In this document: positions 1 to 64,000 of the stretch, piece after piece
Position numbering within the stretch: position 1 is the first letter of the stretch
Layout: each line of letters starts with the position of its first letter
Origin: a virus
Strand: one strand, 5' to 3'
Length of the DNA: 64,000 nt
Virus record (IMG/VR): IMGVR_UViG_3300025671_000038
Position numbers and translations under genes: made by a program
The notes under the pieces: generated by a model
Told to the model about the DNA's origin: nothing
Seen by the model: only the letters and a program-made list of their open reading frames with translations
Databases searched by the model: none

Positions 1-223
1 CATTGCTCATATCTCCCATATCACCGACGATCAAACAAGAGTGATTCTCAAAGAGCTCATCAGTTTCCCAGACACTCCTGGATGATGGGTTACCCACACT
101 TTGACCTATTGCTATATTCCAAGCAGCAGATGCTAAATTCTTAGAACATTCAACATAATACTTAGCAAAGAAGTACTTGTCAGCATCTATTTGATTTCTC
201 GATTTAAATAATTCAGATTTCAT
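1..223 (-). CDS. RuBisCO-like protein (form IV/RLP), N-terminal 74 aa; runs off the window edge
   Basis: Hand translation from ATG at 223: MKSELFKSRNQIDADKYFFAKYYVECSKNLASAAWNIAIGQSVGNPSSRSVWETDELFENHSCLIVGDMGDMSN. The A-x-x-IA-x-x-QS-x-G segment matches the RbcL/RLP N-terminal domain. The start overlaps the cupin gene end. The catalytic domain lies outside the window. Confidence 0.72.
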   Translation of the reverse strand, partial: MKSELFKSRNQIDADKYFFAKYYVECSKNLASAAWNIAIGQSVGNPSSRSVWETDELFENHSCLIVGDMGDMSN

Positions 224-533
224 ACTTATCTCCCGGTTTAGAGGGTGTCTTAACTATAAAAACCTCGCAGTCTTCGAGGAAAACAGGATTAGCTATCTCG
301 TATTTCCTGATAACGAAAACATCACCAGCTTTGAGTATTTTGTCCTGTATAATCATTCTACCCTTGTGGAGGTAGTTTATTTCGTCAGCTTCTTTGTGAT
401 AGTGTGCTGGCCAATCCTCTCCTTTCTTATGCCTTTTAAAGCATATCTCAAATTGATCGGTTTTATAAGCGGAGGGAAGGAAGTCTCCAACGAACCATCC
501 ACCCTGGTAATCATCTATTTTAGATACTTCCAT
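213..533 (-). CDS. Cupin-fold protein
   Basis: GGWFVGDF start, His motif HYHKEADEINY, 106 aa all-beta pattern; overlaps both neighbours. Confidence 0.7.
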   Translation of the reverse strand: MEVSKIDDYQGGWFVGDFLPSAYKTDQFEICFKRHKKGEDWPAHYHKEADEINYLHKGRMIIQDKILKAGDVFVIRKYEIANPVFLEDCEVFIVKTPSKPGDKYEI

Positions 534-1266
534 TGGCTATTTTATTTTTATAAATCTCAAGATCTTCCGGGGTACCTATCGGGAAATGAAGGTTGAAGAA
601 ATATGGCAATATCTTTTTACCCCTCTTTATCAAATAGTTATATGAGGGAGCAACGTAAAACTCACTGTTATACCGGTCATTAGCTTCTATCATCTCCATC
701 GAGGATTCTACGAAATCGGACCCTCTCTTCCAGTAGTGCAATCCGTTAGTAGCTATATTTGATATAACTATTTTTTCCTTCACGTCACAAACTTCCCCGT
801 TTGGATCCAATTTGACGTAACTATTCTTTTTAGAGGAAGATAAAAAGCATCCTAAGAACCCATCACAAGCCGTATTTGAAGCAAACTTGGATAAAACATT
901 AAGATCATAGTCCAATATAATCTGATCACAGTTTACTATGATCAAAGGATCATTGGTATTAATGATAGACTGGGCCAGTAGAGCAGTACAGGCTGGTCCT
1001 TCTGTTAATTTCGGGGTGGAAATAACGTCATGTGAAATAGGCATATCGGATATGTGCCTCTTAAACTCATCGACAGATATGTGCTCCTCGTTGATCACGA
1101 ATATAAAATGGGCAGACTCATTGTGGAGGTTTCCGACTACGGTCCGTATCATAGAATCGTCGATGACCTTGATATAAGGTTTAATCTCGTTATACCCAGC
1201 ATCGGAAAATCTTTTTCCCATCCCGCCTAGGGGTATCAGTATATTAATCCTCCTTAAGTCTTCCAT
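520..1266 (-). CDS. Sugar-phosphate nucleotidyltransferase (NTP_transferase, GT-A fold)
   Basis: LIPLGGMGKRF...KP signature; TEGPACT, IVNCDQ, EK, NSEFY and GTPEDL motifs. Confidence 0.85.
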   Translation of the reverse strand: MEDLRRINILIPLGGMGKRFSDAGYNEIKPYIKVIDDSMIRTVVGNLHNESAHFIFVINEEHISVDEFKRHISDMPISHDVISTPKLTEGPACTALLAQSIINTNDPLIIVNCDQIILDYDLNVLSKFASNTACDGFLGCFLSSSKKNSYVKLDPNGEVCDVKEKIVISNIATNGLHYWKRGSDFVESSMEMIEANDRYNSEFYVAPSYNYLIKRGKKILPYFFNLHFPIGTPEDLEIYKNKIANGSI

Positions 1267-1912
1267 CTAAAAAAATACAAATCCAGGTAGCATCAATAAG
1301 ATCATCCAGAGGTTTATTTACATTTCCGCTGGGCGTTATCCATTCTCCCCTATTACTTTCAAGTATATTAGTGAAATAGCTCAGATTGGTTTCAGCTCTT
1401 TTACAATTAACTAGGGAATCATAGAGCTGATGTTTTTTTGCATTCCCTTTAATAGCGAATTTCTTAATGGAGGTCGGGGAAAAAACATAAAAATTCGAAC
1501 TACCCACCTCGTCAACTATTTTTTTTCTAAGTAGGGCAGTAGCCATAGAGATGTCAATTAGGGCATTACCATTGGATGCAAAACTTAAACCCTCCATAGC
1601 TATATAGATCTCGTCACCCTCTTGGGTGTGAGATATGACTGAATCCCAGAATCGGTCGACTAGGTCGGAAAAGTAATCAATCTTAAGCCTCTCCCTTTCG
1701 GAGTATTCCTCAGGCATTTTCTCTTTTCCCATAAACATGAGATCAAACCCATCCATTTCGGAGAGGAATGCGAATGGTTTTGCTTTAGATCTTTTTAGTG
1801 ATTCTTCTGTGCGATCACTTCGGGTAAGTGATCCCCATTTAAATTGATTATCCCTAAGCAAACAAAAAGCTGGCGAGTTCAGAGAAAAATCTATTCCGAT
1901 AAGAGTTCTCAA
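1244..1912 (-). CDS. RuvC-like Holliday junction resolvase (phage type)
   Basis: IGIDFSLNSPA (catalytic D), AMEGLSF (E), PTSIKKFA, DDLIDA (D/D); TTG start. Confidence 0.75.
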   Translation of the reverse strand: MRTLIGIDFSLNSPAFCLLRDNQFKWGSLTRSDRTEESLKRSKAKPFAFLSEMDGFDLMFMGKEKMPEEYSERERLKIDYFSDLVDRFWDSVISHTQEGDEIYIAMEGLSFASNGNALIDISMATALLRKKIVDEVGSSNFYVFSPTSIKKFAIKGNAKKHQLYDSLVNCKRAETNLSYFTNILESNRGEWITPSGNVNKPLDDLIDATWICIFLDGRLKED

Positions 1913-1939
1913 AATATTGAGTGTTTAAAAGTTTCACTC

Positions 1940-1947
1940 TATATATC
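1940..1947 (-). promoter_or_regulatory. Putative late promoter GATATATA upstream of the RuvC-like gene
   Basis: Exact octamer 27 nt before the TTG at 1912, just downstream of a terminator. Confidence 0.6.
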
Positions 1948-1952
1948 CTCAC

Positions 1953-1979
1953 AAAAAACCCCCGAATTAAGGGGGTTTT
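1953..1979 (-). terminator. Intrinsic terminator
   Basis: Minus strand AAAACCCCC-TTAATTC-GGGGG-TTTTTT, downstream of ORF 2001..2366. Confidence 0.75.
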
Positions 1980-2000
1980 ATAGATATGTACTTAATGTGA

Positions 2001-2366
2001 TTAAACCTTTACCAGTCTTTTAGAAACTAGCCCCGGAATCTCTATTTCAGAATCCCCTTTCGTAACCGCTTTCTCTATGTTATCCACTATCTTCTTGTCG
2101 ATAGCGCTTTCAAGTTCGGTAGGTTCCACTATTTTAACTTTTAAACTCTCTCCTGAAGGTTTGAGATCGACTACTTCAACTCTATTCCATTTTTTTCCAA
2201 ATGGATTTAGATAATTACCTGGATTAAATTCGGCCTCGAGTTGATATTCATTGCCGTTTAAAATTATATTGCCATTACTGCTCTTCTTCACTTCCAATTT
2301 TTCATTGATCTGTATAGAACCTTTAGAAGGGTTAGTAAAGGATTCGTAGGTAAGTATCGTTTCCAT
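2001..2366 (-). CDS. Hypothetical protein, probable internal head protein
   Basis: N-terminus METILTYESF...INE resembles the T4 capsid-targeting sequence; TAATG coupling to the upstream gene. Confidence 0.55.
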   Translation of the reverse strand: METILTYESFTNPSKGSIQINEKLEVKKSSNGNIILNGNEYQLEAEFNPGNYLNPFGKKWNRVEVVDLKPSGESLKVKIVEPTELESAIDKKIVDNIEKAVTKGDSEIEIPGLVSKRLVKV

Positions 2367-2614
2367 TAGTCCATTGATGGTTTAACTACATTTCCCTTCT
2401 TGCCAGTGTAATTATAGACATTAACAAGCTTGTCGTAGCATTTTTTCATCTGGTCATCTGTCAAGCAAGAGACCAGGTCATTAAGAACCCTTTGGTCGTT
2501 ACCTGAAGCAGCAACCAATAGATCTTTCATATGTTGCTTTAGGTCATCCTCGCCATACATGGGCTGACCATATTTCATTTCGTTTAACTGAGTTAGTTCA
2601 GAGAATTTTTTCAT
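2366..2614 (-). CDS. Small probable internal head protein (start revised to 2614)
   Basis: MKKFSELTQLNE N-terminus; GATATATA at 2636-2643 lies 21 nt upstream of this ATG, so the longer 2689 start is unlikely. Confidence 0.6.
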   Translation of the reverse strand: MKKFSELTQLNEMKYGQPMYGEDDLKQHMKDLLVAASGNDQRVLNDLVSCLTDDQMKKCYDKLVNVYNYTGKKGNVVKPSMD

Positions 2615-2635
2615 CTTCTTCGATTTTTTCTGTTT

Positions 2636-2643
2636 TATATATC
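2636..2643 (-). promoter_or_regulatory. Putative late promoter GATATATA
   Basis: Exact octamer immediately after the stop codon of 2644..3204. Confidence 0.6.
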
Positions 2644-3204
2644 TTACCTCTCCCTGCCAATTTCTAGCGATATATCCAAATAATTGCACTTAAAGCCTAC
2701 AGAGAACGTATAAACACTGGGAGCATTTTGGGTGTAATTGAGATTCAGGTTGTTCATCGATGTTAGGGTTACTTCCTTAAAAGTTACCGTAGTAACTATA
2801 TTCCCATCGTTATCAAGTATTCTTAATGGCAGGTTCTGAATAAAGACCTGCGGGTTTTTAAAATTAAGCTTGTCCAAAACCGTCTCCAGCATTATGAAGT
2901 AGTTTATGAAACCCTCAGATATGCGGAAAGAGACCTCAAATTCTCTGCTAAATAGGTCTTGTACTGGGGTCGCACTTTGGTAATTTACCCGCTTACCCAG
3001 ATTTCTTGTCTGCTCCACTAGATCCATACTCATCCCAGGGAATCCCACGGATTGAATGGAGCTATTCATGAAGGAAGTTATAGTGTCGTAAGGGGTAGGC
3101 TGTCTTTTAATGTAGTCTAGGTACTTCTCCTGTACGATATCAGGGAAAAATCCTCTTGGAAAGACGAAGTAAAAGCTATTAGCCCTTGCGTTTAACATGC
3201 TCAT
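2644..3204 (-). CDS. Tail-tube-fold protein (T4 gp3/gp19-like, possibly tail completion)
   Basis: IQSVGFPG, FEVSFRISEGFINY, LRILD..G, FSVGF beta pattern and 186 aa size fit T4-like tube/terminator proteins. Confidence 0.55.
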   Translation of the reverse strand: MSMLNARANSFYFVFPRGFFPDIVQEKYLDYIKRQPTPYDTITSFMNSSIQSVGFPGMSMDLVEQTRNLGKRVNYQSATPVQDLFSREFEVSFRISEGFINYFIMLETVLDKLNFKNPQVFIQNLPLRILDNDGNIVTTVTFKEVTLTSMNNLNLNYTQNAPSVYTFSVGFKCNYLDISLEIGRER

Positions 3205-3709
3205 AGTCTATCTTAACGTGGTTTATTTTATAGTTATTTCTTTCAGATTTCTCCAGAGCTTGACTAGTATCAAAATTAGAATACATGTAAAGACCCGGGA
3301 TCAATTCCTTGCAATCTCCTTCCACTATATATTCAAACCTATTATCACCATCAAAAAACTCAAGATCCGTGTAGTTGGTTATCTTTCTTCCTTTATAGAA
3401 CGAACCAGCATTTTCTCTCCATAGGATATCAACCAAAATTCCCATTTCCATCCCTATTGAAACCCCTGAATCTAGGAGGTCCTTTAACTCGGCATATCTG
3501 AATTTATTACCAGATAAGATCACGTCGATGTCTGTTGTATCGATATCAGTATCTAGAAAGTAGTTTGAGCAAAAAGCTCCACAAAGATACAGATCAACAG
3601 TAGGAGTGCCATTAAAGTCTATCCATGAAGAAATCCAATTATCGAAAAGATCCTTAGTTGGGGATTTAAAAGGTCCCTTATGAATAAACTCACCTCTTCT
3701 AAATTCCAA
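3179..3709 (-). CDS. Putative Pol-beta-superfamily nucleotidyltransferase
   Basis: LYLCGAF...TTDIDVIL (hG-x-DhDh) and a later VDIL strand; TTG start. Confidence 0.5.
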   Translation of the reverse strand: MEFRRGEFIHKGPFKSPTKDLFDNWISSWIDFNGTPTVDLYLCGAFCSNYFLDTDIDTTDIDVILSGNKFRYAELKDLLDSGVSIGMEMGILVDILWRENAGSFYKGRKITNYTDLEFFDGDNRFEYIVEGDCKELIPGLYMYSNFDTSQALEKSERNNYKINHVKIDYEHVKRKG

Positions 3710-3721
3710 AACGTATTGTGA

Positions 3722-6163
3722 TTAGCTTCTGCCACCGAAACCGAAATCAGGGTCAAAGTTTGCAGAACCGCTATCGCTACCGGATTGGTTAGCAGTAGAT
3801 CCATTGGAAGAAGCAGATCCGCCAGTAGCTCTTCCCGCACTGGTGTTTCCATAAGCAAGAACTAGCTCCATATCTCCACTTCCGAATATCCCGTCAACTG
3901 CATCTACAAAAAGATTTTTCGTAATTCCAACATAAAGCTTGTAGCCGGTTGAACTTGGGTCCAGGAAATATGCTATTATTTCCTGAGTAGTCCACCCGGT
4001 AGCTATTTTACCCTGCACGTCGGAGGAGATTGCAGATTTCAGCTGAACTGGGGTTAGCTTAGGTTGGTTATTTCGGTTTACATTACCAGCTTTTCTGCCT
4101 AATCCACTAGTTCCAGAAGTTCCGTTTTGTACTCCCGAAACCTGCCAGGAACTTTTTCCAACTCTTTTTGATACAGGTTTAGTCCTAGGTGAGGTTGGAG
4201 CTACCACCACTTCAGCTGCTACAGCTGTTTGAACTGGCTCAGTCTCTCCGTCCTTTAGCCAATTACCCCAGTAAAGAGTAGAAAAAGAATTTCCACCTAT
4301 TTTTGCAGTATTGACGGCTCTACTAGTATTAGAATCCCTTTTGGATGCAATTACAACATCACGGGAAGAATCTCTTAAACTAATAGCTTTCTTAGCTAGC
4401 AGAGATTTAACCTTATTAACCTTAGAAATTCCCCTCGTATCAACATTATCGCCATCGGGATCTGGCGGTTTATTAGTGATATAAAATCTTCGGTCTGTAA
4501 ACTGAAGGATCTGTGTAGAGATCGACTCATCCACTTTGAAAGCAAGCTCCCCCTTAGAAGGCTTTGCTATAGTAGCGTCAGCAATTGAAGGTGCATAAAC
4601 TTTTTTACCCTTGTTGTCTATGAAAACCATATTGTAAGTTCCAGAGGAGCTAAGGTCTATCTCCTGGGTTGTATTTCCTTGTCCTTTCTTAAAGAAGGAA
4701 AATTTGTAGTAGTTATCAAACGGGCTGATCTTTATATAAGCTTTGCCTACCCCATACGAAACTGAAGGTGTACTAGACTCATTGGTTTCAGTTAGTGTAG
4801 TTCCATTTACTTCCAGATTTGTCAGAGAAGTGTTTACTAGATTTCTATCAAAGAACACGTTAGAAAATTTGGTAATCTCTCTGGGCGATATTTGATTAAC
4901 CGGTACTGAAATATCAGTTTTACCTCCTAGCTTATTGTATATCTTCTGTTGCTGAGGTAAAACGGAAAGTTGCAGAGGAGCAATGGTAGTACCATATTTA
5001 CCAGGATCAGTTGAAGTATAAGTAGCAACCCTCATGGTTCTTGTCTGATTCTTACTGTTAATGAGTGTCATTGTATACCTCAATGAAAAGCTCGTAGCAA
5101 CATTAGAATACCTAACAATAGGTCTAAATAAATTCGGGACGTCGTATGCTGAAGTCTGAATACTAGTAAAATTAGATGTTTCAAGCCAAGCTGCACCAAC
5201 CTGCTCAAGAACCTCTATCCTATTCTCTATATAGTAGCTGTTTCCTATAGAATTCTGAAACAGTATGAAATCCTCTATAAAACCCCCATCATCTGTTCCG
5301 AAATATTCAAAGAAATCTCCAGTATCTGCTGGAGCAATATAAGCTCCTATGTTACTGAATGGATCAGTGGGTTCGAGAGATAATGCTGCTAAAAGTTGAG
5401 TACCATAGGTTTCATATCCGCTAACAATCGTAGTATCAGTTATGGAATAGGCACTTATTCTTAGAGGCTGAGAAGCTAAAAATCCTCTCCCACTTTTCGA
5501 AGTTTTAGCGGCAAGGGTTAAAGGTCGATTGGATACACTAGCAGCATTGTATTTATTGACCATATCTGAGAGTGAAGGTATCTTCACCTCGAAATACTTA
5601 TCATATATGTTAGCACCTATTGTTAAAGGACTAGGATTCAACGTATACTGCTGGGAATTACCCTTTGAGAGTTTAATCTGCGAAAAGGTAACATAAGATC
5701 CGTCTACATCCGGGTACTTAACATTTAGTATCAATCCATCCAGGTTATCCAAATTATACCCGGATAGGATGTGGTACCTCACGGAGTCATACACAACACT
5801 GAGATTCGATGGAAAAGATATAGGAAGATCAGCGGTGTTGGTAAGCTCAGATTTAAAGTCGTTATAAGGGACTATTAAATTAGGGTTTAGAGTTACGAAG
5901 GTCGTGGAATTAGTTTGCACCACACTATTGTTGGACGTGTTCTGTGTAATTGAAGCATTCTCGTCCAGATTGAATATTTGAACGTCATTAGAGGGCTGTC
6001 CGTCCGAATCTTCCAGTAAGCCATTTACGAGCTTATTATAACCCACTGTGGGGCTGCCAATATTGACAAAGTACTTCTCCGGGGTAGGTGGGCTGGCATA
6101 CATATATTCCATGACCAGATACGGGGAAAGTTGTACATATTTAGAGGTTGTCGTAAAAGCCAT
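3722..6163 (-). CDS. Large hypothetical virion structural protein (813 aa)
   Basis: Ser/Thr/Asn-rich beta protein in the tail operon; low-complexity Gly/Ser C-terminus. Confidence 0.5.
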   Translation of the reverse strand: MAFTTTSKYVQLSPYLVMEYMYASPPTPEKYFVNIGSPTVGYNKLVNGLLEDSDGQPSNDVQIFNLDENASITQNTSNNSVVQTNSTTFVTLNPNLIVPYNDFKSELTNTADLPISFPSNLSVVYDSVRYHILSGYNLDNLDGLILNVKYPDVDGSYVTFSQIKLSKGNSQQYTLNPSPLTIGANIYDKYFEVKIPSLSDMVNKYNAASVSNRPLTLAAKTSKSGRGFLASQPLRISAYSITDTTIVSGYETYGTQLLAALSLEPTDPFSNIGAYIAPADTGDFFEYFGTDDGGFIEDFILFQNSIGNSYYIENRIEVLEQVGAAWLETSNFTSIQTSAYDVPNLFRPIVRYSNVATSFSLRYTMTLINSKNQTRTMRVATYTSTDPGKYGTTIAPLQLSVLPQQQKIYNKLGGKTDISVPVNQISPREITKFSNVFFDRNLVNTSLTNLEVNGTTLTETNESSTPSVSYGVGKAYIKISPFDNYYKFSFFKKGQGNTTQEIDLSSSGTYNMVFIDNKGKKVYAPSIADATIAKPSKGELAFKVDESISTQILQFTDRRFYITNKPPDPDGDNVDTRGISKVNKVKSLLAKKAISLRDSSRDVVIASKRDSNTSRAVNTAKIGGNSFSTLYWGNWLKDGETEPVQTAVAAEVVVAPTSPRTKPVSKRVGKSSWQVSGVQNGTSGTSGLGRKAGNVNRNNQPKLTPVQLKSAISSDVQGKIATGWTTQEIIAYFLDPSSTGYKLYVGITKNLFVDAVDGIFGSGDMELVLAYGNTSAGRATGGSASSNGSTANQSGSDSGSANFDPDFGFGGRS

Positions 6164-6175
6164 TCTATCTATTTA

Positions 6176-6967
6176 TTATTTTCCAAACTGAAGCCACTTG
6201 GGGGAATAACTTAGTCCAATTCCTAGGAAAGGACCAACTGTATATCCGCCGTTGTCTAAAGAAATACCATAGCCTGCGGATACACCAACACCAAAAGTCC
6301 TTCTTGCCGACTTCAGAGCCCTTTTAGTCTCCGGGTCGTCTATCATGTTAAGAGCTTGTAATTCTCTGAACTTTAAACCAGGAAAATCAGTAGAGGCCCT
6401 GATGTATAACAAGCCATCATCAGGATTACTATATAAACCAGTGACCAGGTCTATTCTCTGCTCTATACTTAAAGAGGCATCCCCAGGAAATATAGTACTG
6501 TCGCTATCAAAAGTGTAAGGTATTGTACCGTCAATTAAGAGACGATTAGTACCGGGTAATACCGGGTTGTAAGAGAAAGCTATATAAGATGAGTCACCCT
6601 CGTTGTGATTCGTAGATGAGACCACGATAGTTGTGTCACGATAAACAATCTCCGTTTTAATTATGACTCCAGGTTTCCTTTTTCTCTCTAATTCTAGCCT
6701 TTTTATAAGATCTTCCTGCTCGTCAGAGAGCTCATTATATTTTAGTTTAAAAGCAGACCTCTCCGCTAAAGCACCGCTTAATCTAGTTTCCAAATGCCTA
6801 ACAGAATCCTGTTGGGCTAGTAAATTGCCCAAATTTCTATTAGCTTCCTCTCTTGCTCTTTCCGTTATGCCGCACTGTCTAAATAACAAGAGCATAAGCA
6901 ATATGGACAGCAGGATCGGGAAAATCCTTCCGGTTAAAAAAGATACTGTGTCCTTATAAAGTTTCAT
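6176..6967 (-). CDS. Membrane-anchored coiled-coil protein with Gly-rich beta C-terminus (spanin-like candidate)
   Basis: Hydrophobic N-segment FPILLSILLMLLLFRQC, coiled coil at about aa 35-95, C-terminal FGVGVSAGYG...GPFLGIGLSY. Confidence 0.5.
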   Translation of the reverse strand: MKLYKDTVSFLTGRIFPILLSILLMLLLFRQCGITERAREEANRNLGNLLAQQDSVRHLETRLSGALAERSAFKLKYNELSDEQEDLIKRLELERKRKPGVIIKTEIVYRDTTIVVSSTNHNEGDSSYIAFSYNPVLPGTNRLLIDGTIPYTFDSDSTIFPGDASLSIEQRIDLVTGLYSNPDDGLLYIRASTDFPGLKFRELQALNMIDDPETKRALKSARRTFGVGVSAGYGISLDNGGYTVGPFLGIGLSYSPKWLQFGK

Positions 6968-7199
6968 ATGTCATTTCGAAGGGATCGAGTCTTCCCTCAC
7001 CATATTTTTCGCCCAGAGAACTGATAAAATCCTGCTCTGAATCTCTCAAGTCTTCTAGTTCCCGGATTAGAGTACCAGCTTTCATGTTTAGCCTTTCCAT
7101 CTCCGACTGAACTTTCTCTATCTCGCCTCTAACTCTAGCAAATTCAGACTTCATTGATTGAGCTTTTTTAAGTTCTATTTTGGTTAATCTTTTTATCAT
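6954..7199 (-). CDS. Small coiled-coil hypothetical protein
   Basis: Heptad pattern, ends KYGEGRLDPFEMTYE; overlaps the downstream gene. Confidence 0.55.
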   Translation of the reverse strand: MIKRLTKIELKKAQSMKSEFARVRGEIEKVQSEMERLNMKAGTLIRELEDLRDSEQDFISSLGEKYGEGRLDPFEMTYETL

Positions 7200-7237
7200 A
7201 TTTATCCAAGTTTTAAAAAGTGTTCAAACGGTTAAAT

Positions 7238-8920
7238 CTATATTATTACACCACCACCTCCTCCAGGAACTGTTACAACTGAGTTGTAGCTAACCCATCC
7301 GGCTATATTAGCATTATTTCCATCGACACCTCCTGCAGTGCCCGCGGAAGTATCATTATTACCGAAAGCTTCATAGAAGAGAGAAGAATTACCATTGATA
7401 AAGGTGAGTCTTATTCTTTTGCACCCCAAAGCCCCAGGATTCATGCCAGAAGAATAGTTATCAGGTATTTCTACCAGATTATAGTTCGAGGATCCATTAA
7501 TATTTACTCTTATTCCACCAAAGGATCTGGTAGTGTCCTCGACAAGAAATTCTATTGTTCTATATTTATATAGTGACAGATTTAACCAGCTGTAGTTGTT
7601 ACCTACGGTAAGATAAAATCTGCCCTTACGATAATTACTAACTACAGAGACTGCGATAGCAGATGGTTTAATAATCACAATGTCCTCCGATGGAGTAACT
7701 GGAACATGGTAATATGTAACCCCGCTTCTAACAAAGGTGGAGGTGAACGGAGTGGATATCGTCTGTGTGTATCTAGTTAGGTTTCCTCCGGTTACACCCG
7801 AGGTATTAGAAGAAAAATTAGAGGATCCGATTTGGAATGAATCCCCGTTAGATCTAACTTCAAAGGACTGTCCCCTGTGTGCCGAGGCAGAATTAGAATC
7901 CCTGCCCAGCTGTAAAGCACTTCCATAACCAGAAGTTGTCCCATACCCTGCGGTATTAGATAATCCAATCCTCATGCCCTTACTTCCAGTAGAATTTGCG
8001 TTTATAAGTCCACTCGTTCCATAGGCACTTGTAATTCTATGGGAGAAACCGGTAGGACCTATAATAACAGGACCGGAAGTAAAATCAGCCCCGAAAATAG
8101 CACTACTTAACTGGAGATTAGATGAATTAACACTGAGATTTCCAGAAGAAATAATTTGGGAACTAGAAGCTGTTATTCCTATGTAGCTCTGGGATTTTAT
8201 ATTATTCGATCCAGCAGGAAATGAATCAATATTCCCGGTTACACCCAACGTTATAGATTTAGCAGCATATCTGGAAAAGCCCGGATTTTTCCAGACTAAG
8301 TCATAATCCGAGGTTGAAGAATTCTTCCAATAGAACCCTCCTATGTTACTTCTATCAAAAAATGTTTTATCGATCCCTAATATTGGACTGTAGGTATTAG
8401 AAACAGTACTTATCAACAACTTTGCAAAATTCGGATTAACGTCACCTGTAGTTCCGCTTAAGTCCGAAAGGGTCAAATACTTATCCCCGGGACTAGAATT
8501 TATAAGTACCGCATTATCCTCAGTAGATCCCCCTGGGCCCGATATTTGAGATAGCGATGCAAAAATACCCGTTGTCTCCAGAGTTTCTCCAGTATTAATC
8601 CAACCACCAGTAGCTGAAGAATATTTATACACATCCTGACCACCGGTATTTCCTATATCAATCCAGATATCACCAGGTTGGGATATTGATGCTGAGGGCT
8701 GCGAGGGGGAGAAGTACCAATTAGATGCTCTATCCCCTGTTGTACCTCGATCCCCGTCCAATCCAGCCTGACCTATTATGCCGGTAGCACCTATAGCTCC
8801 GTTAGGTCCTTGTTCCCCTATGGCATTAAAATGTACCTGGTTAAAATTATGGTTTACCTTAGTAATTATCTTATTCTTAGAATCTCCAGGTAAAATGTAT
8901 TTAGTATTGAATGTAGCCAT
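7238..8920 (-). CDS. Tail fibre protein with short collagen-like segment
   Basis: 10 Gly-X-Y triplets (aa 35-64); N-terminal ~200 aa paralogous to 8939..10426. Confidence 0.7.
   Translation of the reverse strand: MATFNTKYILPGDSKNKIITKVNHNFNQVHFNAIGEQGPNGAIGATGIIGQAGLDGDRGTTGDRASNWYFSPSQPSASISQPGDIWIDIGNTGGQDVYKYSSATGGWINTGETLETTGIFASLSQISGPGGSTEDNAVLINSSPGDKYLTLSDLSGTTGDVNPNFAKLLISTVSNTYSPILGIDKTFFDRSNIGGFYWKNSSTSDYDLVWKNPGFSRYAAKSITLGVTGNIDSFPAGSNNIKSQSYIGITASSSQIISSGNLSVNSSNLQLSSAIFGADFTSGPVIIGPTGFSHRITSAYGTSGLINANSTGSKGMRIGLSNTAGYGTTSGYGSALQLGRDSNSASAHRGQSFEVRSNGDSFQIGSSNFSSNTSGVTGGNLTRYTQTISTPFTSTFVRSGVTYYHVPVTPSEDIVIIKPSAIAVSVVSNYRKGRFYLTVGNNYSWLNLSLYKYRTIEFLVEDTTRSFGGIRVNINGSSNYNLVEIPDNYSSGMNPGALGCKRIRLTFINGNSSLFYEAFGNNDTSAGTAGGVDGNNANIAGWVSYNSVVTVPGGGGGVII
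8729..8818 (-). repeat. Collagen-like Gly-X-Y coding repeat
   Basis: GEQGPNGAIGATGIIGQAGLDGDRGTTGDR. Confidence 0.8.
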
Positions 8921-8938
8921 ATCCTATTATAGTAGAGA

Positions 8939-10426
8939 TTAAGTAAGAATTCCGGCATACCCTTTATCGGAGTTGTAATAAACTGTAATATCAGTAGCTG
9001 AAGATCCTTTAGCGATAATTAGATCCAGATACAAAACGGGGGTTGAAAATACGCGATCCGGAGTTCCACTGAAACTGGTACTACTAAGATAAAGACCATT
9101 TATTGGTTTTGAGTCGTCAACAGCAACTATTCTTACATTTATCGCAGTATTTGATTTAAGATACCCGCCCCAAGAGCCAGTCATAATGATACCAGAGGGG
9201 ATTCCTATATACCTCTGAGTTCCTGAAGCGGGGCTCAGATCTACCTCCACGAAATTACCATTCATGACTCTGTTGTATCCCATTGACCATATGTTCTGAT
9301 TTGTAGTACCATTGGCACTTCCATCGTAGTTACTAGAGGTACCAACGAATTGTGTCCTACCCTGGACCATTCTACTTCCTTCTATTCTTCCATCCGCTCT
9401 TACACCAAAATATCTAGTGCTACCTATGGTGAGATCCAGTAGGTAAGAGGAACTGGAAGCAGTACTCGTATCGATCACCACTCCACCTGCAGAATTTGAG
9501 GTATTCTCATTAATGGAAGAGAAAACATAATCCGTGGTATTAGAGGTAATCGATATAGGAACATTCGTTTCCATACTGCTACTTCCCATATTAAAATTGG
9601 AACTAGTGACAAAAAAATTGCTACCCAGTGAAAAAGAAACATCGCTCCCCGCGGTAATTTTTACCACCCCTCCGGAATTAAAATTCATGAATCCGCTGGA
9701 GGAAATATCTACATTTCCACTGGTACTAATCAGTTCTAAACCACCGCCGGCACTCAGTGTAAGTCCATCCTGAGGGACGGTAAAAAGCAAATCATAATTT
9801 GAACCCACCGGGGAAAGCCACCTAAATTGTGGGTGCCTGGTATAATCTGATGGATCACCAATTCCAGGGGCATCAGTTTTAGAAAATTCCAGGATGGGGT
9901 AATCGTTAGATCCATTGGTTGACAGAAGTAGTTTGGAATAATTGGGATTTGCCGTAGTGGTAGTGGAGATTGAATCACTTAAGACCATCGTAGTTTTTTC
10001 AGGAAAAGAACTACTGAATACGATCGCATCCTTATTTCCAGTCGGTCCAGATATTCCCTCTATTAACTTAAAAGACTCGGAAGCCTTAAGATTAGCTCCT
10101 GTATCAACCCATCCACTATCCCCATACTGGAAAATTTTGTTCCCCTGCGAGGGATTTACCCAATAGTCACCCACGAATATCGGATCCGAAGCGCCACCAA
10201 TTGGCTCAGTACTTTGCACTAACCACTGGGTTCCTCTTCTGCCTTCCTGTCCGGGATCTCCTTTAGGTCCAGCAGGCCCTACTGCACCCTGAGGTCCAGT
10301 TTTACCAATTTTTCCTTGCGGACCCCCACCATTAGCAACTATCGAATCAAAATTGTTATTAATCTTCCTAATTATATCTTCCTGTGAATCTCCCTGGGTA
10401 AGATTCGATATGTTTAAATTCGGCAT
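8939..10426 (-). CDS. Tail fibre protein with short collagen-like segment
   Basis: 11 Gly-X-Y triplets from aa 35; shares GD-x-W, GW-x-x-TG, ISGP-x-G and NPN-x-x-KLL motifs with 7238..8920. Confidence 0.7.
   Translation of the reverse strand: MPNLNISNLTQGDSQEDIIRKINNNFDSIVANGGGPQGKIGKTGPQGAVGPAGPKGDPGQEGRRGTQWLVQSTEPIGGASDPIFVGDYWVNPSQGNKIFQYGDSGWVDTGANLKASESFKLIEGISGPTGNKDAIVFSSSFPEKTTMVLSDSISTTTTANPNYSKLLLSTNGSNDYPILEFSKTDAPGIGDPSDYTRHPQFRWLSPVGSNYDLLFTVPQDGLTLSAGGGLELISTSGNVDISSSGFMNFNSGGVVKITAGSDVSFSLGSNFFVTSSNFNMGSSSMETNVPISITSNTTDYVFSSINENTSNSAGGVVIDTSTASSSSYLLDLTIGSTRYFGVRADGRIEGSRMVQGRTQFVGTSSNYDGSANGTTNQNIWSMGYNRVMNGNFVEVDLSPASGTQRYIGIPSGIIMTGSWGGYLKSNTAINVRIVAVDDSKPINGLYLSSTSFSGTPDRVFSTPVLYLDLIIAKGSSATDITVYYNSDKGYAGILT
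10226..10324 (-). repeat. Collagen-like Gly-X-Y coding repeat
   Basis: GPQGKIGKTGPQGAVGPAGPKGDPGQEGRRGTQ. Confidence 0.8.
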
Positions 10427-10446
10427 GCTAAAATCTTATCTTTGTT

Positions 10447-10454
10447 TATATATT
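10447..10454 (-). promoter_or_regulatory. Putative late promoter variant AATATATA
   Basis: One mismatch to GATATATA, 20 nt before the ATG at 10426, in a 44-nt intergenic gap. Confidence 0.5.
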
Positions 10455-10470
10455 CTGGATTTTCTGAGCA

Positions 10471-13400
10471 TTAAATTTTTTCAATCTGGAAGGTAAACGT
10501 TGTTGAATAATTGCTCCCTGCTTCCAACGGGAGCTCGAAAGTATACGAGAGGGAATTCCTCCTGGTTAATTTATAATTCTCATTTCTGTAATATCTATAT
10601 CTAACCCTATCCGGATTTATCAGATCACCTCTGAGTAATATTTCGGTTGGAGATAGATCCGTACCTGTCTTTTTAACGTAAAGATCGAAAGATATCCCCT
10701 GGTAGATCGGAGACACATTATTATCTATATAGGCCTTAATGTCATCCTCAATACTACTAGGATCACCAACTCCATACTCGGAAATCATATTATCGACAAA
10801 CACCTTGTCTATTCCAGAATTAAGAAGATATCTTCTAAGTATTCTATCTAACCTAATAGATCCTACAAGCTTATTGTTAAGCACGTCTTTCTGCCAGAAA
10901 ACCTCGACGTCCGGGTATATTCCCTCATCGACCGATTGAAGATCAACGCTACTAAAGGCTGTTCCAAGCTGTCCTATTCCCGTATTGGAATTGGCAGGAC
11001 CTATATTTTGTATCTCGGTTAATGCAGCCTTAGCGTTGTCATTTATCAACTGTATATCCGTTGTCCCGGTCGTTCTAGATATTTCTAAAGAAATAAATGT
11101 GTATGCAGTTACTAAATAAGGGGTCTGCATCATCTTTGAACCCAGAAAGGATTTACTTTCCCTCATAGACCTCGTACCCGCAACCGGGGTTTGTGTTGTC
11201 GAACTAGAGTATAAATTGTAATATCCAGGATCCCACGAGGACAAAAACACCGAAAAATCCTTTCTCGCTATCGGGGTTTGACCTATTAGAGGATAAACAG
11301 GACCACTCGGGAAACTATCAGACTGGCTCAATATATTGCTTCCCCTATCTACCTTGCTATAATTAAGGTTTTTGAGTTTTCCAAAGTCATTTTTTTCGGG
11401 TGCAAATGTGCAATTCCGGTAAGATAGATCAACAGAGGTATATCCAGAGACAGTGTCATTTTTATCGTTTTTATACCTAATAATTTTCTCGAATAAGGGC
11501 TCATAAGATCCAGCATACCTAAGTATATCAGCACCATATGATGCTCCACCATTGTTTATTGTATACCCAGTAGGTTGATTTTGACCTAGAGTTTGGGGAC
11601 CAGAATAAGATTTTACTGGTACAAGACCGGTACCTCTAGAAATCGCAGTTGGCTTCTCAAACTTCAAAAGAAAATCACTACTCCTAGTCTTGGTAGTCCC
11701 AGATCTCTCATCCCAGTAGTAGGTCGTATATGAAATATATGGGCTCTCTGAATTCACTCTCTCGGATATCTGAGAAAGAGAAATTCTTTTCATGATATAT
11801 TCCATGTTTTTGAAACCCCCTCCCAATTGAAAAACAGGATTTCCCCTATATGTGCTTTGTGGTCCAATCGGAACAGTAACCGGAGAGGAAAAAGCAAAAG
11901 GTATATCGAAGGTATAATTTGTACCAACCGGGCCAAAGGAAACCAGATTCTTAGACCTCCCTACAGGCCAGGGATATTTACTCGATATAGCAGGAACATC
12001 GAAACTACCGTTACCGGTTAGACCCACAGATCCAGTCCCTCCTACCGGATAAACCAGATTTATCTCTTCTCTTAAATCTGTGTCATAATCCTGATTAGGT
12101 ATAATATAGATAAATCCAGGATTAGTGTTCGGGGTTACAGAACTTGGAGAAACAACGGACAAATCCAGTGCAGAGCTTAGTTTTATATCACTCATATCAT
12201 ACAACCTCCGAGGTGTCGGAGTAGCGCCTGTAGATCCAGTTGTTCCAACCTGCAAATCTTTCTTCTTGTCTACAAGGCTGTATAACAATGTATAGTCAAC
12301 AAATGCACCAGTAGGCCCGACATCACCAAGTGGCAATGCCCGGTAATCATTTATTACTATGCTACAAACAAAAAGAATTGACTTCTGTTGAGTATTCTCT
12401 ATAAACTCGTAGGATACCGGTGCTTGTATAGTGTCCGGAGTTTCATCGACCACCCTTAAAATGGCAGAAAATTTATAGTCCTCAAATCCTCTATAGTTAG
12501 CTATAAATTTCTCGGCGTCCGTAGATGGATCATCGATATTACTCTTCCTCCTCAGTGACATTTTAACGCCCCTAAATAGAGTTTCGTAATAACCAGTGGA
12601 TGAGTTATATCTGAAAGGTGTAAAAAGCTCCTTTGTGAAATTAGACCCAGAATTGTAAGGGTAAGGGTAATCAAGAGTATCTACAGTAAAGAACGAAGAG
12701 AAGTAAAGAGAATCCCCAGGATCAGCGCTTTTTGCTTTATCGAGATCAATTTCCCCGGGCAAATAGTTCCTCTGATTATTTATCTTATCCACCGGATAAC
12801 CAGGAGGAATTCCCTCCAAGAGCATCCATTCATGTGTAAGATACTTCGGATCCGGAATCTCCCTCTCAAAACTCGGAGAAAAATTAGTGGGGCTAAATGC
12901 AGGGGAAGCGTTCAGCCTGTAGGAATTACCTCTAGCGTCGGTCCCACCAAAATACCCCCATTTATTAATATAGGGAACTATCTTAGATCTATTAGCCCTA
13001 CGTTGTGTATAATTTTCTCTAAGGTAAGAATATTCACTATCTAGTTTCCCGTAATTAAATAAGGCTCCCTTGTCCTCCACTGGTGGAACCTGCTCTTCAG
13101 AATCGATGGATTGTATTCCATAAAATCCATCAAATGAATCTAGGTTTTCCTCAGCTTTAATTGAATTAACATCATAGATAACACTAGGATTTTCCCAGTA
13201 TATCTGTGTGAAAATAGCAGGGACTACAATTGACGGAGTTCCATTAACAGCAACACCCTCGTCATAGAAAATACTAACAGATGATCCCACAAAGGCAGCT
13301 CCCGGCCCGAGAACCCTCTCAGAAGGCAAACCTATGTCAACTCTAATAGAACCTCGTCTAACCAGATATTTGACATTCTCTTTTATCTGTCCAGAACGGT

Positions 13401-16005
13401 CGGGAATGAGCTGGAAATATCTATGATATTCTGGGGTTGGTGTTTCTCCATAAGACGAGCTCCATAGATCAAAATCAAAATTCTTAAGATCAAAAAAGGT
13501 AAATACTCCCACATGTGATTTCGCGACATCAAAAACTCTAAATCTTGAATCACTACCCAGATCGATCTTTATTTTCTGATCTTTTAGATTAGCAACAAGT
13601 AAATCTTGAAATCCACCAAATCCAGTTACGGTTCCGGACCTTGTAATGGGGTCGTCAACATATCTAGAAATGGACTCTATCATACCTATCCCTCCAGTAA
13701 CCCCGGTGGTCTCGTCTACCTCGATCCAATAGTCTTTTTTAACCTTATCCACATCATCTATGGAAAATGCTACCCTACACAATGGGTAATCGGTTCCCCC
13801 AGAGAAATAAACTACCCCGTTAGTCTCAGATGCATCCACTCCCCCTATTTTAACATATCCCACACTGCTGAAAGTTGAGTACTCGGACCAATCAGCTGGA
13901 TCCGAGCCCGGAGGTTCATTAGGAGATGATGGCAAGGCGGAAGGAATACCAACCGTACTAGTAACCTCGTAATATTTGCCAAGATAGAAAACCACATCGC
14001 CGAAAGAAAAAGCGGAGGTTCCGTTCCAAACGCCTACATAAGAATTATTAAAAGTATCATAGTCGTCATATGCGACTATCGAGAAGTTCTTGTTTAAGGA
14101 ATACCCCGAGGATTTGGAGACAATAACAACCGAATTATCCGAGGTAGCACAGTCCCATAGGGAATCGTCAATTGAGTTTATACACTGGGAGAAAGACTCA
14201 GCAAAGTCCGATTTCTTCCCATCTTTCCAGTTGAAATAATGGTAATTACCGGAATTGTAGGATTTACCCTTACTCCAGCCTAAAACGCTACCTGAAAAAT
14301 CACCGCTGCGAACTAGGTCATATTTCCCTGCTGCCTCGGAATAAGTTCCATTAGGCCAGAAGATCTTAAATACTATCTCTGAGGGGAAATCAGATTTTTT
14401 GAGAAACTCAACGTAAGAATTTGCCTTACCCTTACTATTGGGCAGTATCCCAGCGTAATTGCCTATAAGATCATCAGCTCCAGTAAAATTAGCAAGATTA
14501 ACTGACTTGTTGAATAAAACGAGACTACCAGTATTTGCCCCAGTATTCCCGGTTACCCCAAAAGAATCATTATAGTAAGGACCATATTTAGCATACTCTG
14601 GGGTATTATTACTCCAAGTTTTGCTAGTGCTAATGTAATTTTCTACCCTTTTGAGCGAATAAAAATTATCGTTCTTATCGGTAATGTAGTATAGCTTCTG
14701 CGGATCGTTTACGTTGGTGTCATAAGATCCAGGAATCCATCCGCTTGCCCCTTGATAATATAGTCTAACCCCACCGGTGCTACTCTGGAATTGGGGCTTA
14801 TTGTTGTAGTAATAGCCAATATTATTCCTAGATGGCTTAGGTAAATTTAGGTTATTTCCGGAGTTTCTAAATTTATAGAAATAATCACCGTTTAATTTAA
14901 ATTCCCCGAGATCGTTTCTAGAAACATAAAATCCAAAATACCTATTTATGGTATACAGATCAGAATCATCGTCATTGAACAGGAATTCCAAATTCAACAG
15001 AGAGGGAGTTATGATTCCATTTCTAGAGAAACCGGAAGTTACATAATCCTCAAAATCAGACTGCACAGAGGAATCAGGGGAGGCTAAATAATCATAGTAA
15101 AACTCTCCAGCCTTGCTATATACGCCATCTTTAATGGATACACCGTTGTAATATGTGTAAGTATTAGACTCCAATGAGAAATCTATAGGATTGTATTCAA
15201 ACCTGGGGTTATTAACAATATCCCTTATATAGCTACCTACGAGAGTGTCCTCTCTAAGATCAAATGTAGCTACCACGGAGGCATTAGGTAGAATTTTAGA
15301 GTTGAAGAACTGCTCAACATTGTCAACCTCTGGTTGGTATTTAAGCTCCGACATCTCAACAACTTTACCACTTCCAGATAAGACCTGATAACTGCTATAA
15401 TTCTCGACGCCGTTGAATAAATCCCCGCTACTATAAATGATCGGGGTAGCAAAATTATCCAAGCCATATGAGATTGTAAAATCCTCAGATGAGTCCGGGT
15501 CCTGTACAACCTTATACTCCGTATTATTTTTTATAACCGTCTGGTTGGTACTATATGGATATGAGAGTGGTTCGGGAACTTTAAAAACCACAAAGAACTC
15601 AGGTAACTCCTGTCTTAGCCATAGAGGCTGAAAGTATCTGAAATTCTCCGTATAGTTCCTGTCTATCAACGTAGAAGCACCAGCTCCATAGAAGAAATCA
15701 TATTGCAGCTCGAAGTCATCAACTGCTTTATTTTCACCATCAGTGAATTTTCCAACTTCGAATATTATATCATTAGGAACCGTGCCCTCCTCAAAAAAAT
15801 TGTATATGTCCTTGGCATATGTGAGATTACCAGTCACCTGATATTTCTTAAACCTCTGGGAGCTAAGTGTGGGATTAGCATTAAAAGAGTTCAACCATAA
15901 TCCCCCAGAGGAATCCAGGGTTATCTTAAGATTCCCTGTCAGTAGTGGATTAGTTCTCAGAACCCCAAAGGATGAATTATAGTCAAAGAGTTTTGGTGAA
16001 GCCAT
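10471..16005 (-). CDS. Very large virion structural protein (1844 aa), tail or baseplate associated
   Basis: Long uninterrupted ORF in the tail operon; contains a CBM5/12-like motif and many G-x-T-G linkers. Confidence 0.6.
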   Translation of the reverse strand: MASPKLFDYNSSFGVLRTNPLLTGNLKITLDSSGGLWLNSFNANPTLSSQRFKKYQVTGNLTYAKDIYNFFEEGTVPNDIIFEVGKFTDGENKAVDDFELQYDFFYGAGASTLIDRNYTENFRYFQPLWLRQELPEFFVVFKVPEPLSYPYSTNQTVIKNNTEYKVVQDPDSSEDFTISYGLDNFATPIIYSSGDLFNGVENYSSYQVLSGSGKVVEMSELKYQPEVDNVEQFFNSKILPNASVVATFDLREDTLVGSYIRDIVNNPRFEYNPIDFSLESNTYTYYNGVSIKDGVYSKAGEFYYDYLASPDSSVQSDFEDYVTSGFSRNGIITPSLLNLEFLFNDDDSDLYTINRYFGFYVSRNDLGEFKLNGDYFYKFRNSGNNLNLPKPSRNNIGYYYNNKPQFQSSTGGVRLYYQGASGWIPGSYDTNVNDPQKLYYITDKNDNFYSLKRVENYISTSKTWSNNTPEYAKYGPYYNDSFGVTGNTGANTGSLVLFNKSVNLANFTGADDLIGNYAGILPNSKGKANSYVEFLKKSDFPSEIVFKIFWPNGTYSEAAGKYDLVRSGDFSGSVLGWSKGKSYNSGNYHYFNWKDGKKSDFAESFSQCINSIDDSLWDCATSDNSVVIVSKSSGYSLNKNFSIVAYDDYDTFNNSYVGVWNGTSAFSFGDVVFYLGKYYEVTSTVGIPSALPSSPNEPPGSDPADWSEYSTFSSVGYVKIGGVDASETNGVVYFSGGTDYPLCRVAFSIDDVDKVKKDYWIEVDETTGVTGGIGMIESISRYVDDPITRSGTVTGFGGFQDLLVANLKDQKIKIDLGSDSRFRVFDVAKSHVGVFTFFDLKNFDFDLWSSSYGETPTPEYHRYFQLIPDRSGQIKENVKYLVRRGSIRVDIGLPSERVLGPGAAFVGSSVSIFYDEGVAVNGTPSIVVPAIFTQIYWENPSVIYDVNSIKAEENLDSFDGFYGIQSIDSEEQVPPVEDKGALFNYGKLDSEYSYLRENYTQRRANRSKIVPYINKWGYFGGTDARGNSYRLNASPAFSPTNFSPSFEREIPDPKYLTHEWMLLEGIPPGYPVDKINNQRNYLPGEIDLDKAKSADPGDSLYFSSFFTVDTLDYPYPYNSGSNFTKELFTPFRYNSSTGYYETLFRGVKMSLRRKSNIDDPSTDAEKFIANYRGFEDYKFSAILRVVDETPDTIQAPVSYEFIENTQQKSILFVCSIVINDYRALPLGDVGPTGAFVDYTLLYSLVDKKKDLQVGTTGSTGATPTPRRLYDMSDIKLSSALDLSVVSPSSVTPNTNPGFIYIIPNQDYDTDLREEINLVYPVGGTGSVGLTGNGSFDVPAISSKYPWPVGRSKNLVSFGPVGTNYTFDIPFAFSSPVTVPIGPQSTYRGNPVFQLGGGFKNMEYIMKRISLSQISERVNSESPYISYTTYYWDERSGTTKTRSSDFLLKFEKPTAISRGTGLVPVKSYSGPQTLGQNQPTGYTINNGGASYGADILRYAGSYEPLFEKIIRYKNDKNDTVSGYTSVDLSYRNCTFAPEKNDFGKLKNLNYSKVDRGSNILSQSDSFPSGPVYPLIGQTPIARKDFSVFLSSWDPGYYNLYSSSTTQTPVAGTRSMRESKSFLGSKMMQTPYLVTAYTFISLEISRTTGTTDIQLINDNAKAALTEIQNIGPANSNTGIGQLGTAFSSVDLQSVDEGIYPDVEVFWQKDVLNNKLVGSIRLDRILRRYLLNSGIDKVFVDNMISEYGVGDPSSIEDDIKAYIDNNVSPIYQGISFDLYVKKTGTDLSPTEILLRGDLINPDRVRYRYYRNENYKLTRRNSLSYTFELPLEAGSNYSTTFTFQIEKI

Positions 16006-16025
16006 ATTTTTCTCTTTATCCTATC

Positions 16026-19000
16026 TTATCCAACGATCCTTGACGAGGTAAAGTTAGGAGAAGACAGGGTATCATTTTTATATTTTCCAGTAACCTCAAC
16101 ATCAAATGAGAATGGACTTTGGTTTTTAACCTGTATATCTATCCCTACTTTTTTGGTGTATGTAATATTAGTCGGGTTACCATCTGATCTAAATCCTCCT
16201 ATATTACCGAGAGCATCAGTAGCTCTAAATTGGAATATGAGAGGGACACTTATACCATTTGAGCTACCCTGAATATTCTTAGTAGCCAATTGGGTAGATC
16301 CCTCCACCTGTATAAGAGAAGCAGTAGGAGGACCAACGAAAAGGTAAGCTCCGCAAGTGTACCTTCCTATAAGATAAGCGTCATCCTCGGTGAAACCTAA
16401 TTTTTGGGGGTACATTCCATCATTACGATCCCCAGCAGTACTTGTAGCTCCGGTAGCAAATTCTTCCGTAACCTGCTGATAGCCCAATTGTTTATAGTTA
16501 TCAGTCAATGTTGTATCTACATAGAAATAATCAGATTGCCTGAAGTATGGGTAAACCACAACGTTATTGCTGAAGTTTGGTTTCATCAAATCAGTGAATC
16601 CAACACCAGCACCAGTGTTTAAAATTGGGTGGTTTATGTGGATGCAGAACTCAGAAAGCGTCCCGTTTCCGTCGGGTGTCTTAGATCCAGTAGCTCCTGA
16701 GTATGTGCCGTCCCAAACATTGGAATCTGTACCAGAAGCAGTAGGAACTGTAGCATCCGTAGGATCAAAGGGTAACAGTTGACTACCGTTTCTTGGTAGA
16801 TTGTTAGAATCCCCAGTGTAATCATAGGAGGGTACATAAGCAGCAGGCTGTACGTAAAGATCATTATCCAGTCCTACACTCCTCCATCTTGGGTATAGGT
16901 ATTGGCTACTCGAATTACCCGAAGCATATGGAGGAGCTTGCCTGAACAGCTGGAAGGAAGTCGTTGTAGCAGACGAAGATCCAGGTACAACTATGTTGGA
17001 CGGATTGAGGGAGGTTATCGAAATTGGGACCTCACCATATCTTAAATTAGTGGCATATCCAGAGGGTAAAGGATACGTACTGTCGTTACCTGCTAAAATA
17101 TCTAATCCCCCAGGCAAAATAGAGGAAAGCTCGAGTACACCAGAGGAAGAATTAGTTATCCTTATCTCGTATATAGAAGAAGCTATTTTACCAGCATCAG
17201 CCGTAGTTGGATTATCATAAATCTGGTTATAAAATCCTCCGCTTATCTTTACTGTTGCTCCGTTGCTTACTTCCTGTGAGTTTCCTGAAGAATCCACAAT
17301 AGAGACTTCCAACGTTCCTGCTGCGCTAGTAAGCCTAGCACTCAATGAGTTAATTTGATCCTGTAGCTCGGTTATTTTTCTAAGGAGATCCACCGGACTA
17401 CCGTTGCTATCATAAAATCCACTAGCAATGGAATCCGAGCCTAGATAATAAACCTTGTCACCCGTGCTAAACTGCTGTGAAAGAAGCCCGTCAATACCCT
17501 TGGATGAAAGATCCTGCTGGATTTCAAGAACTGCGGCATCCTTTAGGTTATTATTAACATTAGCTGCAGTGCTTTGTGTGCTGGCATCCTCCGGGAATGT
17601 TACAACCACAGATTCACTAAATCGGACATCCGCAGGATTATCTGGCCATCCTGCCTCAGAGATGGACCTTATCCTTATTTCAACCCTTTCTCCCTTGGTT
17701 ATCGGGATATCGAGTTGGTTTATATTTATAGCATCAGCATTATCTGGCTGCTCTTCGGCCCACACATAAGTTCCTGTATTTATGTCATATACCTTTTGTC
17801 TAATCTCGCTTTTTATCTCATTCCAATTGGAAAAGGCCCCAGTTTTTTCTTGTCCGTTCTCATCCACATAATTTATCTGATCGACCGCAGGGGAAGCACC
17901 GGAATCGCTCAGGTACCTGTATTGTATTAGAAATTGAATAACATTCTGAGGGCCGGTTAATGGGCTTTCTTTTGCTGGCGGCATTGCCCAGAAACCCCTA
18001 ACCCTGTACTTAGGAACTACAGATATTTGGGGTGTACTTTCATTTAGAGTGGTTATATCAGAAACAACAGATGCCAAAAGTTGTTGTTTCTGCACTCTTT
18101 GCTCGGTAAGAGAGATCAAGCTGGCCTGCTGTGACTGGTTCGATGAAGAAGGGCTACTAGATCTGGAAGCCTGAACAGGCGCCAGCGAATTGGTTGACCC
18201 AAGAACAGCCGAACTGGAAGCACTGTTAATCGAAGACCTTACTCTGGATATCGAGTTGTCCAGCTGAGAAAGCTCGCTCTGTAGGGTAGACTTCAAAGCA
18301 ACCTTCTCGTTTAAGGTCTGAACATCAGTTCCTTGGGTTAACTGTTTGTTTATTTGTACTACCTTAAAGTTACTGGCAGCTAAAACCGGAGCATTGGGAA
18401 GCTCAGCATTAATAGCGGCAATCTTTTTCTCCTTGGCCATTCCTAGGAATATCTGACCTATATCAGCAACATTGCTGAGATAAAACTGCTCGAGCGTTCT
18501 AACCCCGCCATCGGTGTTTATGTTTAGCTCGTTACTGAAGAAAGTTATGCCATTAGACCATGTAGAGCCAACCACATTATAGTTATCGTCTATTTTTTTA
18601 AAGAATATCCCCTGTCTTTCATCAAACCCGACATTCACCTGTATAGTCCTTTCACTGAATTGGGTTGAAAGCAAGGTTAAAGTATTACTCCCGATCTGTA
18701 CCGCTTGGTAACCAGATGTTCTCTTCATCTGAACCGATGTCTCCTCTATATTTACACTGGTTATACTGTACCTTGTTCCGTCATCGGTTAATAGGGTATC
18801 TCCAACTTTTAGTGTTTTGCCGTCGGTTACGTTAGTGGTAGTATCTGTATAATTTACAGAGGTAAGTTTGTAATTCCTTCTGGTTTCCTCAGTTGAATTT
18901 CCATTAGCATCGGTAATGGTTACGACATCATCGTAGAAAGATACTACCCCGAAATTTCCCTTGTTTCTGATTGTCCTGAGTGGAAGATCTATATTCTCTT

Positions 19001-19592
19001 CATCAACAAAATAAAGTATTCCCGCATCATCCAGAGCGTCTATAAATTCTTCCTCACTTAAATCGTTTCTGCCACTTAGGGTCTGATCAAAATAATTCTT
19101 TTTCTCCTCCGTATCGGTATTTGCTATTATTCTTTTTACCCTTACCCTATCGGCGTCATCCTCCATTTGTCCAGTGACATCTATAGTCACATAGAGAAGG
19201 GGGGTTAAAAAACTTTCAAAGAACCAGTTATCTCTAGTATCGAAAGTACTAGGAACCTGTAGATTCACCAAAGGTGCCGGGTCTTTTACAGGCTGTGATT
19301 TGTAAACTTGAGAATAGGTTCCATCTGGATTCCGGACAGTAGCAAAATTATCACCTAAACCTGCCAGCGATTGTATATTAGAATCGAGTCTTTGTATTTG
19401 GGATCTAAGATATCCGTAACCAGGCAAATTAGCAAAAGAAGGTAATCCGTCCTCGTCCAGGACTTCTATCTGAACGCTATCACTGGTAGAGGTAGCTACC
19501 TCATTCAGTCCATTTATTATTTCTATGGAATTCTTCTGAAGTCTTAAAAACTGAGCTACTAAAGAGCTGATTGAATTTTGTGTAGATGCCAT
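16026..19592 (-). CDS. Large virion structural protein (1188 aa) with coiled coils and an FnIII-like domain
   Basis: Coiled coils (LQSELSQLDNSISRVRSSI; LQDQINSLSARL); FnIII-like strands FLIQYRY...SNW...VEIRIRSISEAGW. Confidence 0.6.
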   Translation of the reverse strand: MASTQNSISSLVAQFLRLQKNSIEIINGLNEVATSTSDSVQIEVLDEDGLPSFANLPGYGYLRSQIQRLDSNIQSLAGLGDNFATVRNPDGTYSQVYKSQPVKDPAPLVNLQVPSTFDTRDNWFFESFLTPLLYVTIDVTGQMEDDADRVRVKRIIANTDTEEKKNYFDQTLSGRNDLSEEEFIDALDDAGILYFVDEENIDLPLRTIRNKGNFGVVSFYDDVVTITDANGNSTEETRRNYKLTSVNYTDTTTNVTDGKTLKVGDTLLTDDGTRYSITSVNIEETSVQMKRTSGYQAVQIGSNTLTLLSTQFSERTIQVNVGFDERQGIFFKKIDDNYNVVGSTWSNGITFFSNELNINTDGGVRTLEQFYLSNVADIGQIFLGMAKEKKIAAINAELPNAPVLAASNFKVVQINKQLTQGTDVQTLNEKVALKSTLQSELSQLDNSISRVRSSINSASSSAVLGSTNSLAPVQASRSSSPSSSNQSQQASLISLTEQRVQKQQLLASVVSDITTLNESTPQISVVPKYRVRGFWAMPPAKESPLTGPQNVIQFLIQYRYLSDSGASPAVDQINYVDENGQEKTGAFSNWNEIKSEIRQKVYDINTGTYVWAEEQPDNADAININQLDIPITKGERVEIRIRSISEAGWPDNPADVRFSESVVVTFPEDASTQSTAANVNNNLKDAAVLEIQQDLSSKGIDGLLSQQFSTGDKVYYLGSDSIASGFYDSNGSPVDLLRKITELQDQINSLSARLTSAAGTLEVSIVDSSGNSQEVSNGATVKISGGFYNQIYDNPTTADAGKIASSIYEIRITNSSSGVLELSSILPGGLDILAGNDSTYPLPSGYATNLRYGEVPISITSLNPSNIVVPGSSSATTTSFQLFRQAPPYASGNSSSQYLYPRWRSVGLDNDLYVQPAAYVPSYDYTGDSNNLPRNGSQLLPFDPTDATVPTASGTDSNVWDGTYSGATGSKTPDGNGTLSEFCIHINHPILNTGAGVGFTDLMKPNFSNNVVVYPYFRQSDYFYVDTTLTDNYKQLGYQQVTEEFATGATSTAGDRNDGMYPQKLGFTEDDAYLIGRYTCGAYLFVGPPTASLIQVEGSTQLATKNIQGSSNGISVPLIFQFRATDALGNIGGFRSDGNPTNITYTKKVGIDIQVKNQSPFSFDVEVTGKYKNDTLSSPNFTSSRIVG

Positions 19593-19608
19593 TTTTTACT
19601 TTAAAGTT

Positions 19609-21819
19609 TTACCCGTTATTAGTTAAGCTTTTTCCAACTATATCAGCCTGGAATATCAGATTATCCGAATCAACACACACAATATCTATTACTGGCATGT
19701 AATCATAGGAGCTAATATCAGAATCCACCAGAGAAACTATCAAAGTAGAGTAAGAAACTCCGCTTGGATTAGATAGAGGATATCTGCCAGCAGCATCCGT
19801 AAGGAAAGTTATATTGAAGTCACCTGGTATAACCTGGTCGCCAAAGCTAAATCTCATAGTCTGTCCCTCCTTCCATCTGGGAGAAAGGTCACTTATTCTG
19901 ATCACTAAATCAGAAGAGAGAGTAATAGGTACGCCATTATTGACGTGCTTTATATAGTTGGTGTAGTTGACAAGGTTAACGTCGTTAGGAGATGAGTTTT
20001 GAAGTGTCACGGTTCCTAGATTCGAGCCGATATTAAAATCCTGATTGTCGTTAGATATAGTAACCTGATTCGGAGTACTTCTATCCACTATCACTCCAGC
20101 ACCCTGTTTTATTCCATCTAAGCTATATGAGATCTCGACAGAGGTCTCGTTGTTAACCACCGCTCTTATTAGTTCATAGTTTTGATTTATCAAAGACATA
20201 ACAGCCTGTGTATTGTTAAACAAGGCTTGGTTTGAAGCATAAGAGTTTTCCAGCGAAGCTATTCTTCTATCAAGATTAGCAGTAGTGTCTGTGGAGAGAG
20301 TAAGATTTTCTAAGTTAGACACCCGATTTTCTAGCTGAGTATATGTAGAAGCATTATTATTCAACGTGGAAGATGCATCCTGAAGGACATTCATAGCGTC
20401 CATGAACATGGTCAGCGAGAAAGGAGAATAATCATTGATTGCTTGCTCCACCCCGGTTTGGTCAATATCTACATCAAATTTTATATTTAACTTTAGTCCA
20501 TAAGAGTTACCATTTAGCTTGGATACTACATTTGGCTTAAATTTCTTAAATACCGGGATACTGTAAATATCAGATCCCTCTGACTGCACGTCATCCAGGA
20601 ACAAAACTCCATATAGATTGGTCGCAGAATCAGTCGGAACAGCAGGATCATAAACGTCATAATAGACCAGAACACAATTAAAATCAAAATCCTGAGATAT
20701 CGATGTAGAATTGAATTCCTCTAGAGTGCTTATCGAAGCATCATCGACTATCTGTTTGTAAGAGTCAGGATCAAAATCTATACCGACTGAATCCAATCTT
20801 GTTCTAACATATTTCTGGAATCCTGCTCCCCCGGTAGCTCCGGAATAAGACTTAGATAAAATCTGGGATGTCGGATCAGTAAAAGAGGAATCACTAAAAT
20901 AGGTGTTAGCGGTATCCCTGGGGCTATACCAGTTTCCGTCTCCAGTAGCTCCATCTGTCGTGTCCTCGTAAGTAACGCTAGGTACTCCTAGAACATCATC
21001 ATCAAAGATTGCCAGATTGGTAAGTCCACTTGGATTTAGTTCATCGTAAGCCCTTCCAGTCAAATATTCAGTGTCCAGTGGATCTGTTGGGCTGTTGGTC
21101 CATTGGTAGTCAGGATAATAGTTAGCATCGACTACGTTCTTAAATAATACAGTTGGAGTATTACCATCCTTAGTGGGAACGTGGACGTAAACTTCTGAAT
21201 ACGTATTATTGTTATTCTTTACGGAGTTAACTATATCCAAATTTCCGATATATTGAACTACCCTATTGTAAGTAGACCCAGTCAATCCATAAGATCCAGT
21301 TCCACCGGAGGGATCTCCCTCGACATACCTTTTCTGCGTTACTGGAAGAGAATCGACTATGGTAACGGTATTTTGATCAAGGGCTGAAACTACTTGGTCG
21401 CTTGAAGCTGGCTGGAATCTTATAGCACCAAGCTCCTTAAGCCATTTGAAAAATATTCTCTCTGAAACATTTTGCTTTAGGTCCGAATTGTACACATCTG
21501 AACTAAGTATAGTAGTCTCGAGATTTAGACAGTAGCTCTGGAAACTTTGCGAAAAGTCAGTATTTGCGTTACCAGTTATGATTTTTCCCGCACTTGTAGC
21601 CTTATCTATGAAAGCGCCATCGGGAGCGTTCAGCTTAATCGAATTACCAAGGGGATCTCCAGAATTTATCTGAGGTATATTTAGCAAAGCAAATTTGGAG
21701 AACTTAAATTTGTTTACCGAGTTGTTAAACGTAAAGGATAAATCCTCTGCAGCAGAAGAGAAGGCGTAAAACGTTCCGCCCTGTACCTGTAGAGGCCTTA
21801 TAAAAGGTGTTTTTGCCAT
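19609..21819 (-). CDS. Virion structural protein (736 aa) with trimeric coiled-coil segment
   Basis: LENRVSNLENL...LDRRIASLEN heptads typical of fibre-like trimers; operon context. Confidence 0.55.
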   Translation of the reverse strand: MAKTPFIRPLQVQGGTFYAFSSAAEDLSFTFNNSVNKFKFSKFALLNIPQINSGDPLGNSIKLNAPDGAFIDKATSAGKIITGNANTDFSQSFQSYCLNLETTILSSDVYNSDLKQNVSERIFFKWLKELGAIRFQPASSDQVVSALDQNTVTIVDSLPVTQKRYVEGDPSGGTGSYGLTGSTYNRVVQYIGNLDIVNSVKNNNNTYSEVYVHVPTKDGNTPTVLFKNVVDANYYPDYQWTNSPTDPLDTEYLTGRAYDELNPSGLTNLAIFDDDVLGVPSVTYEDTTDGATGDGNWYSPRDTANTYFSDSSFTDPTSQILSKSYSGATGGAGFQKYVRTRLDSVGIDFDPDSYKQIVDDASISTLEEFNSTSISQDFDFNCVLVYYDVYDPAVPTDSATNLYGVLFLDDVQSEGSDIYSIPVFKKFKPNVVSKLNGNSYGLKLNIKFDVDIDQTGVEQAINDYSPFSLTMFMDAMNVLQDASSTLNNNASTYTQLENRVSNLENLTLSTDTTANLDRRIASLENSYASNQALFNNTQAVMSLINQNYELIRAVVNNETSVEISYSLDGIKQGAGVIVDRSTPNQVTISNDNQDFNIGSNLGTVTLQNSSPNDVNLVNYTNYIKHVNNGVPITLSSDLVIRISDLSPRWKEGQTMRFSFGDQVIPGDFNITFLTDAAGRYPLSNPSGVSYSTLIVSLVDSDISSYDYMPVIDIVCVDSDNLIFQADIVGKSLTNNG

Positions 21820-21839
21820 CTATCTTTGCTTTTTTGTCA

Positions 21840-22721
21840 TTACCAGGTCATATTGGAGGATCCTAAAACTACCCATGATCCCTCCTGAGTCCCTGTATCT
21901 TTACCAATCCTAGGTTCCCATTGTAACTGTATCGACGATTGATAAGGCTTACCAGCATCTACAGTTATTCCGGTAGATGGGAATTCACCATAGCTAGAGA
22001 CTGTATTAAATCCTGTATAAGCTGATCCCTGAACGCCGGTTTTAATACTCCCAGCAGTGTTGTCTGTATTTACTATAGTCACTCTTAAACCAGCAGGAAT
22101 ATTTGATGCAGTTCCGCCTGTTGTACCTACACTTAGGTAAAGGCCAGAGCTACAACTAGCATAGATTACATCCTCCAGTCCAGTAATAGCATACGGAGAA
22201 CCTGAAGTAGTTGTTATACCACCTCCACCAGTAGCAGAGTTAGGGAAAGCTGTTCCCGCAGTAATACCGGCAGAAACCGTAGTGTTTTGACTCCGGATAC
22301 TTCCGCTTAGGTAACCATAAGTTAGCGAAGAATTTAGAGCCGAAGCGCCATTTAGATTGGTTGAGCCCGTAAAAGTTGTAGTCCCGCTCTGGTTTAAGCT
22401 ACCAGATAGAGAAAATGTACCACTACCTGTTAGATTGGTAGTTGCGATACTTTGGAAGCTTCCAGCTCCGGTAGAGGTTATTTGGGCTAATGCTGTTCCC
22501 CCACTAGGAATAGTTAATGAATCAAACTTACCAGTTTTTGCTGATATCCTTCCGGTGGAAGCACTCGTCAGATCCAATATACCGTTGGTGGAATCTATAC
22601 CAAAGGTGTTATTGTATGAATTAATCCAATTCTCCAATAAAAGGAAATTGGAATTAAGTGTCGTCCTAGAGGAAGAAATCGAATCTGATCCTAAAATCGT
22701 TGTTGTACTTACTGTGGCCAT
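21840..22721 (-). CDS. Thr/Ser/Gly-rich fibre-like virion protein (start revised to 22721)
   Basis: MATVSTTTILGSDSISSSRTTLNSNF anchor resembles the fibre N-termini (I-x-x-x-N-x-NF); GATATATA at 22757-22764 is upstream of this ATG. Confidence 0.6.
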   Translation of the reverse strand: MATVSTTTILGSDSISSSRTTLNSNFLLLENWINSYNNTFGIDSTNGILDLTSASTGRISAKTGKFDSLTIPSGGTALAQITSTGAGSFQSIATTNLTGSGTFSLSGSLNQSGTTTFTGSTNLNGASALNSSLTYGYLSGSIRSQNTTVSAGITAGTAFPNSATGGGGITTTSGSPYAITGLEDVIYASCSSGLYLSVGTTGGTASNIPAGLRVTIVNTDNTAGSIKTGVQGSAYTGFNTVSSYGEFPSTGITVDAGKPYQSSIQLQWEPRIGKDTGTQEGSWVVLGSSNMTW

Positions 22722-22752
22722 TTCATGTAAATTTTTTGATTTCCTTAGTTTT

Positions 22753-22764
22753 GAAATATATATC
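22753..22764. promoter_or_regulatory. Overlapping divergent late-promoter-like element
   Basis: Minus strand GATATATA (22757-22764) faces the fibre gene; plus strand GAAATATATA (22753-22762) faces the GT2/PhoH pair. Confidence 0.5.
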
Positions 22765-22788
22765 ACATCCATTTTCAAACTCTAAAAT

Positions 22789-23574
22789 ATGCTTGGAAAT
22801 AAACCCTCCATCAGGAGAGTATATGATTTGAAGACAAAAAAGTCCGAATTAAGACTGGTTGAACCCAATCAGGCCAAGCTTATTCCAGTTATTATGTGCA
22901 CTTGGATGAGAATAGAGGGATTCAAAAGAGTAGTAGAAAACCTAAACCGCCAGTCACACCGGAGCTTCAAACTTTTTGTGTGGAATAATAACCCAGACAT
23001 TACTGAAGAAATTTTATCCATACTATCCGAAAAAGCTTCTTTTAGCTCAGACGTATTCCAAAGCGAGGTTAACATAGGTGGATTTGGGAGGTTCTATTTT
23101 GCTAATTTTCTATACGGTGATCCAAGGTTAGAAAGATATTGCATCTTTATAGATGACGATCAGACATTTGAGGAAGATATGATTAAAAAATTCTCACAGG
23201 AAGCTTCACCGAAAACCATACTCTCCCAGTGGTCTTGGAAATTTAATTCAACCAGGTACTTCGGAAGAGAAAACCGGGTGCTGGTAGAGCCGCATAATGA
23301 GGTTCACCACTGTGGAACCGGAGGGATGGTAGCAGATATGGAGATATTTATGGAAAGGGATCTTTATGAATGTCCAAAGAAATATTGGTTCATAGAAGAT
23401 CTCTGGCTTTCATACTTTTCAAGTCATGTGAAAGGATATAAACTACTGAAGAGCTCCACGATATTTCAAAACGGATCGGATGAGCATAATCTAAACGACA
23501 TAGTAAAGGAACAAAAAGAAACCATGCTAGCTGAACTAATAGAAGATCTAGGATGGGATATACTCAAAAAATAA
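22789..23574 (+). CDS. Glycosyltransferase family 2 (GT-A fold)
   Basis: VIMCTW, FVWNN, NIGGFGRF, IFIDDD (DxD), IEDLWLS. Confidence 0.8.
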   Translation: MLGNKPSIRRVYDLKTKKSELRLVEPNQAKLIPVIMCTWMRIEGFKRVVENLNRQSHRSFKLFVWNNNPDITEEILSILSEKASFSSDVFQSEVNIGGFGRFYFANFLYGDPRLERYCIFIDDDQTFEEDMIKKFSQEASPKTILSQWSWKFNSTRYFGRENRVLVEPHNEVHHCGTGGMVADMEIFMERDLYECPKKYWFIEDLWLSYFSSHVKGYKLLKSSTIFQNGSDEHNLNDIVKEQKETMLAELIEDLGWDILKK

Positions 23575-23586
23575 AAAACCCAAAAA

Positions 23587-24249
23587 ATGCCCGAAAACAC
23601 ACAAAAAAGAGTACCAAAAGGTGACATAAAATTCTCAATCTCGCTATCGGAGGAGCAGAAATTAGCAAAAGCAGAAATTAGGAATCATCCATTCAGCTTT
23701 ATAACCGGGAAGGCAGGTAGCGGTAAAACACTGCTAGCAGTACAAATAGCTCTAGATTCTTTTTTCAAGAGGGAGGTTAATAAAATAGTTATAACAAGAC
23801 CTACAGTCTCCAACGAGGATAATGGATTTTTACCAGGATCATTGGAAGAAAAAATGGAGCCTTGGCTAGTCCCGATAAGGTCCAATATGAGAAAAGTGTA
23901 CAATAAACCAGACATACTGGAAAAGATGGAAAAAGAGGAGAATATAGAATTGGTATCACTTACCCACTTTAGGGGACGAACTTTTGATAATTGCGTAGTG
24001 ATAGTGGACGAGTTCCAAAATTTAACAAAACAGCAGTTGGGAATGGTATTGGGTAGACTCGGAAAAAATTCTACCATGATGCTATGCGGGGATGGCCAGC
24101 AAATCGATCTTAAATTCAATAATGACTCAGCAATCCACGAAGTCCCGAAACTTAAGGACTCTTCATTTGTTTACACAATATCACTTAAGGACAATCACAG
24201 ACACGAGTCGATCGACGAAGTTCTCAGGCTTCTTTCCAATAGTTATTGA
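23587..24249 (+). CDS. phoH: PhoH-family ATPase
   Basis: GKAGSGKT Walker A, TRP, GFLPG, RGRTF, DEFQN, GDxxQxD, NHRH. Confidence 0.95.
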   Translation: MPENTQKRVPKGDIKFSISLSEEQKLAKAEIRNHPFSFITGKAGSGKTLLAVQIALDSFFKREVNKIVITRPTVSNEDNGFLPGSLEEKMEPWLVPIRSNMRKVYNKPDILEKMEKEENIELVSLTHFRGRTFDNCVVIVDEFQNLTKQQLGMVLGRLGKNSTMMLCGDGQQIDLKFNNDSAIHEVPKLKDSSFVYTISLKDNHRHESIDEVLRLLSNSY

Positions 24250-27200
24250 TTGAAGGTAGCATCCGGGTTATTCGGTATTACTATACCAGATCCGAATTTA
24301 ATCCTGCTATCAAGCATAATTTGAAGTTGTTCTAAATTCATATCTCGACCTAGTTCGAGAGCTTTAGAGTTTCTATCCAAGTTAGCAGGTATGTACCCGT
24401 AATCTGCAGAATTGACATACTCAGGGTTAGGATCGCTAGCAACTGGGATTGATTGATTCACAACTTTTATAAAAGCAGGTTTGGAAACCTCGTAGACGTT
24501 CCCAACAGAATCCTCTACAGAATTAACAACGGAATAATACCCAGATTCCGCGAATGTGTAAATGAAGTATGGGACATTTTTTACGTCGAGCAGTACCTCC
24601 TTTGTTTTCGCATTAGTCAGGATCCATCTATTATTATTTTTCCCAAATATCTTGGAGTCATAATTACTTAGGAAAAGAGTGGAGAGCATCGGAACATACA
24701 GATCAGAATCGCTATTGTGAACATCGACCCATGACCATGTACCGGACCCGACTCTTGATATGACATCACCCATAGCCTTACCTGGTTCCTTCTTATAGCC
24801 CTTAAACATGGAAACGAAGTTACCGTCACCTGATTCATAGGGAAGGTTAGCAGGACCAGTAACTCCCGAATGGGATCCAGCTAAAAACATATTATTTCCA
24901 TCCGAGATGGTAAAAGTAAAGTCCTCCTGGACACCAACGGAAGGAACTATTCTTAGAGAAACCTCACCAAGTATAAGATTCCTAGGTTTTGTCCCAGTTA
25001 TACCACCGGATAGCATACTAAACTGGTAAACACCAGGGCTACCATAAACCGGGTTAATCCCAGGGTCGTCGTAATATCCAGTATTTCCACCAATATCGGT
25101 CCACTCTATTCTTCCCCCACGCCCAGAGAAGTCGACTATTTGATCAGTTATGTCATTCCCGCCCTGGATAACGTTTATAAATACAACATCTATTAAGGGA
25201 ATAAGATCATACACAGATAACTGATCCACATCCGGTATGTTAATGGTTCCAATATGGAAGAGATCACTCTTGAATGATATGGGACTATTTTGTGAGGTTA
25301 CAAATGTGTCTATTAATGTACCTGAAACATTCCTTTTAACTATATTGTAAGAATCGCCTACAATGGAGGGATCCTGTGGATACTTTAAGGATACGTAATA
25401 ATCCCCGTCAGGATTAACTCTACTACACTGGGTTAGTGATACCTTATAAGGTTCTCCATAAGTGGAAGATAAAAAATTATAGTTGGACAACAGGGAATAT
25501 TTGCCACCAGGTTTCAACGAGAGAGTTCCTAGATTAACATCTCCAGAAGTTCCGCTCACAAGACCATCAGTACCACTTGGAGATGGTGTAATAGTGGCAT
25601 TTCCGCTGTATAGAAAATCAAAGTAGTATTGATTATCAGACCTATAAACCATCCCAGACGAATTCCAGTCTGAGTATAAAGGATCCGCTGAATTAAAATT
25701 CTTTATAAAAGCCCCGGTAATCCCGGAATTAGATGACGAATTTAACAAGAAGAAAGGTCTAGCAAAGCCTGTAGGTCCGGGATGATCTAGACTTATTCCC
25801 CTGGAAGAAATGTTACCACTAGCAGAACCGCTCAGAACATAGGTTGAACTATCCCTCAATGACTGGATTTCCTTCAAATAAAATCCAGTTGAACCCAGGG
25901 TAAATCCATTTTTAAGATCCAAATAAGAATCCATATCAATTACGAAACCACTACTGTAATAGCTTCCGCCCTCAAATCCGGAAAATAGGAAATACGGTGC
26001 GTTTGGAATGTCCTCCGTAAATTCATACCCGTTAGTAAGAGTAGAGATGCCGCCTTCAATGTTAGTGGTAAGTCTTACTGAATTTTTAGATATTGAAAGA
26101 TCTGTAATCCCGATCCCCGTCATAGAACCAGAGGTTGGTGATCCAGGTCTACTATCATAGGAATAACTAGCTCTAGGGAAGTATCTAAAATTACTCAGGC
26201 AATATTCGGATTGTATAACATTACTCTGAGAAAAATCTAATCCACCGTAGCTAACCTGATTACCCAGGTCATAATCAACCTCCGCGATGAAATATCCGGA
26301 GCTTCCGTCCAAAATCGACTCGTCGGGTATGTATGCACCGCTAGTTGCTCCAGTAGGTCCGTTTAGTATCCACGGATAATCATAACTAGCAGTAATACCT
26401 GGGGTAGCTATATTGGAGAAACCTATAGGTGCACCTGTTGGTCCGCTAACACCAGTGGCATTCATCTCTGAAGCACCAGGAAACTTGGATCCATATACAA
26501 ACTTACCTGCCTCTATATAGCTACTAAAGGACCCGGCAACAAACAGGGTAGAATCATCAAGGGATGGGCAAGCTCTAAGAGCCCTCGTAGATTTTCCCCT
26601 AAATGGGATTGCCCCCATAATTTGCCCTGAATCGCTATAAAATGCTACAAATCCAACCTCCCCAGTTCCTCCAGTTCCACCACTAGGGTTCGGATTGCTA
26701 AGAATATATGAGGAGTCTAAATTTGATGGCTCTCCTAAATTTATAGAAGACTCCCCGGAATATCCTGTTATCACATTATATCCCTTATATCTACACGAGG
26801 AGGTAATTGTGAAACTATCAATATCATCAAGCCAAGTATAGGAGTCAGGGATTAATCTCTTCTGCTCCAGGTCAGAATAACTCAGAATTGGAGGGTTACT
26901 CCAGTAGCTTCTATCACCAGCGGAATTATTGGCTATATCCTTGAAATCAGTCTCAAGAAATAGATTTCTTGGATCCATTCCAGGATGACTATTCAGGAGT
27001 GGTGAGAGGTCATAATTAGTCCACGTGGGAAATTCCCAGGTGTACTTGTTTGCTTTTGGCAGTCTTGCGGTATCTGTTGTTCCTCCAGTGGTGGTAGGTG
27101 TATAAGATACAAAATTCCACCCGGTAGTTCCGGTATATTTGGAAGTGCCATATACGTGAGGTATAGTATAATCAAAGAGGGTTAGATAATTTCCAGCTAC

Positions 27201-28238
27201 TACCCACAAATCAGAGGGATAAGCAGTTTTGCTTGTGTATCTGGTCTTCTCTTGTATAATTAGGAGATCTATGACTCTGTCATCAATTAAATCAGAATTA
27301 GACTGTGTGTAATTAGTAAATGTTGTCCCGTTAAAATGGTAAAACCCATCAGTATTTGGTGTTGCCACCATAGTGGGGGAACCAACCTTAAAGAACACAT
27401 GGCCATTTTTTCGGGCTACCACTTTCGTAACCCCAATTCCAGACCCCACTGACCATCTATAGTACTTTTCTCCATCCCAGTACACCAGACCATCGGAAGT
27501 TCCCAACCAATAATTTCCATTCTCATCAAAGGAGATCGAATATACAGTGTTTGATCCTATGTTGGAATTTGAGGTGTTTCTTTTCACCATCTCAGGTATA
27601 GATATAACACCTCCAGACAGCTCCGAGGTTGCTATTTTTCCGTCGGGTATAACTTGTAGCCCGTCGTTTGTACAGAGGTAATAATTATAATCTCCTCCCT
27701 CAGTTCCGACCGCCGTCATTTCATAAATATGAGGCCATGTATAATTGGGTGCAACTTCTTCCCATGATTCATCGACCTTATCATATCTCCATAAATAGCC
27801 ACCAGTTACACCAATGTCACCGCTAGCTCCGGTTCCGCCACCACCGTTAAGCGGGGAGATAAATGCTAGAACATCGTTACCATACGGACAAGCGTAAATT
27901 GATGGAACATCCCAATTATCACCAGAAGCGATTATGTTACCAAACTCTGACTGTGACCAGGATTTACCAGATCTAACATCCTCTCCTGAGATATAAAAAA
28001 CCAAGCTGTTTTCGACCCCTGTGGTAACAGCAGAACCTACCCACTTGTTATCCTGAGGATCTATAGAGATTGACCTGGTGTCCTTGTAGTATGGTCCATT
28101 GGAAGGGACAGCTGAATTGGAAGAATTATAATACTTCCACTGATCCCCGTCATAATTGTTTAAGTTTCTCCCAACAACCCAAACGGATCCGTTGGAATCC
28201 AGAGCAGCATCGTTTATGTAAAGGTTTAAATTAGCCAT
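24243..28238 (-). CDS. Large beta-propeller virion protein (regulator-propeller-like repeats) with C-terminal PKD-like domain
   Basis: Repeats such as VYSISFDENGNYWLGTSDGL, SIDPQDNKWVG, TNYTQSNSDL; C-terminal YTFAESGYYSV. Confidence 0.6.
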   Translation of the reverse strand: MANLNLYINDAALDSNGSVWVVGRNLNNYDGDQWKYYNSSNSAVPSNGPYYKDTRSISIDPQDNKWVGSAVTTGVENSLVFYISGEDVRSGKSWSQSEFGNIIASGDNWDVPSIYACPYGNDVLAFISPLNGGGGTGASGDIGVTGGYLWRYDKVDESWEEVAPNYTWPHIYEMTAVGTEGGDYNYYLCTNDGLQVIPDGKIATSELSGGVISIPEMVKRNTSNSNIGSNTVYSISFDENGNYWLGTSDGLVYWDGEKYYRWSVGSGIGVTKVVARKNGHVFFKVGSPTMVATPNTDGFYHFNGTTFTNYTQSNSDLIDDRVIDLLIIQEKTRYTSKTAYPSDLWVVAGNYLTLFDYTIPHVYGTSKYTGTTGWNFVSYTPTTTGGTTDTARLPKANKYTWEFPTWTNYDLSPLLNSHPGMDPRNLFLETDFKDIANNSAGDRSYWSNPPILSYSDLEQKRLIPDSYTWLDDIDSFTITSSCRYKGYNVITGYSGESSINLGEPSNLDSSYILSNPNPSGGTGGTGEVGFVAFYSDSGQIMGAIPFRGKSTRALRACPSLDDSTLFVAGSFSSYIEAGKFVYGSKFPGASEMNATGVSGPTGAPIGFSNIATPGITASYDYPWILNGPTGATSGAYIPDESILDGSSGYFIAEVDYDLGNQVSYGGLDFSQSNVIQSEYCLSNFRYFPRASYSYDSRPGSPTSGSMTGIGITDLSISKNSVRLTTNIEGGISTLTNGYEFTEDIPNAPYFLFSGFEGGSYYSSGFVIDMDSYLDLKNGFTLGSTGFYLKEIQSLRDSSTYVLSGSASGNISSRGISLDHPGPTGFARPFFLLNSSSNSGITGAFIKNFNSADPLYSDWNSSGMVYRSDNQYYFDFLYSGNATITPSPSGTDGLVSGTSGDVNLGTLSLKPGGKYSLLSNYNFLSSTYGEPYKVSLTQCSRVNPDGDYYVSLKYPQDPSIVGDSYNIVKRNVSGTLIDTFVTSQNSPISFKSDLFHIGTINIPDVDQLSVYDLIPLIDVVFINVIQGGNDITDQIVDFSGRGGRIEWTDIGGNTGYYDDPGINPVYGSPGVYQFSMLSGGITGTKPRNLILGEVSLRIVPSVGVQEDFTFTISDGNNMFLAGSHSGVTGPANLPYESGDGNFVSMFKGYKKEPGKAMGDVISRVGSGTWSWVDVHNSDSDLYVPMLSTLFLSNYDSKIFGKNNNRWILTNAKTKEVLLDVKNVPYFIYTFAESGYYSVVNSVEDSVGNVYEVSKPAFIKVVNQSIPVASDPNPEYVNSADYGYIPANLDRNSKALELGRDMNLEQLQIMLDSRIKFGSGIVIPNNPDATFNQ

Positions 28239-28247
28239 TATTATCCA

Positions 28248-28255
28248 TATTTATC
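28248..28255 (-). promoter_or_regulatory. Putative late promoter variant GATAAATA
   Basis: Intergenic, 9 nt before the ATG at 28238; close to T4 TATAAATA. Confidence 0.4.
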
Positions 28256-29881
28256 TTAAGCAATACTTCCCCCTATTTGTACTTGAGATCCTATTTCCTG
28301 ATAATCAAGGAGATCCGTGAGTACCCTCATACAGCCGGTACACGTGTGACCCGTTGCATTCACTTTGTCACTTCCGAAAGGTAAAACCTCACCTCCAAAA
28401 GGAGATATGAGCAGATCTAACGGCTTGGAATTATCAGCAAATTCGAGCTTTATAATATCGGTTGTCTTTAACAAGATCTTAAGTCCATAATAAGAACTTG
28501 GGGTTCCTCCAGTATCTATATTGTATCTTTGTAATGCCACAGCTTCAACATCATTAGTCCCACCAGCAAAGTTACTAGTAAAAGCAGCATTAAGAATGCT
28601 AGCTACCCCAGATTGACCCCCCACGTCCTGCATGGCATAATAGTTACCGCTATCTACGTTTCCAACCCCGCCATTGTCATTGAAAGAAATAGTAAATCCA
28701 CCAGCTCCAGCCGTCTTAGAAATATAGCTAACAGTCACCTCGTAAACAGAAGCGACCGGAGCTCCATAACTTTGCAAATATTGAGGTGAGGGGATAACAG
28801 GATCCTTGAAGGTACCAGCTCCAACCAGAACTGGGAATCTTCTGCTCGGATATGTTGCTAACTGGGCTGAATGAAGTATAGGATATCGGCTTCCTATAAT
28901 TTCAGCAAGGAGACTATTAGTATAGTTATAAGAGTCTACCAAGGCAGTTATGTCTGAAGACACAGAGAAGTAAATTTTGTTCACACTTCCTCCGCCTAGA
29001 ATGTAGTTGCCACTGACGACCGTCGGGATCACAGATCCATAAAGACTCGTAACTATACAAGCGAACCCACTAAACGATCCCCAGCCACTATTGAGGAAAT
29101 CAGAGCTAATTGTTGGGGGTAACCCGGTGCAGTAAATCGTAGCAGATTCTAAATTGGAATGAAAGTATTGTATGGGCTGTGCACCGCTACCACTAGTCCC
29201 GGGGGTTATACTCATAATTATATCATTACCCGGAAGTCCAATTGAGGAAGTTCTGGTTGGGATTGCCGCAACCGGAGATTCTTCATCATAGGATGTAAGA
29301 GGTAGGGGATATCCATTTATAACAAATTCCTCCAGTGGTCCTATTTTATACACAGAATATCCCTTAACGACAGTGTCAGAACCCGAGACATTAGATGCAG
29401 TTAGCTCCACTGAAACATTTATCTCTGTACCTGGCGCATCACCAGCAAGAGCACCCGGGACATCCACCCAATCGGAATAAGAAAACCCGGTAACATTCTG
29501 GGTAGTTGCTGTGTATGATCCAATAGTCCAAGCGAATGTATCGGGTGCTGAGGGTAACCCGGTACTTGTATCAGTAAAAGAGTTAGTCTCATCCATAAGC
29601 CTAGATGTATACTGTCTGCTGAAATTGGCAAATACAGCAGCAGGCAAAACGTTTACCAGGTCAGTCTGTACCAGAGAAGAGGTAACGCTAGCAGCATCCG
29701 TAACCGTAAGGGTAGCGGTATAATCACCAGGGGAGGAATATGTGACGCTAGCAGTAGGACCAGTAGCGGTCGACGGAACACCTCCGCTAAAGCTCCAAGA
29801 ATACTCATACGGTAAAAGGCCACCAGTCGTAGTGTCCGTAAATATTATATTCTGTCCTTGGTATATTTGTATGTTCGGCAT
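28256..29881 (-). CDS. PKD-domain virion protein
   Basis: FTDTTTG...YSWSF...VTYSSPGDYTATLTVTD is a clear PKD repeat; a second degenerate copy follows. Confidence 0.75.
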   Translation of the reverse strand: MPNIQIYQGQNIIFTDTTTGGLLPYEYSWSFSGGVPSTATGPTASVTYSSPGDYTATLTVTDAASVTSSLVQTDLVNVLPAAVFANFSRQYTSRLMDETNSFTDTSTGLPSAPDTFAWTIGSYTATTQNVTGFSYSDWVDVPGALAGDAPGTEINVSVELTASNVSGSDTVVKGYSVYKIGPLEEFVINGYPLPLTSYDEESPVAAIPTRTSSIGLPGNDIIMSITPGTSGSGAQPIQYFHSNLESATIYCTGLPPTISSDFLNSGWGSFSGFACIVTSLYGSVIPTVVSGNYILGGGSVNKIYFSVSSDITALVDSYNYTNSLLAEIIGSRYPILHSAQLATYPSRRFPVLVGAGTFKDPVIPSPQYLQSYGAPVASVYEVTVSYISKTAGAGGFTISFNDNGGVGNVDSGNYYAMQDVGGQSGVASILNAAFTSNFAGGTNDVEAVALQRYNIDTGGTPSSYYGLKILLKTTDIIKLEFADNSKPLDLLISPFGGEVLPFGSDKVNATGHTCTGCMRVLTDLLDYQEIGSQVQIGGSIA

Positions 29882-29901
29882 ATCTTACGATTTATTGTTT
29901 C

Positions 29902-32900
29902 TTAAGGTCCAGTTGCATAGGTAAACGAAACTACCAAAGGAGGTGGAGCTCCAGGTACCGAAGCAGGTACCGCACTCGTACCGCCGGATATAGCAGCGTC
30001 GTAAAAAATAGGCTCTATAGGACCAGAAGTAGTTAGAGATGCTGTAGCTCCTGTCGGGATTGTTCTGTAGTAAAAATTGGTTATATTGGAATCTACAGAA
30101 GAGTTTAACTGCGACACAGCAGAACCAACGGTGAGGTAAGAGGTAGAACCTGTTCCCCCGTCCTTAGTAAAAGTAACACCGGTTGGGAGAGGGTAGTTAT
30201 CAGCACCAGTACTGAGCTCAATATGATCCCCAGGTTTAATGCTATGAATCTCATATCCACCAAGCCACCCGCTCTCATAGCCGAAATCAGCCCACGAGTG
30301 AGCATATGCCTCATCCCAAGAAGAATCCGTAAAAGTTTCCCAGTTTAAAAATTTAGTTCCGAAGTACTTAAGGTTTTCAACTGGTAAAACACCATCAGCA
30401 GGATCCCAGGAAACGTAAGCAGTTCCCCCTGTAACACCCCCACTTAAATAAGGATCGCTGGATACAAGGGATAGCGATCCAGACAGTAGAACGCTAAGTT
30501 TATCATTATTTCCTATATTCCCACTCGATACATCAGCAACCACATTTACAGTAGCAGGAACGTCGTTGGGAGCGAAAGACTGCGCAAAGTAATCGGGCTG
30601 AGTGTATACTCCGTTTATTTCTGCTATTATCGAGTTAACTGTAGATTGAAGATTAGATCCGGATGATGTTGCACCTATTGCACGGCCGTTTATATAAACA
30701 GTAATATCACCCCCGCCGGTAGTTTTCTGGTCTGGGTACGTGCTAGGCAAAACATAATATGCTGTTGCTCCTATCAATGATCCAGTTCCAGAGGTAGCAC
30801 CGACTCCAGATTGGTTAGTTATCACATAAGGGACCTGGAAGCTATATCCGGTAGATCCACTCGGAATAGAAACGATATTCCAAGACTTGTTTAGTGGATC
30901 TATAGATCCGCTAATAAAGATATCGTCGCCTTCCTTAAAATTATGAGGTTGCTCAGTGTGTATGGTCGCGTATCCATATTGGCTGCCGCTTATCCACAGC
31001 GAATAGGCATACTTAATATCGATCATCGACTGGTTGATAGTAAAATTACCGGATGCTCCCACACCCTCGGTATATTTCTTCACACTCAGTTTTTGCCCAT
31101 CAATAGCGTTATTTCCATATACTGCAAAATCGAGAATCTCTTCAGGAATCTGCTTTGCTACCTCAGAAAAAGTTTTTCCCTCCGCCGGATATTCCCATAT
31201 GGAATTATAGGAGTCCCATGTTCTAATGGTCTGATCCCAGAGGTAGTTTTCATTCTCCCTATACCTTGTCCACCCGTCTATTAAAATACTTCTGGGCGAA
31301 ACCTGGATTTTAGACTTCTGTATCTTAACATTTCTGAAGTTGAAGGAGTCGTATAAATTGCACTTAATATCATAAGATCCAGTATATGGAAGGAAATGGG
31401 CTAATTTGTAATAGTCCATAGTATAACCACGATAAGAGAAATAATATGGACTTCCCCCCTGTGTAGGGGATTTTGATATTTCCCACTCTATCTCGTTATA
31501 TGCTGAGAAGTCTATCGAAGACCAGGTTAAAGCTTTGTTGTTAAAATTGAATGTTGGCAGCGTAAGTGAATCCCAGGTCATACCCATTTCATCCCAATCC
31601 CACCTATCAACATCTAACTCCAAAACAACTGGCATACCTAGTGGATTAAGATATTTGTTACCAGTGGTCCTGTTAAGGTCAATGACAGGGTCATTAACAT
31701 CATCACCCAGACTTTTAAGCATCTCGTTTTCCTTTATGTAATAAAAATTAGAGATTGCATTGATCATTTCCCTATTTTGGTCCGGTGTATATTTCTGCCC
31801 GTTATAAAGTGGATTTACACCATTACCAAAATCTGATATGCTGGAATCAATAACGCTGATCGACCCATTAAGGGAGGAATTGGCTGTAGAGTAATAGTAT
31901 AGATTATTAGACTCCTGTGGATTAACGTCTATCGTAACTGTTCCTCCCGTAGCACCGTTATTGACCACTCCCAGTGGATTTATCTGACTTAGTGAAGGGC
32001 TCGTAGTTAGGTAGAGGTCATAATCGTAAGACCCTTGGGTAAGGTTAAGCTTGTATTTCTTACCTCTCATAAAGGTAAGAGATGGGTTAGATCCCGCGAC
32101 ACCATTAACTATAAAAGCATTCCCAGATGGACCTGTCACAGCAAAATTTAAATCAACCACATCATAGTAGTTCATTGGTGCTTGTATCGATGTCTTGCTT
32201 GTACGGGTCCCGAAAGCTCTAAGATCCTCTATAAACCCAAAATCAGGATTAGCAGTGAATGATATATTGTTACCAATGTCGATATCCTCCCTCTCCAGTA
32301 CATCGGTCCATGCTTTGCTGTTATAAATATTGTAATAAACGCCCTCCCCAGTTATGTCGATTATTCTAGCATTGAGGGGAAGGTATGATGCCTTTAATCT
32401 CTCCTTAAGAGCAAATAGCTTAACAAGAACCTCCTCCTGAGTAAAAGCAAATGCTTCCGGAGTATCTGGGTATCCATATGGATCTTTTGTAGAAGAGGTC
32501 GTATTTATATCATAGTAAAGCCCGAATAGTGAGGTCTTTTTATAGGTTCTACTTGGAACCAACGTATTCTCGGATGAAACATCCAACACATACTCGCCAT
32601 CAGAGTTTGGCCCGTAGGTTTGCTCCAGCCTATACTTCCCGGTATTCTCATTATCAAAGACGTCCGCAATGAGATTAGATTGGTTGGGTATTGGTGTATT
32701 TCCGTAATTATTAAGGAAATTCTTGTTCTCTTCCAGTGGGGAAAGATTAAGCTTGTTATATCTCAGATTAAGCCAGTATTCCTTTATCCTTAAATCCTGA
32801 TATCCAAAGAATTTCAGGGCTCCTATTAGTCCTTTGTAGCTGCCTATATATGGGAATATCTCTTCACCGGCAATCATAAGTTCCTTCCTCTTCTCGTTTA

Positions 32901-33954
32901 TCTCGATGTAGTCCGGCAAAGGCTCGGAAGGATCGTGATCCCTAAGTATTGGGGAATCACTACCGAAAAATGCCCTACCTAGATTATTAGTAAGTACATT
33001 GAGCCTCGAGTCTTCACCTATTACCTGACCATAGAAGAGAACTTCTGCTATCTTCTGTGGCTGATTATAGGTTATGTCTTCTATAATCAGCTTCCTCTCG
33101 TATATCTCCGCAGCAAAATCGGGTGCGCTAAGGGCAACATTAACTGAGATAGATCTTGACGGTGTACCAGCCTCTGGGGTAACTATATAACCGTTACTAT
33201 AAGAATCGCTTATATTCTTAATAACTGGGATGGCTATATTTTCATAATTCACTATGGAAGGATCCCCACCAAGGTCTGGGTCATTCTCGGTTATCTGGTA
33301 AGTGAAAACAATATCACTAACATTAGTATTACCGTAGACATCGTTTTCCCACCTAGTTCTCCATAAGGGATCACTAGATGATCCTGTAGACCCGGTATGC
33401 GGTACCCCCAAGAAATCGGATCCAGTTACAGAGTCTTTAAACTGCTGCACTATAAATATTTGCTCGTTCTCATAAAGCCCCGCCGAGACGGGGTCAAAAA
33501 ATATAGACCCTGTGAAATACCCGCCAGGCAAATCAGAGGTTATACATTCAACATAGGCAGTATTATCGTTGGAAATGGTAGTTACCCCGATAACTCTGGA
33601 TAAATTTATAGTAAGGATTGATCCAGAAATGGATATCGAAGAAATCTCACCTTGCAGAATGTTGGAAGGATAGAAGGTAATCTTAAGAGTTATTTTTCCA
33701 CCCTTGGAAACCTTATCGTTAACCGTATTAGCCCAGCTAGTAAGATCGTATCCATTCATATCCAACTTGTTCATATAGAGAACATTGGAAGCAATATCAA
33801 ACAGGGAAATCCTTCCCTGCGGAGGGGTAGAATTAGTGGACCTAGACTCGTAATTAAAATTGTAAGTCAGAGGAGCAGATGCAGTAGCCCCAACATATTC
33901 AAAATTTAGAGGTTCTCCCTTCTTATCAAAAAACTTAAGGTGCCTATTTGCCAT
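29902..33954 (-). CDS. Baseplate wedge-like protein (T4 gp7-like core) with appended domains, 1350 aa
   Basis: IGSYKGLIGALKFFGY and KERLKASYLPL motifs; lies downstream of the gp6-like gene. Confidence 0.5.
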   Translation of the reverse strand: MANRHLKFFDKKGEPLNFEYVGATASAPLTYNFNYESRSTNSTPPQGRISLFDIASNVLYMNKLDMNGYDLTSWANTVNDKVSKGGKITLKITFYPSNILQGEISSISISGSILTINLSRVIGVTTISNDNTAYVECITSDLPGGYFTGSIFFDPVSAGLYENEQIFIVQQFKDSVTGSDFLGVPHTGSTGSSSDPLWRTRWENDVYGNTNVSDIVFTYQITENDPDLGGDPSIVNYENIAIPVIKNISDSYSNGYIVTPEAGTPSRSISVNVALSAPDFAAEIYERKLIIEDITYNQPQKIAEVLFYGQVIGEDSRLNVLTNNLGRAFFGSDSPILRDHDPSEPLPDYIEINEKRKELMIAGEEIFPYIGSYKGLIGALKFFGYQDLRIKEYWLNLRYNKLNLSPLEENKNFLNNYGNTPIPNQSNLIADVFDNENTGKYRLEQTYGPNSDGEYVLDVSSENTLVPSRTYKKTSLFGLYYDINTTSSTKDPYGYPDTPEAFAFTQEEVLVKLFALKERLKASYLPLNARIIDITGEGVYYNIYNSKAWTDVLEREDIDIGNNISFTANPDFGFIEDLRAFGTRTSKTSIQAPMNYYDVVDLNFAVTGPSGNAFIVNGVAGSNPSLTFMRGKKYKLNLTQGSYDYDLYLTTSPSLSQINPLGVVNNGATGGTVTIDVNPQESNNLYYYSTANSSLNGSISVIDSSISDFGNGVNPLYNGQKYTPDQNREMINAISNFYYIKENEMLKSLGDDVNDPVIDLNRTTGNKYLNPLGMPVVLELDVDRWDWDEMGMTWDSLTLPTFNFNNKALTWSSIDFSAYNEIEWEISKSPTQGGSPYYFSYRGYTMDYYKLAHFLPYTGSYDIKCNLYDSFNFRNVKIQKSKIQVSPRSILIDGWTRYRENENYLWDQTIRTWDSYNSIWEYPAEGKTFSEVAKQIPEEILDFAVYGNNAIDGQKLSVKKYTEGVGASGNFTINQSMIDIKYAYSLWISGSQYGYATIHTEQPHNFKEGDDIFISGSIDPLNKSWNIVSIPSGSTGYSFQVPYVITNQSGVGATSGTGSLIGATAYYVLPSTYPDQKTTGGGDITVYINGRAIGATSSGSNLQSTVNSIIAEINGVYTQPDYFAQSFAPNDVPATVNVVADVSSGNIGNNDKLSVLLSGSLSLVSSDPYLSGGVTGGTAYVSWDPADGVLPVENLKYFGTKFLNWETFTDSSWDEAYAHSWADFGYESGWLGGYEIHSIKPGDHIELSTGADNYPLPTGVTFTKDGGTGSTSYLTVGSAVSQLNSSVDSNITNFYYRTIPTGATASLTTSGPIEPIFYDAAISGGTSAVPASVPGAPPPLVVSFTYATGP

Positions 33955-33956
33955 CT

Positions 33957-34487
33957 TTAGAATACTCTCTTGTTGTTAAACGGTACTGTGTAATTAAAGG
34001 AATTCCTTATTTGCTTTACCGATTCGATCAATGCAAAAACTACTCTCTGAAGATAATAGAGGATCTCCGATTTTTTGGGGTCTCTAAAAATAACATTCGA
34101 CATAGTGTTTTGGAAGATCTTCTCCTTGTAATCATACCCACTTCTAATATTATCGTAAGCGGAGTCCCGTATATCATAAAGGTTGTCGGTGGGGTCAAAT
34201 TGGTAATATCTTCTAGCCATGCTATTCCCCTGAATCTTCTTCATAATATCCGTGTACGTGCTGGCACTAGAACAAGGGCCATATAGAGTATCTCCCTTGG
34301 CACTAACAGTAACCTTCCTATACCCGCTGCATCCTATATTATAAGATCTCTCCTGAGCTTTTCCGATGCTCTTATAGAGATCATCACTTGTTTTGAAAAC
34401 AGGCGTTTGGGTTCTAAAAGATATATCATTCGCGGTAAACGAATAGATCTTCTTTCTCTCCAGATATGGGCTGTAGTCTCTTCTCAT
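33957..34487 (-). CDS. Hypothetical baseplate-region protein with degenerate DUF3721-like Cys motif
   Basis: AQERSYNIGCSGYR...YGPCSS motif; tightly packed between baseplate genes. Confidence 0.45.
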   Translation of the reverse strand: MRRDYSPYLERKKIYSFTANDISFRTQTPVFKTSDDLYKSIGKAQERSYNIGCSGYRKVTVSAKGDTLYGPCSSASTYTDIMKKIQGNSMARRYYQFDPTDNLYDIRDSAYDNIRSGYDYKEKIFQNTMSNVIFRDPKKSEILYYLQRVVFALIESVKQIRNSFNYTVPFNNKRVF

Positions 34488-34488
34488 A

Positions 34489-36219
34489 TTATCTGTTGGA
34501 AGCTATTAGCTTTGATTTAGTCTCGGAATTAAGCTCATTGAGGAAATTCTTTGGATTAACCGAAGAAATGGAGATATTTAGTGCCGAAGGTTTCCCAGGA
34601 ACTATTCCTTCCTGATACTCCACACCGTTTCTATCTTCCCATCCTCCCCTCATAAGAACTAGCTCACCTCTTTTTATGATAATATCACCGAAGTCGTCGA
34701 GACCTATCTGTTTGTTCTTTTGAGCAGCACTCGCATTTTGTAAGTTATCAACGGTTCTATGATAATTCTCATTCTGTTCACCTATGAAATAGAAGGAAAC
34801 CGAATCTATTCCCTCTATCGATTCTAGTATCGCTATTATATCGGATTTAGGAATCCTATCTCTTCTCTTATTGTTAAGCATATACTCGGAAATAGAAGTT
34901 CTGACCTTGTCCTTTATGACCTCAGGATCATAGCCCTCAAAAATCGACATAACCACGTTTCCAACAAACCTACTGATCTCAGGTTGTATGATTTTTACAA
35001 CCGTGGTCGCTATCATTCTACCGGAATCCTCAATGAGATTCAGGATGGAAAGCTTTTGAGAGTTAGTGAGTAAGAAACTAGTTTCTGGAATATCGAAATA
35101 ATCCTGGTTGCTAGTCATGTTAATAGTTACATCAGGAACCAAGAAAATATAAACTACGTTATCATCATCCAAGTAATCATCATCGAAAGTTGAGAAAGCC
35201 TGTATCTGAGAAAAGATATTGAATTTCTGTAGGTATATCTCATAATTTTCAGCATTAGCAAACACGAAAGCCCGACTGGTTTTAGGTGCTACCAATCTGG
35301 TAACTTCTATAGGTTCGGGATCAGATCCGAAAGAAGGATCTAGTACGCCGGTCAATTTTAAATAGTTATCAAGGTTAACAGTACTTCCGAAGAGATCTTC
35401 CCCGCTATCCATAAACTTATACGTAAGAACCTGATCAGGCCTGCTCTGAAGATTTCCATTAAATCCAGATGTCTGCAGGTATTCCACCCTTATTGTGGCT
35501 CCCTGTTGTGGAATCTTACCAAAGTTTGAATTACCGAAATAGATGTCTATTCCCTCCTGTATACCGCTCTTAACTAGATATCCCTCCTTGTTAAGAGGTA
35601 TATCATAGAGGGATTCATACCTTTCCCATTTATTGTCGTTGACATAGACATCAACATAAAATTGGTCTATCAGAGCACCAGCTTTCGAAGGAAGATTAAA
35701 ACTCTGTAATGCCCTACCAGTACCTGTAAACGTATTAGAAGCGAAGGATCCTTGAACAATCTTAAAATTAAAAGAAGCTGTCCGGTTAAGTGGTACTTTC
35801 ACGGAAGGAGCTCCGAGTAATATTGAATATGGAAGTCCGTTTTGTATACATTGAATTCTCGGGGTTCCGCTTAATACTACTGCTCCACCACCAACATCAG
35901 ACTCTCTAAGATTCCACGTTAAAGCAATCTCTCCTTGTGCAGCCATTCCTCTTGAAGGATCATGACCAGCGATTCTAGCTAAACTTTTTATTGAGTAGTT
36001 TCTAGTTGCTTCCTGTATATTTAATTCAGTTATCGAATCCTCTATGAAGTACAAAATCATCTGAGAGAGGTTTTCCAACACAAACAATATCTGCCCCCAA
36101 GCAGAAGCAACTGTGAAAACGTTGCGGGATTGGTTGTACGTCCTTTGCAAGAATTGATAAGAGTCGTTTAGTAGACCTCCAATCAGAATGTTGTTCTTCT
36201 TAAAAATATTTTCTGCCAT
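34489..36219 (-). CDS. Baseplate wedge subunit (T4 gp6 / baseplate J-like)
   Basis: SIKSLARIAGHDPSR, FTGTG...QSF, DIYFGNSNFGKIP, IRVEYLQTSG..GN, GSDPEPIE, DYEI-like ENYEI motif. Confidence 0.8.
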   Translation of the reverse strand: MAENIFKKNNILIGGLLNDSYQFLQRTYNQSRNVFTVASAWGQILFVLENLSQMILYFIEDSITELNIQEATRNYSIKSLARIAGHDPSRGMAAQGEIALTWNLRESDVGGGAVVLSGTPRIQCIQNGLPYSILLGAPSVKVPLNRTASFNFKIVQGSFASNTFTGTGRALQSFNLPSKAGALIDQFYVDVYVNDNKWERYESLYDIPLNKEGYLVKSGIQEGIDIYFGNSNFGKIPQQGATIRVEYLQTSGFNGNLQSRPDQVLTYKFMDSGEDLFGSTVNLDNYLKLTGVLDPSFGSDPEPIEVTRLVAPKTSRAFVFANAENYEIYLQKFNIFSQIQAFSTFDDDYLDDDNVVYIFLVPDVTINMTSNQDYFDIPETSFLLTNSQKLSILNLIEDSGRMIATTVVKIIQPEISRFVGNVVMSIFEGYDPEVIKDKVRTSISEYMLNNKRRDRIPKSDIIAILESIEGIDSVSFYFIGEQNENYHRTVDNLQNASAAQKNKQIGLDDFGDIIIKRGELVLMRGGWEDRNGVEYQEGIVPGKPSALNISISSVNPKNFLNELNSETKSKLIASNR

Positions 36220-36223
36220 CTTT

Positions 36224-36595
36224 TTAACTTACTTTCAAAGCAATCGCTGGTGAGGTATTACTTAAACCTGGTAAATAGAAATCCAGATATGCAATATCTC
36301 TCTGAGTACCCTGGTAAAACTTTACCTCAAAATACCCGTTTAACTGGGCAAAAAGAGGAACATAAATCCTAAGATGCTCGTTTATTCTTTCCCTTAAGCT
36401 ACTTTCAGAGAGATCCAGAGAGAAAACCAGATCCTCTAAGTTAAGTCCAAATTTAGGATCACCTAATACTTCTCCACGATTAGTAACGAGCATCATTTTA
36501 AGTTGCCCAACACATATGTCCGTAGGGTTTGTTATCTCAAGGATATTCTCCTTGTAATTGAAATCTTCAGGATCTTTGTTATAAATCTCAACCAT
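36224..36595 (-). CDS. Baseplate wedge subunit (T4 gp25 / GPW-like)
   Basis: LVTNRGEVLGDPKFGLNLEDLVF signature; 123 aa. Confidence 0.8.
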   Translation of the reverse strand: MVEIYNKDPEDFNYKENILEITNPTDICVGQLKMMLVTNRGEVLGDPKFGLNLEDLVFSLDLSESSLRERINEHLRIYVPLFAQLNGYFEVKFYQGTQRDIAYLDFYLPGLSNTSPAIALKVS

Positions 36596-36614
36596 TGGGA
36601 ATTTATTTTCCCAA

Positions 36615-36622
36615 TATATATC
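36615..36622 (-). promoter_or_regulatory. Putative late promoter GATATATA
   Basis: Exact octamer in a 31-nt gap, 19 nt before the gp25-like ATG. Confidence 0.65.
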
Positions 36623-36626
36623 GAGA

Positions 36627-37403
36627 TTAATTCCACTGTAAGAAATAGGAAGGAGTGTTCTCTCCGTTGATCATATCCATCACTTCTTGGAGCTCTTTCT
36701 CACCGTCACTTCTAAGCTCTGAGGTGTTTACACTAACACCACCAGGAAGGTTATAGTTGAAAGCACTAAGCACTCTAGATAGACTTATTTTGGACTTGGC
36801 TAAGCAATAACGTATGAATAATTCGTCGTCATATAGATCATCGTCGTCTATAGCAACAAAGCACCTGACTGCAACGTCCATACCGTTTTGGTCGTATCCT
36901 GTTCCAACCCCTGACATACCAGACCTATTAGGATCTCTACCGAGAATGGTAAGTTTCTTGGTATTCTTATTCCATTTAAAAGCGTAAGTTGGCAGAAGAT
37001 ATGCCTGCGCCAGGTCAAAGTAAGAATACATTACAGTTCTATAAACCAGGTTATCCCCGGTGAACGGAGATAACAGAAGTTCAGATCCCAGGAGTTTGGA
37101 ATCACCAAAGTCACGATCAGGAGTTCCCGATATACCCATTCCATTAACTTCCCTCACGTCGTACACAGTCACGATAGAGGGAGGAAGCTGTATCTGTCTC
37201 GTATTTCTAAAGCTAGGATTTGCAAAAAGATTGTTAGCCAGTATAAAGACCCTATCCTCCACAGCATATTGGTAATTGTCATACATGTAATCACGTGCCC
37301 TTCTAATAATCCTATGAATCTCGTCGTCATTTAGATTATAGGGTAAAGAGCAGCTTGCTGATAAGTCATCCTTGATTTCCTGTACTAATTCCTCTAGAGT
37401 CAT
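36627..37403 (-). CDS. Neck protein (T4 gp13-like)
   Basis: N-terminal helix-loop EL..EI...L...NL.DDEI..II; C-terminal LPGGVSVN...L..G.KEL motif. Confidence 0.7.
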   Translation of the reverse strand: MTLEELVQEIKDDLSASCSLPYNLNDDEIHRIIRRARDYMYDNYQYAVEDRVFILANNLFANPSFRNTRQIQLPPSIVTVYDVREVNGMGISGTPDRDFGDSKLLGSELLLSPFTGDNLVYRTVMYSYFDLAQAYLLPTYAFKWNKNTKKLTILGRDPNRSGMSGVGTGYDQNGMDVAVRCFVAIDDDDLYDDELFIRYCLAKSKISLSRVLSAFNYNLPGGVSVNTSELRSDGEKELQEVMDMINGENTPSYFLQWN

Positions 37404-37404
37404 C

Positions 37405-38802
37405 TCAATAATTCTGATTTTTAAATATTATCCTGCGAATAGGATCATTTAGGTTCTTAAGCCTGGAGTCAGTTATAAATCTACTTTGTCTTATATCACT
37501 GAATCCCTTTACTTCCTCCGTCTCTTTGCTAACATTGGCACTACTTCCAAGGTCAGCCTTTCTGATTACACCGCCATTCACCTCGCAGTTTATCATCTTT
37601 CTGGGACAATCGATGTAGCAAGAATCTAGTAGGTTACCGTAGTCAGCACTAGTGTTGTGTATTTTACTATTATAGACCTTGTTGGAATTAGATATTTGAG
37701 ACTCCATAATCTCAGAATCCTTAACCTCACACCCATAGAGGTTGCAGTTTTCTAATTTGCAATTTCTAATTTTACAATCTATCAGATCAAGGTCAGCAAG
37801 ATATCCGGATCCCTTACACTTGGCATTTTTTAATTGGAATCTCCCAGTAGAAGTATCATAATTGAAGAATGCATATTTCACACCACCCTCCACGATTATA
37901 TCGAACACCTTTTCTCTTATTACGGGGAAATAAGTTTTTATATTTTCCTCATATCCTTTAAGGTCCACCAATAGATGGAAATCCGGGAAATTCATGAAGA
38001 AAGACTCAGGATCAGAAAAACTTCTAACCACCTTAGTATACTCCTTCATCATTTCTTGGAGTCTTTTCAAGTCTGACTGGTTATATCCTCTTTTTCCAGA
38101 TAAAAGGTCGTGCAGGTACAGTACCACATAATCAATAACATCCCTTATGGCAGAGATCTTCTTCTGGTAGTCCTTCCCACCAAGATATCTAATTTCGATA
38201 TATCCCTTGGGTACTTTGGTAAAGTTAGCACCATAGTACTTCTCCTCCGGTATTTTAAAAAGCCTTGGATCTATCGATGATATATTTTCCAGAATAGAAA
38301 ATCTATTCACCGGTACTATCTTTTTAACAGATTTAGCGTAAACATTATTAGTTCGGTTACCGAATTTAGAATAGATCAATCCCTCGTCAATTCCGAGAAC
38401 AAACTTCAATCTGTCCAGCTCCTCCATCCTTTTAAGCTCCCGGTTTTCCTTGGAGAAGCTAACAGAAAATTGGAATGCACATTTATCATTCGTCCATCCA
38501 TTCTCGTCTATCCACCTTAAGGTCTTAATCAGAATTGGGATAGCCTCTGCGTACGGGAGAGGACCAGTAATGAGCTCATTCATATTTGATCCACCAGAAT
38601 AGTCAGGTTCCAACTTGAACGAGTCTGCAGTGGCAGGAACTTTAGAGTGATACTTATTACTCAACACCACTTTCTTTCCCAGAAGTTTAGACAACTGGTC
38701 CACTATCCTTCCCCTAACCATTTCCGAGTAAAATTCAAACTCGAATCCGATTAGGGAAGAACTTAAAGCGCTAGCTTTATCAAAGTGGTTATCTTTACTC
38801 AT
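37405..38802 (-). CDS. Putative amidoligase (COOH-NH2 ligase type 2) with C-terminal pentapeptide-like beta-helix
   Basis: IGFEFEF, LEPDYSG, ELITGP, CAFQFSVSF, EKYYGANF, YIEIRYLGG; C-terminal C/S/I-rich 5-residue periodicity. Start taken at the ATG overlapping the S1 stop (ATGAGTAA). Confidence 0.6.
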   Translation of the reverse strand: MSKDNHFDKASALSSSLIGFEFEFYSEMVRGRIVDQLSKLLGKKVVLSNKYHSKVPATADSFKLEPDYSGGSNMNELITGPLPYAEAIPILIKTLRWIDENGWTNDKCAFQFSVSFSKENRELKRMEELDRLKFVLGIDEGLIYSKFGNRTNNVYAKSVKKIVPVNRFSILENISSIDPRLFKIPEEKYYGANFTKVPKGYIEIRYLGGKDYQKKISAIRDVIDYVVLYLHDLLSGKRGYNQSDLKRLQEMMKEYTKVVRSFSDPESFFMNFPDFHLLVDLKGYEENIKTYFPVIREKVFDIIVEGGVKYAFFNYDTSTGRFQLKNAKCKGSGYLADLDLIDCKIRNCKLENCNLYGCEVKDSEIMESQISNSNKVYNSKIHNTSADYGNLLDSCYIDCPRKMINCEVNGGVIRKADLGSSANVSKETEEVKGFSDIRQSRFITDSRLKNLNDPIRRIIFKNQNY

Positions 38803-39952
38803 CCAATGGTTTAGCAAATATTTTTCCCATCACCGCATCAACTTCATAAATTTCTACGTCGATGGAATCTCCCGCTTTTAATCCCTTATGATCTCTTGAC
38901 ATCCTTCCCTGAGGTATCATTGCCATTAGGCCAAGCTCAGGAATCTCTATCAGAGCTCCATTCTTTCTCTTGTGCTTAATTATTGCATTGACTGGCTCGT
39001 TTGTGCCTTCGTCTATATTCTTTTTAAGGTCATAGACTCTAACAGTTTTCTCCAACGGACCACCAAAGGTCAGGGTTAGTCTATTGTCATCCTTGACTTC
39101 CTTTACATAGAACTCTATCTCATCACCAGCTCTAAACCCTTCGACTACCTGATTTTCAAATTCAGTTTTGTGTATCAGACCTGTGTAAATGTCTTCCCAT
39201 TCCACGAAAACTCCAAATTTAGAAGTACCGGTAACATGTCCCTTATACTTTTTGGTTAGATCCAATTCCTGTATTTTCTGGTCCATTATCTTCTCCAGAT
39301 ACTTCTTATAAGAAACTACAAATATTCCCTTGTGTTGGACATATCCGTCTATCATCACGTAGATAGTTTTACCCACATATGAATCAAAATCCGTTATCTT
39401 ATTAGCAGCTGCTAAAGAACCGGGGAGAAAACATTCGATCCCCTGTACATCTACCAGATATCCACCCTTATTTACTGACTTTATTCTTGCCTCGTATGCA
39501 AGGTTTTCCTTGTGTATCTGCTCGAAGAATTCGACCTTCATGTCATTGATGAACCCTTCAACTACAGATCCATAATAAGTACCCATCACGTTTCTAACTG
39601 TAGCATTCACTTTGCTACCCACAGAAAAGTCCAAACCGGTAATTCCCAGTCTTCTTGCGTCCTTTCCTTCCTTTGACAGGTCAATATAGATAGATTGTCC
39701 TCCTTCAGTCTGAGCTATGCAGTATTCGTCGTTAACTCTTAAAATCTCACATTCATAAGAATTTCCAGCCTTAAGATCCTTGGAATACTCTTTATCCCCC
39801 ATGAAATCGAACATGCGGTCATAAACATCCTGAGCATATGGCTCATGGCAATATACTTTAGATCCGTCTTTAGTTTTGACTTTGTGGTTTACCTCGAATC
39901 TGTTAGGTACATCCCAGTTAAAATCCTCGATAGGAGTATTTTGTTCGCTCAT
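38795..39952 (-). CDS. rpsA: Ribosomal protein S1 homologue (four S1/OB domains)
   Basis: VNKGGYLVDVQGIECFLPGS, TSKFGVFVE..IYTGLIHKTE, GDEIEFYV, GDSIDVEI; N-terminal PIEDFNWD motif. Confidence 0.85.
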   Translation of the reverse strand: MSEQNTPIEDFNWDVPNRFEVNHKVKTKDGSKVYCHEPYAQDVYDRMFDFMGDKEYSKDLKAGNSYECEILRVNDEYCIAQTEGGQSIYIDLSKEGKDARRLGITGLDFSVGSKVNATVRNVMGTYYGSVVEGFINDMKVEFFEQIHKENLAYEARIKSVNKGGYLVDVQGIECFLPGSLAAANKITDFDSYVGKTIYVMIDGYVQHKGIFVVSYKKYLEKIMDQKIQELDLTKKYKGHVTGTSKFGVFVEWEDIYTGLIHKTEFENQVVEGFRAGDEIEFYVKEVKDDNRLTLTFGGPLEKTVRVYDLKKNIDEGTNEPVNAIIKHKRKNGALIEIPELGLMAMIPQGRMSRDHKGLKAGDSIDVEIYEVDAVMGKIFAKPLDE

Positions 39953-39981
39953 TTTTTTGGTATTAAAGTGTTATAACCACT

Positions 39982-39989
39982 TATATATC
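39982..39989 (-). promoter_or_regulatory. Putative late promoter GATATATA upstream of S1
   Basis: Exact octamer 29 nt before the S1 ATG. Confidence 0.65.
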
Positions 39990-40018
39990 CAATCAAAAAA
40001 AACTAAATAAGATGACTT

Positions 40019-42766
40019 TTACCCCAGAAGAGATGGCATGATTAAATACCTTATGAGATAGAATTCCCGATTAATCATAATGCGCAATTTCTTGGATTCA
40101 ATTATCTCTGGGTATCCAACGTTAATTATCTTGTGGGTATTCAAGGCATCCCTTACGCTTCCAGAGAAAAGGGTGTTTTTATTTCCCTCCGAATCCACAC
40201 CAGGTATGGTAATCTGGGTATCGCTCAAATTAATGTTACCCCCGGTATCTATATTTCTATCCCGAAAAAGATATAAGACTGATAGAAATACCTTTACACT
40301 GTCACCAACTTGATCTAGCCTCCTCTGTCCCCAATAGAAAGAATCTCTTCCGGGATATGTAGGTTGAAAATCATACCCGTTATAAAAATTTAAGCCTGTT
40401 ACACCGGAAGATATGGGGAGTTTAGCTCTAATAACGGAGGAGCTCATACCATTGTTTTCCAGCTGGGCAGAAAGATCATAGAAGAAAGTCTCTATAGGGG
40501 AACTTCCATCGATATCATAAGTGATATCATACCAAAGATCCCTATCCTCAGAGTCATAAGACCCAAAAGTTCCTCTCTTAGTCCCCTGCCAATACCAACT
40601 ATCGGTTTTATTAGTAACTAAAAGGTCCAAAACTTCATTTATAGATTCTATGGTAAGATCAGGGGAACCTCCTGAGCCTGAGGATATAGCAGCAAGTTTA
40701 GATTCTACTGATTGTCCTGAATTTAATCCAAATAAACTCCTCACGACTGCGGGGAATAGCGAGGGTACCTCAGCAGCTAGTCCACCTACTACGGCAATTA
40801 TCCCCTTTATTGCTTCCCAAACCCCTATAAGCTTAATCGGTAGGTATTTTTCTATAATATACAGGGATACCTTATTAGGATTGTCAACTGTTAAAGAAGC
40901 ATCAAATTCACTCTTGTTTATTCCTCTAATTATCTTCTCTATATCGCTAAGAGATTCGTAGTCGCTCTTCTTACCTTCGTCGAGAACACCATATTCGATG
41001 TATGTGTTTTCCACCTTTTTATAAGACACCCTAAAAACAGAGTAGTCCGAATCTACACTCAGCCTAATGGAGTCACCAGAATTGACATTAATAAGGGATC
41101 CAAGAGAATTTGTAACATCACTGCTTACTAGCGAAACCCTCATCACTGTAATATCGTCTAAATTTCTAGAATTAGCAGAAATCTGTCCTTCCTCGGGAAC
41201 AGTAAGATCCCCTTTAAAATTATACGGGAAAGTAACTGGGAAAGTGTCAAGATCTTCATCCTCTATTTGATCCCTCAGAGAATCAAAGAACTCCTTATTC
41301 GGTTGATAAGATCTAAGCCCCTTAGCAAAATCCCCGCAAACCATATCGCTTATCAATGGCTTTAATCCCCGGTTAGAATCGGAGGGGTCAACTTTTGCTT
41401 CTTCGTAAGGCATGATAGTTGTAATCGCAGGGGAAATATAAGGCTCCAAAAACTGAAGAAAAGCCTCCGATATAAGATCGCAAATGAGTCCGAGCGGATC
41501 GGTAAGACCCTTGATTACGGTTCTTACTAATGATATCGGATTAGTTATCTTTTCAGCTAATCCCTTTAAAACTCCGAGTATCACCTTAACAGGTAACAGA
41601 AGTAGCTTTAGATAATTGAGGAGTATCTTAATTAAAAAAAAGGGGTTATCAGCTCCAATCTGCAATACCCTAGCAAAAGATACGAGATCCTCTTTACTGG
41701 TTTCAGTTAAGTCTGGGGAGTTGTTTAGTGTGGTCTCCTGTATCTTAGCAAAATCTATCTTAGGAAATTTTCCATCAAAGACACCTGATAATACATCGCC
41801 ATAAGAAAGTCCAGCTCGTTCAGAAAGCTGTTCCAAATACTGTTTGGTTGGAGAAGTGGAAGAAACTTTAGAGAAATCCCCAAGAACCAAATTTATACTG
41901 GAAAGAAGCGGAAAATTAAGACCCAATACTGAAAAGGGTATAGAAATCTTGCCATTCGAAGTAAAATCTCGAAGTGCAAGCCTTCTCGAAGATCTGATGG
42001 AAGCACTAGAAAATCCAGGAATAATCACATCTCCACTGTTAGGAATCTCCTCAATATTCAGCGATTTTATTCTTAGGTCAACTTTGTAATAAGGATCAGA
42101 CGAATCTATTTTTCTAATAGAGGTAACATCAAAAACCCCGTATTTCCCACCACTACTTACCTCTATCTCATCTCCAGACCTAAGCAACCTAAGAGAGCCG
42201 TTATTATCATTGGTGTCAGTTATCTCGCTAACACTTATAGACGTCAGACTTTCTATTCCATCTGAGGGAGTAGTTATTTGTCCATCAACTGGTGCTTGAC
42301 TGATGTTATAAGTTATCGAATAGGAAAAACGATCGAGCTCATCATCTACGTTGTCGGAGGACGATGAATCAATGAGACTTTTTAATCTACCTATGTCACC
42401 CCCGATATTCTCTAGATTTAAAGATATCGGGAAAGGAAACTCTTCTAGCTGAGCATTTATCCCCTCATCAAGCATGAATTGAAGAGGATTGGAAAATAAA
42501 GTTTTTATTGAGCTAACTGTATCCTTGATTTCACTCAATCCTCCCTTCAAAACCTTCTTCCCCATGAATATGGGAGCAAATGAGGTAGCTAGACTTCTCT
42601 CAAAGGTTCTTATCTGTAGCTTAACCAAGAGTCCAAGACCAAACAGGTTGGAATTGGGTATCTTGAATTTACTGTCGCTTACTATACTGTCAGCAGTATC
42701 ATTTACCCTGTCTATAAATGCGTTAATCTCAGCATCTTCTAATATTTTGTCGGGTAATACAGCCAT
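40019..42766 (-). CDS. Large hypothetical baseplate-region protein (915 aa) with internally duplicated module and amphipathic helices
   Basis: Directly downstream of the gp5-like gene; two copies of a Y...P.(D/E)GQI...SGD.I module. Confidence 0.5.
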   Translation of the reverse strand: MAVLPDKILEDAEINAFIDRVNDTADSIVSDSKFKIPNSNLFGLGLLVKLQIRTFERSLATSFAPIFMGKKVLKGGLSEIKDTVSSIKTLFSNPLQFMLDEGINAQLEEFPFPISLNLENIGGDIGRLKSLIDSSSSDNVDDELDRFSYSITYNISQAPVDGQITTPSDGIESLTSISVSEITDTNDNNGSLRLLRSGDEIEVSSGGKYGVFDVTSIRKIDSSDPYYKVDLRIKSLNIEEIPNSGDVIIPGFSSASIRSSRRLALRDFTSNGKISIPFSVLGLNFPLLSSINLVLGDFSKVSSTSPTKQYLEQLSERAGLSYGDVLSGVFDGKFPKIDFAKIQETTLNNSPDLTETSKEDLVSFARVLQIGADNPFFLIKILLNYLKLLLLPVKVILGVLKGLAEKITNPISLVRTVIKGLTDPLGLICDLISEAFLQFLEPYISPAITTIMPYEEAKVDPSDSNRGLKPLISDMVCGDFAKGLRSYQPNKEFFDSLRDQIEDEDLDTFPVTFPYNFKGDLTVPEEGQISANSRNLDDITVMRVSLVSSDVTNSLGSLINVNSGDSIRLSVDSDYSVFRVSYKKVENTYIEYGVLDEGKKSDYESLSDIEKIIRGINKSEFDASLTVDNPNKVSLYIIEKYLPIKLIGVWEAIKGIIAVVGGLAAEVPSLFPAVVRSLFGLNSGQSVESKLAAISSGSGGSPDLTIESINEVLDLLVTNKTDSWYWQGTKRGTFGSYDSEDRDLWYDITYDIDGSSPIETFFYDLSAQLENNGMSSSVIRAKLPISSGVTGLNFYNGYDFQPTYPGRDSFYWGQRRLDQVGDSVKVFLSVLYLFRDRNIDTGGNINLSDTQITIPGVDSEGNKNTLFSGSVRDALNTHKIINVGYPEIIESKKLRIMINREFYLIRYLIMPSLLG

Positions 42767-42769
42767 TCA

Positions 42770-43438
42770 TTATCTAGTTTTAGATACATTGGAAAGGTGA
42801 GATGGATCGGAAGGAATAACGGGTGGAGACGTCGGTGCTCCTAAATTTCCCAAGTGAGTATGTGAATTAAAGTAGGTCTGGAAAAGATTCCCCTTTATTA
42901 CAGACTCAGTTGCAGCTTCGCCGAGTTCAATGTTATTACAATTAACGATGACTTTATTATTCTCCATTCTTATCTGATCTTCACCCATCTCAATTACGAT
43001 CCTCAATTCGCCACCGTCCTGCGTATCAAGCTGCACTTTAGCATCACCTAAAATAAGATTAAGCCCCTTTTTCTTTGTATAAAATATCTGGAGAGGTCCG
43101 GGGTCAGAATCGTTATCATATATCAGTGAATGAGCCCCTTCGTAAGAATCCGAAATTTCTTCCAGTAGATCTGGTGAGGTCTCCCAGTCGGAATAGTAAT
43201 TCATCCTGTAGTAGTTCTGGCCATCAAAATCCACCGCTACTACTGCACCAAGTCTAGGAACTGAAAGGTTACCCTTTCCACCTCTTCCGAAGGATGGGCT
43301 TTGAACCTGGCTAGCCCAGGGTATATCCTCCGTCTCCAACCCATCGAAAAGGCCGAAAACTTTTACCCTAGCACGACCAGATTTTTGAGGATCGTCAATA
43401 TCTACTATTTCTCCTAAGTATATCTTTGGATTTGCCAT
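42770..43438 (-). CDS. Central spike protein (T4 gp5 / gpV-like, N-terminal OB fold, no lysozyme domain)
   Basis: YLGEIVDIDDPQKSGRARVKVFG...IPWA, VPRLG..V.V.F; C-terminal FNSHTHLGNLG H-x-H tip motif. Confidence 0.85.
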   Translation of the reverse strand: MANPKIYLGEIVDIDDPQKSGRARVKVFGLFDGLETEDIPWASQVQSPSFGRGGKGNLSVPRLGAVVAVDFDGQNYYRMNYYSDWETSPDLLEEISDSYEGAHSLIYDNDSDPGPLQIFYTKKKGLNLILGDAKVQLDTQDGGELRIVIEMGEDQIRMENNKVIVNCNNIELGEAATESVIKGNLFQTYFNSHTHLGNLGAPTSPPVIPSDPSHLSNVSKTR

Positions 43439-43441
43439 AGG

Positions 43442-45877
43442 TTAAATCTCATCTTGGTCTGGGTTGAATCCCCCTAAACTAACATTGTATTTGTCAGGTG
43501 GCTTAGTGTTCCCCAAATTCAGCGGGGATTCCGCTATGAAATCGCCACTGGTTACTGGATAAACATTACCTATATTACCCTCCAGATAGCTTTGTTTTTT
43601 ATCACTATACACTTTACCTGGGGGCTGTGAAAAATTATTTTCGGGGGATCTAAGTTCCCCTCTGGAAGACACGAGACTACTTTCACCATAAACTTTGTCC
43701 GGAGAAAGCTGCTCGTTGGAATATTGCTTCTCGTAGACACTTCCACCAACATCTTCATATTTTCTATCTGGGACGCCGAGATCAGATCCGGGGACATCTC
43801 CATAAACATCGTCCTTGGATAAGCTGTTGTACTCCCTATCAGGAACACCTAAATCGGAACCTGGCACATTCGAGTATACGTCATCATTAAAATCAGGATA
43901 AACCCGATCAGGAACCCCAAGGTCTGAGCCAGGTACTTCTGAGTATACATCGTCATTAAAATCGGGATAAACCCTATCAGGAACACCAAGATCAGAACCG
44001 GGAACGTCAGGGTACACATCGCCAGATGGGTCTGGATAAACTCTATCAGGAACCCCCAGGTCAGCACCGGGTACATCCGGATATACATCACCCGATGGAT
44101 TTGCATAAACCCTATCGGGAACACCAAGATCGGCACCAGGAACGTCAGGGTATGCATCACCAGATGGATCTAAATAAACCCTGTCAGGAACACCAAGATC
44201 AGTACCGGGCACGTTAGGATAAGCATCACCCGAAGGCTGCCCATAAACTCTGTCAGGAACACCAAGATCAGTACCAGGTACATTTGCATATGCATCCCCA
44301 GTAGGTTCTGGATAAACCCTATCAGGAACACCAAGAGCAGATCCAGGTACGTTGGGATATTCATCTTTAACTCCCTGGATAGGCGGATAAACCCTTTCCG
44401 GTGGTCCACCTTCTCCAGTAGTTTGTGGGTTTGGCAAATTCCCCTTAAATATGTTATCTATACCGGTTTCAGCTGCTCCATTTAGGAAATTTTCCAGATT
44501 ATTGAAACCGAATCTTCCGCCCTCGTTGGTCAGTCTTCCAATTTGGGAGGGATTAAGAGAGTATATGTTACCCAGAAGGGATTGATCAATGCCATTTAAA
44601 TTAGAGGTAAGTGCACTAACACCTTCGTTTACCAGGTCGGTTACCACGTTTGAAACTGCATTAGTTAATAGCTGTCCACCAAGTCCTAGTAAATTTTCCA
44701 GGCTTAAAGCTGAATCTCCAAGTTCTTCCAGCGAAGATGAATTCTGATCATATGAATCAGCAAGAATCAGTGGTTTTTTATCCGCCCTTATATTGGGATA
44801 CTGACTTTTAACTCTAACTTTACCAACATGAACTTTGAAAGAGTTAGTTTCGGGATCAGCTGAACTAGATCCCATGTCTATTGTGCTTTTATATGGGACG
44901 CTTTCGCTAAAGTCAAACTCACACTGCTGGCACTCGTAAATTTTTACAGGCTTGATCCCACTCTGGTCCGATTGGTTTGTAAAAGCTGCAAAGTCATTGG
45001 ATAAGCCACTTTGGTCTAAGACGTTACCAACAAAGCTGGAAAATGCTCCGCCTCCTCCTCCACTATCAGAACCTGCAGAGGCATCGAATCCTCCACCCGC
45101 AAGATCACCAAAGCTGGATATAATGCTGCCACCTGGATTTGTGTTGGAATTGATAAGTCCAGACAGGTCGTTGAGAGCAGTTAGAGCAGTACTAGATGCA
45201 GTGAGTCTGCTCGTCTTGAAGAAGTTTCTTATCTCTGTAACGAATATCCACATCGTGAACTTTCTGAGATTCCTCGGTACGAGCCACCTCATATTTTCAA
45301 AATCAAACGTAGCCTGATTATAAAGGTCGGCTAGAGCAGATATCCGGAGATTTAGTGATTCTAAAGTATTAAATGTTAGAACCTTATCTCCAGTTCTTTG
45401 GGTATCAAAACCGTCAAGCTCGTTGGATGGCTGGAATCCATTTCTGCTAATTAGGGAGAGCTGATCTAGTCCTTCTATAGATTGGAAAAACCACGGTGAA
45501 TTTGTATTTATATCCTTAAGCAGCTTCTGAAACTGCAATATAGCGTTTGCTCTTTTCTTCTGATTATTATCTGCAAACCCTGCATCTCTCTGAAGAAGAT
45601 AATTGTAAGTAGAATAATATGCAACCTCCGGATTTGATGCTATGTACTGAGGTTGTCCAGTAAAAGAATCCTGTATGTTAGCCATACCTGAATTCTCGTT
45701 AGTGTAGTTGTCCCTTTTAAGCAATGGACTTGGCGCCCATCCATACTCCGGATTTATTGGCAAAGATCCGAAGTCAAACATAATCTTAAACCCCAGATAG
45801 GTAGGATCCTCGTTGCCGCCTGAATTAGATAGCTTAAATCCTTTCAGGAATAAATTTCTGTTTTTGTCAGTTGCCAT
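43442..45877 (-). CDS. Baseplate/tube-like protein with acidic 23-aa tandem-repeat C-terminal region
   Basis: N-terminal globular region (DPTYLGF, PWFFQSI.GL, LESLNLRI); about 10 copies of PDRVYPDPSGDVYPDVPGADLGV. Confidence 0.55.
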   Translation of the reverse strand: MATDKNRNLFLKGFKLSNSGGNEDPTYLGFKIMFDFGSLPINPEYGWAPSPLLKRDNYTNENSGMANIQDSFTGQPQYIASNPEVAYYSTYNYLLQRDAGFADNNQKKRANAILQFQKLLKDINTNSPWFFQSIEGLDQLSLISRNGFQPSNELDGFDTQRTGDKVLTFNTLESLNLRISALADLYNQATFDFENMRWLVPRNLRKFTMWIFVTEIRNFFKTSRLTASSTALTALNDLSGLINSNTNPGGSIISSFGDLAGGGFDASAGSDSGGGGGAFSSFVGNVLDQSGLSNDFAAFTNQSDQSGIKPVKIYECQQCEFDFSESVPYKSTIDMGSSSADPETNSFKVHVGKVRVKSQYPNIRADKKPLILADSYDQNSSSLEELGDSALSLENLLGLGGQLLTNAVSNVVTDLVNEGVSALTSNLNGIDQSLLGNIYSLNPSQIGRLTNEGGRFGFNNLENFLNGAAETGIDNIFKGNLPNPQTTGEGGPPERVYPPIQGVKDEYPNVPGSALGVPDRVYPEPTGDAYANVPGTDLGVPDRVYGQPSGDAYPNVPGTDLGVPDRVYLDPSGDAYPDVPGADLGVPDRVYANPSGDVYPDVPGADLGVPDRVYPDPSGDVYPDVPGSDLGVPDRVYPDFNDDVYSEVPGSDLGVPDRVYPDFNDDVYSNVPGSDLGVPDREYNSLSKDDVYGDVPGSDLGVPDRKYEDVGGSVYEKQYSNEQLSPDKVYGESSLVSSRGELRSPENNFSQPPGKVYSDKKQSYLEGNIGNVYPVTSGDFIAESPLNLGNTKPPDKYNVSLGGFNPDQDEI
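43752..44402 (-). repeat. 69-nt coding tandem repeat, about 9-10 units
   Basis: ATCAGGAAC recurs at 43838, 43907, 43976 and 44045 (exact 69-nt spacing); units differ mostly at synonymous positions. Confidence 0.9.
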
Positions 45878-45896
45878 TAGGGTTTAGTTCTTTTTA

Positions 45897-45904
45897 TATT
45901 TATC
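45897..45904 (-). promoter_or_regulatory. Putative late promoter variant GATAAATA
   Basis: Overlaps the upstream stop codon, 19 nt before the ATG at 45877. Confidence 0.4.
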
Positions 45905-47405
45905 CGGAATAAAGATTTATCGGGAAAGATTTAGGGAAGGTTCCAGCGCTATTCAGGAACCACTCTCTCCTCTTAAGGTGTAACACCTGCTTCATCTGGG
46001 AAAATCCCTCGTAAACAACCTCTATTCCATCCAATACATATATTCCGGATAAAAACTGATCCAATACTGGGTTTACTTCCTCCTGTGTCTCTTGGTTATT
46101 GGATATCCCTGCGTTTTCCTTTCTTATACCCTGATCATTCACATAAATAAGAACCGGTATAGCTTGTCCCCTATAAAAACCAGCATAGTATGGCTTGGTC
46201 TCAACTCTTAGGGTAAATTTATCTAAGTCATTTATGTTGAATTCATTCTGTACAAGTGCCTGAATAAAATTTTCATGGACCCCGCCACCTTGACCATCAA
46301 AGCTGTTTAAACTCCCATACCAGTTTTTCCTGACCTCCTTTAGGTACTCTTCCTCCTTAGGTCTACCCTTTTGTAATACCTGGTTTTCCCCAACATTCTC
46401 TGTAGTTACACTTTCTATGGTGTATTTTATGTACTTTTCTACGTAGTTATCAGTTTGCAATCCATCATCATAGAATTGTACCTCCTGTATATAGCCGCTT
46501 CCGTTATTGATATTTCCTGCCTGTGAGACCAGGGTAAAATTGGAGATGTAAAGTGGAATATCGCTACTGCCCTTCTGGTTTGTCAGAGCCAGGGGCATCT
46601 CCTGTGTATCTAATTCCAATCCTTCAAAAGATGTATCGTTAGCAGTATTATCCGATAAGCCTCTAATAACCTTCACCTGCTGAACGTAATCCTCAGCGGT
46701 CAGTTGATTATCCATATTTACTACATTGAGATTGTAGTAAGGATCTATCCATATTTTAAAAAAGCTTCTATCGTCTTTATATGTTCTAGAAGCAACCTCC
46801 TTCATGAAGTCGTAATAGGATAGATTTGGACATATCCAGGTCATTGTATCGTTTCTCTCCGAATCATTGGAGGAGAATCCGAGGTCCAATTCCTGCGAAA
46901 TTTCAAACAGGGTCTCATACGAACTCTTAGCCCTGAAAGCTTTTGAAACCTCTGAATAAATCCCCGGGATCCTAGCTTCCGCTAATACACTAAATTCTAT
47001 GTTATTCCCCTCCGAATTTACCGACTGCCCAGAACGAACAGAAAGGATATTGAAGTCCATCCTGATAGGCTTGTATACATCAACCCAAGATCTAATATAA
47101 ACAGAGACTATATCGCCGTCCTTGGGATAGTTTACGCTAATAAAGAGCGGATCACCCATTACGAAATTGAACCTTACTACGGGAATAATTCCGGTCATAT
47201 CAAGGGAGAAATATGACATAAACTTTTCAACGTAGTATCCATTAATGAAGACTACAGGTCGATAGGCACCAAAGGATTTTTCGTCAGCATCCTGTAGGAG
47301 TGGTTCGTTTTTATTATCGGGTCCACTCCGATTGGGAACTACCAGCTCATCCAGCCTAATACTGGTCTTAGCAAAATTGTTTATTACTATCTGATCAGAT
47401 GGCAT
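45900..47405 (-). CDS. Baseplate hub protein (T4 gp27-like)
   Basis: 501 aa between gp53-like and gp5-like genes; EISQELDLGF, WICPN.S..DF, FWIDPYYNLN-type, GFYRGQ..P, FLSG.Y...I motifs typical of hub/gpD proteins. Confidence 0.6.
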   Translation of the reverse strand: MPSDQIVINNFAKTSIRLDELVVPNRSGPDNKNEPLLQDADEKSFGAYRPVVFINGYYVEKFMSYFSLDMTGIIPVVRFNFVMGDPLFISVNYPKDGDIVSVYIRSWVDVYKPIRMDFNILSVRSGQSVNSEGNNIEFSVLAEARIPGIYSEVSKAFRAKSSYETLFEISQELDLGFSSNDSERNDTMTWICPNLSYYDFMKEVASRTYKDDRSFFKIWIDPYYNLNVVNMDNQLTAEDYVQQVKVIRGLSDNTANDTSFEGLELDTQEMPLALTNQKGSSDIPLYISNFTLVSQAGNINNGSGYIQEVQFYDDGLQTDNYVEKYIKYTIESVTTENVGENQVLQKGRPKEEEYLKEVRKNWYGSLNSFDGQGGGVHENFIQALVQNEFNINDLDKFTLRVETKPYYAGFYRGQAIPVLIYVNDQGIRKENAGISNNQETQEEVNPVLDQFLSGIYVLDGIEVVYEGFSQMKQVLHLKRREWFLNSAGTFPKSFPINLYSG

Positions 47406-47418
47406 ATTACATCAGATT

Positions 47419-48003
47419 TTATAAATTGGCATTAGGATTAGGTGTTGCATTACTAACATCTGGTCCCAGTGCAATAACTGCATTAGTTCTAACCGTCTGT
47501 CTTTCTCCGTCTTGTAGTATGTTTGGTGGCAGAACCTGCGGAGGAGTGTTTTTAGCCTTGTTACGCATCTCCAAAAACTTCTTCCTTGAATCACTGGTTT
47601 TAAACCTTCTCTGCTCTTGGGATTTTCTAAACTTACTATTGGGATTCTCTGCTCCAGACCCTTTCTTGACGAGTTTGCTTTTAGAGTCCAGTGCTGCGTC
47701 TAGACTGATTTGCAAGGGGAAAACAACAAGATCACCGGTGTTCATAGCAAACGGGTTAGATATACCATTGAATTTTAGAAAGGTACCGGTGTAAGCAAGA
47801 TCACCATAAGCGCTAAATGCAAACCTATCAGGTCTCATCACAAAATCATCCGGAACTATCTTATAGCTTTTTATTTGTGGGTTAACACCAGTGTAATTTA
47901 TACTGGATCTGGTAAGGTCCCATATACCTATATTTTTAGTCTGTAGATCAGAATCCGGATTATATACGTTTTTATTTCTTGCTAGTGTATCAATCTTAAG
48001 CAT
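47419..48003 (-). CDS. Baseplate wedge protein (T4 gp53-like, LysM-like)
   Basis: RPDRFAFSAYGD...LKFNGISNPF...GD.V..P motif. Confidence 0.7.
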   Translation of the reverse strand: MLKIDTLARNKNVYNPDSDLQTKNIGIWDLTRSSINYTGVNPQIKSYKIVPDDFVMRPDRFAFSAYGDLAYTGTFLKFNGISNPFAMNTGDLVVFPLQISLDAALDSKSKLVKKGSGAENPNSKFRKSQEQRRFKTSDSRKKFLEMRNKAKNTPPQVLPPNILQDGERQTVRTNAVIALGPDVSNATPNPNANL

Positions 48004-48017
48004 ATCTAATTTTATTT

Positions 48018-49916
48018 TTATTGAGCAATACCTCCACTTTCCTGTGTATATTGCTCAGAAGGATTGATGCTAGTGGTATCGTCTGGGTCCACCACTACTG
48101 GTTGTCCTTCAGTATTTCCTAGAGAGTTGAGTGATTGGCTGTTAGAGTAAGTTGGTAGAGAACTTTGATACAATCTAATCTTACCCCTGTTGAACATTGA
48201 TTCTATCTCCCCTCTTTCTCTGTCCCTTCCGTGCTTTAAACTATAGGTAGCAACTATCTCAGTTGGGAAATCGTCAGGTCCTAGTACTTCGCCAAATTCA
48301 ATATCAACATTCTCGCATATAAGATTACCTATCATTGCAATGGGATTCATAGGATTACCAACCACCAAATGCCATTCACCAACAGGTGCTCCAGTATAAA
48401 GGGATAAAGGCAGCCTGATCTGTTCTATCAAATCGTCCGCTAAAGCCGCAGCTAATATGTTCCCGACAGCGGAATTATCATCAAGATCTGCAGCAACCTG
48501 AGCCAAATCTTGGGTACTCAGTTGTTGAATAACACTATTTAGATCTTGTACAGCTTTTTCAACTTGATTAGCACTCTCTTTTAAAGCTTCGGCATCAGGG
48601 TTATTCATAGTTGTCCCGCTAGGATCCGCTAAAAACTTGATAGCTGTTTTAGTCCAACCAACAGGATCACTATAAAATCTTTTCAGTCCGTCATCTCCAC
48701 CAGGGAACCCGATAGCTGGGAATTTGTTATCATATCTTATATCAGGGGTTAGGTAATTACCGTAATTTGTTCCCAGACCCAGGCAATTACCTATTATATC
48801 CAACATGGCTGCTTTAGTATTAACCTCTGAAACGGAGGTTAGCTCATAATGAAATTTCAGGGTAATTGTCTTATCACCAAAGGTTAGGCCTCTACCTCTA
48901 ATCCATGTCTTATCAACAGTATCAACGGAGGTAAATATAAAATCACTAAGCGGACCTCCTTCAGGTCTAGTCATTTTATCCCTAAGAGCAAAATTTATCT
49001 TGGGGACTGTCACCTGCTCCCTCCCAGCATCAGTAGCTTGTATAGCCAGATTGGCGGTATCTCCCAAGATAGAAACGAGATCCCCCGCACCTGCGCTGGA
49101 TGCAGTACCAGCAAAAGCCCTACCAAGAACAGATTTAAAGAATCCCTGATCAAATCCCTCCTGGGTTTGAACTTCCTTTTGTGTTCTCGGGTTCCAGGTC
49201 AAACCGGTAGCAAATCCTATAATATTATTCAGGGAGTTGTCTGTTGCTCCGCCCCACCACGTCACAGCCTGTGCTACGGGTCTACCTGCTCCCTCAACTT
49301 TATAAAAATCAGACTGAACCACCCCGTCAGGCAGGGTTAGATTATCCCTCATCGGAGCAGGAAATCTCCTTAGGGTTATCATGTAGTTATTTGGGATAGA
49401 CCCATAATATTTACAGTACAGGAAGTCTGCCCATGTGTAAGGCGCTGAAGCTCCACCTATAATAGGGTTATTTGTATTTGGATCGGATTCACTACCTTCC
49501 GATTGTTTTAAAGCATTCTCCTGCTCCATCGATGCTCTTACGAGAGCTCCTGCGCTAGGGTTCTTGGAAGCTGTGGATGTTATACCAGAGTTATACTCAG
49601 ATCTCTCCGACTTATAATATCTGTCAATAAAGTCATTACCTGAAGCATCCTGGAGGGAATAGAACAAAAATTGACCATACTTATCAGAGCCATTTGTATA
49701 AAAGCCACCACGATAAAAAAGGGTCCTTGCAGTGGGGACAGTAAGAGGTACTGTCGAACCTAAGTTAGACTTCTGATCAACAACCGAGGTTGCTGCCTGC
49801 TCTATACCCTCCTCTCCGTTGGAATAGAATTGCCGAGTTTTGTTATCTCTATTGAACTGCTCTCTTCCACCAAAACCCGGAGTAGGTGAATTAGTGTTAG
49901 TGTAGGTTTCGCCCAT
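48018..49916 (-). CDS. Baseplate/tail-tube-initiator-like protein (gp48/gp54-type fold, tentative)
   Basis: C-terminal WHLVVGNPMNPIAMIGNLICENVDIEF..LGPDDFPTE.......L tube-like pattern; first gene of the baseplate cluster. Confidence 0.45.
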   Translation of the reverse strand: MGETYTNTNSPTPGFGGREQFNRDNKTRQFYSNGEEGIEQAATSVVDQKSNLGSTVPLTVPTARTLFYRGGFYTNGSDKYGQFLFYSLQDASGNDFIDRYYKSERSEYNSGITSTASKNPSAGALVRASMEQENALKQSEGSESDPNTNNPIIGGASAPYTWADFLYCKYYGSIPNNYMITLRRFPAPMRDNLTLPDGVVQSDFYKVEGAGRPVAQAVTWWGGATDNSLNNIIGFATGLTWNPRTQKEVQTQEGFDQGFFKSVLGRAFAGTASSAGAGDLVSILGDTANLAIQATDAGREQVTVPKINFALRDKMTRPEGGPLSDFIFTSVDTVDKTWIRGRGLTFGDKTITLKFHYELTSVSEVNTKAAMLDIIGNCLGLGTNYGNYLTPDIRYDNKFPAIGFPGGDDGLKRFYSDPVGWTKTAIKFLADPSGTTMNNPDAEALKESANQVEKAVQDLNSVIQQLSTQDLAQVAADLDDNSAVGNILAAALADDLIEQIRLPLSLYTGAPVGEWHLVVGNPMNPIAMIGNLICENVDIEFGEVLGPDDFPTEIVATYSLKHGRDRERGEIESMFNRGKIRLYQSSLPTYSNSQSLNSLGNTEGQPVVVDPDDTTSINPSEQYTQESGGIAQ

Positions 49917-49932
49917 TCATACAGTACTTATT

Positions 49933-50289
49933 TTACTCCATCTTTATGGTGTACTCTATATCCAAGTCGCTGCTGTTATCCAAGAAATGTCTCAGATTAT
50001 CAGCGAAAGACTCCGATATGTTCTTGTACACCACAAGGATATCGTTGCATCTAGTACTATATATTCCTTGGGTAATTTTCTTCTGAACAGCGTAGTTTAT
50101 GACAAATTCAGATTCCCTGGTGAGATCGTCAGTGTCGTACCCTAGCTCTCTTATAATCTTTCCTATATCTACAATATAGTAGGTAGCATCAGAGCAGAAT
50201 TTTCTCTTTGCTTCCTTTAAGGAACACCTAGTAAGAACAAAATTTATTTCCTCCAGCTCCTTATCCATTCGGGTTATCAAAATTTCCAT
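49933..50289 (-). CDS. Hypothetical protein
   Basis: 118-aa ORF on the coding strand, filling the gap between neighbours; start uncertain. Confidence 0.5.
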   Translation of the reverse strand: MEILITRMDKELEEINFVLTRCSLKEAKRKFCSDATYYIVDIGKIIRELGYDTDDLTRESEFVINYAVQKKITQGIYSTRCNDILVVYKNISESFADNLRHFLDNSSDLDIEYTIKME

Positions 50290-50596
50290 CCGAAGCCTCA
50301 GGTCCGGAGCCTTCCTCGCCAGAGGATTTCAAGAACTCAAAAGGCTTTGCTCCCGAGTCTTGACCTGGAAGACTTCCCTTCATCTCTGATAAAATTCTCT
50401 CCTCTTCCTCCTTTTTATTCCTTAACTCCAATTCTAGCTGTGCATTCTTCACTCTTTGCAGGTGTTGTAGATGTAGCTGTTTTCCCATTTCTTGGGATCT
50501 CCTTACTCTTTCCCTTTGCTCCTGCAATGTTTCATTTTTGCCTATATAGCCAAGTTGTTTGGCCATTTGCCTTCTTTGTCTTCTCGATAAACTCAT
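50261..50596 (-). CDS. Hypothetical protein, basic N-terminus and acidic C-terminus
   Basis: MSLSRRQRRQMAKQLG; coiled coil; TAATG coupling to the Nudix gene. Confidence 0.55.
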   Translation of the reverse strand: MSLSRRQRRQMAKQLGYIGKNETLQEQRERVRRSQEMGKQLHLQHLQRVKNAQLELELRNKKEEEERILSEMKGSLPGQDSGAKPFEFLKSSGEEGSGPEASDGNFDNPNG

Positions 50597-51183
50597 TATA
50601 TGGAAAAATTAAATCCCCTACTTTTATTCCCTTCCTCCGATGAGTGAGATGATCCTTGTATATCTATACCAAGAACATATTTAAATAGCTTCAGGAAAAG
50701 ACCAGGGATGAAGATATCTCTAGATTTAACAACGTCATTAGCAGGTATGAACTTAAATTCCATATTCTGCTCTTGTTCACTACCGTCAGTTGGAGCCTTA
50801 ACCTTATCCAAACCAGTAACATCTACGGCAAAACAAGGTTGCTCGTGATCAACAAACTTGGAAGAGGTAACAGATCCTAGATAGTACCACCTCTCATTTT
50901 CAGAGGCCTCGAATCCGCTTTCCTCGAAAAGCTCTCTCTTAGCGGTTGACAATAAATCCGGATCTTCCTCGTCGCTTGTCCCCGTTATTAAAGTGACACA
51001 CCTTCCGCCCTCTCTAAAGGGATTATCCTCCTCTAATACACCTACCGCAAGCGGAAGACCCTGTTCATCCGATATGAACGGCATTATCACCACATTCATA
51101 AAAAGGGGTATTACCCCAACCATTCCGTTTCTTTCCACCATGTGGAAATTTGGGGATTCGTATAATACCTTATTCTGACTCAT
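50596..51183 (-). CDS. Nudix hydrolase
   Basis: Nudix box GTSDEEDPDLLSTAKRELFEESGF. Confidence 0.85.
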   Translation of the reverse strand: MSQNKVLYESPNFHMVERNGMVGVIPLFMNVVIMPFISDEQGLPLAVGVLEEDNPFREGGRCVTLITGTSDEEDPDLLSTAKRELFEESGFEASENERWYYLGSVTSSKFVDHEQPCFAVDVTGLDKVKAPTDGSEQEQNMEFKFIPANDVVKSRDIFIPGLFLKLFKYVLGIDIQGSSHSSEEGNKSRGFNFSI

Positions 51184-51808
51184 CTTCTTTTACTACGCTT
51201 CTTGTAGATTTATTTTTATCATAATAGGCAAGTATAGATTCTCCGAGAGCAGCCCTAATATCCTCTATATCAATTCCCTCCGTAACATAGTCAACTATCT
51301 CAGTCTCAGCCTCATCGAAAGATGAGATTAAAACCGAGTACAAACTCTTAGGAGGTAGATTCAATTTTAAGCTGATGGAGACATTTACCCAATTGTTCTT
51401 CTGTTTTTTAAGTAGTGTATATATCGGAGAATCTTCTACTTGCACAGAGGAAACCGTATTCTTCTCCCTCTTCGGGGAAATATCCTGCTGTGTAGAAGGA
51501 ATTGCATTGATCCTATCAGGTGATGTTGGTTCGATGTCCTTACCAAAATCTACAGGGGAAGCGGGAAAGGAGTCCATGTACTCATTGAGAAGATCCAAGT
51601 TAATTCTTCTCCCACTATTAAAAGTAAGAAAAGTCATCCCAGTACTCTCGTCTTTCTCAATATCCTTATATTTTTCGGTATTACCCATTTGATCGCTTTT
51701 GACCCAAACGTAATCCATCTTGGAAAGATCCTCCCTAAGTTCCTCTATAGATTTATCCTGTAGGTTCATTTTTTTCTTCTTTGAAAATATATTCTTCAGC
51801 CATTTCAT
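51170..51808 (-). CDS. Hypothetical protein
   Basis: 212-aa ORF on the coding strand overlapping the Nudix start. Confidence 0.6.
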   Translation of the reverse strand: MKWLKNIFSKKKKMNLQDKSIEELREDLSKMDYVWVKSDQMGNTEKYKDIEKDESTGMTFLTFNSGRRINLDLLNEYMDSFPASPVDFGKDIEPTSPDRINAIPSTQQDISPKREKNTVSSVQVEDSPIYTLLKKQKNNWVNVSISLKLNLPPKSLYSVLISSFDEAETEIVDYVTEGIDIEDIRAALGESILAYYDKNKSTRSVVKEDESE

Positions 51809-51855
51809 ATGCTTACATCTAACAGCAAAAAGCTAATTAAACAACTTACAAAAAG

Positions 51856-51863
51856 CAAACATA
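51856..51863 (-). promoter_or_regulatory. Possible Bacteroidota sigma-70 -7 box TATGTTTG (TAnnTTTG)
   Basis: In the 122-nt gap, about 48 nt before ORF 51170..51808; no properly spaced -33 TTTG seen. Confidence 0.25.
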
Positions 51864-51930
51864 AACCACAACGGCATCAGCTTAGTTTACTTTTTTATAG
51901 ACGGTAATAAGGGATATGTTCCAGATAAAA

Positions 51931-52845
51931 TTATTTACTAGAGAAATTGCTTCTAGCGTGTGTGTACATCTCTTCAATATGGGACTCTGGAATGGTGTTC
52001 TTTAGAACGTTCATCAGATTATCTATTTCACTCTTCTCTCTGATCTTGCGTTCATCAACAGGGGATTCATCCGAACGTGAATGATATTTCAACATCTTAA
52101 GCAAATGATCGACAAGATTTTTTTGATGCTCTTCCGCATCCTTGCCCATTACAATGGATAACATATACTGGTCAACAGGATCGGACTTTATGCCCTGTAT
52201 CTTATCATGGGAGGTAGCATGTGAACCTTTATCCGTAGTATACTTGCAGCCAAATTTTCCACCATTTTTCTTCAATGTGAAAGCAGGATGGATATCATTA
52301 GCATCCTTATAAACTCTAATAGATTTGAAAAGGTCATCCTTCGATTTACGATCTAGCTCAACTTGCATTCCGTTATCGAGGTCTGCTTCATATAAATTTT
52401 CATCAATCTCAGTAATCTCAGCCACGGAGCAATCAACACCAAGCATATCCATTATCAATTCAATATCCTCTCCCACAGAGGGGTTAGATTTAGCTCCCGC
52501 AATCTCCGAAGAGATATAATTTTCAAGGAAATCATCGAACGCTAAGCTATTTTCTTTAACGTCAAACCAATTCATGAATGTGTCAACCTTAAGAATATCA
52601 AAATCACCGAAATTAGTCTTCTTCATGCACTTTTTAGGCACGGAAATAGTTCTGTCGCCATAGCTTAGATTATGACCCTCTGGTGTTTCCCTGTGTGATA
52701 TCCGATTATTCTCCCCGGTATGGGGTATTTTTATTTTAACTACACCGTCGATAAAAGGGCCCAATATCCCCAGGCTTGTCTTATTGGGGAAATGGCTCTC
52801 GTTTATGTTGATAAACTCACCAAAATTTAGGACCGGATTACTCAT
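51931..52845 (-). CDS. Probable internal head protein (start revised to 52845)
   Basis: MSNPVLNFGEFININE targeting-like motif; ATGAGTAA overlap with the upstream gene. Confidence 0.55.
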   Translation of the reverse strand: MSNPVLNFGEFININESHFPNKTSLGILGPFIDGVVKIKIPHTGENNRISHRETPEGHNLSYGDRTISVPKKCMKKTNFGDFDILKVDTFMNWFDVKENSLAFDDFLENYISSEIAGAKSNPSVGEDIELIMDMLGVDCSVAEITEIDENLYEADLDNGMQVELDRKSKDDLFKSIRVYKDANDIHPAFTLKKNGGKFGCKYTTDKGSHATSHDKIQGIKSDPVDQYMLSIVMGKDAEEHQKNLVDHLLKMLKYHSRSDESPVDERKIREKSEIDNLMNVLKNTIPESHIEEMYTHARSNFSSK

Positions 52846-53275
52846 TCTCACCAAATAAGACGTCTATTTTAAAATCCTTAGGATTCATGGATTTTCTCAT
52901 ATCAACAACTACTTTGGTGGGATTACACGGAATCAGATTCCGAGCTTTTTTACAAAGAACCGAAGACATATCTATGTTTTCACCAGGAACTATATCCATC
53001 TCATATTCCTTGGGTGGATCTGGATATGAGTCAACCTTGAGCTCCAGCTCTATGTTGTCGATTTGAAATTTAAGATCCTGTATACCTGATTTTGATCTAC
53101 CTATAGAAACCGAGTACTCTATCTCGCATTCCTTCTCATCAACATCTACAAGTTCAGGGGGTCTATTAATCAAATCAATATCTAGATATCCTAGCTCATG
53201 AGAGAATGAATACTCGCTAGAAACCCTTCTACCCTTGGAGTTATCAAAAGAAACGTAGTCGTGAATTCTTGGCAT
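52838..53275 (-). CDS. Hypothetical acidic protein, possible internal head protein
   Basis: MPRIHDYVSF N-terminus; preceded by GATATATA. Confidence 0.5.
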   Translation of the reverse strand: MPRIHDYVSFDNSKGRRVSSEYSFSHELGYLDIDLINRPPELVDVDEKECEIEYSVSIGRSKSGIQDLKFQIDNIELELKVDSYPDPPKEYEMDIVPGENIDMSSVLCKKARNLIPCNPTKVVVDMRKSMNPKDFKIDVLFGENE

Positions 53276-53301
53276 TATCTTACTTCACTTTTTTTATGTA
53301 T

Positions 53302-53309
53302 TATATATC
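53302..53309 (-). promoter_or_regulatory. Putative late promoter GATATATA
   Basis: Exact octamer 26 nt before the ATG at 53275. Confidence 0.65.
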
Positions 53310-53358
53310 CCTCCGCTTTGAAGGTTCTTTTTAATGTCTTACCCAAAAACACAAAGGG

Positions 53359-53368
53359 GAAATATATA
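53359..53368 (+). promoter_or_regulatory. Putative divergent late-promoter variant GAAATATATA
   Basis: Same 10-mer precedes the other plus-strand unit (22753); favours the second ATG (53392) as true start. Confidence 0.4.
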
Positions 53369-53370
53369 AG

Positions 53371-54111
53371 ATGAACATAAAAAATTCCGCCATGAAAGAT
53401 CTCAAGACAACATGGTTTATACAGCACCCAATAGACCAAGAGCACAAGCAATACATATTGCTAGATTTTCTTCAAAGTGTAAACTCTGAGATATCCAACG
53501 AAAATATCTACTACCCAGTAAAGAAGATATTCTCAATAATTAAGGAGCTGACGTTCGTGAAGAACTTACTAGAGGGTAAAGACATGAAGCCCTATACAAA
53601 GATCGAGAGACTAAGAATACTTAGCGAATGTGTAGAGGAGCATCAGCTATCATTTAAGGAAAAGGTGGAGTGTCTCAAAATAGTTGAGTCTTCATTGGCA
53701 ATCCTCTATAAATACGCGGATCTCGGGATGAGTCTGTGGAGAAATATAGAGAGGAGAATAAAAACATTCGATCTTATACCAAATAGCGAGGACTTAAGCG
53801 ACTACGGAATCCTGATGGTCAGAAATATGTCGACCGATGAGATGTTCGCATACCTTTGGCAAACCGGGGATACTGGGAGATCTTCCAAAGGAACCATGAT
53901 GAAAAGAATTCCTCTAAAAAATCCATATTTCTCTCTATCCTATGAATTCTCAGTCCATGAAATAATGCAGACCATTGAGATGAGAGGAAATTCACCCAGA
54001 ATAACCGTAATGGAGATATCGGAGGACTTTAGGAGTGACTCGGTAATTCTAAAAATAGCAAAGGAGTTATTCGTAAGAGAAATTTCCTCCAGCAAGGAAA
54101 CGGAGATCTAA
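53371..54111 (+). CDS. Conserved hypothetical protein resembling a Bacteroidota family (true start possibly 53392)
   Basis: TWF...ID.E.K.Y.LL.FLQ...YP N-terminus and L.IAK.LFVR C-terminus recalled from Bacteroidota hypothetical proteins; not verified. Confidence 0.55.
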   Translation: MNIKNSAMKDLKTTWFIQHPIDQEHKQYILLDFLQSVNSEISNENIYYPVKKIFSIIKELTFVKNLLEGKDMKPYTKIERLRILSECVEEHQLSFKEKVECLKIVESSLAILYKYADLGMSLWRNIERRIKTFDLIPNSEDLSDYGILMVRNMSTDEMFAYLWQTGDTGRSSKGTMMKRIPLKNPYFSLSYEFSVHEIMQTIEMRGNSPRITVMEISEDFRSDSVILKIAKELFVREISSSKETEI

Positions 54112-54786
54112 TTATTGAGATTCCTTCCACACATTGTCAATCAGTGAAACTCCCTCATGCTGGCGGGCTAATCTATCACGAATTATGCCCATTTGAGTTA
54201 TTCCCTCACTCCATTGAACTTCATTAAACCATATATCGGGACTATCCCAAGAATACTTGTCTAGACATTCGAGGTAAAAATCCCTAGAAGCAGCTGGGAG
54301 TATCACGCAATGTGCGAGTATAACCTTATTGGTTAAGTAGAAATCTGGATAATCAGGATCTGACTCATTATCTATAGGAGGGGACTGCAAATAATCGTTT
54401 ACGTATCTGGACCCTAATGAAGTATAATAAAGTCCTCTAGCTTTGGAGAATTCGATAGCCTCCTTTAGCTTATTCATGAATTCTTGACGATCGCAAAGCA
54501 ATACACAGTCACATTCACAAAGAACCAGGGCGTCAAGATCCTCGGTAAAATTTTCAGATATAGCTTTCTTAAAAGACTGGAAAGCACCATAGTGTCCCGG
54601 TCCATGATTCGTAAATTCAGATTGGCTGATTGCCTTCTCTTTCTTCCAATCATCCCCGGAATATCTACGATTTATCTGCTGAACATACTCCAGACCCATA
54701 CCACCAAGGGGCGAAAGTGAATCTATAGATGCTATCTCCCTCTCTTCCTCTATCTCAGTGAGTATATGGACCAATCTAATATTCAT
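54112..54786 (-). CDS. Glycosyltransferase-like protein (GT25-like, GT-A fold)
   Basis: RLVHIL, GHYGAFQSF, LVLCECDCVL (degenerate LEDD/DxD), LAHCVIL, PDIWF, HEGVSLI. Confidence 0.6.
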   Translation of the reverse strand: MNIRLVHILTEIEEEREIASIDSLSPLGGMGLEYVQQINRRYSGDDWKKEKAISQSEFTNHGPGHYGAFQSFKKAISENFTEDLDALVLCECDCVLLCDRQEFMNKLKEAIEFSKARGLYYTSLGSRYVNDYLQSPPIDNESDPDYPDFYLTNKVILAHCVILPAASRDFYLECLDKYSWDSPDIWFNEVQWSEGITQMGIIRDRLARQHEGVSLIDNVWKESQ

Positions 54787-54812
54787 ATCTTCTTTTTGGT
54801 TTATACAGAAAC

Positions 54813-54840
54813 AAAAAAGACAAGTTTCGAAAAACTTGCC
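54813..54840 (-). terminator. Intrinsic terminator with TTCG loop
   Basis: Minus strand GGCAAGTTT-TTCG-AAACTTGTC-TTTTTT. Confidence 0.75.
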
Positions 54841-54870
54841 TTTCTCACATAAATCATATGTTCTTATTCC

Positions 54871-55230
54871 TTACTCGAAATCAGATAGCCTTGTAATTAT
54901 GGATTCGTTAACAGTACTCTCCGATGTATCCATTGTAGCTCTCATACCGGGCTCCTGTATTCCTACTCCACCTATCGCGTTTACGTAGTCTCTATCTCCC
55001 TTGGCGTTGTATCCAGGAACTTGAATTCCCGCTTTTTCCGGACTAAATACTGCATCAGCATAACCAACCCAATCATAAGCCGGCTCCCTTTTTATCTTAT
55101 GTAATCCAGTCTTCTCCTCGCCTCCGGTTTGATTCTCCTCAGAGAAGGGTTTGAAATTCTCGTCGTGAACTTTTTTCCTAAACTGCTCGAAGTCTAGAAC
55201 TTCCCTTTTTGCGACATCATTTATATTCAT
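54871..55230 (-). CDS. Probable internal head or prohead-core protein
   Basis: VLDFEQF...VHDE near N-terminus, VNESIITRLSDFE at C-terminus; followed by its own terminator. Confidence 0.55.
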   Translation of the reverse strand: MNINDVAKREVLDFEQFRKKVHDENFKPFSEENQTGGEEKTGLHKIKREPAYDWVGYADAVFSPEKAGIQVPGYNAKGDRDYVNAIGGVGIQEPGMRATMDTSESTVNESIITRLSDFE

Positions 55231-55259
55231 GTTCTGTAATTTTCTTTTTCCTGGTTAAT

Positions 55260-55925
55260 TTAACTTGGATTGTAGCCAAAGCTATTTCTGTTAGCAGGAG
55301 CTGAGGAGATTAATCCACCTATAAAGTCATCCACTATATTACCCTTGTCTATCTCCAAAGAATTCCCTTCTCTGTCTATATCAGTTCTGATTGCTTTCTC
55401 TATACTCCCCTTGTCAGTCGGACTTAATCCTCTAATGAAAGAATCCCTGTCAACAGGTTCAAATCCATTAAAAGCCTCCAGGTAAAATCCCTCCAGTTGG
55501 TCCCTAAAGTTATTCCTTCTTACCTCGTTGCTGAACATTTCAGATATTGTTCTATAGATCCATCCGTTCTTATCAATACCTAGTTTTTCAGCTATACCGT
55601 CAAGTCCCATCTCAGTAAGAAATTCCATGGTCGCATCGGCAGCTTTGGGGGCTAAATAACTAGCGCTAGTCTTTCCGCTAAAAAGTATGGTGAAATAATC
55701 ATTGATCGGTATCTGCTCAACGAAGTTCTGCACAAGCTTACTAAAGATGGAATTTTCGGTTATACCTAGATTACCCAGCAAATATGCAGTTACCTTGCCT
55801 TTAAATACGTCACTAAGAGGAGTCATAACAGATGACAAAGCACCAGTTATGTAGTCATATATACCGGATTCGTTAACGTCACGATTCGACCTAAACTCAT
55901 CAAAGGTCTTTATTCCATTATCCAT
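55260..55925 (-). CDS. Probable internal head protein
   Basis: MDNGIKTFDEFRSNRDVNE, closest match to the T4 IP capsid-targeting sequence. Confidence 0.6.
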   Translation of the reverse strand: MDNGIKTFDEFRSNRDVNESGIYDYITGALSSVMTPLSDVFKGKVTAYLLGNLGITENSIFSKLVQNFVEQIPINDYFTILFSGKTSASYLAPKAADATMEFLTEMGLDGIAEKLGIDKNGWIYRTISEMFSNEVRRNNFRDQLEGFYLEAFNGFEPVDRDSFIRGLSPTDKGSIEKAIRTDIDREGNSLEIDKGNIVDDFIGGLISSAPANRNSFGYNPS

Positions 55926-55941
55926 GCGGAAGTTTTTTCTT

Positions 55942-55949
55942 TATATATC
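55942..55949 (-). promoter_or_regulatory. Putative late promoter GATATATA
   Basis: Exact octamer 16 nt before the ATG at 55925. Confidence 0.65.
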
Positions 55950-55967
55950 TATCCGCACTGAGTTATT

Positions 55968-57362
55968 TTATCCCATAAACAGATCCACTGCTCCATGTCG
56001 ATATGCTATCTTATCCTTCTTTATCTGAGGATTTTTTAGTGGAGCTTTATCCCTATTTAAAATAGCTTCAGGTAGGAGAGGACCGAAGGTATCTTTCAAT
56101 ATCTTCTTATCCGTTCTCCACTCTTTAGGAATGGATAATGCAAACCTGACTATATCCAAATTTAGAAATGGACTTCTGAGCTCCAGGGTATGAGCCATAG
56201 ACATTTTATCCAGCCTTGGGAGATGATAATAGCTAAGCTCATCGAAAATATCGGATCTCTGAGAATCATACTCATGAATTCTCTTATATCCTCCAAAGAG
56301 CTCATCGGCCCCATCCCCGCTTAGAACTATCCTATACCCACCAAATTTTTTAACAGCATCAAATAAGTGGTATTGTGGAATTACTGAACCTAGATCTATC
56401 GGACTTTCATTCCACTTTCGATATATCTCAGAGTTCATGTGGCTGTCCATAGAATAATCCAAGAATGAAACCTCAGCTCCCAAATGGCTGGCAAGAATTT
56501 TAACGTACTCGCTTTCATTATTCTCTATACTAAACCACCGGACATCAGATTCAGTTTCCTTAAGTATAGCAGCAATGATGGATGAATCCAGTCCACCCGA
56601 AACAAGTAGAGAAATAGGGTAATCCTTGGATATTAGCCTATTTTCAACAGATTCAAACATCTTGCTCCAAAGCCATTCCATATGATCTTCGTAGCTAGAT
56701 CCCTCGAGCTCATATATTGGATGTTCGAATCCCTTGAAATAATTAGAGTAGACATTCTTAAATTCGGGACTTGCCAAATTGAAGCTGTAGATATTATTAG
56801 GTAAAAATCTCTTGACCTCTGAGTATGAGGTCCGATTATCCGTATTGTATCCCCACTTTCTTATAGCGCTCATGAGGGTAAGGTCGATCTCACTATTCAC
56901 ACTAACTAGTGATTTTACTTCAGATGAGATTTCACCCAGATTGTTATAATACAGTGGTTTTCTGCCCAGTGGATCAGTAAATGCTATTACGTCATTGCTG
57001 TTAGAATCGAATATAACCAAAGCCCAGAATCCATCCCAAGTTTGAATCTCTGGTAAGAACATAGCACAGAACATCTCAAAGGACCCACCGGAGTATCGGC
57101 TAAACAGATTACACAGGTACTCGGTATCCGATGAAAATCTATCCTTATCGTAGTTAAATATCTCCCCGTTGAACATCATATAGACGCCTCTAGAGACTTC
57201 TTTTGGTTGATCCCAAGTATCACCATCGGAAGTCTGAATTGGGAGTCTATGATGACACAAATACCATCCATTCAGCTCTAGGGTTTTACTTTCTATACCT
57301 CTATGCTTTATTGTATTCAGATTCTCCTCAGTCCCAGTTTGGGTTAGCAATATACCACACAT
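55968..57362 (-). CDS. asnB: Asparagine synthase (glutamine-hydrolysing)-like amidotransferase
   Basis: MCGI (Ntn Cys), HHRL, FNGEIFN, SGGLDSS, SGDGADELFGGY, LELRSPFL. Confidence 0.92.
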   Translation of the reverse strand: MCGILLTQTGTEENLNTIKHRGIESKTLELNGWYLCHHRLPIQTSDGDTWDQPKEVSRGVYMMFNGEIFNYDKDRFSSDTEYLCNLFSRYSGGSFEMFCAMFLPEIQTWDGFWALVIFDSNSNDVIAFTDPLGRKPLYYNNLGEISSEVKSLVSVNSEIDLTLMSAIRKWGYNTDNRTSYSEVKRFLPNNIYSFNLASPEFKNVYSNYFKGFEHPIYELEGSSYEDHMEWLWSKMFESVENRLISKDYPISLLVSGGLDSSIIAAILKETESDVRWFSIENNESEYVKILASHLGAEVSFLDYSMDSHMNSEIYRKWNESPIDLGSVIPQYHLFDAVKKFGGYRIVLSGDGADELFGGYKRIHEYDSQRSDIFDELSYYHLPRLDKMSMAHTLELRSPFLNLDIVRFALSIPKEWRTDKKILKDTFGPLLPEAILNRDKAPLKNPQIKKDKIAYRHGAVDLFMG

Positions 57363-57363
57363 A

Positions 57364-57906
57364 TTATTCTATATTCATTATGGCTTCAACTGATTTATTG
57401 TCAAAGCTGTTAGTAATAAACCTAATTGGGACATTATAGGGCTGATTTGCTATAAGATCTCTCAAATTTTCCATTATCTCCGATTCAGCATTATCGCCGT
57501 CCCTAAAATCCCAGTTATCCTTATTCCGGTCACTGGAATCTGGGTTTTCTCCAGTTACGTATACTATTTCACATTTGCTAAAGAGACCTTGATCCGCTAT
57601 CATCTCGATTTGGGATCGGGCTTGTTCCTCAGTAATCCTTCCAGAAAGAATCCCCCACGTAAGAACAGTGAGTATTCCACGATCTAAGACAAAGTCAGGG
57701 AGAAGTCCCTCCCTATTCATCTGGAGTAACATTAGCTCTTTCCCCAAAGCAAAGGAATGAGTAATCTCGCCGTTGTCTGGGAGATCTAACCTATTGAACC
57801 ACCCGACAAAATCGAACTTAAATATCCTCAGTCCGCTATGTGAAGCATATTTACGTGCTAAAAATGTCTTCCCTGAATTTCTGGGACCCTCGAATATCCT
57901 TACCAT
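57364..57906 (-). CDS. Nucleoside monophosphate (thymidylate-kinase-like) P-loop kinase
   Basis: IFEGPRNSGKT Walker A and LDRG motif. Confidence 0.75.
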   Translation of the reverse strand: MVRIFEGPRNSGKTFLARKYASHSGLRIFKFDFVGWFNRLDLPDNGEITHSFALGKELMLLQMNREGLLPDFVLDRGILTVLTWGILSGRITEEQARSQIEMIADQGLFSKCEIVYVTGENPDSSDRNKDNWDFRDGDNAESEIMENLRDLIANQPYNVPIRFITNSFDNKSVEAIMNIE

Positions 57907-58777
57907 CCGGTATGCTTTTTGGTTCTTTTCTTTTTATCTTCCTATCACCCATATATTTCCACAATTTATGATTTATTCTGTAACGGGCATATTTCTCTAT
58001 AATTAATCTACGGTCCACAAAATAGTATGTTGGAAAGCTGATATTCAATTTTCCGTCCAGGATATACTTGTAAATTAAACAATTGTAAACATGCTGCTCT
58101 GGACAAAGGTGTGTGAAGTTCTGATACGGTTCAGGATCCGGATTTCTCATCAGAAGGCTCTTATCCTCACAAAGGTTCTTATACTCCCTAAAGAACTCCC
58201 TGGATTTTTCAGTATTCCGGACTATCATCCTACTCGATGCAATCTCAAAGCACCCTGAAACAATATCGCTATCCTCCTTGCTGTCCAATATCTTATCAGA
58301 GGTATATCTTTTCCCGTGCATACCCACAAGAGGAGGATTTCCGTCAAGGAGGTCGGCTTCAAAAGGGGAGAAGAAATCCGACCCGTTTATATCCAACAGG
58401 TACTCACATGTTTCTTTTATCCTTCCCCATTGGGTTTGCCAATACTGGGGATATTTAGAGAAATTGCAGTCATGGTAAATTAATATCGATCCCTCCTCAA
58501 TATTTTTTAGTGTGTAATCTATCAAGAATGGCTTAAAATCTCCAGATCCTACACTACTGATTCCTGGATTAAGATTTAAGATATCACCCAAGGGATTACA
58601 GAAATTATCTGACCCTGGAAGTGATTTAAGTGATTCTCTGTCATATATCCACAGGTCATCGAAATAAGGATCTAATAAGAGTCTGATGTTCCCCAGGCTA
58701 CCTAGCAAAGATTTCCTCTCCTCTTCAGTAGCACCTTCCCTTATATTACAAAAACTTAAAAAGTATATTTTGCTCAT
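57851..58777 (-). CDS. Nucleotide-diphospho-sugar transferase-like protein
   Basis: FKPFLIDYTLKNIEEGSILIYHDC (KP...D-x motif of GT-A-like proteins); late EQHVYN motif. Confidence 0.55.
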   Translation of the reverse strand: MSKIYFLSFCNIREGATEEERKSLLGSLGNIRLLLDPYFDDLWIYDRESLKSLPGSDNFCNPLGDILNLNPGISSVGSGDFKPFLIDYTLKNIEEGSILIYHDCNFSKYPQYWQTQWGRIKETCEYLLDINGSDFFSPFEADLLDGNPPLVGMHGKRYTSDKILDSKEDSDIVSGCFEIASSRMIVRNTEKSREFFREYKNLCEDKSLLMRNPDPEPYQNFTHLCPEQHVYNCLIYKYILDGKLNISFPTYYFVDRRLIIEKYARYRINHKLWKYMGDRKIKRKEPKSIPDGKDIRGSQKFREDIFST

Positions 58778-58830
58778 ACTACAAAGAATGTAGCTATTCT
58801 ATCAGGAAGAATGAACTATGTTTCTTGCAA

Positions 58831-61194
58831 TTAAGCAGACCCTGGAACAATATAGATGGATTCCTTCATATGAGAGGGTATTGAATCTATTCCAACTATT
58901 GAGATCCTATCCAAATGCTTATTCTTTGCTTTCAACACAGGGGAGATTTTTTTGAGCGTATCTTTCACAACTAAGAAATCGTCATCCGATACATCACCAT
59001 TTATATTCATGCATTCCAAACAATGAGCATTAGAATGGGATTCTTTTACCGGGACCAAAGAACACATTGCTTCATTTACCATGGGTGATTTAGATCTAAA
59101 GGAACTATTTTTAATTATAGCTTTGGATAGCCCCTCTGCATCCTCGTCATACTTATCAAGAGCCATATCAAGGGCACATTTCCACTCCTCCTTCTTTCCA
59201 TCATATGAAATGAGAGGAGCGAGGAAAACAACGCAATTGTATATGAACCTTTGCTCAGCAGGACTTAGTGTATCCAAATCTATCGAATCCCCGCACACAC
59301 CTTCCATAGATCTTTTTATAGTGCTGAGGGCATTGGTTGGAATATATCCCTTCTTTATATTATTGTCACACGGTTCAAGTGACTCGGAGCAATTTCTATA
59401 CGCGGATTCCATCTCCTTAAGACCATCACTTGCATAATCTGCGTTTTTACCAAACACATCACCTATGGCTTTTGACTTTGTATCTGAATCAACGCCAGCG
59501 AAATTTTTATAGTAGCTAGTATACCAATCACCAAACGAATCAACATCTTCTGAATCATTTCCATGCACTTTAGCATAGCTATTCCAGTTACATGGCTTAT
59601 TTACATTGGTTGAAAGTCTTTTAGTAGGATAGACAGATACATTACCGTCATCACCAACCATTACGAAATGCGAAACCTCTTTATCGTTGTCCACCGCGTC
59701 AGTCCATGATGTTATGAAATCCGAAGGACAAGATCCCTTTAAAGTTTTATCTTCCCTCAAGAAATCCTCAGCTTCAGCGTTTTTATTATAACCCTTTGTT
59801 CTTAAAAGTTTTGCAAGTCTCTCGGCTAACATGACATCCGAGGTAGTAGGCATACCAGTGCTCTGACTGGTCTCTAGCTCTTCCTCATACTTCTTAAGCT
59901 CATCTGATATTCTATCAGGATCAATATATCTCTTGTCCTCAAACAAACCCATAAAGGATCTTACGTCTATTACGGATGATTCCGAAAGATTAGCATAAGA
60001 TTTTCTCATCTTGTCCAGGCAGTCATTTATCGATTCCTTATTCTGTGAAGAAACCTGATCAAGCTTTAATATGGAATCAAGAAGCGATTTATCAATTTCC
60101 CCGTTTACGTTTTTATTATCAAGAGCCCCCTGAATAGCTTTTACTGCAGCAGAAGTTCCTTCTTCAAATTTACCATCAGCACCACCTCTTGGCTCTAGTA
60201 CATTCTTCAGCGGAGAATATGCATCTATTAGAGCTTTCTGAACAGCTTCTATTATTCCGCAACCTCTTAACCTAGGATCAGAATCCTTATCACCCATTTT
60301 TAAAGGGAAAACTCTATCATTCATGCTGGATTCTTTTTCCTCCATCTCTTCCCTTACCTTAATTTCAGTGATACCCTCCTGGGTAAATGCTTTAGTTACA
60401 GCATCCAAAGCACTAGTAAAGAGATCTTGGACATCCGAGAATTTCTGATAAAGGTCGTCATCCTTCTGGATTTTTGCCATCACCTGTTCAGCAGCTTTAA
60501 CCTTGTATTCGTTGTACTCCTTACACAGATTGTCAACCTTTTTCTCTATCTCAACAAGATCTTTCCTTTGGTCACGTGAAGATAGGGAGTCAAGACGCTG
60601 TTTTAATTGAGAAAACAGCCTTTGCCAATCTCTTCCGTACCCATTTTTAGCATCCTTACCTTTAGAATCACAGATAAGAGCTATGAGATTTTTTCTAAGC
60701 CTATCAACCCTACCATCATATCCTATTACAAGTCCCTCATTAAGGGATTTCTCCTTAGCTATCTTATCCATCTCAGTTTGCATCCTAGCAAGAGCTTTCT
60801 CGAAAAGGTCTATGAATTTAGCTTCCTTGGAAGTATCTATCTCTATAGCTCTTTTAACCGCTTCTCCTACGGAACTAAGCGAATCCAAATAAAGCTGTTT
60901 AATCTGAGCAAAATGAGGATCTATAACATCCACATCACTACAGATATCCTTGGCTTTTGCTATGAGATTTTTAACAGAGGAAGAACCAGACATTTCATCA
61001 ACTTTTTTCCTGAATTGGTCAGGATTTCTATTCTTATCAGAAGCAATATCGAAGCAAATCTTCTTGCAATTACTAGCAAGAGTATCTGCCATTCTCTTGA
61101 TAAGATCCTCCACGTTTTGGTTCTCGTTTAAAGAGAGATACGTGCTAGAAAGGCTTCTAGCTACCGGATTGTATCTTAGATATTCTTTTCCCAT
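58831..61194 (-). CDS. Large internal-head-type protein with peptidoglycan-binding domain (start revised to 61194)
   Basis: VQKALI...ADGKFEEGTSAAVKAIQ...VNGEIDKSLL is PG_binding_1-like; long coiled coils; repeated (L/V)NE and xKE motifs. Confidence 0.6.
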   Translation of the reverse strand: MGKEYLRYNPVARSLSSTYLSLNENQNVEDLIKRMADTLASNCKKICFDIASDKNRNPDQFRKKVDEMSGSSSVKNLIAKAKDICSDVDVIDPHFAQIKQLYLDSLSSVGEAVKRAIEIDTSKEAKFIDLFEKALARMQTEMDKIAKEKSLNEGLVIGYDGRVDRLRKNLIALICDSKGKDAKNGYGRDWQRLFSQLKQRLDSLSSRDQRKDLVEIEKKVDNLCKEYNEYKVKAAEQVMAKIQKDDDLYQKFSDVQDLFTSALDAVTKAFTQEGITEIKVREEMEEKESSMNDRVFPLKMGDKDSDPRLRGCGIIEAVQKALIDAYSPLKNVLEPRGGADGKFEEGTSAAVKAIQGALDNKNVNGEIDKSLLDSILKLDQVSSQNKESINDCLDKMRKSYANLSESSVIDVRSFMGLFEDKRYIDPDRISDELKKYEEELETSQSTGMPTTSDVMLAERLAKLLRTKGYNKNAEAEDFLREDKTLKGSCPSDFITSWTDAVDNDKEVSHFVMVGDDGNVSVYPTKRLSTNVNKPCNWNSYAKVHGNDSEDVDSFGDWYTSYYKNFAGVDSDTKSKAIGDVFGKNADYASDGLKEMESAYRNCSESLEPCDNNIKKGYIPTNALSTIKRSMEGVCGDSIDLDTLSPAEQRFIYNCVVFLAPLISYDGKKEEWKCALDMALDKYDEDAEGLSKAIIKNSSFRSKSPMVNEAMCSLVPVKESHSNAHCLECMNINGDVSDDDFLVVKDTLKKISPVLKAKNKHLDRISIVGIDSIPSHMKESIYIVPGSA

Positions 61195-61195
61195 C

Positions 61196-61465
61196 TTAGT
61201 AAATATTTGTTGTGTCCCCAGAATCGGCTTTAGCTTGCATAGCATTAGCTAATGCATTCAAAAGAGCAGGCATTTGCCCAGTGAGTGTTGCTTGTCTTCT
61301 TATACTCGCAGCTTTTTCTACCAAATCGGTAGCTTCCTTCTGTTTTGCTATTTCTTCAGCAATCTCAGCTTGTTTTTCGTTAACATCAGCTTTAGCTTTG
61401 ACTAAATCTTCATTAACACCTTCGAACAAGTGAAATTCGCTTAGCTTTTTAATATTGTTATGCAT
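61196..61465 (-). CDS. Small coiled-coil probable internal head protein
   Basis: MHNNIKKLSEFHLFEGVNE; Ala/Lys/Glu helix. Confidence 0.55.
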   Translation of the reverse strand: MHNNIKKLSEFHLFEGVNEDLVKAKADVNEKQAEIAEEIAKQKEATDLVEKAASIRRQATLTGQMPALLNALANAMQAKADSGDTTNIY

Positions 61466-62351
61466 ATCTTCTAGCGATAGTAATTTTTGTTCTTAAATCC
61501 CTTATCTGACCCATCATCATCTCTCTCAACTCTTTTAGGTCCTTATCCACCGAGCTCTTATCGAGACCTTTTTTCATAGCCTGTCCAACTAATCTATCCT
61601 TCTCAGTATCTAGAGTAGCATACCTTTCATTCCTTTCTGTTGTCATGAATTTGATGAGGTCTTTAATCTGATTCTTTTCTAGACCTTGTGCATACTTTGT
61701 AAATTGAACAGCATTCATGGCCAATATAGGATCTAAAGAGAATTTAGCTCTAGAGATTGTAGAAGTGCTAGGATCTGGAATTTCGAGGGGTTTAGCAAGA
61801 TCGAGTCTGCCGAATTTTTTCCTGAAATTCTCATCCTTCTCTTTCGCCGCTAAAGCAGCTTCCTTATACTTGTCATATAGCTCATCTGCGATATCTTGGT
61901 CGGTGAGCTGCTTAGCAAGTTTATATAGCTTTTCTGTTAATTCAGCTTCAAGCTCTGTTTTTTTCAAATTCCAATAAGAAACAAGTCTTGGGTTTCCTTC
62001 GGTTATCTCTTCCACCTTCTTATCGACCCTCGAAATCTCCGAGGCCTTCTTTTTATTCAAAGCTCCGACAAGTTTCCTGTTTCTATCTATCAGCCTCTCC
62101 AGTTTTTTAGCCTCCGCAGGATCGCTCTTGGTCTGCGCTCTTTGAATCTGCAGCGCATCTATGTCGGTTTGGATTTCGTTCCAATCCCTAGCATATTGGG
62201 TTTCTATCTTGTTTATCTTAGCAAGCAAAGAGTTTATTTTAGCAACAGATCCACCAAAATTCGAGCTCAGCCAGTTTATAATCTTGTCCGTTTTATTGGA
62301 AGATTCGTTAATCTCGCTGTTCCTGCTCCATTCTGAAAATTTTAGCAACAT
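61458..62351 (-). CDS. Coiled-coil probable internal head protein, paralogue of 62353..63453
   Basis: MLLKFSEWSRNSEINE; shared GG...IN, DAL.I.R, I..GN.R...Y motifs. Confidence 0.6.
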   Translation of the reverse strand: MLLKFSEWSRNSEINESSNKTDKIINWLSSNFGGSVAKINSLLAKINKIETQYARDWNEIQTDIDALQIQRAQTKSDPAEAKKLERLIDRNRKLVGALNKKKASEISRVDKKVEEITEGNPRLVSYWNLKKTELEAELTEKLYKLAKQLTDQDIADELYDKYKEAALAAKEKDENFRKKFGRLDLAKPLEIPDPSTSTISRAKFSLDPILAMNAVQFTKYAQGLEKNQIKDLIKFMTTERNERYATLDTEKDRLVGQAMKKGLDKSSVDKDLKELREMMMGQIRDLRTKITIARRYA

Positions 62352-62352
62352 A

Positions 62353-63453
62353 TCAGGATAATTTTTTTGTTAAAGACTTTATCTTAGAATCAGTAGGATT
62401 GTTCGAGAGATCGATAATTTCCTTAGTTAAACCAGATTGTGCGTCTTTACCATCAGTCACCGCTAGATTTATCTTACTGAAAATATCAGTCAGTGAAGTG
62501 GTGTTAGAAAGCTTTTTATCTATCGATTTTTTCCCTCTACCAACACTAGAGTAGAGTGTGTATAGATTCTCCAAAGCATCAATCTCGTTAGCAATAGAGG
62601 TAGACTTCCTCAAAGCAGAGTTTATTTTTCTTTTACTCCCGCCATTTTTCATAGATATCTCCTTCTTAATCGAATTAAGTAGATCCACTAATTCTTCCTT
62701 GAGTGCTTCAGATCTCTCCGCAGTCTTATCCCTTAGATCCATCAAAACCCCAGCGTCTCTATTCCCAACGATCTTTTTGAGTTCTCCTATATCGGATAAA
62801 TCCGAATCCTTTATCGAGCTAGAAGCGCTTTTTCTTGCGGATATCCTGGAGATTAACTCGTCAGCTTTTTTGGAAGCCTCATCAAATTTGGCTTTAAGTT
62901 TTTTAATTTCATCTGAGTCCTCACTGGATTTTCTAGCCATTTCATACTCAAATTTAGAAAGTTCATACTCGTCGTCAGCAAGACCGGTTTCATAATATTC
63001 CTTCCTCCTGTCGTTGCCGTCAATAACTTTATGCATAAGGTCCGCACCTTTTCTCATTTGTGCATTTTTCATCTTGACAAATGCAGAATATTCCTTTTTC
63101 TTCTTATCAATCTCGTTCTCGATTTGTATCAGGGCTTCTCTACTTCCTGCACTACGTGCCTTGTTCCTCTTTATCTCCAATGCATCAAGCTCATCTCTTA
63201 GCTCATATTTCTTAGTGATAATCTCCTTTTTTATATCGAGGTCTCCCTTTCTTATGTTATCTATAAGATTTATTCTGGACAATCCGCCGAGAAGGCTTTT
63301 AGAGAGATTATTCATAAGACTATCTAAGGCTTTCTTCTCAGAAATATCAATCTCCGCATAGTCGGTATAATAGGACTCCAACAAGCTTTCACCTATAGGT
63401 TCCGAGAGATCCCGAAGAGAGATGAAATCCTTATGATTAAGTATTTTACGCAT
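62353..63453 (-). CDS. Coiled-coil probable internal head protein
   Basis: MRKILNHKDF...LSE..GE.LLE; Lys/Glu-rich helices; first gene after the capsid terminator. Confidence 0.6.
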   Translation of the reverse strand: MRKILNHKDFISLRDLSEPIGESLLESYYTDYAEIDISEKKALDSLMNNLSKSLLGGLSRINLIDNIRKGDLDIKKEIITKKYELRDELDALEIKRNKARSAGSREALIQIENEIDKKKKEYSAFVKMKNAQMRKGADLMHKVIDGNDRRKEYYETGLADDEYELSKFEYEMARKSSEDSDEIKKLKAKFDEASKKADELISRISARKSASSSIKDSDLSDIGELKKIVGNRDAGVLMDLRDKTAERSEALKEELVDLLNSIKKEISMKNGGSKRKINSALRKSTSIANEIDALENLYTLYSSVGRGKKSIDKKLSNTTSLTDIFSKINLAVTDGKDAQSGLTKEIIDLSNNPTDSKIKSLTKKLS

Positions 63454-63475
63454 TATGCAATATTCTCATTTATAC

Positions 63476-63483
63476 TATATATC
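63476..63483 (-). promoter_or_regulatory. Putative late promoter GATATATA
   Basis: Exact octamer between the capsid terminator and the ATG at 63453 (22 nt). Confidence 0.7.
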
Positions 63484-63492
63484 CCCACAAAT

Positions 63493-63522
63493 AAAAAAAC
63501 CCCAGGCCGAAGCCTGGGGTTT
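63493..63522 (-). terminator. Intrinsic terminator with C(UUCG)G tetraloop after the major capsid gene
   Basis: Minus strand AAACCCCAGGC-TTCG-GCCTGGGG-TTTTTTT. Confidence 0.92.
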
Positions 63523-63548
63523 AGTATTGATTCTTATTCTATTTTAGA

Positions 63549-64000
63549 TTAAGAAAGACCTCCAGCAGGTACGTTAACGTGGAAGCAGAAGTACATAGTT
63601 TCTGGGTGGAAACCAGCTTCGACTAGAGCGTAACGTGACTTAACTGCTACTTTAGGTGACATAGTACCTTCAGAGATTGTCTGAATAGACTCAGCCATCA
63701 TGTAAGGCATGAACTTAAGTCCTGGTTCGTCGTCACCACCTTTTCTTCCAATAAGAACTCTGTTATCGTTGAACTTCATGTTCTGATCAACGTATACGGT
63801 CATACCAGCAAGCGAACCTACAGGGTAAAGTGTACCGTTGTTCTGAGTCAACGTATTAGAGAAAGGAGCAAAAGTGAATTGAGAGATGTCTTGCAATGCA
63901 CTTGCAACGTTAGCGTTAGTAACGATGAAGTTAGCAGGACCTCTTCTTCCTCTGTTAGCTACTACGTTAGCACCAGCTAGGATTCTAGAGAATAGTCTTC
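63549..64000 (-). CDS. Major capsid protein (T4 gp23-like), C-terminal part; 5' end outside the window
   Basis: Open to the edge: ...ANVVANRGRRGPANFIVTNANVASAL...GSLAGMTVYVD...MPY...T.SPKVAVKSRYAL; strongly biased codons (GCT, AAC, TTC). Confidence 0.92.
   Translation of the reverse strand, partial: RLFSRILAGANVVANRGRRGPANFIVTNANVASALQDISQFTFAPFSNTLTQNNGTLYPVGSLAGMTVYVDQNMKFNDNRVLIGRKGGDDEPGLKFMPYMMAESIQTISEGTMSPKVAVKSRYALVEAGFHPETMYFCFHVNVPAGGLS

What the first reader, a model, noticed from the sequence alone, without database searches (positions are those of the whole stretch)
1..223. Unannotated RuBisCO-like protein (RLP) at the window edge of a phage genome
The ORF track misses this ORF. 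It opens at ATG 223 and reads ...LASAAWNIAIGQSVGNPSSRSVWETDELFENHSC... (seen). This resembles the RbcL/form IV N-terminal domain. Characterised RLPs are enolases, isomerases or transcarboxylases on phospho-sugar-like substrates (established). I know of no functional characterisation of a viral RLP. Only 74 aa are visible, so the call rests on N-terminal similarity.
Basis: partly seen in the sequence, partly recalled or inferred. Interest (0 to 1): 0.85.

Follow-up and report, generated by a model that had tools for sequence, protein, structure and literature searches.

The report
Phage RuBisCO-like enzyme in sugar-activation cassette
The window edge holds the start of an intact relative of RuBisCO that lacks the CO2-fixing residues, carried by a large marine phage; in phages, SAR11 bacteria and tiny archaea it always travels with (and is once fused to) a sugar-activating enzyme, so it most likely reshapes a sugar phosphate for an unusual surface sugar, a role never shown for this enzyme family.

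Summary
Window 2..223 (-) is the first 74 codons of a 396-aa ORF that continues off the window in the same 116-kb virus record.

- **Family:** the full protein hits both RuBisCO domains and folds as a RuBisCO large subunit. It lacks five carboxylase residues and scores far below the MtnW, OiaX and form III cut-offs.
- **Clade:** it belongs to a sharply separated clade with an identical active-site signature in phages, SAR11, CPR bacteria, Verrucomicrobia and DPANN archaea. This is the 'IV-like' phage/Beckwithbacteria clade reported by Jaffe et al. 2019, so a phage RLP is not new. Its function is unknown.
- **Added here:** the RLP sits in a conserved cassette with an NTP-transferase, a small cupin, a mini-GDPD and DUF7796. 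The NTP-transferase is adjacent in 16/16 viral and 18/20 cellular loci and is fused to the RLP in one protein. The cassette lies in glycan-biosynthesis islands.
- **Best reading (about 0.6):** an enolase/isomerase supplying a rearranged sugar or ketol phosphate for nucleotide activation.

Earlier notes of this scan reached the same reading on other genomes.

The parts
1..223 (-). First 74 codons of the 396-aa RuBisCO-like protein. ATG at 223; the rest lies off the window, at G000:C1:63997-64964.
   Evidence: The start overlaps the cupin stop by 11 nt (213-223).
213..533 (-). Small (106 aa) metal-binding cupin with an invariant HxH...E motif; cassette partner.
   Evidence: Weak Cupin_2 hit and phrog_24762 at 1.2e-30. 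The profile hits small cupins in PDB. Present in 13/16 viral and 9/20 cellular loci. A homolog lies in the deep-branch locus L045 (hhalign 99.9%).
520..1266 (-). 248-aa sugar-phosphate nucleotidyltransferase (NTPt), the universal partner of the RLP.
   Evidence: PF00483 at 5e-11. The profile hits PDB 4EVW, an NDP-sugar pyrophosphorylase, at 4.9e-28. Adjacent to the RLP in 16/16 viral and 18/20 cellular loci. Fused to the RLP in P0124. Overlaps the cupin start by 14 nt.
1244..1912 (-). RuvC-like resolvase. This is the upstream boundary of the cassette and not part of it.
   Evidence: phrog_159 at 5.5e-14. Shared only with the closest relatives L003/L004.

Best explanation
The ORF encodes a non-carboxylating RuBisCO-like protein of the 'IV-like' phage/CPR clade.

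Shown:
- It has the RuBisCO fold.
- It keeps the Mg2+/carbamate triad (K184, D186, E187 = K201, D203, E204), the KPK pair (K158, K160), H301 (= H327) and the glycine phosphate cradle (S333, G335, G357, G358).
- It has lost the residues needed for CO2 addition and C-C cleavage: E60->G40, N123->G106, H294->Q267, R295->K268, K334->Y308 in a shortened loop 6.

Inferred:
- It binds a phosphorylated 2-keto sugar on Mg2+, removes a proton next to the carbonyl to form an enediolate, and reprotonates it to give an isomer or epimer (or a related rearranged ketol phosphate).
- The co-translated nucleotidyltransferase then couples that product to an NMP, giving an NDP-activated sugar or ketol.
- The small cupin (optional, absent in SAR11) adds an isomerisation or epimerisation step.
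- The mini-GDPD (p147) and the DUF7796 protein (p261) handle the phosphodiester or transfer step.
- In most carriers SDR epimerase/dehydratases, methyltransferases and glycosyltransferases tailor the unit and attach it to a surface glycan. For a phage that glycan would be on the infected cell or on the virion.
For: - Family and fold.
- Residue pattern. The 19-site signature is identical in phage, SAR11, CPR, Verrucomicrobia and DPANN copies at 43-100% overall identity. Mean column identity in the clade is 76%, which indicates a selected enzyme.
- Link to the NTPt: adjacent in all 16 IMG/VR loci although the flanking genes differ and the gene order shuffles; adjacent in 18 of 20 cellular loci; fused in one chain in P0124 (RLP part 52% identical; NTPt part 36% identical, 2e-44); the four-gene set is already present in the deepest branch.
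- Start/stop overlaps of 14, 11 and 4 nt join the genes.
- Glycan context: SDR epimerase in 7 viral loci, CmcI/FkbM methyltransferases, GT1/GT2, UDP-Glc dehydrogenase and UDP-GlcNAc 2-epimerase. In SAR11: heptosyltransferase-like, PseF-like and GDP-fucose-synthase-like genes.
- Same slot, other enzymes: NTPt and p147 homologs in cultured cyanophages sit in nucleotide-sugar/glycosyltransferase clusters, where the RLP position is taken by other ketose-phosphate enzymes: a fused DHBP synthase, a class II aldolase, SIS and HAD.
- p147 is a pruned GDPD fold with the catalytic H/R/E/D/H set.
Against: - No substrate, product or activity has been measured for any member.
- No kinase or mutase is in the cassette, so the route from a host metabolite to a substrate for the transferase is unexplained.
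- In this phage the cassette lies in the replication module. Its two GT2 genes are 23-26 kb away and no SDR was found in the 42%-complete record.
- Order of action (RLP before or after nucleotidyl transfer) is not fixed by the data.
- The glycan context is guilt by association.
- The tree is a FastTree with local supports only.
Confidence: 0.6

Rival explanations
1. The chemistry is the same but the destination differs: the activated sugar is used to hypermodify phage DNA, as in glucosyl- or arabinosyl-hydroxymethylcytosine phages, and not a surface glycan.
For: In this phage and its close relatives L003/L004 the cassette is inserted between RuvC and SSB/primase/helicase, in the replication module.
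Against: No thymidylate-synthase-family (hydroxymethylase) gene was found in the record, though it is only 42% complete. The same cassette with an identical active site occurs in SAR11, CPR, Verrucomicrobia and DPANN chromosomes beside LPS or glycan genes. In other phages it lies among GT1/GT2 and sugar methyltransferases.
Confidence: 0.1
2. The order is reversed, or the role is salvage. Either the NTPt first makes an NDP-ketose and the RLP rearranges the nucleotide-bound sugar, or the pair breaks down or reroutes a host sugar nucleotide or phosphate instead of building a new one.
For: The fusion P0124 has the RLP at the N-terminus and the NTPt at the C-terminus, which does not fix the order of steps. 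The sister lineage P0136 sits in a catabolic operon with an ABC transporter, an FGGY kinase, a transketolase and an aldolase.
Against: The retained glycine cradle is the site that binds a terminal phosphate monoester in known family members (established knowledge of RuBisCO/RLP structures). The clade's contexts are biosynthetic, with glycosyltransferases and methyltransferases, and not catabolic.
Confidence: 0.15
3. It is a methionine/MTA-salvage RLP, either an MtnW-type DK-MTP-1-P enolase or an R. rubrum-type MTRu-1-P isomerase working with a cupin methylsulfurylase, carried as an auxiliary sulfur or SAM by-product gene.
For: Among the best solved relatives are DK-MTP-1-P enolases (2zvi at 2.7e-35, 2oek). 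An RLP-cupin pairing is known from the R. rubrum MTA-isoprenoid shunt (my recollection of Erb et al. 2012; not re-read here).
Against: It scores 129 and 157 bits against MtnW cut-offs of 513.6 and 409. The MtnW base position, which is Lys in the MSWK-type clade, is Gly106 here. No mtn genes are adjacent, the cupin is dispensable in SAR11, and the universal partner is a nucleotidyltransferase.
Confidence: 0.05
4. It is a true CO2-fixing RuBisCO (form III-like, nucleotide-salvage pathway).
For: The best NCBIfam and Foldseek matches are type III enzymes. K175, K177, K201, D203 and E204 are kept.
Against: E60, N123, H294, R295 and K334 are replaced and loop 6 is shortened, invariantly in the clade. 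It scores 181.7 bits against a cut-off of 497. It falls outside the bona fide group in the tree. No PRK, AMP phosphorylase or R15P isomerase is adjacent.
Confidence: 0.02

Closest known systems
'Form IV-like' RuBisCO-related clade of phages and Beckwithbacteria (Jaffe, Castelle, Dupont & Banfield 2019, PMC6389311)
   Same: A divergent RLP on large myovirus-type phage contigs from IMG/VR that groups with Beckwithbacteria and apart from the other RLPs. It keeps part of the form IV residue set.
   Different: That paper left the function open. In the passages I read it does not describe the conserved NTP-transferase/cupin/mini-GDPD cassette, the RLP-NTPt fusion or the SAR11/DPANN carriers, but I did not read the whole paper or its supplement.
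DK-MTP-1-P enolase MtnW/YkrW (B. subtilis 2ZVI, G. kaustophilus 2OEK)
   Same: A non-carboxylating RLP with the same fold (TM about 0.81). It keeps carbamyl-Lys/Asp/Glu and the single phosphate cradle. Its chemistry is enolisation next to a phosphorylated carbon.
   Different: About 26% identity and below the family cut-offs. The catalytic Lys at the N123 position is absent here. H294 is Gln here but His in MtnW-type sequences. The gene context is different.
Type III RuBisCO (T. kodakarensis 3A12; 8DHT)
   Same: The best sequence and structure match (3.6e-37; TMq 0.86). KPK and K-x-D-E are conserved.
   Different: Five carboxylation or cleavage residues are lost and loop 6 is about 5 residues shorter. 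No AMP-pathway partners are present.
Cyanophage nucleotide-sugar clusters (S-SM2, S-CAM9, S-SKS1)
   Same: They hold homologous NTPt (26-41% identity), p147 (37-46%), a DUF7796-type protein and a small cupin in one same-strand cluster with glycosyltransferases.
   Different: They have no RLP. The slot is filled by a fused DHBP synthase (S-SKS1), a fused HAD phosphatase (S-CAM9), or a class II aldolase with SIS isomerases (S-SM2).
Apiose-pathway RLPs OiaX/OiaT (Carter et al. 2018, cited in PMC6389311)
   Same: RLPs acting on small keto sugar-acid phosphates. NCBIfam OiaX gives a full-length alignment.
   Different: 141.7 bits against a cut-off of 700. Those enzymes are catabolic and paired with kinases, not nucleotidyltransferases.

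Membership tests
RuBisCO large-subunit superfamily | N-terminal alpha+beta domain plus C-terminal TIM-barrel domain (PF02788 + PF00016) | tested here: met
   PF00016 at 116.3 bits (cut-off 30.1) and PF02788 at 21.8 bits (cut-off 20.7). AF2 model pLDDT 89.1; TMq 0.86 to 3A12.
RuBisCO large-subunit superfamily | Carbamylatable Lys and Mg2+ ligands (K201, D203, E204) and K175/K177 | tested here: met
   K184-E-D186-E187 and K158-P-K160, invariant in 22 clade members.
Bona fide RuBisCO (forms I-III) | Carboxylation and cleavage residues E60, N123, H294, R295 and K334 on an intact loop 6 | tested here: not met
   G40, G106, Q267, K268 and Y308. Loop 6 region is 29 residues against 34 or more in bona fide-like representatives.
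Bona fide RuBisCO (forms I-III) | NCBIfam equivalog cut-off (rubisco_III 497.45; form II 489) | tested here: not met
   181.7 and 91.7 bits.
MtnW DK-MTP-1-P enolase | NCBIfam equivalog cut-off (TIGR03332 513.6; NF007095 409) | tested here: not met
   129 and 156.9 bits.
MtnW DK-MTP-1-P enolase | Catalytic Lys at the position of RuBisCO N123 | tested here: not met
   Gly106 here, followed by Gln107. The MSWK/LSWK-signature clade has Lys.
OiaX 3-oxo-isoapionate-4-P decarboxylase | NCBIfam equivalog cut-off 700 | tested here: not met
   141.7 bits.
R. rubrum-type (DeepYkr) MTRu-1-P 1,3-isomerase | Clustering with the R. rubrum RLP and sharing its active-site set | not tested
   No reference sequence for this type could be fetched with the tools.
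'IV-like' phage/Beckwithbacteria RLP clade (Jaffe 2019) | Forms one clade with phage and Beckwithbacteria sequences, separate from all other RLPs and RuBisCOs | tested here: met
   A 49-row clade with 100* local support contains the window protein, 9 IMG/VR phage copies and a Beckwithbacteria MAG copy, L029.
'IV-like' phage/Beckwithbacteria RLP clade (Jaffe 2019) | [quoted passage not shown] | tested here: met
   Signature QNPGQIKKKDEQKDHSGGG over the alignment columns that I chose for 19 RuBisCO sites; the first column was mis-set and is residue 61 rather than E60. It is shared by 34 of 142 rows and by no row outside the clade.

The most novel reading that the evidence does not exclude
The RLP catalyses a reaction new to the RuBisCO superfamily that directly makes the nucleotidyltransferase's substrate from a common host ketose phosphate, without a kinase or mutase. 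One option is conversion of a 1-phospho-2-ketose, through its C1=C2 enol phosphate, into a glycosyl 1-phosphate. Another is a skeletal rearrangement to a short ketol phosphate like the product of DHBP synthase. If so, the cassette defines an undescribed activated sugar or polyol made by SAR11, CPR/DPANN cells and the large phages and giant viruses that infect plankton.
Probability: 0.2. Interest if true: 0.85.

Novelty: new member of a known kind. Interest (0 to 1): 0.6.

Why it matters
RuBisCO-like proteins are a classic case of functional divergence, and every assigned function so far is catabolic or salvage. This clade is abundant in ocean metagenomes (2,612 homologs at E<=0.001). It has an invariant active site and is wired, and once fused, to a nucleotidyltransferase in glycan islands of phages, SAR11 and ultra-small bacteria and archaea. 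That gives a concrete and cheap experiment: purify two to four small proteins, screen ketose phosphates, and look for a new NDP species. The result could add a biosynthetic function to the superfamily. It could also identify a surface sugar relevant to phage-host recognition in some of the most abundant marine bacteria.

Tried and rejected
- Pfam on the 74-aa window fragment alone gave no hit.
- tblastn of the RLP against 50,697 GenBank phages gave no match, and PHROGs gave no family.
- Complex prediction on RLP + NTPt gave no verdict (median 0.21, mark 0.32). This is not evidence either way.
- hhalign of the cassette cupin against the GPI-type cupin beside the sister-lineage RLP showed no detectable homology (probability 1.5%). 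I dropped the idea that the RLP-cupin pair is older than the clade.
- The P0124 fusion contig is only 2.5 kb and its DNA could not be fetched, so its context is unknown.
- Thymidylate-synthase family and T4 glucosyltransferase searches in the phage record found nothing. The second search rang in no control genome, and the record is only 42% complete.
- No SDR epimerase was found in this record.
- Literature searches for a function of this clade, or for RLP together with nucleotidyltransferase, found none.
- My first residue map put E60 at Q41. The alignment check moved it to G40.
- Named reference RLPs (R. rubrum, C. tepidum) could not be brought into the tree, so the other groups are labelled only by motif.

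Full report
**Observation.** On the minus strand an ORF opens at ATG 223 and runs off the window at base 2. The window is the reverse complement of the first 63,996 bases of a 116,154-bp IMG/VR-type virus record that CheckV estimates as 42% complete. Fetching across the edge (L002 = G000:C1:60000-76000) shows the frame continues to 396 aa, at L002:3775-4965. The 74-aa piece alone matches no Pfam family. The full protein matches PF00016 (2.1e-33) and PF02788 (2.3e-4), both above their cut-offs, and 99 solved RuBisCO/RLP chains. The record is a tailed phage. It has baseplate wedge and tail-fibre PHROGs in the window and RuvC, gp32-like SSB, primase and helicase next to the ORF. Its helicase is nearest to a 462-kb uncultured phage and to the Lak megaphages.

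**What the protein is.** An AlphaFold2 model built on 22 relatives is confident (pLDDT 89.1, pTM 0.89). It superposes on type III RuBisCO at TMq 0.86 and on solved RLPs at 0.78-0.84, with 23-26% identity.
- *Residues kept* (query = RuBisCO numbering): K158/K160 = K175/K177; K184, D186, E187 = K201, D203, E204; H301 = H327; S333 = S379; G335 = G381; G357/G358 = G403/G404.
- *Residues replaced:* E60->G40, T65/W66->N45/P46, N123->G106, H294->Q267, R295->K268, H298->D271 and K334->Y308, in a loop 6 about five residues shorter.
- All of these positions are invariant in the 22-sequence clade alignment, which has 76% mean column identity.
- It scores far below every NCBIfam equivalog cut-off: rubisco_III 181.7/497, MtnW 157/409 and 129/514, OiaX 142/700.

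It is therefore an RLP that can still bind Mg2+ on a carbamate and one phosphate. It lacks the CO2-addition and cleavage apparatus and also the MtnW base.

**Where it belongs.** The protein has 2,612 homologs at E<=0.001 in the 90% clusters. The top 120 are 63-86% identical and many come from ocean metagenomes. At 50% clustering there are 1,415. A FastTree of 142 sequences (representatives, phage copies and cellular copies) puts the window protein in a 49-row clade that is split from all other representatives with 100* local support. Inside it, nine phage copies form a starred subclade, and another phage copy groups with the Patescibacteria and Beckwithbacteria copies. At the alignment columns that I chose for 19 RuBisCO sites (the first was mis-set and is residue 61, not E60), the residues are identical in phage, Pelagibacter (including a complete chromosome), Beckwithbacteria, Saccharibacteria, Verrucomicrobiae and Woesearchaeota copies. 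Their overall identity runs from 43% to 100%. This matches the 'IV-like' phage/Beckwithbacteria clade described by Jaffe et al. 2019, who reported about 80 phage sequences and left the function open (PMC6389311). No GenBank phage among 50,697 records and no PHROG contains it. I found no later paper that assigns it a function.

**The cassette.** In this phage five genes are joined by overlaps or tiny gaps:
- NTP-transferase, window 520-1266.
- Cupin, window 213-533.
- RLP.
- A 147-aa protein, p147, off the window at G000:C1:64971-65414.
- A 261-aa DUF7796-type protein, p261, at G000:C1:65411-66196.

How the partners are distributed:
- *16 IMG/VR loci:* the NTP-transferase is always adjacent. 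p147 is present in all 13 loci that extend far enough. The cupin is in 13. The flanking phage genes are shared only with the two closest relatives, and the gene order shuffles.
- *20 cellular loci:* the NTP-transferase is adjacent in 18, p147 in 12 and the cupin in 9. None of the SAR11 loci has the cupin.
- *Fusion:* one representative, P0124 (667 aa), is a single-chain RLP-NTP_transferase fusion. Its RLP part is 52% identical to the query, and its transferase part is the cassette type (36% identity, 2e-44).
- *Deepest branch:* the deepest sampled branch of the clade already carries p147-RLP-cupin-NTPt.

The RLP and the nucleotidyltransferase are thus a functional pair by three independent lines: conserved adjacency across domains, fusion, and probable translational coupling.

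**What the partners are.**
- *NTPt:* its profile hits PDB 4EVW, an NDP-sugar pyrophosphorylase, at 4.9e-28, and RmlA, GMPP and HddC-type enzymes more weakly.
- *p147:* it has invariant HRGN / EN / ExD / GHD motifs. Its profile matches only the catalytic N-terminus of GDPDs. Its model (pLDDT 97) aligns over 140 of 147 residues to GDPD/PLD-type barrels at Z up to 10.3, including the teichoic-acid-cleaving domain of phage K gp155. It is a pruned GDPD.
- *Cupin:* it has the HxH...E metal motif and resembles small cupin isomerases and dioxygenases only generically.
- *p261:* it belongs to a nearly virus-only DUF7796 family. It is distantly related to the S-SM2 'capsular polysaccharide biosynthesis protein', which also follows a p147 homolog.

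**Context.**
- *Other phages:* the cassette sits in same-strand islands with an SDR sugar epimerase/dehydratase (7 loci), CmcI-like and FkbM methyltransferases, GT1/GT2 glycosyltransferases, UDP-glucose/GDP-mannose dehydrogenase and UDP-GlcNAc 2-epimerase.
- *SAR11:* the neighbours are a heptosyltransferase-like GT9, a PseF-like cytidylyltransferase, a GDP-fucose-synthase-like SDR and a further glycosyltransferase.
- *Cultured Synechococcus myophages:* they carry homologous NTPt and p147 in nucleotide-sugar/glycosyltransferase clusters without an RLP. There the NTPt is fused to a genuine DHBP synthase (S-SKS1, PF00926 5e-65) or to a HAD phosphatase (S-CAM9), or it sits beside a class II aldolase and SIS isomerases (S-SM2).

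The RLP therefore occupies a slot that other phages fill with different enzymes that transform ketose phosphates.

**Mechanism proposed.** Shown: the fold, the metal/carbamate site, one phosphate site, the loss of the carboxylase residues, and the linkage to the NTPt and to glycan genes. Inferred: the RLP enolises a phosphorylated 2-keto sugar and releases an isomer, epimer or rearranged ketol phosphate. The NTPt activates that product with a nucleotide. The cupin, p147 and DUF7796 protein modify it or transfer it, ending on a surface glycan. I put this at about 0.6.

Open points are the substrate, the order of the RLP and NTPt steps, the absence of a kinase or mutase, and the destination of the sugar in this particular phage. 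Here the cassette lies in the replication module, two GT2 genes are distant, and no SDR, thymidylate-synthase-type or T4-glucosyltransferase gene was found in the incomplete record. The sister lineage P0136 (41% identity) sits in a catabolic sugar operon. This shows the wider group works on sugar phosphates, but it also warns that roles may differ between branches.

**Novelty and verdict.** The existence of phage RLPs is published, so this is a new member of a known but uncharacterised clade. The cassette, the fusion and the breadth of carriers give it a testable functional hypothesis that I did not find in the literature. Earlier notes of this scan reached the same reading on other genomes, and I re-derived the key points independently here.

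Noticed in passing
P0178 (583 aa): A natural fusion of a TIR domain (PF13676, 3.3e-13) with a divergent RLP that is 31% identical to the query and falls outside the clade. A TIR-RLP fusion hints at a defence or NAD-related role for another RLP branch.
   Followed up: no
P0152, P0158 (726 and 742 aa); P0258 (1265 aa): IF-2B-family (isomerase) + RuBisCO fusions with a bona fide-like residue signature, which fits a fused AMP/pentose-bisphosphate pathway. P0258 is a RuBisCO + APH-type kinase fusion.
   Followed up: partly
L022:5001-6428 (Synechococcus phage S-SKS1, NC_020851): The gene annotated as DHBP synthase is really an NTP-transferase + DHBP-synthase fusion (PF00926 5e-65 at residues 259-447). 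This suggests nucleotide activation of a 4-carbon ketol phosphate in a cultured phage.
   Followed up: partly
L043 (NCBI GCA_023488455.1 contig, 1-13287): The sister-lineage RLP P0136 lies in an uncharacterised sugar-catabolic operon: ABC transporter, glycoside hydrolase, GntR, FGGY kinase, split transketolase, cupin-type GPI, RLP and class II FBP aldolase.
   Followed up: partly
L032 (contig binned as a Saprospirales MAG, 4654-8453): It carries the full five-gene cassette, with an NTPt 69% and a p261 50% identical to the window's. That is closer than most phage copies. It may be a mis-binned phage contig or a clue to the host lineage.
   Followed up: no
L002:12452-14377 (G000:C1:72451-74376, off the window): A 641-aa protein whose C-terminal third is a cytidylyltransferase-like (HxGH) domain (phrog_3041/395). 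The N-terminal 460 aa were not assigned to any family.
   Followed up: no
window 10471-33954 (-): A run of very large ORFs (1844, 1188, 736, 1331, 541 and 1350 aa) next to tail-fibre (8939-10426) and baseplate-wedge (34489-36219) genes. Most large ORFs that I scanned have no PHROG match.
   Followed up: partly
window about 22888-23208 (+), and G000:C1:90406-90756: Two GT2-family glycosyltransferase genes lie far from the cassette. They are possible users of its product.
   Followed up: no
L002:4972-5415 (p147) and relatives: A 147-aa protein reproduces almost the whole GDPD barrel topology in about 60% of the usual length (140 residues aligned to a 226-residue GDPD, Z 10.3). It is a minimal PLC-like phosphodiesterase fold found almost only in viruses.
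   Followed up: partly

What the first reader, a model, noticed from the sequence alone, without database searches (positions are those of the whole stretch)
1..1266. Coupled nucleotidyltransferase-cupin-RLP cassette: candidate pathway to an unusual activated sugar
The three genes overlap end to start (520-533 and 213-223), which implies translational coupling (seen). An NDP-sugar pyrophosphorylase-like enzyme, a cupin (often a sugar isomerase or epimerase) and an RLP would form a route from a phospho-sugar to a nucleotide-activated, possibly branched or carboxylated, sugar (inference). This would be a biosynthetic role for an RLP rather than salvage or catabolism.
Basis: partly seen in the sequence, partly recalled or inferred. 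Interest (0 to 1): 0.8.

Follow-up and report, generated by a model that had tools for sequence, protein, structure and literature searches.

The report
Phage RuBisCO-like sugar-activation gene cassette
A large uncultured phage carries a RuBisCO relative that cannot fix CO2 and that, in viruses, bacteria and archaea, sits beside (and is sometimes fused to) a sugar-activating enzyme and a small cupin, which points to an untested sugar-building role for this enzyme family.

Summary
On the minus strand, a nucleotidyltransferase (520-1266), a 106-aa cupin (213-533) and the first 74 codons of a 396-aa RuBisCO-like protein (RLP, 2-223) overlap by 14 and 11 nt. The window is the end of a 116-kb IMG/VR phage record. 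Beyond the edge the operon continues with a mini GDPD-like phosphodiesterase, a GT-A-fold transferase and gp32.

Among 56 related loci, 53 have the nucleotidyltransferase within 3 kb of the RLP (median gap 20 nt). These include phages, SAR11, Legionella, Nonomuraea, Patescibacteria and DPANN archaea. Natural fusions exist: RLP-NTPtr, GDPD-RLP and RLP-NTPtr-cupin. The neighbours are glycan genes: glycosyltransferases, LicD, WavE and sugar epimerases.

The RLP belongs to a monophyletic clade. It keeps the Mg/carbamate enolisation residues but has lost the carboxylation residues (E60G, N123G, H294Q, K334Y). A carboxylated product is therefore unlikely.

The most likely role is an enolising isomerase or epimerase acting on a phospho-ketose. 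Its product would be nucleotide-activated and transferred to a glycan. The substrate is unknown.

Phage RLPs were reported in 2019 without a function. I found no paper linking them to nucleotidyltransferases. This scan has already noted the same cassette on other DNA (78 notes).

The parts
520..1266 (-). Nucleotidyltransferase, 248 aa (sugar-phosphate nucleotidyltransferase type)
   Evidence: PF00483 E 5e-11. phrog_3980 E 9e-53. A family profile matches the uncharacterised V. cholerae pyrophosphorylase 4evw at 2.7e-35, then GDP-mannose, RmlA and GalU enzymes at 1e-12 to 1e-7, with IspD and LicC only at about 1e-4. Invariant P12, G15, G17, R19 (the G-x-G-x-R loop), D114 and K165. It lies within 3 kb of the RLP in 53 of 56 loci.
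213..533 (-). Small single-domain cupin, 106 aa
   Evidence: Cupin_2 20.9 bits, below cut-off. phrog_24762 E 1e-30. Best solved relatives are KdgF-type cupins 5fpz/5fpx at E 2e-3. Present within 3 kb of the RLP in 9 of 10 viral and 12 of 46 cellular loci. It forms the C-terminal domain of the triple fusions P0271 and P0272.
2..223 (-). First 74 codons of the 396-aa RuBisCO-like protein. The gene continues off the window to G000:C1:64964. Next come the 147-aa GDPD-like gene (C1:64971-65414), the 261-aa GT-A-like gene (C1:65411-66196) and the gp32-like gene (C1:66236-67189), all outside the window.
   Evidence: PF00016 E 2e-33 and PF02788 E 2e-4 on the full protein. Every NCBIfam equivalog scores far below its cut-off. 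Active-site signature. Clade support 99. GDPD-like protein: AF2 pLDDT 95.7, top folds are GDPDs, invariant HRG..EN..ExD..HD. GT-A-like protein: pLDDT 73.5, Foldseek hits GT6 enzymes at E 3e-7. gp32: PF08804 E 1.8e-11.
1244..1912 (-). RuvC-like resolvase gene, 222 aa. It is the first gene of the same tightly packed unit and overlaps the NTPtr start by 23 nt. It is not part of the conserved cassette.
   Evidence: phrog_159 E 5.5e-14. Conserved next to the cassette only in the two closest phage contigs, L003 and L004.
1959..1974 (-). Terminator-like hairpin with a T-run upstream of the RuvC-like gene. It marks the likely 5' border of the transcription unit.
   Evidence: L002 24-39, stem CCCCT/GGGGG followed by six T. 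Consensus match only.

Best explanation
The three genes are part of a conserved, mobile biosynthetic module whose core is a non-carboxylating RuBisCO-like protein plus a sugar-phosphate nucleotidyltransferase. The cupin, a miniature GDPD-like phosphodiesterase and a transferase are frequent accessories.

Proposed mechanism:
1. The RLP uses its retained carbamylated-Lys/Asp/Glu Mg2+ site, Lys175/Lys177 and the Gly-rich phosphate site to enolise a phospho-ketose. The substrate is most likely a 1-phospho-2-keto sugar carrying a single strongly bound phosphate. The RLP returns it as an isomer or epimer.
2. The cupin, where present, carries out a follow-up tautomerisation or epimerisation.
3. The nucleotidyltransferase condenses the resulting sugar phosphate with an NTP to give an NDP-activated unit.
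4. A transferase places that unit on a glycan. In this phage the transferase is the GT-A-fold protein, in Legionella it is LicD, and elsewhere it is other glycosyltransferases.

Shown: gene identities, the linkage, the fusions, the glycan context and the active-site pattern. Inferred: the chemistry, the order of steps, the substrate, the product and the acceptor.
For: Linkage: NTPtr, cupin, RLP and the 147-aa gene recur in all 16 related IMG/VR loci although the flanks differ. In 56 loci with a full RLP, the NTPtr is within 3 kb in 53, with a median gap of 20 nt. None of the 8 non-clade RuBisCO/RLP loci has it.

Fusions: P0124 is RLP+NTPtr. P0164 is GDPD-like+RLP. P0271 and P0272 are RLP+NTPtr+cupin, and P0271 lies on two independent assemblies.

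Context: GT1, GT2, GT7, GT9, GT10, GT17 and GT61 glycosyltransferases, FkbM methyltransferases, UDP-Glc dehydrogenase, UDP-GlcNAc 2-epimerase, SDR epimerases, WavE, CMP-sugar synthetase, and LicD in four Legionellaceae.

Active site: 58 of 76 clade members share G-N-P-G-K-K-K-D-E-Q-K-D-H-S-C-G-G-G at the 18 canonical positions. K175, K177, K201, D203, E204, H327, S379, G381, G403 and G404 are kept.

The NTPtr is nearer to hexose-1-P nucleotidyltransferases than to IspD or LicC.

Precedent: phages make NDP-arabinose from Ru5P with an isomerase, a kinase, a HAD phosphatase and an NTPtr (PMC13326640). Cultured cyanophages carry NTPtr, cupin and GDPD-like homologues with SIS isomerase, class II aldolase, kinase and HAD but no RLP.
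Against: No biochemical data exist for any member. The cassette has no kinase, mutase or phosphatase to supply an anomeric sugar-1-phosphate, so the link between the RLP product and the NTPtr substrate is a gap. The cupin is absent from about 60% of loci and the GDPD-like gene from about half, so their roles are not essential. Some 'cellular' loci are short MAG or SAG contigs that could be phage DNA. The complete Pelagibacter chromosome, the Legionella isolates and Nonomuraea rosea are not open to that doubt. In this phage the cassette sits among replication genes rather than in a glycan island. The LicD link rests on four related Legionellaceae and may be inherited synteny.
Confidence: 0.6

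Rival explanations
1. In this phage the cassette supplies an NDP-sugar for glycosylating the phage's own DNA (a hypermodified base), not a surface glycan.
For: The cassette lies in one unit with the RuvC-like and gp32 genes and next to primase and helicase. T4-like and other phages encode NDP-arabinose pathways for DNA glycosylation (PMC13326640). An unchecked scan note (e1-5800770) reports a dCMP-modifying ThyA-like gene with two glycosyltransferases in this genome.
Against: The same module occurs in cellular genomes and in phage islands full of polysaccharide-type enzymes: FkbM, GT9, WavE and LicD. PF00303 finds no ThyA-family gene in the 116-kb record, which is however only 42% complete. 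The adjacent transferase has a GT6-like GT-A fold. From my own knowledge, the T4 DNA glucosyltransferases have a GT-B fold.
Confidence: 0.12
2. The RLP and cupin form a salvage route for SAM by-products such as methylthioribose or 5-deoxyribose phosphates. This would resemble MtnW/MtnD, or the Rhodospirillum rubrum RLP with its cupin methylsulfurylase. The NTPtr would be incidental.
For: RLP plus cupin is the pairing of the R. rubrum MTA-isoprenoid shunt, and MtnD is a cupin (established knowledge; papers listed in PMC6302742). MtnW models are among the better NCBIfam hits, at 157 and 129 bits. All known RLP substrates are 1-phospho-2-keto compounds.
Against: Scores are far below the MtnW cut-offs of 409 and 514. 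The MtnW base position (N123 to K in the YkrW-type rows of my alignment) is Gly here. The cupin has no detectable similarity to ARD or to any solved methylsulfurylase-like cupin. No MtnA, MtnB, MtnK or MtnX gene accompanies the pair. The constant partner, and the fusion partner, is an NTPtr.
Confidence: 0.08
3. The protein is a working carboxylase (form III-like) that consumes ribulose bisphosphate derived from nucleotides during infection.
For: The best NCBIfam hit is type III RuBisCO, at 181.7 bits. IF-2B-RuBisCO fusions turn up among distant relatives (P0152, P0158).
Against: The cut-off is 497 bits. E60, T65, W66, N123, H294, R295, H298 and K334 are all replaced, and the replacements are conserved across the clade. 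No AMP phosphorylase or R15P isomerase is nearby.
Confidence: 0.02

Closest known systems
'Form IV-like' RuBisCO-related proteins of phages and Beckwithbacteria (Jaffe, Castelle, Dupont, Banfield 2019, PMC6389311)
   Same: Almost certainly the same clade. Both are IMG/VR phage contigs, partly myovirus-like. A Beckwithbacteria sequence (L029) falls inside my clade. Both are divergent from other RLPs with altered key residues.
   Different: That paper left the function 'unclear' and, in the text I read, does not describe gene neighbourhoods. Here the clade is tied to a nucleotidyltransferase by adjacency and by fusion. It is also extended to SAR11, Legionella, Nonomuraea, DPANN archaea and an NCLDV-like contig.
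MtnW/YkrW 2,3-diketo-5-methylthiopentyl-1-phosphate enolase (form IV RLP)
   Same: Same fold, the K201/D203/E204 metal site and the Gly-rich phosphate site. It is a non-carboxylating enolising enzyme. The PDB hits 2zvi and 2oek score 1e-35.
   Different: About 30% identity or less. NCBIfam scores are 157 and 129 bits against cut-offs of 409 and 514. K177 and H327 are kept here but lost in the YkrW-type rows. The YkrW-type Lys at position 123 is Gly here. The context is glycan synthesis rather than methionine salvage.
Rhodospirillum rubrum RLP (5-methylthioribulose-1-P 1,3-isomerase) with its cupin 1-methylthioxylulose-5-P methylsulfurylase
   Same: An RLP working with a small cupin on a phospho-ketose. 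This is a precedent for an RLP as an isomerase rather than a lyase.
   Different: The resemblance rests on recalled literature (titles in PMC6302742). No sequence link to that cupin was found. The partner here is an NTPtr, and the context is glycosyltransferases.
Phage and bacterial NDP-arabinose and NDP-heptose routes (SIS isomerase, anomeric kinase, HAD phosphatase, nucleotidyltransferase), and cyanophage glycan islands (S-CAM9, Bellamy, S-SM2, S-SKS1)
   Same: The logic runs from a ketose phosphate to an NDP-sugar to a transferase. Homologues of the NTPtr (25-41% identity), the cupin (45%) and the 147-aa GDPD-like protein (36-46%) sit in these cyanophage islands.
   Different: No cultured phage in GenBank has the RLP. 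Those islands use SIS isomerase, class II aldolase, kinase and HAD, whereas this cassette has the RLP. That suggests, but does not show, non-orthologous replacement.
Type II phosphomannose isomerase / GDP-mannose pyrophosphorylase (NTP_transferase domain followed by a cupin domain)
   Same: The same order of an NTP_transferase module followed by a cupin, as in genes 520-1266 then 213-533 and in the fusions. GDP-mannose pyrophosphorylases are the next-best solved relatives of the NTPtr.
   Different: The cupin does not hit PF01050. The resemblance is one of architecture only.

Membership tests
RuBisCO large-subunit superfamily | N-terminal alpha/beta domain plus C-terminal TIM barrel (PF02788 + PF00016) | tested here: met
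   PF00016 116 bits (cut-off 30.1). PF02788 21.8 bits (cut-off 20.7)..
Bona fide RuBisCO (forms I-III) | Complete catalytic set E60, T65, W66, N123, K175, K177, K201, D203, E204, H294, R295, H298, H327, K334, S379, G381, G403, G404 | tested here: not met
   E60G, T65N, W66P, N123G, H294Q, R295K, H298D and K334Y. The remaining positions are kept. TIGR03326 scores 181.7 bits against a cut-off of 497.
MtnW/YkrW enolase | Score above the equivalog cut-off. Lys at the position of N123 as catalytic base. | tested here: not met
   PRK09549 scores 156.9 against 409. TIGR03332 scores 129 against 513.6. Position 123 is Gly.
OiaX 3-oxo-isoapionate-4-phosphate decarboxylase | Score above the equivalog cut-off | tested here: not met
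   NF042437 scores 141.7 bits against a cut-off of 700.
'Form IV-like' phage/Beckwithbacteria clade (Jaffe et al. 2019) | Groups with phage and Beckwithbacteria sequences, apart from other RLPs | tested here: met
   The 76-row clade is one side of a branch, with SH-like support 99. It contains L029 (Beckwithbacteria), L025 (Patescibacteria) and all IMG/VR rows.
Sugar-phosphate nucleotidyltransferase (PF00483) | Score above the Pfam cut-off. N-terminal G-x-G-x-R NTP-binding loop. | tested here: met
   43 bits against 21.2. G15, G17 and R19 are invariant in 16 family members. Nucleotide and sugar specificity cannot be tested with these tools.
Cupin superfamily | Two-motif beta-barrel with metal ligands H-x-H...E in motif 1 | tested here: inconclusive
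   Cupin_2 scores 20.9 bits, below the 27.2 cut-off. Motif 1 is intact by eye. The motif 2 His is absent. KdgF-type cupins match at E 2e-3. No structure was predicted for it.
Glycerophosphodiester phosphodiesterase (GDPD) | Full (beta/alpha)8 barrel with HRG, E-N, E-x-D and H-D catalytic and metal residues | tested here: inconclusive
   No Pfam or NCBIfam hit. The motifs HRG, EN, ExD and HD are invariant. In the AF2 model the top folds are GDPDs, but only at E 6.5e-3, TM 0.55. At 147 aa it is too short for a full barrel.
GT-A glycosyltransferase (GT6-like) / DUF7796 | GT-A Rossmann-like fold with a nucleotide-sugar site | tested here: inconclusive
   Foldseek hits BoGT6a 4ayl at E 3e-7, but TM is about 0.4 and model pLDDT is 73.5. 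DUF7796 scores 14.4 bits, below cut-off. Atlas neighbours are DUF7796 viral clusters.

The most novel reading that the evidence does not exclude
This clade of the RuBisCO superfamily catalyses a reaction not yet described for the fold: an isomerisation or epimerisation of a phospho-ketose. The product is directly nucleotide-activated by its (sometimes fused) partner and built into surface glycans of phages, giant viruses, SAR11, Legionella and DPANN/CPR organisms. That would be the first biosynthetic, glycan-directed role for a RuBisCO-like protein, and a route to an as yet unidentified sugar in abundant marine microbes.
Probability: 0.5. Interest if true: 0.8.

Novelty: new variant of a known kind. 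Interest (0 to 1): 0.7.

Why it matters
Characterised RuBisCO-like proteins work in salvage or catabolism: methionine salvage, the MTA shunt and apiose breakdown. A clade locked to a nucleotidyltransferase inside glycan loci would add a biosynthetic role to the superfamily. It would also give a function to the 'IV-like' phage RLPs left unexplained in 2019. The module is abundant in ocean and freshwater metagenomes (more than 120 clusters above 60% identity). It occurs in SAR11, so its product may be a common but unknown component of microbial and viral surfaces that matters for phage-host recognition. The hypothesis can be tested directly. The natural triple fusion offers a single-protein system, and cultivable Legionella species carry the minimal RLP+NTPtr pair next to LicD.

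Tried and rejected
- RLP against 50,697 GenBank phage records by tblastn: no match. The RLP is so far confined to uncultured phages.
- PF00303 (ThyA family), PF01370 (SDR epimerase) and PF13419 (HAD) in the 116-kb record: none. I could therefore not confirm a DNA-hypermodification partner, a dehydratase or a phosphatase. The record is only 42% complete.
- A 706-aa ORF spanning RLP, cupin and NTPtr in Azospirillum (L060) looked like a fusion. The tblastn pieces are in different frames, so I rejected it as an alternative-frame ORF of a GC-rich genome.
- I first read loop 6 as deleted. The multiple alignment shows K334 replaced by a conserved Tyr.
- Foldseek of the 147-aa model gave no hit below E 1e-3. 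The GDPD reading rests on motifs plus weak fold ranking.
- Paper searches for RuBisCO-like with nucleotidyltransferase, cytidylyltransferase or glycosyltransferase gene cluster found nothing relevant. 'IV-GOS' appears in one review only, so I could not check my recollection that this is Tabita's IV-GOS group.
- The Atlas searches returned only unnamed viral clusters.
Full report
**What is in the sequence.** The window is the reverse complement of bases 1-63996 of a 116,154-bp IMG/VR virus record. The record is linear and estimated 42% complete. On the window's minus strand lie three genes:
- a 248-aa gene at 520-1266;
- a 106-aa gene at 213-533;
- an open frame at 2-223 that runs off the edge.

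The 248-aa protein is an NTP_transferase (PF00483, E 5e-11). The 106-aa protein is a weak Cupin_2 match with an intact H-x-H...E motif. I fetched the record beyond the edge as L002. The third gene then reads as a complete 396-aa RuBisCO large-subunit homologue (PF00016, E 2e-33).

The unit continues outside the window:
- After a 6-nt gap comes a 147-aa gene.
- A 4-nt overlap leads into a 261-aa gene.
- A gp32-like gene follows (PF08804, E 1.8e-11).

Upstream, a RuvC-like gene (phrog_159) overlaps the NTPtr start by 23 nt. Terminator-like hairpins bracket the whole run, from before the RuvC-like gene to after gp32. No HAD phosphatase or SDR is present in the record. Two GT2 genes lie about 23 and 26 kb away.

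**The RLP is not a carboxylase.** All NCBIfam equivalogs score far below their cut-offs. Type III RuBisCO scores 182 against 497, MtnW 157 against 409, and OiaX 142 against 700. I aligned the protein to solved RuBisCOs and to 173 relatives, with these results:
- Kept: K175, K177, K201, D203, E204, H327, S379, G381, G403 and G404.
- Replaced: E60G, T65N, W66P, N123G, H294Q, R295K, H298D, G380C and K334Y.

Exactly this 18-position signature occurs in 58 of 76 members of one clade. That clade is one side of a branch with SH-like support 99 in a FastTree tree of 174 rows.

From established RuBisCO enzymology, the retained residues are the Mg2+/carbamate enolisation apparatus and the main-chain phosphate site next to the carbonyl. 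The lost residues serve CO2 addition, hydration/cleavage and the distal phosphate. I therefore infer an enolising enzyme acting on a 1-phospho-2-keto compound with one firmly bound phosphate. This is inference, not a result.

**Linkage.**
- A scan of IMG/VR found 16 loci with RLPs 59-86% identical. NTPtr, cupin, RLP and the 147-aa gene recur in them, while the flanks are unrelated except in the two closest contigs.
- A scan of one genome per prokaryotic species found 57 loci. The clade (35-60% identity) occurs in a complete Candidatus Pelagibacter chromosome and many SAR11 single-cell genomes. It also occurs in a Verrucomicrobiae chromosome, Patescibacteria including Beckwithbacteria, and Woesearchaeota, Nanoarchaeia and Micrarchaeota. 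Further hosts are Legionella drozanskii, L. nautarum, L. maceachernii, Tatlockia, a Francisellaceae MAG, Turneriella, Nonomuraea rosea, Azospirillum and Elusimicrobia.
- Of 56 loci with a full-length clade RLP, 53 have an NTPtr homologue within 3 kb, with a median gap of 20 nt. Two of the three exceptions are short contigs.
- The cupin is within 3 kb in 21 loci, the GDPD-like gene in 28 and an SDR in 13.
- None of the eight non-clade RuBisCO/RLP loci has the NTPtr.

**Fusions.** A search of 1.84 billion representatives and a search for longer proteins gave these:
- P0124 (667 aa): RLP followed by NTPtr.
- P0164 (288 aa, cut at a contig end): GDPD-like followed by RLP.
- P0271 (813 aa) and P0272 (817 aa): RLP, NTPtr and cupin in one chain.

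P0271 is encoded on two independent assemblies. One of them also carries a poxvirus VLTF3-like gene and a P9_TM gene, which suggests a eukaryotic or PRD1-like virus.

**Context.**
- In related phage contigs the cassette sits in glycan islands. These hold GT1, GT2, GT7-like and GT10 transferases, FkbM methyltransferases, UDP-glucose dehydrogenase, UDP-GlcNAc 2-epimerase and SDR epimerases.
- In SAR11 the neighbours include GT9, GT17, GT61, DUF4422, a CMP-sugar synthetase-type gene and a HAD-NTPtr fusion.
- In a Saccharibacteria-like MAG the neighbour is WavE.
- In four Legionellaceae a LicD phosphotransferase lies about 400 bp upstream of RLP+NTPtr.

**The accessory genes.**
- The 147-aa protein folds with pLDDT 95.7. 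Its invariant HRG, EN, ExD and HD motifs and its best, though weak, structural matches are those of glycerophosphodiester phosphodiesterases. At 147 aa it is a stripped-down barrel.
- The 261-aa protein is a DUF7796-like viral family with a GT-A fold nearest to GT6 enzymes. A DUF7796-like gene also neighbours the SAR11 cassettes.

**Cultured phages.** No GenBank phage has the RLP. Synechococcus myophages (S-CAM9, S-PRM1, S-SM2, Bellamy, SynMITS9220M01, B3/B23, S-SKS1) carry homologues of the NTPtr, the cupin and the 147-aa protein. In these phages the NTPtr is often fused to a HAD domain. The genes sit in islands with glycosyltransferases, SIS 'phosphoheptose isomerase', class II aldolase and a kinase. 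That is the enzyme set of the NDP-heptose and NDP-arabinose routes, the latter recently described for phage DNA arabinosylation (PMC13326640). One reading is that the RLP (with or without the cupin) replaces the isomerase/kinase/phosphatase part of such a route. This is suggestive only.

**Most likely mechanism and rivals.** I put 0.6 on the general model: a phospho-ketose is rearranged by the RLP, trimmed by the cupin where present, nucleotide-activated by the NTPtr and transferred to a glycan.
- A profile of the NTPtr family is closest to an uncharacterised V. cholerae enzyme (4evw, 2.7e-35), then to GDP-mannose, RmlA and GalU enzymes, and much less to IspD or LicC. This favours a sugar-1-phosphate-type substrate. 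The Legionella LicD neighbour would instead fit a phosphodiester-linked unit. That tension is unresolved.
- DNA-glycosylation donor supply in this particular phage: 0.12.
- SAM by-product salvage: 0.08.
- True carboxylation: 0.02.

**What is known.** Jaffe et al. (PMC6389311) reported about 80 'IV-like' RLPs on phage contigs and in Beckwithbacteria and left their function open. Full-text searches found no paper connecting RLPs with nucleotidyltransferases or glycan clusters. The presence of an RLP in phages is therefore known. The module, its fusions and its cross-domain spread appear undescribed in the literature I could search.

Within this scan the same cassette has been noted 78 times in at least 48 genomes. 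Earlier follow-ups reached similar conclusions. I read those only after my own analysis was complete.

Noticed in passing
L081:6001-8442 (JGI 3300053698) and L082:471-2912: An 813-aa RLP-NTPtr-cupin single polypeptide on a contig that also carries a Pox_VLTF3-like gene and a P9_TM gene. This points to a giant-virus or PRD1-like host genome for the fused form.
   Followed up: partly
P0152, P0158, P0178, P0258: Other fusions among more distant RuBisCO relatives: IF-2B (R15P/MTR-1-P isomerase family) with RuBisCO, a TIR domain with an RLP, and an RLP with an APH-type kinase domain.
   Followed up: no
P0167 and P0273: Clade RLPs fused to domains with no Pfam match: about 330 aa at the N-terminus in P0167 and about 330 aa at the C-terminus in P0273.
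   Followed up: no
L058:10882-12210 (Nonomuraea rosea): A 442-aa protein with an S-adenosylhomocysteine-hydrolase NAD-binding domain directly follows RLP-cupin-NTPtr in an actinomycete. This may be a natural-product context.
   Followed up: no
window 22888-23208 (+) and G000:C1:90406-90756: Two GT2-family glycosyltransferase genes elsewhere in the same phage record. By eye, the N-termini of ORFs at C1:110563-113604 look like a DegT-type aminotransferase and an acetyltransferase, and C1:85507-87093 looks like a carbamoyltransferase. None of these by-eye readings was tested.
   Followed up: no
window 2644-3204 (-) and 3722-6163 (-): A tail-tube-like gene (phrog_45, E 5e-7) and an 813-aa protein with no PHROG match lie just upstream of the operon. 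The cassette therefore sits at a junction between structural and replication modules.
   Followed up: no
L064:6761-7612 (-), also L065, L067, L069: A LicD-family gene is conserved about 400 bp upstream of RLP+NTPtr in four Legionellaceae. These loci lack the GDPD-like gene, so the two might substitute for each other.
   Followed up: partly

What the first reader, a model, noticed from the sequence alone, without database searches (positions are those of the whole stretch)
38795..39989. Phage-encoded ribosomal protein S1 with a Bacteroidota-type N-terminal motif under a late promoter
The 385-aa protein has four recognisable S1 domains, against six in typical Gram-negative RpsA. It begins MSEQNTPIEDFNWD, which matches my recollection of the Bacteroides RpsA N-terminus (...PIEDFNWD...). 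In bacterial S1 the N-terminus docks on the 30S subunit via uS2 (established). The gene has its own GATATATA motif and lies inside the baseplate/neck cluster (seen). It may displace host S1 late in infection and bias ribosomes toward phage late mRNAs (inference). S1 genes have been reported in huge phages, but this timing and anchor retention deserve testing.
Basis: partly seen in the sequence, partly recalled or inferred. Interest (0 to 1): 0.8.

Follow-up and report, generated by a model that had tools for sequence, protein, structure and literature searches.

The report
Phage copy of ribosomal protein S1
A large uncultured estuarine phage carries a shortened, four-domain copy of bacterial ribosomal protein S1 that keeps both helices Bacteroidia bacteria use to anchor S1 on the ribosome; it is a well-supported example of a phage gene type first reported in 2020, and its function is still untested.

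Summary
Window 38795-39952 (minus strand) encodes a 385-aa protein with four OB/S1 domains (AF2 pLDDT 90.8). Its best fold matches are ribosome-bound bS1.

Its start, PIEDFNWD, is the N-terminal motif of Bacteroidales RpsA. A degenerate scan of 185,579 genomes hit mainly rpsA 5' ends of Bacteroides, Phocaeicola and Parabacteroides. F-[DN]-W is general in class Bacteroidia.

A 2026 cryo-EM paper shows that in Flavobacterium johnsoniae this aromatic helix contacts uS8, and that the bS1 N-terminus binds uS2 and uS8.

A three-chain complex prediction passed (0.64; best control 0.11) with that geometry.

The gene is a core gene of a large jumbo-phage clade. It sits at a fixed place (hub / S1 / overlapping amidoligase-like gene / gp13- / gp25- / gp6-like) down to 33-40% identity. 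The genome lacks Shine-Dalgarno sites.

GATATATA is a real, strand-specific, start-proximal motif. It also precedes non-structural genes, so "late" is unproven.

Possible rpS1 genes in huge phages were published in 2020. This scan has already reported the same family on other DNA. Verdict: new member of a known kind; displacement of host S1 is inferred only.

The parts
39982..39989 (-). GATATATA promoter-like octamer, 29 nt upstream of the S1 start codon
   Evidence: In the 116-kb record there are 22 copies on the gene strand against 1 on the other. 16 of 22 are intergenic (P = 2.5e-15). The motif is kept upstream of the S1 orthologue in L123 (91% identity) and L126 (62% identity).
39953..39981 (-). 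Short A-rich leader without a Shine-Dalgarno site (ends ...accaaaaaaATG)
   Evidence: Genome-wide, 8 of 98 leaders hold an SD 4-mer, and A reaches 45-59% at -8..-18.
38795..39952 (-). Coding sequence of the phage bS1 homologue, 385 aa (stop codon included)
39911..39934 (-). Residues 7-14, PIEDFNWD: counterpart of the Bacteroidia bS1 aromatic helix that contacts uS8
   Evidence: PMC13000457. F-[NDS]-W is present in 119 of 120 close clusters. Residues 11-19 touch uS8 in the complex model.
39800..39844 (-). Residues 37-51, helix EPYAQDVYDRM...: counterpart of the uS2-docking helix that precedes domain 1
   Evidence: Helix 40-51 in the AF2 model. Family consensus KVYxxExYAQELY. Bacterial counterpart L..xY[DE]xTL. 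Residues 31-51 touch uS2 in the complex model.
39566..39766 (-). S1 domain 1 (residues 63-129, with an inserted helix at 92-102)
   Evidence: Residues 71-89 and 124-125 touch uS2 residues 16-20 and 204-210 in the complex model.
39311..39502 (-). S1 domain 2 (residues 151-214), the most conserved part (GGY.VD..G..CFLPGSLAAANK)
   Evidence: It aligns with domain 2 of bacterial bS1.
39065..39253 (-). S1 domain 3 (residues 234-296), a canonical RNA-binding S1 domain
   Evidence: Best Pfam S1 stretch at 235-292..
38804..38998 (-). S1 domain 4 (residues 319-383)
   Evidence: Pfam OB_cyt-4 at 323-383..
37405..38802 (-). Partner gene, 465 aa. Its ATG overlaps the S1 stop by 8 nt (ATGAGTAA). It has a glutamine-synthetase-like amidoligase fold plus a C-terminal pentapeptide-repeat beta-helix.
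   Evidence: Amidoligase_2, E = 3e-4, below cut-off. AF2 pLDDT 85.8. Foldseek matches glutamine synthetase at E = 6e-5 and AlbG/Qnr at about 6e-4. It sits next to S1 in 83 of 85 related loci.
36627..37403 (-). gp13-type neck protein gene that closes the S1 / partner / neck block
   Evidence: PHROG 211. Pfam Phage_T4_gp13 on the orthologues. Present in 81 of 85 loci.

Best explanation
The gene encodes a phage version of ribosomal protein bS1, cut down to the N-terminal anchor plus domains 1-4.

Proposed mechanism:
- The first helix (FNW) and the second helix (YAQ..YD) with domain 1 dock it on the 30S platform of a Bacteroidia host. This is the uS8/uS2 site that host bS1 uses.
- Domains 3-4 hold mRNA.
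- The phage messages are SD-less, A-rich and probably short-leadered. Host bS1 binds weakly and reversibly, so the phage protein is expected to occupy vacant or exchanged bS1 sites and favour loading of phage messages.

What is shown:
- Homology and colinearity with bS1.
- Strict conservation of the two anchor motifs.
- SD-less leaders.
- Core-gene status of S1 inside the virion module.

What is inferred:
- Actual 30S binding.
- Competition with host bS1.
- Any message preference.
- The time of action.
For: Homology and fold:
- Top NCBIfam hits are rpsA equivalogs aligned over residues 48-377.
- The family profile aligns colinearly with domains 1-4 of RpsA from several phyla.
- AF2 gives four OB barrels at pLDDT 90.8.
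- Foldseek's best match is E. coli bS1 on the 30S, 9gut_B, E = 7e-23.

Anchor motifs:
- PIEDFNWD equals the Bacteroidales RpsA N-terminus.
- F[DN]W is found in nearly all of 29 RpsA sampled across class Bacteroidia. It is absent from other Bacteroidota classes and other phyla sampled.
- In F. johnsoniae this helix contacts uS8, and the bS1 N-terminus binds uS2 and uS8 (PMC13000457).
- F[NDS]W is kept in 119 of 120 close clusters.

Complex prediction:
- Score 0.64 against a best control of 0.11. That mark was reached by 58 of 80 solved complexes and 2 of 110 mismatched pairs.
- Runs agree in at least 88% of contacts; partner pLDDT is at least 73.
- Residues 11-19 sit on uS8; residues 31-51 and domain 1 sit on uS2.
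- A like complex (E. coli S1-S2) is solved, so this shows likeness, not binding.

Genome and family context:
- Leaders are SD-less and A-rich.
- The homologue in Lak megaphages of Prevotella carries FNW and YAQELYD.
- Synteny is fixed in 80 IMG/VR loci, down to 36-40% identity.
- Contigs at least 99% identical to parts of the gene occur in four metatranscriptome libraries. DNA carry-over is not excluded.
Against: - Scores are far below every curated rpsA cut-off: 75.7 against 577 bits for TIGR00717.
- In a quick ML tree the phage proteins form their own clade on a very long branch. They do not nest in Bacteroidia RpsA.
- Pairwise and profile scores do not favour Bacteroidia over other phyla.
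- Domains 5-6 are missing.
- The first helix has low model confidence (pLDDT 54-64).
- The complex pass may come from memory of solved S1-uS2 structures, and it used stand-in host proteins.
- The host is not identified.
- Nothing shows timing, stoichiometry or any effect on translation.
Confidence: 0.62

Rival explanations
1. It docks on the bS1 site but acts as a blocker. By occupying the uS2/uS8 site with a protein that lacks domains 5-6, it shuts down host translation rather than serving as a working S1 for phage messages.
For: - The anchor is conserved.
- Two of the six bS1 domains are missing.
Against: - Phage messages are themselves SD-less and A-rich. In Bacteroidia these are the messages that bS1 stimulates (PMC13000457), so a pure blocker would hurt the phage.
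- Domain 3 keeps the canonical S1 signature.
Confidence: 0.13
2. It works off the ribosome as an RNA chaperone, mRNA protector or cofactor of a phage enzyme, as host S1 does for T4 RegB and Q-beta replicase. The N-terminal motifs would serve another partner.
For: - S1 domains are widespread in non-ribosomal proteins.
- Al-Shayeb et al. left open 'on or off the ribosome'.
- The tree places the family far from cellular RpsA.
- 39 of 128 distant family representatives have neither N-terminal motif.
Against: - The two-helix N-terminus matches the Bacteroidia ribosome anchor in order and spacing.
- It is nearly invariant in the close family.
- Domain 2 keeps the bS1-type FLPGS motif.
- The complex model gives the ribosomal geometry.
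Confidence: 0.13
3. It is a virion-associated or assembly-linked protein. It is made with neck and baseplate parts, possibly together with the amidoligase-like partner, and is either packed for delivery into the next cell or needed during tail/neck assembly.
For: - It holds a fixed position inside the hub / neck / baseplate block in 83 of 85 loci.
- It is translationally coupled to the partner gene.
- It shares the upstream motif with the gp25-like gene.
Against: - By eye, its N-terminus does not match the capsid-targeting leader that other notes describe for this genome; this was not tested.
- An RNA-binding four-OB protein has no known structural role.
- Position alone is weak evidence: phage bS21 also sits in a structural block.
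Confidence: 0.1

Closest known systems
Ribosomal protein bS1 (RpsA) of class Bacteroidia, e.g. Flavobacterium johnsoniae bS1 (591 aa; N-terminus resolved on the 30S, PMC13000457) and Bacteroidales RpsA
   Same: - The layout matches: N-terminal helix-loop-helix with an F-[DN]-W aromatic helix, then a Y[DE]-containing helix, then domains 1-4 in the same order.
- The domain 2 FLPGS motif is kept.
- Both serve SD-less, A-rich messages.
   Different: - 385 aa with four domains, against about 600 aa with six.
- About 10 extra residues lie between the two helices (W-to-Y spacing 31 against 21).
- Only 25-38% identity, and only over parts.
- Far below the rpsA model cut-offs.
- A separate long-branch clade.
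- Encoded by a phage, inside its virion module.
'Possible rpS1' genes of huge phages (Al-Shayeb et al. 2020, PMC7162821), including the homologue in Lak megaphages of Prevotella
   Same: - A multi-S1-domain protein on a huge phage genome that lacks Shine-Dalgarno sites.
- The Lak homologue (369 aa, 34% identity) carries the same FNW and YAQELYD motifs.
   Different: - That paper said true rpS1 could not be confirmed.
- Here the ribosome-anchor motifs, the four-domain fold, the fixed gene neighbourhood and the coupled partner gene are documented for one family.
Phage-encoded bS21 of Bacteroidetes-infecting huge phages (Chen et al. 2022, PMC9723584)
   Same: - A ribosomal initiation-related protein encoded inside a conserved structural gene block.
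- Phages of SD-less Bacteroidia hosts.
- Proposed to substitute into host ribosomes during late protein production.
   Different: - A different protein at a different ribosomal site.
- bS21 expression with structural genes was measured in situ.
- For this S1 only short matching contigs in RNA libraries were seen.
- No bS21 was found in the 116-kb fragment (the fragment is about 42% complete).
Short-form S1 proteins (four-domain S1 of low-GC Gram-positives; three-domain plastid/cyanobacterial S1). Comparison from general knowledge.
   Same: A reduced number of S1 domains.
   Different: Gram-positive four-domain S1 lacks the ribosome-anchoring N-terminus and domain 1 function. The phage protein has lost the C-terminal domains instead and kept the anchor.

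Membership tests
Ribosomal protein bS1 (RpsA) | Tandem S1/OB domains colinear with RpsA domains 1 to 4 or more | tested here: met
   - NCBIfam rpsA models align over residues 48-377.
- The family profile is colinear with RpsA domains 1-4.
- AF2 shows four OB barrels.
- Foldseek's top hits are bS1.
Ribosomal protein bS1 (RpsA) | Score above the curated equivalog cut-off (TIGR00717 577 bits; NF004952 524 bits) | tested here: not met
   75.7 and 79.3 bits respectively.
Ribosomal protein bS1 (RpsA) | Six S1 domains, as in Gram-negative and Bacteroidia bS1 | tested here: not met
   Four domains; 385 aa against about 600 aa.
Ribosomal protein bS1 (RpsA) | N-terminal segment that anchors the protein to the 30S (uS2 helix; in Bacteroidia also the FNW helix on uS8) | tested here: met
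   - Sequence motifs are present in the right order.
- Their structural meaning comes from PMC13000457.
- They are conserved in 119 of 120 close clusters.
- The complex model passes at 0.64 against a best control of 0.11. This shows likeness, not binding.
Ribosomal protein bS1 (RpsA) | Physical presence on the 30S subunit and stimulation of initiation | not testable with these tools
   Needs pull-down or co-sedimentation, cryo-EM and in vitro initiation assays.
Ribosomal protein bS1 (RpsA) | Phylogenetic placement within cellular RpsA | tested here: not met
   A quick ML tree puts 21 phage rows in one clade (SH-aLRT 100), separated from 32 bacterial rows by a branch of more than 3 changes per site. 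Long-branch caveats apply.
Possible rpS1 of huge phages (Al-Shayeb 2020) | A multi-S1-domain protein encoded by a phage of more than 200 kb whose genes lack Shine-Dalgarno sites | tested here: met
   - The record is 116 kb at 42% estimated completeness.
- Relatives lie on contigs of 267-434 kb.
- An SD 4-mer occurs in 8 of 98 leaders.
T4-type late promoter | An AT-rich octamer at about -10 without a -35 element, found upstream of late (virion) genes only, and read with a gp55-type factor | tested here: inconclusive
   - The octamer is strand-specific and start-proximal.
- It also precedes a RuvC-like gene and the tmRNA/tRNA region.
- No gp55 homologue was searched for, and there are no time-course data.

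The most novel reading that the evidence does not exclude
S1 and the translationally coupled glutamine-synthetase-fold amidoligase / pentapeptide-repeat protein form one ancient functional module. The ligase would covalently modify the phage S1 or a neighbouring platform protein, in the way RimK extends bS6, to lock the phage S1 onto the 30S or re-tool the mRNA-loading platform. Because it is made with virion parts, the pair might even be delivered into the next cell.
Probability: 0.1. Interest if true: 0.8.

Novelty: new member of a known kind. Interest (0 to 1): 0.45.

Why it matters
- Bacteroidia start translation without Shine-Dalgarno pairing and lean on bS1 and A-rich leaders.
- A phage S1 that keeps the exact two-point anchor of Bacteroidia bS1 is the most direct candidate for ribosome capture in this abundant group of aquatic and gut bacteria.
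- The 2026 F. johnsoniae structures and bS1-dependent initiation assays now make the idea testable at the bench.
- The family is large: 131 clusters at 50% identity with E below 1e-30.
- It is a fixed core gene of a jumbo-phage clade, so a result would generalise widely.

Tried and rejected
- PHROGs gave no family for the protein.
- Pairwise BLAST and family-profile scores against 70 RpsA from Bacteroidia, other Bacteroidota and other phyla did not single out a donor. Bacteroidia median was 197 bits against 220 for a gammaproteobacterium.
- The quick tree did not nest the phage clade in Bacteroidia. The careful search did not finish, and only three non-Bacteroidota rows survived trimming.
- The first phylum-wide RpsA sample returned mostly non-Bacteroidia classes without FNW. 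A class-level sample was needed.
- Distant relatives P0123 and P0199 lie on contigs of 2 kb or less and gave little context. L257 has no partner gene downstream.
- No bS21 (PF01165) was found in the 116-kb fragment. This does not show absence, because the record is about 42% complete.
- RNA libraries gave only short contigs. Parts without cover (for example 40104-42543) mean nothing. Contigs show neither strand, level nor timing, and DNA carry-over is possible.
- By eye, the S1 N-terminus did not fit a T4-type capsid-targeting leader ([ILV]-x-E cleavage site). This was not tested further.
Full report
**What is there**

The minus strand of window 38795-39952 holds a 385-aa ORF that begins MSEQNTPIEDFNWD.
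- Pfam finds three S1 stretches and an OB_cyt-4 stretch over the last domain.
- All top NCBIfam hits are rpsA equivalog models aligned colinearly over residues 48-377. Scores are 70-79 bits against cut-offs of 368-918 bits.
- Single-domain S1 proteins (PNPase, RNase R, NusA, GSP13/CvfD) score lower and over one domain only.
- PHROGs has no family for it.
- An AlphaFold2 model built on 87 family members has mean pLDDT 90.8. It shows a short helix at 14-17 (low confidence), a helix at 40-51, and four OB barrels at about 63-129, 151-214, 234-296 and 319-383.
- Foldseek against the PDB returns ribosome-bound E. coli bS1 first (9gut_B, E = 7e-23), followed by other bS1 chains.

So it groups with ribosomal S1, not with non-ribosomal S1-domain proteins.

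**The N-terminal motif**

I scanned one genome per species (185,579 species) with a degenerate DNA pattern for [IV]-E-D-F-N-W-[DE].
- Most hits are Bacteroides, Phocaeicola, Parabacteroides, Tannerellaceae and other Bacteroidales.
- In these the match sits at residues about 9-16 of a ~600-aa frame reading MENLKN..P[IV]EDFNWDAYENGE...EKAYD.TLN, followed by domain 1.
- A class-level sample of 29 Bacteroidia RpsA shows F-[DN]-W in nearly all.
- A phylum-level sample dominated by other Bacteroidota classes lacks it, as do a gammaproteobacterium, a planctomycete, a leptospire and two Firmicutes. These keep a second helix of the type L..xY[DE]xTL just before domain 1.

**What the motif does**

Arpin et al. 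2026 (PMC13000457) resolved the first 40 residues of F. johnsoniae bS1 on the 30S.
- They form a helix-loop-helix.
- The helix with FLANFNWHNF (residues 11-20) contacts uS8.
- The N-terminus is stably associated with uS2 and uS8.

The phage stretch EDFNWD is therefore the counterpart of the Bacteroidia-specific uS8 contact, not of the uS2 anchor.

I read the phage helix EPYAQDVYDRM (residues 37-47) as the counterpart of the uS2-docking helix. It aligns by position with L..xY[DE]xTL of Bacteroidota. From general knowledge it also corresponds to SFAQLFEESL of E. coli.

Both elements are under strong constraint. F-[NDS]-W is present in 119 of 120 clusters at 57% identity or more. The Y-A...L-Y helix is present in 109 of those.

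**Complex prediction**

I built alignments of uS2 and uS8 from 28 and 20 Bacteroidia genomes, with a Flavobacterium-like genome as first row. I folded them with residues 1-130 of the phage protein.
- Score 0.64, best of three controls 0.11. That mark was reached by 58 of 80 solved complexes and 2 of 110 mismatched pairs.
- The runs agree in at least 88% of contacts. Partner pLDDT is at least 73.
- Residues 11, 13, 15, 17 and 19 touch uS8.
- Residues 31-35 pair with uS2 residues 32-36.
- The second helix and domain 1 touch uS2 residues 16-20 and 204-210.

The geometry is what the cryo-EM paper describes. However, S1-uS2 complexes are solved and the host proteins are stand-ins. The pass therefore shows likeness, not binding.

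**The phage and its host**

- The window lies in an IMG/VR record of 116 kb, estimated 42% complete.
- Relatives carrying the gene lie on contigs of 267-434 kb.
- Only 8 of 98 leaders hold an SD 4-mer. G drops to 7-15% and A rises to 45-59% at -8..-18, which is the Bacteroidia pattern.
- The record also carries a tmRNA and seven tRNAs.
- The same DNA occurs in freshwater, marine and seawater metagenomes of several studies.
- Lak megaphages of Prevotella hold a 369-aa homologue (34% identity) with FNW and YAQELYD.

A Bacteroidia host is thus well supported. The species is unknown.

**A core gene at a fixed place**

- The family has 2898 hits in the 90%-identity database. In the 50%-identity library, 131 clusters score E below 1e-30, nearly all of 330-435 aa.
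- In 80 IMG/VR loci plus five others, the order hub / (variable gene) / S1 / 465-aa partner / gp13-like / gp25-like / gp6-like is kept in 83 of 85 loci for the partner and 81 of 85 for gp13. This holds down to 33-40% S1 identity.
- S1 diverges about as fast as its structural neighbours.
- The partner's ATG overlaps the S1 stop by 8 nt.
- The partner folds as a glutamine-synthetase-like amidoligase followed by a pentapeptide-repeat beta-helix. AF2 pLDDT is 85.8. Foldseek matches are weak, E = 6e-5 and about 6e-4.

**Origin**

A quick ML tree puts all 21 phage rows in one clade (SH-aLRT 100) on a very long branch, outside all 32 bacterial rows. Pairwise and profile scores do not favour Bacteroidia.

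The body of the protein therefore gives no donor signal. Only the N-terminal anchor ties it to Bacteroidia. That fits an old acquisition with fast divergence and selection on the docking surface. Convergence of a short motif cannot be excluded.

The exact 8-residue identity with Bacteroidales is particular to this phage and its 91% relative. Other close members read, for example, ETFNWEIP or EEFDWDIP.

**The promoter claim**

GATATATA is real.
- 22 copies lie on the gene strand against 1 on the other.
- 16 of 22 lie in the 6.2% of sequence that is intergenic (P = 2.5e-15).
- 13 lie 16-30 nt before an ATG.
- It is kept before the S1 orthologue in relatives of 91% and 62% identity.
- Two copies follow terminator-like hairpins.

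It also precedes a RuvC-like gene and lies in the tmRNA/tRNA region. It is therefore a general phage promoter-like element, and its temporal class is not known.

Contigs at least 99% identical to parts of S1, the partner and the neck genes occur in four metatranscriptome libraries. This is compatible with expression, but it gives no timing and does not exclude DNA carry-over.

**What is known already**

- Al-Shayeb et al. 2020 reported possible rpS1 genes in huge phages and their link with SD-less genomes. They noted that true rpS1 could not be confirmed.
- Mizuno et al. 2019 set S1-domain hits aside as ambiguous.
- Chen et al. 2022 made the late-stage, structural-block argument for phage bS21 in Bacteroidetes phages.
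- This scan has reported the same four-domain S1 family inside baseplate genes on other genomes.

**Verdict**

The most likely mechanism is docking at the host bS1 site through a uS8 + uS2 anchor, to load SD-less phage messages (confidence about 0.6). Displacement of host S1, message bias and late timing are inference. It is a new, well-documented member of a known kind.

Noticed in passing
window 37405-38802 (-): The 465-aa partner gene is translationally coupled to S1. It folds as a glutamine-synthetase-like amidoligase (residues about 1-305) plus a pentapeptide-repeat beta-helix (about 310-420). It sits next to S1 in 83 of 85 related loci. Function unknown.
   Followed up: partly
G000 C1:113855-116130 (same record, outside the window): ARAGORN finds a tmRNA with an unusually long predicted tag (starts GEN, ends ALAA) and seven tRNAs: Thr, Ser, Leu, 2 x Met, Asn, Gly.
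   Followed up: no
whole record; in the window e.g. 1940, 36615, 39982, 53302, 55942, 63476 (-): GATATATA is a genome-wide, strand-specific, start-proximal motif (22 against 1; 16 of 22 intergenic). Two copies lie directly after terminator-like hairpins, upstream of the genes starting at 1912 and 63453.
   Followed up: partly
window 40019-42766 (-): The 915-aa gene between the hub-like gene and S1 is the variable element of the block. A homologue is detectable in only 20 of 85 related loci, at 29-49% identity even where neighbours are 70-80% identical. It may be a host-specificity component.
   Followed up: no
L058 and L113 (Phocaeicola / Bacteroidales genomes): Two open frames of 1437 and 1350 aa begin with an RpsA-like N-terminus (IEDFNWDAY...NIGYK). 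This suggests a second, much longer S1-type paralogue or fusion in some Bacteroidales.
   Followed up: no
leaders of 98 ORFs of the record: A enrichment peaks at -17, -12/-11, -5 and -3. There is a dip at -6 (A 0.32, T 0.42), whereas F. johnsoniae is reported to favour A at -3, -6, -12 and -13. The sample is small and the start calls are uncurated.
   Followed up: no
L339 (Prevotella phage Lak-A2, 355614-356723): The Lak megaphage S1 homologue is 369 aa. Beyond its FNW / YAQELYD N-terminus, it appears to have three rather than four OB domains and an acidic C-terminal tail; the domain count was judged by eye.
   Followed up: partly
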